NCBI GenBank assembly: GCA_040235515.1
Contig: JBECKX010000109.1
Coordinates: forward strand, 1 to 15,719
Length of the DNA: 15,719 nucleotides
DNA from: Candidatus Zixiibacteriota bacterium
GTDB lineage: Bacteria; Zixibacteria; MSB-5A5; CAIYYT01
Reading direction: 5' to 3'
Both the position numbers and the translations under genes were made by a program. The notes beneath the pieces were generated by a model, which worked only from the letters and a program-made list of their open reading frames with translations, searched no databases and was not told where the DNA came from. Below are positions 1 through 15,719 of this stretch, one piece after another. How positions within the stretch are numbered: the stretch's first letter is position 1; each line of letters starts with the position of its first letter.

Positions 1-109
1 TCTTTCTGCTCAGAGTCTCCTCGCTCACTCCAATATTTGCCGTTTCCTACGCATTATACAAGCCTCGAAGCACAACCGCTCTCAGAATCTTGCCGTCCAA
101 AAATAGCCT

Positions 110-137
110 TTGCGATTGTTGCGCCAATCGGTACTTT
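110..137 (+). promoter_or_regulatory. Putative sigma70-type promoter of rlmD (TTGCGA-N16-TACTTT)
   Basis: -35-like hexamer at 110-115 and -10-like hexamer at 132-137, ending 9 nt before ATG 147; no Shine-Dalgarno in between. Confidence 0.45.
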
Positions 138-146
138 CGTAACCCT

Positions 147-1535
147 ATGAATGAGACTGGGCGGAAAGATAAGGTACGCCGCGGCGATGTCATTGAGCTC
201 GTGATTGATGATCTCGCGCCGACCGGTAAATCTGTGGGTCGCTACGAAGGCATGGTCATCATGGCCGACTTCGGTATCCCCGGCGATCGCATCGAGTGCG
301 AGATAACCGAAGTCAAACGCCGCTTCGCTTTCGCGCGCATGCTGAAGTTGCTCACAGCTTCAGAACGCCGCATTGAACCGCGCTGTCGGCATTTCGGAAC
401 CTGCGGTGGCTGCAACTGGCAGGCGCTCAGTTACGAGGATCAACTCGCTTATAAGACCGAGTTCATCAAAGCCGCCCTGCAGCGCATCGGCAAACTTGAT
501 CATATCGCGATCGAACCGGCAATCCCTGCCGGCGAGAGCTTCTTCTACCGCAACAAAATGGAGTACTCCTTCGGTTCCGACTCAGATAAACCCGCGGTCG
601 GTCTGCATGTCAAGGGCCGCTTTGACCAGGTATTCGAACTGGAAGAATGTTACCTGCAATCAGAGCGATCAGTCAAGGCGTTGCACCGCATCCGCGACAA
701 AGCCCGCGAACTCGGGATCAGCTTCATGGATGAGAAGTCTGGCAGCGGAGAACTCCGTTTTCTCGTAGTACGGGAAGGCAAGCTGACTGATGAATTCATG
801 CTAAACCTCGTCACCTTCAACCGCGAGTTTGAGGGACGCGATGAGTTGTTCCGGACTATCATTGATGAGACGGAGGGACTCACTTCTCTGTTCCATACCG
901 TCAACGGCAAGAAGGCGCACGTCGCAATCGGCGATGAACTGGTTCGGATCCATGGCAAGGATCATCTGACCGAGATGATCGGTGAACTGACATTTAAAAT
1001 CACCCCTTTCTCCTTCTTTCAGACCAACTCAAGACAAACTCGGGTGCTCTATGACGTCATCGTTGACCATGCCGAGTTGCACGATGAAATGCGCGTGCTT
1101 GACCTGTTTTGCGGCTGCGGGACCATCGGTATGTACCTCGCGAACCGGGTCAGGAGTGTCCTGGGTATTGAAATTAACGAAGAATCTATTGAGATGGCTA
1201 AACATAATGCCGACCTAAACGGTATAAGAAATACTGAGTTTCAGGCGGGCGATGTCCGTCGAATGCTCGTTGACCTGGCGGAACAGCAGGATCGATTCGA
1301 TCTGATCGTGACCGATCCACCACGGGCCGGGATGGATACGCGCGCCATCAGGCGGATTGTTCGCCTCCAACCCAAACGAATTGTGGCGGTTTCGTGCAAT
1401 CCTGCGACTCTGGCACGCGACCTGGCGGAGTTTCAGAATCTGGGCTATCGAACCACACGGCTCACGCCGGTCGATATGTTCCCGCAAACAGCGCATGTTG
1501 AAGCAGTGGCAACCCTGATACCCGAGAGCGAGTAG
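147..1535 (+). CDS. rlmD: 23S rRNA (uracil-C5)-methyltransferase RlmD/TrmA family
   Basis: N-terminal TRAM-like domain, Fe-S motif CRHFGTCGGC plus a distal Cys (EECYL), YRNKMEY, SFFQTN, SAM motif DLFCGCGT, DPPRAG, catalytic VSCNP, DMFPQTAHVE. ATG 147 preferred over TTG 90 of the ORF track. Confidence 0.93.
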   Translation: MNETGRKDKVRRGDVIELVIDDLAPTGKSVGRYEGMVIMADFGIPGDRIECEITEVKRRFAFARMLKLLTASERRIEPRCRHFGTCGGCNWQALSYEDQLAYKTEFIKAALQRIGKLDHIAIEPAIPAGESFFYRNKMEYSFGSDSDKPAVGLHVKGRFDQVFELEECYLQSERSVKALHRIRDKARELGISFMDEKSGSGELRFLVVREGKLTDEFMLNLVTFNREFEGRDELFRTIIDETEGLTSLFHTVNGKKAHVAIGDELVRIHGKDHLTEMIGELTFKITPFSFFQTNSRQTRVLYDVIVDHAELHDEMRVLDLFCGCGTIGMYLANRVRSVLGIEINEESIEMAKHNADLNGIRNTEFQAGDVRRMLVDLAEQQDRFDLIVTDPPRAGMDTRAIRRIVRLQPKRIVAVSCNPATLARDLAEFQNLGYRTTRLTPVDMFPQTAHVEAVATLIPESE

Positions 1536-1599
1536 CCTCCGGTTAGCGATGAAATACAGGCCGCCTCATGCTCGGATCACATTACCTGGAGAAGATTTG

Positions 1600-3354
1600 A
1601 TGTCGTTATCGATTGCATCGCGGATCACCCGCTTGGCAGCTTCGGTGGGGAAGTTGAGTACCTGCGGACTGCTTGCGTGCATACTCATCGGCACCACGAC
1701 CTTGTTCGCGCAGGCCAACGAGGCAGAATCGCAGCTTCAACAACTGGGCCGCGACTTCCTCCAATTGCAGTTTAACGCCAATCCGGTCTACGCCACCAGC
1801 ATGGGTGAGCACCGCCTCGATAAAGAGTACCCGGAATTCTCCAAGACAGCATTCAACAAACAGATCAACGATTATAAGAGCCTGCGCGGCAAACTGCACA
1901 AGATCAACAATTCTTCGCTCAGCCCCGATGCCCGTATCGACTACCTGCTGTTGGAATCGAACATCAACGAAGAGATCGAAATGCTTGCTAAGGCGATCTC
2001 GGTGCGTGACAATCCCAAACTTTTCTCCAGCACCGCGATCCAGGGAGTGTTTGCTATCCTGATCTCCCCCTCGCTCTCGCAGGAAGAGAAATATGAACGG
2101 ATCATGGCGCGACTCAAGAATCTGCCCGATTTCCTCAAGCAGGCCAGATCACTCCTCGCATCACCACCGGAGTTGTGGGTGGTGCTTGCCGGCCAGGAAC
2201 TCGAAACCGGAGCGGATTTTCTCAGTGATGTCTCGGCGCACTTCATCGAGCAGTTTCCGGACGAACAGGAGGAGATCGAAAATCGCTTCGCCGAAGCTAC
2301 CTCGGCCTTGCTCGACTACGAGGACTTCCTCGGCAACTTCCGTGACCGCGCCGGCCAACCATTTGCCATCGGGCGGGAGGAGTACAATCGCCGACTGAAA
2401 AATAACTTCTTCGTTGATTATGATGTCGACTCGTTGCAGCGACTCGGTGAAGCGATCTTCGCCGATCTCGACCGACGTTACGATTCGCTCGCCAGCGAAA
2501 TCTCGTTCATGCCGATCGAGCGTGACTATGAAGTCTTCGTACCGAAGACCTTTACTCGCCGCGACATCCTCGATTACTACCAGTGGGAAATCAACACCAC
2601 CCGCAATTGGGTGAGCAAGTATGATTATGCTACGATTCCTGCCGAAGTCGGCAACTGCGTCCCGATGGAGATTCCCAAGTTCCTGCGCAATGTCATCAGC
2701 AGCGCGGCATACTATCCCGCCGGACCGTTCGACACCGAGCAGACAGGGTACTTCTTCGTCCAGCCCCTCCCTGACTCGCTTGATGATGCCAACCGCTCGG
2801 CTTATTTCCGCTGGGCTTTCAAGCGCGGCTTCAGAACCACAGTAGTCCACGAGGCATACCCGGGTCACCACCTGCAATTTCAATTAGCCAATATCCACCC
2901 ATCATTGATTCGCCGCATCCAGCGGAACAGTATGATGTCCGAGGGGTGGGCGCTCTACTCCGAACAGGAGATGCTGGACGAGGGATTCTATGAAGATGAT
3001 CCACGTATTCTGCAGAGCGTGCTTGCCGGACAGAGATTCCGCGCCGCCCGGATCATTGTGGATATCAAGCTGCAGACCGGCCAGTTCACCTATCAGCAGG
3101 CAATCGACTGGATGATCGAGAACCTCGATATGCCGCTCGAATTCGTGGAGACGGAAGTCAACCGCTACACGCTCACGCCGCTGCAGCCGATGACCTATCT
3201 TGTTGGTAAACTTCAGATTGAAGCGATTCGCGCTACCTTTGCGGAGGTCATGGGGGAGGATTATTCGCTCAAGCGGTTCCACGACATGATCTTAAGCGAG
3301 GGCACGATTCCTCCGATGCTGATTTATCGCAAAATTAGCGAACAAAATCTCTAG
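1600..3354 (+). CDS. DUF885 domain exported protein (putative metallopeptidase-like)
   Basis: Family motifs HEAYPGHHLQ, EGWALYSE, FRAARIIVD, EVNRY and YLVGK; signal-peptide-like N-terminus ending TLFA-Q; GGAGA at 1588-1592 ahead of ATG 1600. Confidence 0.85.
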   Translation: MSLSIASRITRLAASVGKLSTCGLLACILIGTTTLFAQANEAESQLQQLGRDFLQLQFNANPVYATSMGEHRLDKEYPEFSKTAFNKQINDYKSLRGKLHKINNSSLSPDARIDYLLLESNINEEIEMLAKAISVRDNPKLFSSTAIQGVFAILISPSLSQEEKYERIMARLKNLPDFLKQARSLLASPPELWVVLAGQELETGADFLSDVSAHFIEQFPDEQEEIENRFAEATSALLDYEDFLGNFRDRAGQPFAIGREEYNRRLKNNFFVDYDVDSLQRLGEAIFADLDRRYDSLASEISFMPIERDYEVFVPKTFTRRDILDYYQWEINTTRNWVSKYDYATIPAEVGNCVPMEIPKFLRNVISSAAYYPAGPFDTEQTGYFFVQPLPDSLDDANRSAYFRWAFKRGFRTTVVHEAYPGHHLQFQLANIHPSLIRRIQRNSMMSEGWALYSEQEMLDEGFYEDDPRILQSVLAGQRFRAARIIVDIKLQTGQFTYQQAIDWMIENLDMPLEFVETEVNRYTLTPLQPMTYLVGKLQIEAIRATFAEVMGEDYSLKRFHDMILSEGTIPPMLIYRKISEQNL

Positions 3355-3775
3355 CTCCCGAGCCGGCAGGCTCAACAGCGCGATCAGGCGACACGATTTT
3401 CTCTATCATTCTCCACTCGCCTGCTGAATATTCGCGCACTTCCTACCGATACCTCTAATAGAAAACTATAATTCCATGCCTTGCTCAGGGTTAGGTCTTG
3501 ATGAGCCTCCCGACGATCGGCACGGAATTCGCAGAAACGTAGTCGAAGCAGTAACAGCGGTTCTCGATTCGAAGTTGCAGCTCAGGCAGCAGGCAGACCT
3601 CCGGGTTGTGCTTTTGAATCAAGAGTCACCGATCTCTGCGACAGGGTACGCTGTGATAACACAGGAACAAGCTTAACATTCAGATAAGTCCCGGGACCGG
3701 AACCGATAGGCGCGGCGGAGAGACCGTTCTACGTCGAGAGATCGGGAAGGGCCTGCGGGATTGAGGCTGGCGATC

Positions 3776-4885
3776 ATGGCAAGCAATAGCGTAAAAATCC
3801 TACACACTTCAGAGATCCAGCTCGGGAGAAAATTCCCCCAGCTGGGCAGAGCAGGTGATCTCGTCCGCAGCGCGATCAAGGAGACATTCGAGCGCACTAT
3901 CAAAGTCGCACTCGATGATGGCGTTGATGGTGTCATCATAGCAGGTAATCTCTTTGCGGCAAATTTAGTCTCACGCAATCTGATCGATTTTACGATGCGA
4001 CAGATCGAGAGGCTCGGACGAATCCCCGTCACACTTGTGCCGGGGAATTGTGATGCACTCGACGAAACATCACTCTACAAACACCTCCAACTACGCAGAA
4101 TTCCTAGCAACCTGACTATCCTCGGACTGGAAGGCAGGAAAAAGGTCGATTACCCCAATCTTGGATTCACGGTGCATGGTCTTGCCGCCGGTTCCGGCGC
4201 AGCCCAATTGCCGAGCGTAGGAGAATCGCAGGACAACCTGCAGATTCTTGTGCTTCCCGTTGGTGCTGAGTCGACCGATTCAGGTGAATACCAGCTCTCT
4301 GAACTGGCGCAGCAGGCGGTAGCAGCGGATTGTTTCGACTATATCGCGGTGGGAGGAACTTTCGGGTTCAGCCGCTGGGGAGACAACGTGGTCAGTTCAG
4401 GCTCACCGGAAGGGATCGACTTCGTGCAGGGCGAGCCGGGCAGGGTCGTTCTCGCAGAAATTTCTAGGGAGCGCGTCGATCTCGCGCATCGCGAAGTCGG
4501 CAAACTGAAATGGGTTGATCTGGAATTCCATTCAGACAGCTACCGCTTCACCCTGGAAGTGGAACGCGAACTGCAAAGTCATGTCGATGCCCAGACCGTG
4601 TTGCGTGCCCGTCTCACCGGGCGCCCCACCCGTGACGGCTTCATCGACGTACCGGCGCTGAGACGCCGGTTTGATGACTCGCTCTGCCGCTTCATCGTCA
4701 CCGACGAGCGACAGTTCGATTCCAGCCTGATTGACAATCTCCCCGAAAGCTCAAGCAATCTCGTTAATGAGTTCACGGCATTGGTCAGGGAAGGCTATGA
4801 TAACGCACCTCCGGAATTGCAGGCCGGCTACTTGCAGTCCCTCAGCACCGGCAGGGCACTACTCTCGGGCAAGGATGTGATGTAA
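3776..4885 (+). CDS. SbcD/Mre11/YhaO-like metallophosphoesterase-fold protein, predicted catalytically inactive
   Basis: Family scaffold is recognisable (KILHTSEIQLG, VDGVIIAGNLF, PVTLVPGNCD, FDYIAVGG, SGSPEG) but metal ligands are replaced; GAGG ahead of ATG 3776; stop overlaps the next start (TAATG). Confidence 0.82.
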   Translation: MASNSVKILHTSEIQLGRKFPQLGRAGDLVRSAIKETFERTIKVALDDGVDGVIIAGNLFAANLVSRNLIDFTMRQIERLGRIPVTLVPGNCDALDETSLYKHLQLRRIPSNLTILGLEGRKKVDYPNLGFTVHGLAAGSGAAQLPSVGESQDNLQILVLPVGAESTDSGEYQLSELAQQAVAADCFDYIAVGGTFGFSRWGDNVVSSGSPEGIDFVQGEPGRVVLAEISRERVDLAHREVGKLKWVDLEFHSDSYRFTLEVERELQSHVDAQTVLRARLTGRPTRDGFIDVPALRRRFDDSLCRFIVTDERQFDSSLIDNLPESSSNLVNEFTALVREGYDNAPPELQAGYLQSLSTGRALLSGKDVM

Positions 4886-7026
4886 TGAAGATACTCAGAT
4901 GTGAAGTCAAGCGTTTTGGCTGTTTCAACGACAGCTCCTTCCAATTCCAGGATGGCCTGAACGTTGCCCAGGGTGACAATGACAGCGGGAAATCAATCCT
5001 GGCAGAAGCTCTCCTGACTGTGCTCTTCGCAGAGCCCGGCGCAGCTTCGCCTGAGGCTGAGCAGTTCAAGAGCTGGGGTGAAGAACATCCCTACATGCTT
5101 CACCTCGAATATGAGCACGATGGCCATCGCTTCAGACTGACCAAGGATGTTTCGACCGAGCTTTGCATGCTGGAGGATACCGAGAGCGGTTCAAAGTGGA
5201 ACACCCGCGCCGATGTGCGTGAGAAATTGAACGAAGCCCTCGGGTTCAGTGAACGCGATTTCTATCTCGCCACAGGATTTATGCGTCAGGGCGACCTCGC
5301 CGGCATCGAACGCGGCACCGACCTGATTAAAGACAAGCTTGAGACACTGCTCAACCAGAACAAGGATGAGCTGCTCGCGTCACGTGTCCTCGATAAGCTG
5401 CGCGGTCGTATTACCGAAATCCGCGGCGAAGACAACGATGGCGAAATCCATGCCATCGAAGCCCAGATGACCGTCTGGAGCGCTGAACTGGAGACTGCCC
5501 GTTCAAAGACGGTTGAACTCCATGATGCGCGCCAGAAGCTGCTGCGTGGACGTGACGAAGAAATCAAGGCCAGGGCGGAGTTTGATGAGAAGCTTGAAGT
5601 GTTCAAGAAAAGCAAACTCGCCTTCGAAGCCGGCCAGAATGTCGAGAAAGAGCGCGAAGCCTACCTCGACTTAGGCCGCCGTACACGCGAAGCACAGGAC
5701 ATCCGCGGAATGATCTCCAGCAAGAAGGAATCACTCCGCGCGATGATCAAAGTTGAACGCTCCGATGTCAAATCCGCCGAAGGACTGGCAACCCAGCTCA
5801 AGCTCTACCAGGGCAGGGTCGAGGACCTGCGCGAGCAGAAAGAAGAGAAGCAGCAGGCGATGTACGAAGCCACGCCGGGTCAGTGGTACAAGATCCTGAT
5901 GGTGGTGGCGCTCCTCGGTACCGCCGCAGGCGTGTTCTTCTGGCAGCGTATGGATGACCTGCTCTACCTGGGTTCCGCCGGGGCGGCATTCCTCGTCTCC
6001 CTGATCTCAGTGGGGCTCTGGATTGGCGCCGTCCGCGCTCACTCCGTCGCCAAGGCGCAATTGCTCCAGGTCTCCGAACGACTCAACAAAGAGGTCGAGC
6101 GGATGCAGGAGAATGATGAAAGCCTCAAAGAGTTGCTGAAGAAATTCAAGGCCAAAGCGGCTGACGATCTGGCGGATATGTACGAGGAATACCGTGATCT
6201 CGATCGCGACATCAAGAGCCTCGTCTCACGCTATGAGACGCTCCTCAGCGACAGCAACCTGAAGGACCTCGAGGATGAACTGGAGCAGATGACGCTGCGT
6301 ATGACCGAGCAGCAGCAGATTCTCGAGAAACACCGCGCCTACGCGGTGACCGCGTCCGAGCTTGAGAACATGCAGAAGAAGCTGACCGAGCTCGACAAGA
6401 AGCAGAGTTCACTTCAGGAGGAAAACCAGATCCTCGAACACAAGCTGGAGTTCCTGGAGGCGGGGAGTGACATCCTCGCGCCACTTGAGGAACGCATTAG
6501 CGAAGCCGAAAATGAAATCGCTCTGTTGAATGCCGAAGCTGACCAGGCCGAGATCATGCTCCGCTATCTTGAAGAAGCTCGCCGCAAGGTGCTCAAGTCG
6601 TCGGTGGAACGAGTGGAGGAAGAAGCTTCACGCCTGCTCAACCAGATTACCGGTGCACAATGGTGCAAGCTGACGCTCGACCGCCACACCCTTGAGTGGC
6701 AAATCAGCCGCGACGGCAATACCTGGCACAGCGCCGAGAGCGGACTCTCGACAGGCACCCAGCAATGTGCGTCACTCGCGCTGCGTTTGGCGTTTGTCAG
6801 AGTGCTCTGCGCTGAGGCGCACCCGCCGCTGATCTGTGATGAGCCATTCATGCTGCTTGATAACCCGAGGTCTCAGCAGGCGGCGAATATTCTGCGCGAG
6901 TTTTCCAACGAATACCAGGTGATCATGCTGACTACCGGAACCCGTTTCAAAGAACTGGCGAGTCACTCGCTGCAGGTTGGGAGCAGTTCGCAACAGCATC
7001 AGCACCAGGCCGCACCGACTTACTAG
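4885..7026 (+). CDS. SMC/SbcC/YhaN-like coiled-coil ABC-type ATPase with a central two-helix membrane segment
   Basis: N-terminal KRFGCF, Walker A GDNDSGKS, Q-loop FMRQG, long E/K/L-rich coiled coils, signature LSTGTQQ, Walker B PLICDEPF; two hydrophobic helices at about aa 334-383. Confidence 0.88.
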   Translation: MKILRCEVKRFGCFNDSSFQFQDGLNVAQGDNDSGKSILAEALLTVLFAEPGAASPEAEQFKSWGEEHPYMLHLEYEHDGHRFRLTKDVSTELCMLEDTESGSKWNTRADVREKLNEALGFSERDFYLATGFMRQGDLAGIERGTDLIKDKLETLLNQNKDELLASRVLDKLRGRITEIRGEDNDGEIHAIEAQMTVWSAELETARSKTVELHDARQKLLRGRDEEIKARAEFDEKLEVFKKSKLAFEAGQNVEKEREAYLDLGRRTREAQDIRGMISSKKESLRAMIKVERSDVKSAEGLATQLKLYQGRVEDLREQKEEKQQAMYEATPGQWYKILMVVALLGTAAGVFFWQRMDDLLYLGSAGAAFLVSLISVGLWIGAVRAHSVAKAQLLQVSERLNKEVERMQENDESLKELLKKFKAKAADDLADMYEEYRDLDRDIKSLVSRYETLLSDSNLKDLEDELEQMTLRMTEQQQILEKHRAYAVTASELENMQKKLTELDKKQSSLQEENQILEHKLEFLEAGSDILAPLEERISEAENEIALLNAEADQAEIMLRYLEEARRKVLKSSVERVEEEASRLLNQITGAQWCKLTLDRHTLEWQISRDGNTWHSAESGLSTGTQQCASLALRLAFVRVLCAEAHPPLICDEPFMLLDNPRSQQAANILREFSNEYQVIMLTTGTRFKELASHSLQVGSSSQQHQHQAAPTY

Positions 7027-7098
7027 TCGGCATTCAGTCTGCGCGCCCTGCGTCTGGCGCGGCATAGACCGGCACTGACACCACCGGGGGGAATCCGT

Positions 7099-7127
7099 TT
7101 GCGCGGGTATGGCGCATTCGTTATAAT
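7099..7127 (+). promoter_or_regulatory. Sigma70-type promoter (TTGCGC-N17-TATAAT) for the HIT / HTH-LeuC-like pair
   Basis: Perfect TATAAT at 7122-7127, TTGCGC at 7099-7104, 17-bp spacer, ending 10 nt before ATG 7138. Confidence 0.7.
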
Positions 7128-7137
7128 CCTTCCTATC

Positions 7138-7623
7138 ATGACCAAGCACTTGTTCGCCCCCTGGCGTGGAGACTTTATTCGCGGTCCCAAGGAAAAGGGC
7201 TGCGTTTTTTGTCGTCTGCAGCGCGAGAAAAACGACCGTAAAAATCTGATTCTGCACCGTGCCGAGCACAATTTTGTCATCTTCAACCGTTATCCCTACA
7301 CCTCATCGCACCTGATGATAGTCCCCTTCAAGCATCTCTCCGCCATCGAGAGGGTTAAGCCGGAAGTGCTCAACGAGATGATGGCTCTGTCGCAGTTCTG
7401 CGTGGAGTCAATGAAGCAGGAGTTTTCTCCTCGGGGCTTCAATCTCGGTATGAATATCGGCCGTTCCGCTGGTGCGGGAGTTGCCGGTCATCTGCATTTA
7501 CACATCGTTCCCCGTTGGGCCGGAGACTCCAATTTCATGGCTACCACGGGTGATGTCCGTGTCATCTCGCTCTCACTTGATGACACCTATAAGGCCCTGC
7601 ACAACTATTTCAAGAAACTGTGA
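7138..7623 (+). CDS. HIT family nucleotide hydrolase (Ap4A hydrolase/phosphorylase-like)
   Basis: LFAPWR N-terminus, CVFC, NRYPY, HLMIVP, GFNLGMN, histidine triad HLHLHIVPRW followed by GDSNF. Confidence 0.92.
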   Translation: MTKHLFAPWRGDFIRGPKEKGCVFCRLQREKNDRKNLILHRAEHNFVIFNRYPYTSSHLMIVPFKHLSAIERVKPEVLNEMMALSQFCVESMKQEFSPRGFNLGMNIGRSAGAGVAGHLHLHIVPRWAGDSNFMATTGDVRVISLSLDDTYKALHNYFKKL

Positions 7624-9095
7624 CCAAACGACGCATCCCTACCAAGCGGGAGCTTCAACAACTGCAGAAGCTCTACCGCACCGATAAGAAAATCGGCCAG
7701 GCGCTCGGCGGCGTATCGGAACAACTGGTGGCCTATTGGCGGCGCAAGAAGGGGATCGCGCCCGCGAAGTTTCCCAAATACACTCAGCAGGAAGTGCGAG
7801 ACCTCTGGGAGCGCTTCGGCGATGATGAGAAGGCCGGCCAACAACTAGGGATCACCAAACAGGCCTTCTATCGCTGGCGGAAGAAGTACAACCTGCTTGA
7901 GAAACCGACGATCCTGAAGCTTGAGCAGCTTGAACTCAAATTCTTCGATGAGCAACGCCTCAACCGCACCGGCAGCAACGATCAACCGGCGCAGACCTTC
8001 TTTCAGAAGATTCTCGCCCACCGCTGTGGACAGGCTTTTGTCGCGGTAAGTGACGAAATCGAAGTCCCGATTGACTATGTCCTCAGCATCTCTCCCGCCG
8101 GGATCACGCTCACACCACCCGGTTCCCCGGAGAGTGACAGCAACTCCAACGGCATGCAGCGGACTTTCGATACCTTCGTCGAAATGTTCCATGACGGCTA
8201 CTTCCAGCCGGGGCGGGTGATCATCGCCGATACCGTGGCGGCATCCGCGTTCGCAGTGACCTCTTCATACGTAAAAATATTCGATGCTTCCACAGCAGGC
8301 GCGCTGCGCAAGGGCAACAAGCTATCTGTGGATGTGACCCCCACGGTGAAAGCTATCCTGCCGGCGCTTCCCGCGAGTCGTCGAGCCGCTTTCGATTCCG
8401 CTGTCGCGATCAGCCAGGAACTTGAAAAATATCAGGACAAGCCCTTCAGTGTTGAGATCGCCGGCGCCGGACTCGACCGGATGAATCTGGAAGACCGCAT
8501 GGCGCTGCTCAGCTATGCTTCACTCTTCACCGGGCGCGCCGTGGCGCTCGAGCCTGATCAGGTATACTTGAACTTCCTCAAGACCTACGCGGATCGGCAG
8601 GGGCCAGTACCCTTCTCAGATAAAGCAGTCTACTATCTCGATGAGATCACCGCCCACGTCGATCCCAAACCGGCCATGTTCGACATCGGACGCCGCTGCT
8701 TCATCAGTGGCGCTTCCCACTTCGGCAAGTCCCATCTGAAACGAGTCCGCATCGGTCCGCTTATCTCCGGCTCCGCGGAAGATCTGCATATACTCGCTTC
8801 CGCCCTCAAGCACACTCAGATCCCGGACACGGTCGAGTTGCTGGTAGTGCCATCAGATCGGCAGGCGTATGCCGACGCCCTCAAGCGCCGCTACATTCAC
8901 CGGATTGTTGAAGCGGGGGGCAGGGTGGGTAATGTCGTCAGCTTACCGAAATCGGCTCCGCTGCTGAGGAATGAGTTTGAGCTGACAACGGAATTGTACC
9001 ACACCGGCGATTGGAGCTGTGTGGCATCGATCGAAACGATCGCCCGCGTGCTACAGGAAGGAAAAGTCACGCGCGCCTGCTTCGACCTCAGCTAG
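7620..9095 (+). CDS. Tandem helix-turn-helix protein fused to a degenerate LeuC/HacA (aconitase family large subunit) domain
   Basis: GTG start overlapping the HIT stop (GTGA). Two ~40-aa HTH-like repeats in aa 7-92. From aa 125, segments match the LeuC/HacA order (QTFFQKILA; EIAGAGLDRMNLEDRMAL; EDLHILASALK...VELLVVPS...IVEAGG). Confidence 0.78.
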   Translation: MTKRRIPTKRELQQLQKLYRTDKKIGQALGGVSEQLVAYWRRKKGIAPAKFPKYTQQEVRDLWERFGDDEKAGQQLGITKQAFYRWRKKYNLLEKPTILKLEQLELKFFDEQRLNRTGSNDQPAQTFFQKILAHRCGQAFVAVSDEIEVPIDYVLSISPAGITLTPPGSPESDSNSNGMQRTFDTFVEMFHDGYFQPGRVIIADTVAASAFAVTSSYVKIFDASTAGALRKGNKLSVDVTPTVKAILPALPASRRAAFDSAVAISQELEKYQDKPFSVEIAGAGLDRMNLEDRMALLSYASLFTGRAVALEPDQVYLNFLKTYADRQGPVPFSDKAVYYLDEITAHVDPKPAMFDIGRRCFISGASHFGKSHLKRVRIGPLISGSAEDLHILASALKHTQIPDTVELLVVPSDRQAYADALKRRYIHRIVEAGGRVGNVVSLPKSAPLLRNEFELTTELYHTGDWSCVASIETIARVLQEGKVTRACFDLS

Positions 9096-9107
9096 CGGCC
9101 AAATCCC

Positions 9108-9848
9108 TCAGGCAGGACCATCCACCGCAGGAGCATGGTGCAGCGTGAAGCCCGCGCCATCCCAGCTTACCGCCGTAAAATGCTTCAGCCAATCACCGCA
9201 ATTGACGTAAATGCCTGATTCGAATTCCTTGATCTCGGGATGGTGGAGATGACCGCAGATCACGGCGCTGTAACCCGCGGAGTGCTGCCGGCGGGCATAT
9301 TCGTAGTATTCCTCCAGGAAATTCTGCGGCGGAGTCTGTGCGCCATACTCGCGTGAATCGTGTGAAACCCGCCGCGCCACTCCATACGCCAGGCCCGGAG
9401 GGAGCAGTTTGTAGAGCGCTATATTGATGCGATTGCGCAGCACGCGTTTCAAAATACGATACTTCCAGTCAGATGGCGCGACTCCATCACCATGAATCAC
9501 CAGGACCTTCTGACCGTCGTTGTCCAGCTCCATTTGATCCCGATAGATCTCAAACCCCATTTGATCAGTCATAAAATCGCCGATCCAGAAGTCATGGTTG
9601 CCGCAGACGTAGGATATCTTCACCCCCCGCTCAGCGAACTCCCTCAACCGAAACAAGATATCGAGGTTCCGTTTTGGAACCAGGTCGCGGTACTCGAACC
9701 AGAAATCGAACAGGTCCCCCAGAATCACCAGGTGCTGCAATGCAGATCCTTGAGCTTGCAGAAATGAAGTCAGCCGCTCGCAGGTAGCGTGTTCGATCTT
9801 TGGATCGCGTGCACCAAAATGAAAATCGGAGACAAAGTAAGTTGCCAT
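9108..9848 (-). CDS. lpxH: UDP-2,3-diacylglucosamine diphosphatase-like (LpxH family) calcineurin-like phosphoesterase
   Basis: Intact motifs VSDFHFG, LGDLFDFWFEY, GNHDF, IHGDG, GHLHHP and NCGDW; start at ATG 9848 (MATYF) rather than 10001. Confidence 0.8.
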   Translation of the reverse strand: MATYFVSDFHFGARDPKIEHATCERLTSFLQAQGSALQHLVILGDLFDFWFEYRDLVPKRNLDILFRLREFAERGVKISYVCGNHDFWIGDFMTDQMGFEIYRDQMELDNDGQKVLVIHGDGVAPSDWKYRILKRVLRNRINIALYKLLPPGLAYGVARRVSHDSREYGAQTPPQNFLEEYYEYARRQHSAGYSAVICGHLHHPEIKEFESGIYVNCGDWLKHFTAVSWDGAGFTLHHAPAVDGPA

Positions 9849-9855
9849 CCTCGCG

Positions 9856-9883
9856 AATCTACCCCAAAGGACCGATTTGGCAA
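9856..9883 (-). promoter_or_regulatory. Putative sigma70-type promoter of the lpxH-like gene (TTGCCA-N16-TAGATT)
   Basis: Minus-strand TTGCCA at 9883-9878 and TAGATT at 9861-9856, ending 7 nt before ATG 9848. Confidence 0.55.
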
Positions 9884-10096
9884 AGTCAAAACTGCGCTTT
9901 GAGGGCTCGCGGAGAGGGCAAAAAAAAGTACAGATTTTGCTACAAAATTGCTCCGTGAGAGTTAAGCAAACATGTGCAAGTCCGATAACATTAAGTGACA
10001 CAAACTTGTAAGAGCAAATTCAATGGAAGGTGCTTACCAAGACTTCAGGACGAAGTAACCGTAACTTTCATTTTCGCATTGCGAAAGGAGCAACGA

Positions 10097-10387
10097 ATGA
10101 ATCGCAGGAGAAGAACTTCCTCAGCCCGTAAGAGCAGACGCTCAACGATGAGCACCCGCTCACGCGCCCGCAAGACGACCACCCGTCGTTTTTCCGGCAA
10201 CAGCACCAACAAAGTTTGGACCCGGTCTGAGATCGCCACTCTGCGCAAGATCTATCGCACCAACTCAAACATGGATATCGCCAAGAAGCTTGGCCGTTCC
10301 GAAGGTTCGGTCCAGTACAAGGCTTCCAGTCTGGGTCTGCGCAAGAGCGCTAGCTACCTGAAGCAGATTCGTAACAACTGGTCGTAA
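10097..10387 (+). CDS. Small highly basic protein: Arg/Ser/Thr-rich N-terminal tail plus Myb/GcrA-like HTH
   Basis: Strong SD AAGGAG at 10085-10090; 96 aa; HTH pattern WTRSEIATLRKIY...DIAKKLGRSEGSVQYKASSLGL; followed by an intrinsic terminator. Confidence 0.85.
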   Translation: MNRRRRTSSARKSRRSTMSTRSRARKTTTRRFSGNSTNKVWTRSEIATLRKIYRTNSNMDIAKKLGRSEGSVQYKASSLGLRKSASYLKQIRNNWS

Positions 10388-10415
10388 GATCGTTACGAAG
10401 CTTTATCGAAAGCTG

Positions 10416-10444
10416 AACGGCGGCAGTAATGCCGCCGTTTTTTT
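10416..10444 (+). terminator. Rho-independent terminator
   Basis: AACGGCGGCA-GTAA-TGCCGCCGTT perfect 10-bp stem with a GNRA loop, running into a T tract. Confidence 0.92.
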
Positions 10445-10551
10445 ATTGGGGGAATCACCCACTTACCGATATACTGCGACCGCTGATTTCAGCCGGTAAC
10501 TCCAAACCGGCGCTCGACTCAAACACAAATCCGAGGCGTGACCGGTCTACG

Positions 10552-11862
10552 ATGCGATTCCTCGACTCAACCGTCAGAGTATTCATTGCCCAGACTCTCA
10601 GCCTGGTTGGAGCGCTCCTGGTCAGCGTTGCCATCAGCCGCGTCCTTGGCGCCGAGGGTAAGGGGCTGGTCGCCCTGATTCTGGCAACCGCCGAAATCCT
10701 CTATTGCCTCTCGCACCTCGGTCACGGATTCTCGGTTCAGTATTTCCTCGGGAAAAAACGTGGTGAACCGCGCACGCTGCTGGCAAATCAGCTGGTCTTT
10801 CCGCCGGCGATGGCACTGCTGGTCGCCGTGGTCTTCGTGGCGGCATATCCGTACCTGATCGGCCTCCTGCAGGACACCCCCCTGGCTGAGATGTATCCGG
10901 CAGCGTTGCTCCTGATCGTCTATATGTTTTTCCAACCCTGCTGCCAGTACCTGGTTGGCCGTGGACGTGTCTCGGAGTTCGCCAACTATACGATTCTGAA
11001 AAGCCTGCTCACTCTAATCTTCGTCGCGATCGTGCTCTTCGCCTGGATTCCATCGGTCGAACATGTGATGTGGGGATATATCGCCGCGTTGGTGATCGTT
11101 GATGCCCTTTCGATTCGCGCCTGCTTCAAGACGATTTCCGGTGAACCGCTTAAACCATCCCTGGCGCAACTGCGCGAGACTCTCGGTTACAGCTTCTGGA
11201 TCTATGCCAGTAGCCTGATTCGGGAACTTGCCAAACGGGTCGACCTGGTCATGGTCTTCGCGATCCAGGGTGTCGGGCTGGCCGGCGTCTACTCTGTGGC
11301 TTCTAACCTCACCGCCCCCCTCGTGATCATCCCGCAAGCGGTACAAACAGTCTTCTTCCCGATCACTTCAAGCCAGAGTTCAGAAGAGGCAGCCGTCACC
11401 ACCCCGCAGTATCACCGCCAGATGATCCTGGTACTGCTGGCAGCCGCTGCAGTAGTCGCGATCTTTTCCCGCCCCGTCCTCGCCCTCTTCGGGCCGGAAT
11501 TTCTGGAAGGCCAGGTGCCGCTGTTGATTCTGCTCGGCATGGCGATCTTCCGCGGGCTTACCGGAATCGTGTCGCTGCATATTCTCGGACGCGGCAAGGC
11601 CTACACCGTAACTGTCATGACAATCCTCGTGCTGACGGTTGCCGTCGTTTTAAATGCCATCCTGATACCGCGCTACGGCACGATCGGAGCAGCCGTCGCC
11701 GCCACCGGCGCCGAGTTGGTTCACTATGTCGCGTGGATTGTTCTTTATAAGGTCGTGGCCAAAGGTGACGTGGGCGCGCTCTTTGCGATCTCGGTCGCCG
11801 ACCTGAAATTGACACTCACCGAAGGCATCAATTATCTCAGGCGCTTCCTGAAAAAGGACTAG
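10552..11862 (+). CDS. Wzx-like oligosaccharide flippase (MOP superfamily)
   Basis: Many hydrophobic helices; ISRVLGAEGKG, AGVYSVA, VFFP, LFGPEF and LNAILIPRYGTIGAAVA motifs; start uncertain, ATG 10552 preferred because 10429 lies inside the terminator. Confidence 0.87.
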   Translation: MRFLDSTVRVFIAQTLSLVGALLVSVAISRVLGAEGKGLVALILATAEILYCLSHLGHGFSVQYFLGKKRGEPRTLLANQLVFPPAMALLVAVVFVAAYPYLIGLLQDTPLAEMYPAALLLIVYMFFQPCCQYLVGRGRVSEFANYTILKSLLTLIFVAIVLFAWIPSVEHVMWGYIAALVIVDALSIRACFKTISGEPLKPSLAQLRETLGYSFWIYASSLIRELAKRVDLVMVFAIQGVGLAGVYSVASNLTAPLVIIPQAVQTVFFPITSSQSSEEAAVTTPQYHRQMILVLLAAAAVVAIFSRPVLALFGPEFLEGQVPLLILLGMAIFRGLTGIVSLHILGRGKAYTVTVMTILVLTVAVVLNAILIPRYGTIGAAVAATGAELVHYVAWIVLYKVVAKGDVGALFAISVADLKLTLTEGINYLRRFLKKD

Positions 11863-12806
11863 AGGTCTTCCGCCTCGTAGGAGCTGAACACCTCAATCGC
11901 GTGTTTCTCGATCTCGTAGATTTCCTGCAACTTCTCCGGCGCCCCCTTGACCGACCCTTCTTTAGCCGCAGTTGCGATTTCACTCCAGAGCGTCGCAGAT
12001 TTCTCGTAGAGTCCGCTGGCCAATTCATAGATCGTACGTGAGTACGCTTGCGCGGATTGATCAAGAAACTCCGCGAACATCTTCCGTGACAAGCCACCTC
12101 CGGTCCCCGCCTTCTCAATCTGCTGATACAGCATCGCCGGGTCCTTGTAGTCCCCGAGGTGGTCACGCAACTCGAAAATCAGCTCGAGGTCATATCCGGG
12201 GTCCTGCCGCTCGAATTTGGAGTAGACATTGTAGAGCGCCTTGGTAACGGTTTCCTCGACGAATGGCCGTTCCCGCACCTTCTCGATCCGCCAGCGTCTC
12301 CGGTTCGGTTCGTAAGGCGGGTATGCGCTCTTACGCGCTTCGGCAAAGCAGGATATCGGGCATTCCCGGATTTTGCGGAAGCCGGTGTCGGCCAGGAATA
12401 CGTTCTCCTCATCATAGCCGACCGGAATCACCCGGTGCCCGGCAAAATGGGTTCTTGACTTGAAATAGGGGAGATGCTTGAGGTCAACCTGGCAGATGAT
12501 CGGAATCTGCTTGTCGATATGTTCGCGCAGGTCCTCCCAGGCCACCTCGTCATTGTCGAATTCTGTTACCTGGAAGCTGAGATGGAGGTTGCGGCAGAAT
12601 GAATCGAGCATCCTGCTGCCAGACCCGCCCAGGTAGGGATAATCGAGTCCCTCGATGCGACGAAACGTAAATCCGATTCCCTCCGCCAGACCGAAAATCA
12701 TCGCCTCGCGGTATCTATATCCGTAGAAATTCAGTATATTCCGGATCGCCGTTGTGACGCAGTTATTGCCCGGCAGGTGGGTGAAGTTTTCTATTCTGCT
12801 TTTCAT
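11859..12806 (-). CDS. BtrH N-terminal / DUF4872-like protein (papain-like Cys-His fold)
   Basis: NCVTTAIRNIL near the N-terminus, EAMIFGLAEGIGF, VDLKHLPY, HFAGHRVIPVGYD, GTGGGLSRKMFAEFL; stop overlaps the flippase stop (CTAG). Confidence 0.75.
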   Translation of the reverse strand: MKSRIENFTHLPGNNCVTTAIRNILNFYGYRYREAMIFGLAEGIGFTFRRIEGLDYPYLGGSGSRMLDSFCRNLHLSFQVTEFDNDEVAWEDLREHIDKQIPIICQVDLKHLPYFKSRTHFAGHRVIPVGYDEENVFLADTGFRKIRECPISCFAEARKSAYPPYEPNRRRWRIEKVRERPFVEETVTKALYNVYSKFERQDPGYDLELIFELRDHLGDYKDPAMLYQQIEKAGTGGGLSRKMFAEFLDQSAQAYSRTIYELASGLYEKSATLWSEIATAAKEGSVKGAPEKLQEIYEIEKHAIEVFSSYEAEDL

Positions 12807-13028
12807 CTGCAATTCATCATTTTCGTCGGGTGATCACCAAGTTCTATTCACACGTCGCGGGCAAGATAAGTATTTGAATTATTCGGTAAAGTCGCAATTT
12901 ACGCGGCAACAACATTGAGGATATTCGGTTAGATTCTGAAGGAAGAATCGACGGCGCGTCGCTGAATCGCCAAATCGGCGCGCGCAGATAATCTGCGATC
13001 AAGATCGCAAAGGAGATTTCGCAATAGT

Positions 13029-14033
13029 ATGGCAGACCATCTTGTTACTCTCATAGAAGGGGACGGCATCGGCCCCGAAATCAGCAGAGCCACGATCAGG
13101 ATCATCGACGCCACCGGGGTGGAGGTGGAATGGGAACGCCTCCCCGCAGGCATCAACGCAATCCCCGACTACGGCTCACCGGTGCCGGATCAGTTGCTTG
13201 AGTCGATCAAGCGCAATAAAGTAGCCCTCAAAGGCCCGCTGACGACATTCGTCGCCAAAGGTTTTTCCTCCGCCAATGTCGGCTTGCGCAAGGCGCTCGA
13301 CCTCTACGCCAACCTGCGCCCCGTCCATTCGATTGAGGGTGTCAAATCTCGTTACGAGGACGTTGACCTGATCATCGTGCGCGAAAACACCGAGGATCTC
13401 TACGCCGGTCTCGAACACCTGATCGCCCCCGGCGTCTCCGAATCGATCAAAGTGATCACGCATCACGCGTCGACCCGTATCGGCAAGTTTGCCTTTGAGT
13501 ACGCCCGTAAGCATGGCCGCAAGAAAGTTACAGCGGTGCACAAGGCCAACATCATGAAGCTCTCCGACGGCATGTTCCTCGATTCGATCGCCAAGGTTGC
13601 CGAGGAGTATCCCGACATAAAATTCGACGATGTCATAGTTGATGCGCTCGCGATGAAGATGGTGATCAATCCGAACCAGTTCGATATCCTCGTGCTCTCG
13701 AATCTTTATGGCGATATCATCTCCGATCTCGCCGCCGGATTGGTGGGGGGGCTCGGAATGGTGCCCGGCGCCAATATCGGCGAGGGCTGCGCTGTGTTCG
13801 AGGCAGTGCATGGTTCCGCGCCCGACATCGCGGGCAAAGGGATCGCCAATCCTTCGGCGCTCCTCTTCTCAGGAGTCTTGATGCTGCGTCATCTTGGTGA
13901 AGACCAGGCAGCCGACCGTGTGATGCGTGCTGTGGAGAGGGTTTACCGCGAGGGTAAAGTCCTCACGGGTGACCTCGGCGGCACCGCCACCACCGAACAA
14001 TTCGCGGATGAGGTGATCCGGCAAATGGGGTAG
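13029..14033 (+). CDS. Isocitrate/isopropylmalate dehydrogenase family enzyme, probably NAD-dependent isocitrate dehydrogenase
   Basis: IEGDGIGPEI, LKGPLTT, SANVGLRK (isocitrate-type Ser-x-Asn), RENTEDLY, VHKANIMK, NLYGDIISDL, HGSAPDIAG (Asp-Ile indicates NAD preference); SD AAGGAG at 13010-13015. Confidence 0.88.
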   Translation: MADHLVTLIEGDGIGPEISRATIRIIDATGVEVEWERLPAGINAIPDYGSPVPDQLLESIKRNKVALKGPLTTFVAKGFSSANVGLRKALDLYANLRPVHSIEGVKSRYEDVDLIIVRENTEDLYAGLEHLIAPGVSESIKVITHHASTRIGKFAFEYARKHGRKKVTAVHKANIMKLSDGMFLDSIAKVAEEYPDIKFDDVIVDALAMKMVINPNQFDILVLSNLYGDIISDLAAGLVGGLGMVPGANIGEGCAVFEAVHGSAPDIAGKGIANPSALLFSGVLMLRHLGEDQAADRVMRAVERVYREGKVLTGDLGGTATTEQFADEVIRQMG

Positions 14034-14158
14034 CAGGGGGCGTTGCACGGACCGTCCTATACTCACGTCCTTAAAGAAGGGGATGGTGCTCTGACCCGAA
14101 TGGTGTCGGATGATGCCTTCGGAATTGATGCACCGGGCTCACATGGAAGGGAGGAACC

Positions 14159-14956
14159 ATGAAAAGGACAGCTACATTTACAGCAGCGAGTTTACTCTTG
14201 TCGCTGCTAGTCAATCTATCGGCACTTGGTCAGATCAGCCGAGTTGAACACAAAGAAGTGTACTGCAGCCCTGCCGATCCCAACATCGACTCACTATTCA
14301 ACTTTGCATGCTTCTGGGAATCAAGAAAGAACTTTGATGAGGCCGCCAACCTCTACCGAATCATCATAATGGTCGATTCGAGTTTCTGCGACGCATACGA
14401 CAACCTTGGCAGGATCTACAGGATGCGGGGCGAGTACGACTCGGCTATTACACTCTACGAGATGTCTCTTCAACTCCTGCCAACCAACGGCGTGGCGCTG
14501 CAGAACCTCGGCGTGGTCCATACACTAACGGGAAACTTTCTCGCCGCGGACACCTTGTACCAGAAGCTTGTCGATCTTTATCCAGAGGATGCAGAGGGTT
14601 ACTACGGGAGGGGAAAGGTTCGCCTGGCACTTGGGGATGCGGCAGGTGCAATTCCATTGTTTGAGCGGGCCGCCGATATCTATGGCAAGGCTCAATCCAC
14701 CTGGCTGGCAGATGTCTATCTGTTTTTGGGCATGGCTCATCTCAATCATCGAGATTTTGTTGCATGCAAGCACTACTTCGAACTCGCTGCTCCCGACCTC
14801 GACACCATTCCTTTTTTCCAGTTCGGGCGCGCGCGGGTCTACTTGATGCAGGATACTCCGGACAAAGATAGTGCGATGATTTTCATTAATCGCGCCGAGG
14901 AATTAGGTGGCTCAATTCCCGACGATATTCAGATGATGCTCTCTGAGCTGGAGTAG
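14159..14956 (+). CDS. Exported tetratricopeptide repeat protein
   Basis: SD GGAGG; signal peptide MKRTATFTAASLLLSLLVNLSALG; TPR units such as AYDNLGRIYRMRGEYDSAITLYEMSLQLLP, ALQNLGVVH and GYYGRGKVRLALGD. Confidence 0.85.
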   Translation: MKRTATFTAASLLLSLLVNLSALGQISRVEHKEVYCSPADPNIDSLFNFACFWESRKNFDEAANLYRIIIMVDSSFCDAYDNLGRIYRMRGEYDSAITLYEMSLQLLPTNGVALQNLGVVHTLTGNFLAADTLYQKLVDLYPEDAEGYYGRGKVRLALGDAAGAIPLFERAADIYGKAQSTWLADVYLFLGMAHLNHRDFVACKHYFELAAPDLDTIPFFQFGRARVYLMQDTPDKDSAMIFINRAEELGGSIPDDIQMMLSELE

Positions 14957-15081
14957 ATCGAGTGGATATCAAGTAATGCGCTTGAGGCGAATCGCCATAG
15001 GCAGTAGGCCAGGAACCCTGGCGGTTCCGACGCAGAGTTGTCAAGCCCCAAGAGGGCTTGATCTACGGAGTCGCTCAATTT

Positions 15082-15137
15082 CCCCTCTCGAGAGGGGTGG
15101 CTCATCCCGATCTTGATCGGGATGAGACGGAGTGTGT
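15082..15137. repeat. REP-like palindromic element (16-bp perfect palindrome plus 12-bp hairpin)
   Basis: CCCCTCTCGAGAGGGG at 15082-15097; CTCATCCCGATC-TT-GATCGGGATGAG at 15101-15126; tail GACGGAGTGTGT. Confidence 0.7.
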
Positions 15138-15192
15138 ATCAGTTGCCCGACAAGCACCATTAACGTTTCCCCAACCGGTCGCTCGTGAAACT

Positions 15193-15328
15193 GTCTTCGC
15201 GAGGAGTGTCCCTCCCGCCTCGGCGGGAGCCAAACGACGTGGCGATCTCACTGCTTGAGCTTCGCCCCGGTGACGAGATTGCCACGCTCCCATCTCCACC
15301 TGAGGCGGAGTTAGTCACTCGCAATGAC
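15193..15328. repeat. 136-bp nested inverted-repeat (REP/MITE-like) element
   Basis: Outer arms GTCTTCGCGAG / CTCGCAATGAC (2 mismatches); inner arms CGTGGCGATCTC (15238-15249) / GAGATTGCCACG (15275-15286) (1 mismatch); internal hairpin CTCCCGCC-TC-GGCGGGAG. Confidence 0.7.
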
Positions 15329-15370
15329 CATTGATCCAGCATTTATGCCTGCATGCAAGCCGCAACCACG

Positions 15371-15393
15371 TCCCTCTCAAGACGGGGTGTGTG
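15371..15393. repeat. Truncated, degenerate copy of the 15082-15137 element
   Basis: TCCCTCTCAAGACGGGGTGTGT joins a head like CCCTCTCGAGA to a tail like AGACGGAGTGTGT. Confidence 0.45.
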
Positions 15394-15421
15394 CCTGCAC
15401 GAGAAACACTACCAGCTCTTC

Positions 15422-15719
15422 CTACCGCCGGAATCCTATCAGGAAGAGGAAGGCCTGGTTGTCAATCGACTTCAAGTATCCGTCACTCGGATTAGGGTCA
15501 AGGATGCCTTCGTGCAGACTGGTGAAATCATACTGGTACTGCAATTCGAGGAAGATCTTGCCGAGGGTCTGCAATCCAAGCTCCTGCCCAACTCCCACGG
15601 TCAAACCAAGTACAGGTGAATTGAGCCCATCTTCAAACGCCGTCGGGAAGATGTCGAGCTCGTCATCGACACCGAGCTTGAAGTCCACGCGCGGACCCGC
15701 CACCAGGTAAGTACCGGAC
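15422..15719 (-). CDS. 3' part of an outer-membrane beta-barrel (porin family-like) protein, start outside the window
   Basis: Frame is open to the window edge; alternating amphipathic strands (LGLTVGVGQEL, IFLELQYQYDF) and a terminal strand FLFLIGF. Confidence 0.65.
   Translation of the reverse strand, partial: SGTYLVAGPRVDFKLGVDDELDIFPTAFEDGLNSPVLGLTVGVGQELGLQTLGKIFLELQYQYDFTSLHEGILDPNPSDGYLKSIDNQAFLFLIGFRR

Follow-up and report, generated by a model that had tools for sequence, protein, structure and literature searches.

The gene at 7620..9095 on the forward strand of the window (the whole stretch of DNA that was analyzed, 15,719 nucleotides) encodes a protein in which a tandem helix-turn-helix (HTH) module is joined to an aconitase-family domain that lacks its cluster ligands and catalytic motifs. 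We favor, with moderate confidence, the interpretation that this protein is a DNA-binding pseudoenzyme derived from a trigger-enzyme-like HTH-LeuC/LeuD form, most likely serving as a transcription regulator that is co-expressed with an adjacent HIT gene. Here the target is the ORF at 7620-9095, its head is the N-terminal HTH module of about 105 aa, its body is aa 126-491, and HIT is the gene at 7138-7623. The target has a GTG start and encodes 491 aa plus a stop; the frame is uninterrupted, as an earlier sequence-only reading of this DNA had described it, and all strings quoted in that reading are present in the translation.

The target is not peculiar to one assembly. Of 201 genomes sampled across the phylum, 194 carry the head module, each with a single match, and among high-quality genomes 177 of 180 do; open frames of the target family of similar length were likewise found in 194 of the 201. 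Conservation of the fusion among homologues, which the sequence-only reading had put forward as a check, was therefore phylum-wide. The architecture is shared with 161 database proteins, which carry the names “hypothetical”, “aconitase family protein”, and “3-isopropylmalate dehydratase large subunit”. Because databases give the family such enzyme-like names, reconstructions of metabolism in this uncultured phylum may count a nonworking leucine-pathway enzyme. Full-text literature searches, with supplements outside their scope, found no description of the target family, and no described case of an aconitase- or LeuC-fold regulator with a dedicated HTH was found in full-text searches. Among sequencing runs, three DNA runs, all belonging to a single sediment-metagenome study, contained 0.28–0.46 of the sampled sequence words, and no RNA run containing them was listed.

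An aconitase-family body and the loss of its active site

The pseudo-LeuC/HacA large-subunit-fold domain occupies 7995..9092 on the forward strand. An AlphaFold2 model of the target (pLDDT 88.4) matched 4kp2_A in Foldseek with E 2.6e-24 and a TMt of 0.66 over 434 columns, with further matches to 4kp1 (E 7.3e-23) and mitochondrial aconitase (about E 1e-15), which upholds the earlier assignment of the C-terminal region to the aconitase-family fold. Sequence profiles gave scores below their cut-offs. NCBIfam PRK00402 (E 4.6e-17) reached 61.8 bits where its cut-off is 385, aligning aa 190-438 with profile positions 106-355 of 415, while IPMI_arch reached 60.7 bits (cut-off 410), hacA_fam 55.9 bits (cut-off 386), and Pfam Aconitase (PF00330) 20.5 bits (cut-off 28.7); a whole-genome PF00330 search at E <= 0.001 did not return the target. 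By sequence, 4kp1_A from M. jannaschii matched with E 4.7e-6, pairing “igplisgsaedl” in the target with “igsctngrledl”. The likeness to LeuC/HacA is real and it is distant.

Enzymes of the aconitase/LeuC family carry the motifs H-D, G-x-D-S-H-T, and T-x-N-R-N-F...R, with cluster cysteines in GSCTNG and PGCGxC. In alignments of the target, an IGPLISG loop (8751..8771, forward strand; aa 378-384) stands in place of the first cluster-cysteine loop, GSCTNG, and other former motif strings read IIADTVA (aa 201-207), VGNVVSLP (aa 436-443), and LTTELYH (aa 455-461). In the family alignment, where motif positions were set by the intact relatives P0096 and L083, the three cysteine-ligand columns of the target read L, S, and K, the D-S-H columns T, V, and A, and the H-D columns I-S, and the NRNF stretch is deleted. 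None of the four cysteines in the target, at 136, 360, 467, and 487, lies at a ligand column. The cluster ligands and catalytic motifs are thus all missing, in keeping with the sequence-only reading, and the same was true of its statement that the window has no leuD-like subunit, since Aconitase_C (LeuD) had zero matches among the 12 ORFs scanned. The target's genome has only three Aconitase_C matches, inside three fused aconitase-family ORFs on other contigs, and elsewhere contains one homoaconitase and two aconitate hydratases. Judged by these columns, the body has lost the ability to bind a [4Fe-4S] cluster and to carry out dehydration.

An alternative explanation could be that the target is an enzyme still, with new cluster-free chemistry in the old pocket. 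The body does have conserved clade-specific motifs that could be read this way, namely EPDQ (310-313), PFSDK (330-334), LxRxR(I/V)GP..G (373-384; RxRIGP), and ELTTE (454-458), and those at the former cluster loop include conserved arginines 375 and 377. However, this would have to be reconciled with the change of all known catalytic and ligand columns and the deletion of NRNF, with the absence of the small subunit needed for a complete active site, and with the observation that substitutes at the former catalytic and ligand columns vary from clade to clade, which is unexpected for a single new active site. We regard a new enzyme as highly improbable. A second alternative comes from the presence of IRP1 chains among the fold matches (3snp_A, E 2.7e-11; 2b3x, E 5.7e-10). 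Cluster-free aconitases are known RNA binders, and the target could be an RNA binder of the IRP1 or apo-aconitase kind, but IRP1 holds RNA between domains 1-3 and domain 4, whereas the target has neither domain 4 nor a LeuD partner, and what it conserves as a nucleic-acid module is a pair of HTH_23 units, a type associated with DNA binding. RNA binding of this kind appears very unlikely.

The sequence-only reading had asked whether some homologues keep the cysteines, and some do. Among 81 aligned rows 10 were incomplete, and the 71 that could be scored comprised 34 with no ligand cysteine, the target among them, 23 with one, 7 with two, and 7 with all three. All three-cysteine rows belong to one 11-row clade, and in the 15-row clade of the target the ligand cysteines are absent except for one residual in L016. 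The complete motif set occurs only in L062 and L083. The fused relative L083 is a full family member, scoring 591.9 bits with PRK00402 where the target scores 61.8. Of 68 loci with sufficient DNA beyond the fused gene, 4 have LeuD downstream of it (L062, L064, L079, and L083). In G201-G205, five genomes whose fused forms are intact or nearly so, Pfam Aconitase has extra matches beyond the fused form: a separate Aconitase frame of 424-443 aa in G201, G202, G204, and G205, and one of 643-652 aa in G203, G204, and G205, both typed by length only.

Intact HTH-LeuC forms with LeuD thus persist in a few lineages, and would give the family a history from enzyme to pseudoenzyme. The ancestor would have been a trigger-enzyme-like HTH-LeuC/LeuD hydro-lyase, fused and situated behind HIT already. 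Catalysis and LeuD may then have been lost repeatedly, stepwise, and independently, possibly because the genomes checked also have an aconitase and a separate gene of the LeuC type, and selection would have kept the DNA-binding role. If so, the target family offers a natural series from enzyme to DNA-binding pseudoenzyme, with fusion first, then losses of ligands, catalysis, and LeuD, and with head and HIT fixed throughout.

The tandem HTH head and its constraint

The first HTH unit lies at 7644..7751 on the forward strand (aa 9-44), with modeled helices at 9-19, 22-28, and 34-44 and an end formed by the invariant YWRRKK, and the second at 7785..7886, same strand (aa 56-89), with modeled helices at 56-66, 69-76, and 80-89 and a recognition-helix-like end, AFYRWRKKY. 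A predicted model of the head alone (pLDDT 89.3) showed two three-helix units, each an HTH bundle. The sequence-only reading had quoted two N-terminal repeats with HTH spacing, which sit at aa 7-46 and aa 54-92. The models bear out the two HTH units but not a repeat in sequence: BLASTP of unit 1 against unit 2 gave zero alignment, so that the units are structural, not recognizable sequence, repeats. Pfam HTH_23 (PF13384) matched aa 71-91 with 27.7 bits, above the cut-off of 24.6, when the N-terminus (aa 1-110) was scanned alone, and with 22.8 bits, under the cut-off, in the full-length scan; in family N-termini it matched 41 of 47 at E <= 0.01. Together with the two modeled units, the N-terminal match answers in the affirmative the question of whether the N-terminus folds as HTH.

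The HTH pair is followed by a near-invariant helix, P-x-x-LKLEQLEL (7908..7934, forward strand; aa 96-105), which was modeled as helix 97-108 in the N-terminal model and in which all of 91 sequences share P96, L99, Q103, and L104. The invariant motifs of the head, YRTD, YWRRKK, LWERxGDD, and LKLEQLEL, are family-specific. Structural comparison gave tri-helical DNA binders throughout, all as weak matches. Foldseek on the head found nothing at E <= 0.001, the best match being 5hoo_B (E 0.058, probability 0.87), and the best VIA-align matches were 7tz1_A (Z 5.9) and the GcrA DBD 5yiu_A (Z 5.0), weak values in a range common for helical models. A feature search of the protein atlas with aa 1-110 had a best value of 0.77, below the lead threshold of 0.9, and its family-bearing matches were generic HTH_23 clusters; searching with the head also brings up multi-HTH_23 array proteins. 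Lysine or arginine accounts for 25 of 105 head residues, giving a pI of 10.16. This pI and the invariant WRRKK and WR..Y helices point indirectly to a DNA-binding module of the HTH_23 kind. A poorly conserved polar linker follows (7935..7994, forward strand; aa 106-125); pLDDT is near 50 across aa 100-120 and drops under 50 at aa 112-116. This short, flexible linker joins the basic two-unit head to the isopropylmalate/homoaconitate-isomerase large-subunit fold.

The head, not the enzyme body, bears most of the constraint. Mean identity to distant members was about 63% for the head and about 21% for the body, and HIT, at 42–50% in distant loci, was below the head. In comparison with the 72% orthologue, the head had a dN of 0.032 and the body one of 0.274, and neighbors in that comparison had values of 0.089 (HIT), 0.055 (IsoDH), 0.157 (SbcC), and 0.233 (SbcD). 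Nei-Gojobori dS against L010, the sole close orthologue, was saturated and undefined over the whole target gene, and dN/dS was obtained in two short segments only, 0.126 at aa 246-305 and 0.055 in the linker. The missing motifs, taken alone, could be those of a decaying gene or an assembly chimera, which the sequence-only reading had proposed to check by selection. This explanation is refuted: the fusion occurs in 194 of 201 genomes and the architecture in 161 proteins, and the body has a dN comparable with those of the ordinary neighbors SbcC and SbcD.

A phylum-wide identity of 63% is unusually high for the HTH of a one-component regulator, and may reflect a conserved macromolecular partner (RNA polymerase, a nucleic-acid structure, or HIT), not a diverging operator. 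It is conceivable that the target is an architectural or RNA-polymerase-associated DNA binder without a small-molecule ligand, in which the body is scaffold or oligomerisation bulk. This would be consistent with a very conserved head in a single-copy core gene and with the extreme divergence tolerated in the body, where 54 of 366 positions were at least 93% conserved in the 15-row clade, compared with 63 of 105 in the head. The fold and length of the body, kept across the phylum, and the motifs at its cluster loop, with arginines 375 and 377, fit a pocket or interface better, however, and we find this explanation rather doubtful.

The HIT gene and the two-gene unit

Directly upstream of the target, at 7138..7623 on the forward strand, lies HIT (161 aa, ATG at 7138; Pfam HIT E 2.4e-14), which belongs to the Ap4A-phosphorylase/ATP-adenylyltransferase type. 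The HIT ORF as listed, from TTG 7099, probably starts too early. HIT scored 126.5 bits with NCBIfam NF052622, and its family profile matched 6af2_A (1.4e-41) and the Ap4A phosphorylase 3ano_A (8.6e-41). Across 45 sequences H118, H120, H122, C22, C25, and APWR were invariant, which includes the HxHxH triad. By tblastn, a HIT homologue lay directly upstream of the target homologue in 80 of 80 loci, compared with 66 loci by ORF-based neighbor clustering, a gap due to the 90-aa and overlap filters and to contig ends. The stop of HIT and the start of the target overlap in GTGA at 7620..7623 (forward strand; GTG 7620-7622, TGA 7621-7623), which suggests translational coupling of the two genes. In 76 of 80 loci the target start fell between -8 and +20 nt relative to where the HIT alignment ends; of the remaining four, three were miscalled under the start rule used, and in L083 a gap of 75 nt separates HIT from the target homologue. 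An apparent in-frame HIT-target fusion in L023, a 669-aa frame, was rejected as an artefact of the start-codon rule, with HIT in another frame.

Besides HIT no neighbor was universal, the next clusters occurring in 33 and 28 loci. The two-gene unit is bounded on its 3′ side by a convergent LpxH-like metallophosphoesterase gene (9108..10001, reverse strand; Pfam Metallophos_2), which scored 111 bits with NCBIfam PRK05340 (cut-off 134). A homologue was in reach in 33 loci, downstream and on the opposite strand in 29 of these. Upstream of HIT, a putative promoter of the pair was recognized by eye at 7099..7127 (forward strand), with TTGCGC at 7099-7104, a 17-nt spacer, and TATAAT at 7122-7127, ending 10 nt before the HIT ATG in a leaderless-like layout. 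A sigma-70 scan did not report this site, the first hexamer of which matches at 3 of 6 positions. Most of 77 upstream regions, as seen by eye and untallied, have a box resembling TATAAT, TATACT, or TATATT about 7-11 nt ahead of the HIT ATG. In a search for operators in the 150 nt upstream of HIT at 77 loci, the recurring elements were limited to promoter-like -35/-10 boxes and to additions to the -35 box that differ by clade, TTATTCCGTTTGCG in the target's clade and AGAAACCATTTG in the three-cysteine clade. The sole conserved element in this region thus appears to resemble the promoter itself, and the search found no separable operator or DNA target. If the target is a transcription regulator as we favor, its own HIT operon would be at least one candidate DNA target, and the dead body may have become a sensor, dimerisation, or partner-docking module.

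The constancy of HIT raises a different possibility, that the target is a DNA/RNA-targeting or regulatory subunit of HIT, with the body docking HIT, perhaps on the former LeuD face, and the head bringing nucleotide chemistry to nucleic acid or coupling DNA binding to Ap4A/adenylate levels. Such an arrangement would be similar in principle to aprataxin, in which a HIT enzyme carries a DNA-binding part of its own. Consistent with such a subunit are that HIT is the sole universal neighbor and overlaps the target, that its catalytic histidines are invariant, that it is retained where LeuD is lost, that conservation is higher in the head than in HIT, and that SbcCD lies just upstream in the target's clade. 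Constant adjacency is not proof of contact, however, and the nearest solved relatives of HIT have free dinucleotides as substrates rather than nucleic-acid ends, while the SbcCD synteny is confined to 15-17 loci. Intact members carry both HIT and LeuD, and because they have both, HIT did not simply replace LeuD. Complex prediction with full-length target and HIT (45-row alignments) scored 0.00 in both runs, and controls were not folded, so that it speaks neither for nor against. We consider a HIT subunit possible but fairly unlikely.

A more specific and unlikely version is that target and HIT form one phylum-wide machine, in which HIT, or the dinucleotide that it uses or produces, is bound by the dead pocket or the former LeuD face, and Ap4A or adenylate levels are read directly on DNA by the almost invariant head. 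If this were true, the machine would serve as a core and possibly global regulator, or as a nucleic-acid-directed HIT system, made from an enzyme of the leucine-pathway type and with intermediates between active enzyme and pure pseudoenzyme still living. Were the link between HIT and the target functional, Ap4A-type nucleotide chemistry would be joined to DNA binding in a new way. To our knowledge no report links an Ap4A-phosphorylase-type HIT to an aconitase-fold protein, and a full-text literature search found none.

Comparison with known systems

The closest parallels to the body are the archaeal-type LeuC/HacA large subunits (M. jannaschii 4kp1, 4nqy, and 4kp2), which share its fold, are collinear over its whole length, and are the best sequence matches of the target among solved structures. 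In contrast to canonical LeuC/HacA, the target lacks the cluster cysteines, DSH, HD, NRNF, and LeuD and scores far under the family cut-offs, while the canonical enzymes lack its 105-aa HTH head. IRP1, or apo-aconitase, likewise belongs to the aconitase superfamily and acts in regulation without catalysis, a role which for the target is proposed. However, IRP1 keeps its cysteines and four domains and switches reversibly, whereas the target has permanently lost the site, has no domain 4, and has a dedicated HTH.

For the head, the best two-unit fold matches in Foldseek, both weak, were 5hoo_B and 7s03_A. Two tri-helical HTH units in tandem are also found in bipartite, paired-like HTH DNA-binding domains, as in the Mos1 and SETMAR mariner transposases and in the double homeodomain protein DUX4; unlike Mos1 and SETMAR, the target has no transposase domain. 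HIT resembles the Rv2613c-type Ap4A phosphorylases (3ano, 3wo5; 6af2), with profile matches at E about 1e-41 and an invariant HxHxH triad, but at 126.5 bits it is below the equivalog cut-off of 290.

PutA, BirA, and MocR/GabR are enzymes turned regulators, or trigger enzymes. BzdR is described as combining an HTH with a shikimate-kinase-like domain (PMC3602430). The target is like these in placing a DNA-binding domain on an enzyme fold, within a range that runs from active enzyme to regulator. The label of trigger enzyme does not suit the target, in which the catalytic columns are lost, but may fit the relatives in L062 and L083, which have kept the motifs and LeuD. Unlike the enzymes turned regulators, the target is most conserved in its head, not its sensor, and is a phylum-wide single-copy gene tied to HIT.

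Architecture and distribution

The present analysis shows that the ORF at 7620–9095 (+), an uninterrupted frame of 491 aa with a GTG start, encodes a conserved, single-copy, HIT-coupled protein in which a DNA-binding-type head (about aa 1–105) is joined to a catalytically dead LeuC fold (the body, aa 126–491). The motif strings quoted in a sequence-only reading of this DNA were all found in the translation where that reading had placed them, IGPLISG lying at aa 378–384 (nt 8751–8771), and the proposed likeness to LeuC/HacA is real, though distant. The match to NCBIfam PRK00402 (E 4.6e-17, 61.8 bits, cut-off 385, aa 190–438) was comparable to those to IPMI_arch and hacA_fam, and Pfam Aconitase gave 20.5 bits, under its cut-off of 28.7. 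The closest solved structures by sequence were the large subunits of the M. jannaschii isopropylmalate/citramalate isomerase and homoaconitase (E about 5e-6), aligned with igplisg of the target opposite igsctng. An AlphaFold2 model from an input alignment of 91 sequences (pLDDT 88.4, pTM 0.76) matched 4kp2_A best in Foldseek (E 2.6e-24, TM 0.66 on the target, 434 columns), followed by aconitases, IRP1 and aconitase X; an IRP1-like role in RNA binding is considered unlikely for this protein. The pI of the body is 6.15, and the head is basic (K+R 25 of 105 residues, pI 10.16).

Residues 1–110 scanned alone matched Pfam HTH_23 (27.7 bits, cut-off 24.6), as did 41 of 47 family N-termini, and the full-length and N-terminal models both contain two three-helix units (9–19/22–28/34–44 and 56–66/69–76/80–89), followed by a short helix with a near-invariant LKLEQLEL. 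The suggestion of an N-terminal HTH is thus upheld; the two repeats described with it stand as structural units and not as a recognisable sequence repeat, BLASTP giving no alignment between unit 1 and unit 2. Fold searches with the head returned only tri-helical DNA binders (Mos1/SETMAR paired-like domains, the DUX4 double homeodomain, a mycobacteriophage repressor and the GcrA DNA-binding domain), with weak best scores (Foldseek E 0.058, VIA-align Z 5.9). The head as query also retrieved proteins with up to eight HTH_23-type units, among them P0147, P0153, P0154, P0163, P0182, P0190 and P0261 (270–770 aa, 4–8 tandem units each), P0190 additionally carrying TFIIB repeats and a TFIIB zinc ribbon. 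Within the window, a small, very basic protein at 9995–10387 (+), with an N-terminus rich in R/K/S/T and a real start likely at an internal ATG near 10097, matched no Pfam or NCBIfam family in profile scans. Its C-terminal 60 aa (WTRSEIATLRKIYRTN..IAKKLGRS) aligned by hhalign with HTH unit 1 of the target family (probability 54%, E 1.3e-4, 31% identity, 55 columns), and 17 related loci have counterparts of 35–117 aa (mostly about 65; identity 57–91%) two genes downstream. The small protein could be a free-standing relative of this HTH type.

A database search found 161 relatives sharing the architecture, named by their sources as hypothetical, aconitase family protein, 3-isopropylmalate dehydratase large subunit or transposase-like, and mostly from Zixibacteria where an organism was given. 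The N-terminal module was present in 194 of 201 genomes sampled from the phylum (177/180 of high quality; 107/108 by genus), with one match per carrier genome and a single copy of the target in the window's own genome. The fusion, whose conservation had been left to checking, is therefore widely kept. Three genomes of one genus (G100, G102, G116) have one TAA inside the N-terminal match, absent from four others of that genus; since these matches begin two residues further upstream, the TAA probably represents the stop of the HIT gene that overlaps here, not a break.

The HIT partner and its neighbourhood

When one genome per prokaryotic species was scanned with a pattern, 182 relatives were obtained and 80 loci kept; in all 80, a HIT homologue lay directly upstream on the same strand. 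No other neighbour was universal among these loci; an LpxH-like phosphoesterase was nearby in 33 and DUF885 in 28. In this locus a GTGA holds both the HIT stop and the target start, and the gene downstream of the target is convergent, leaving HIT (7138–7623, +) and target as a two-gene unit. The HIT protein is of the Ap4A-phosphorylase/ATP-adenylyltransferase kind: its family profile matched 6af2_A (1.4e-41) and 3ano_A (8.6e-41), the HxHxH triad is invariant, and NCBIfam NF052622 gave 126.5 bits, under a cut-off of 290. Its start is probably ATG 7138, not the listed TTG 7099. By eye, that TTG belongs to a TTGCGC followed by a 17-nt spacer and TATAAT (7122–7127), which from inspection and conservation looks like a putative promoter; a sigma-70 promoter scan did not call it. 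Most of 77 upstream regions (150 nt each; by eye, untallied) have a -10-like box roughly 7–11 nt ahead of the HIT ATG, and no Shine-Dalgarno was visible in the regions inspected, which points to a first cistron with no leader or almost none.

In the window's clade (window 1549–7026; loci L010–L027), DUF885, SbcD-like and SbcC-like genes precede the HIT pair, and an LpxH-like gene, a flippase, a BtrH_N/DUF4872 protein and an NAD-isocitrate-dehydrogenase-like gene follow it. In the window and four of these loci, DUF885 is itself preceded by an RlmD-like TRAM methyltransferase. A GC-rich inverted repeat was seen by eye after the sbcC stop, at about 7041–7062. The Iso_dh-family gene (13029–14033, +) scored 429.9 bits on TIGR00175, narrowly missing the cut-off (432.4), and models of homoisocitrate and isopropylmalate dehydrogenase also gave it high scores. 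Its position near the dead LeuC reflects no more than clade-level synteny (11–13 loci), and a functional link was therefore not accepted.

Loss of the catalytic site and of LeuD

Ligand and catalytic columns were aligned for the window protein, 80 locus proteins, the database protein P0096 and five canonical enzymes. Among 81 rows tallied for the three [4Fe-4S] ligand cysteines, 10 were incomplete at these columns; of the 71 scored, 34 kept none, 23 one, 7 two and 7 all three, so that some homologues do retain the cysteines, as the sequence-only reading had asked. SHD, GTDSHT, GSCTNGR, PGCGPCLG and TTNRNFKGRM occur all together only at loci L062 and L083 and in P0096. The L083 protein is a full member of PRK00402 (591.9 bits) and is directly followed by a gene for the small subunit LeuD (LEUD_arch, 205.7 bits); LeuD also follows in L062, L064 and L079, making 4 of the 68 loci in which the target is complete and the sequence after it runs to at least 300 nt. 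Scanning the window ORFs bore out the claim that no LeuD lies in the window, and Aconitase_C in this genome matched only within three fused enzymes encoded on other contigs (one homoaconitase and two aconitate hydratases, each above its NCBIfam cut-off). LeuD was lost along with the active site.

In a FastTree phylogeny of 69 rows, built after removal of 13 that were truncated or mis-started, all three-cysteine rows fell in one 11-row clade, and the window protein in a long-branched clade of 15 rows, lacking ligand cysteines except one residual in L016. Several independent partial losses would fit, because the single cysteines kept differ between the other clades. In the five genomes whose fused forms are intact or nearly so, additional Pfam Aconitase matches outside the fused form, typed by frame length only, comprised a separate frame of 424–443 aa in four and one of 643–652 aa in three; a separate LeuC-type gene would thus be present in 4/5, and the fused gene would be a paralogue even where seemingly active. 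The ancestor was probably an HTH-LeuC/LeuD enzyme with the head already present, the function of the head being what selection would have retained; new, cluster-free catalysis is unlikely.

Selection on head and body, and a possible role

Divergence differs sharply by region. Identity to the window protein was 63% in the head and 21% in the body for distant members (48 rows), and 77% and 39% within its own clade (14 rows). Positions at least 93% conserved in the 15-row clade numbered 63 of 105 in the head and 54 of 366 in the body, the latter including EPDQ, PFSDK, ELTTE and, at the former cysteine loop, LxRxR(I/V)GP..G. Against a 72% orthologue dS was saturated, so the dN/dS check proposed earlier yields no overall ratio; dN itself was 0.032 for the head, 0.274 for the body, 0.089 for HIT, 0.055 for IsoDH, 0.157 for SbcC and 0.233 for SbcD. 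Set beside its neighbours, the body evolves as an ordinary constrained gene and not a pseudogene, and a decaying gene or chimera is unlikely.

The target in this genome most likely acts as a DNA-binding regulator, with the body serving for sensing, for dimerisation or for docking a partner. Conservation of the head is above the usual for a regulator HTH, which keeps alive two main rivals, that the protein serves the HIT enzyme as a subunit for regulation or for targeting to nucleic acid, or that its role is architectural or polymerase-associated and involves no ligand. Full-text literature searches found no description of the family. PutA, BirA and MocR are enzymes recruited as regulators. By analogy, the nearest known concept to a regulator with a dead LeuC body would be such recruitment, of which BzdR is a further example (PMC3602430).
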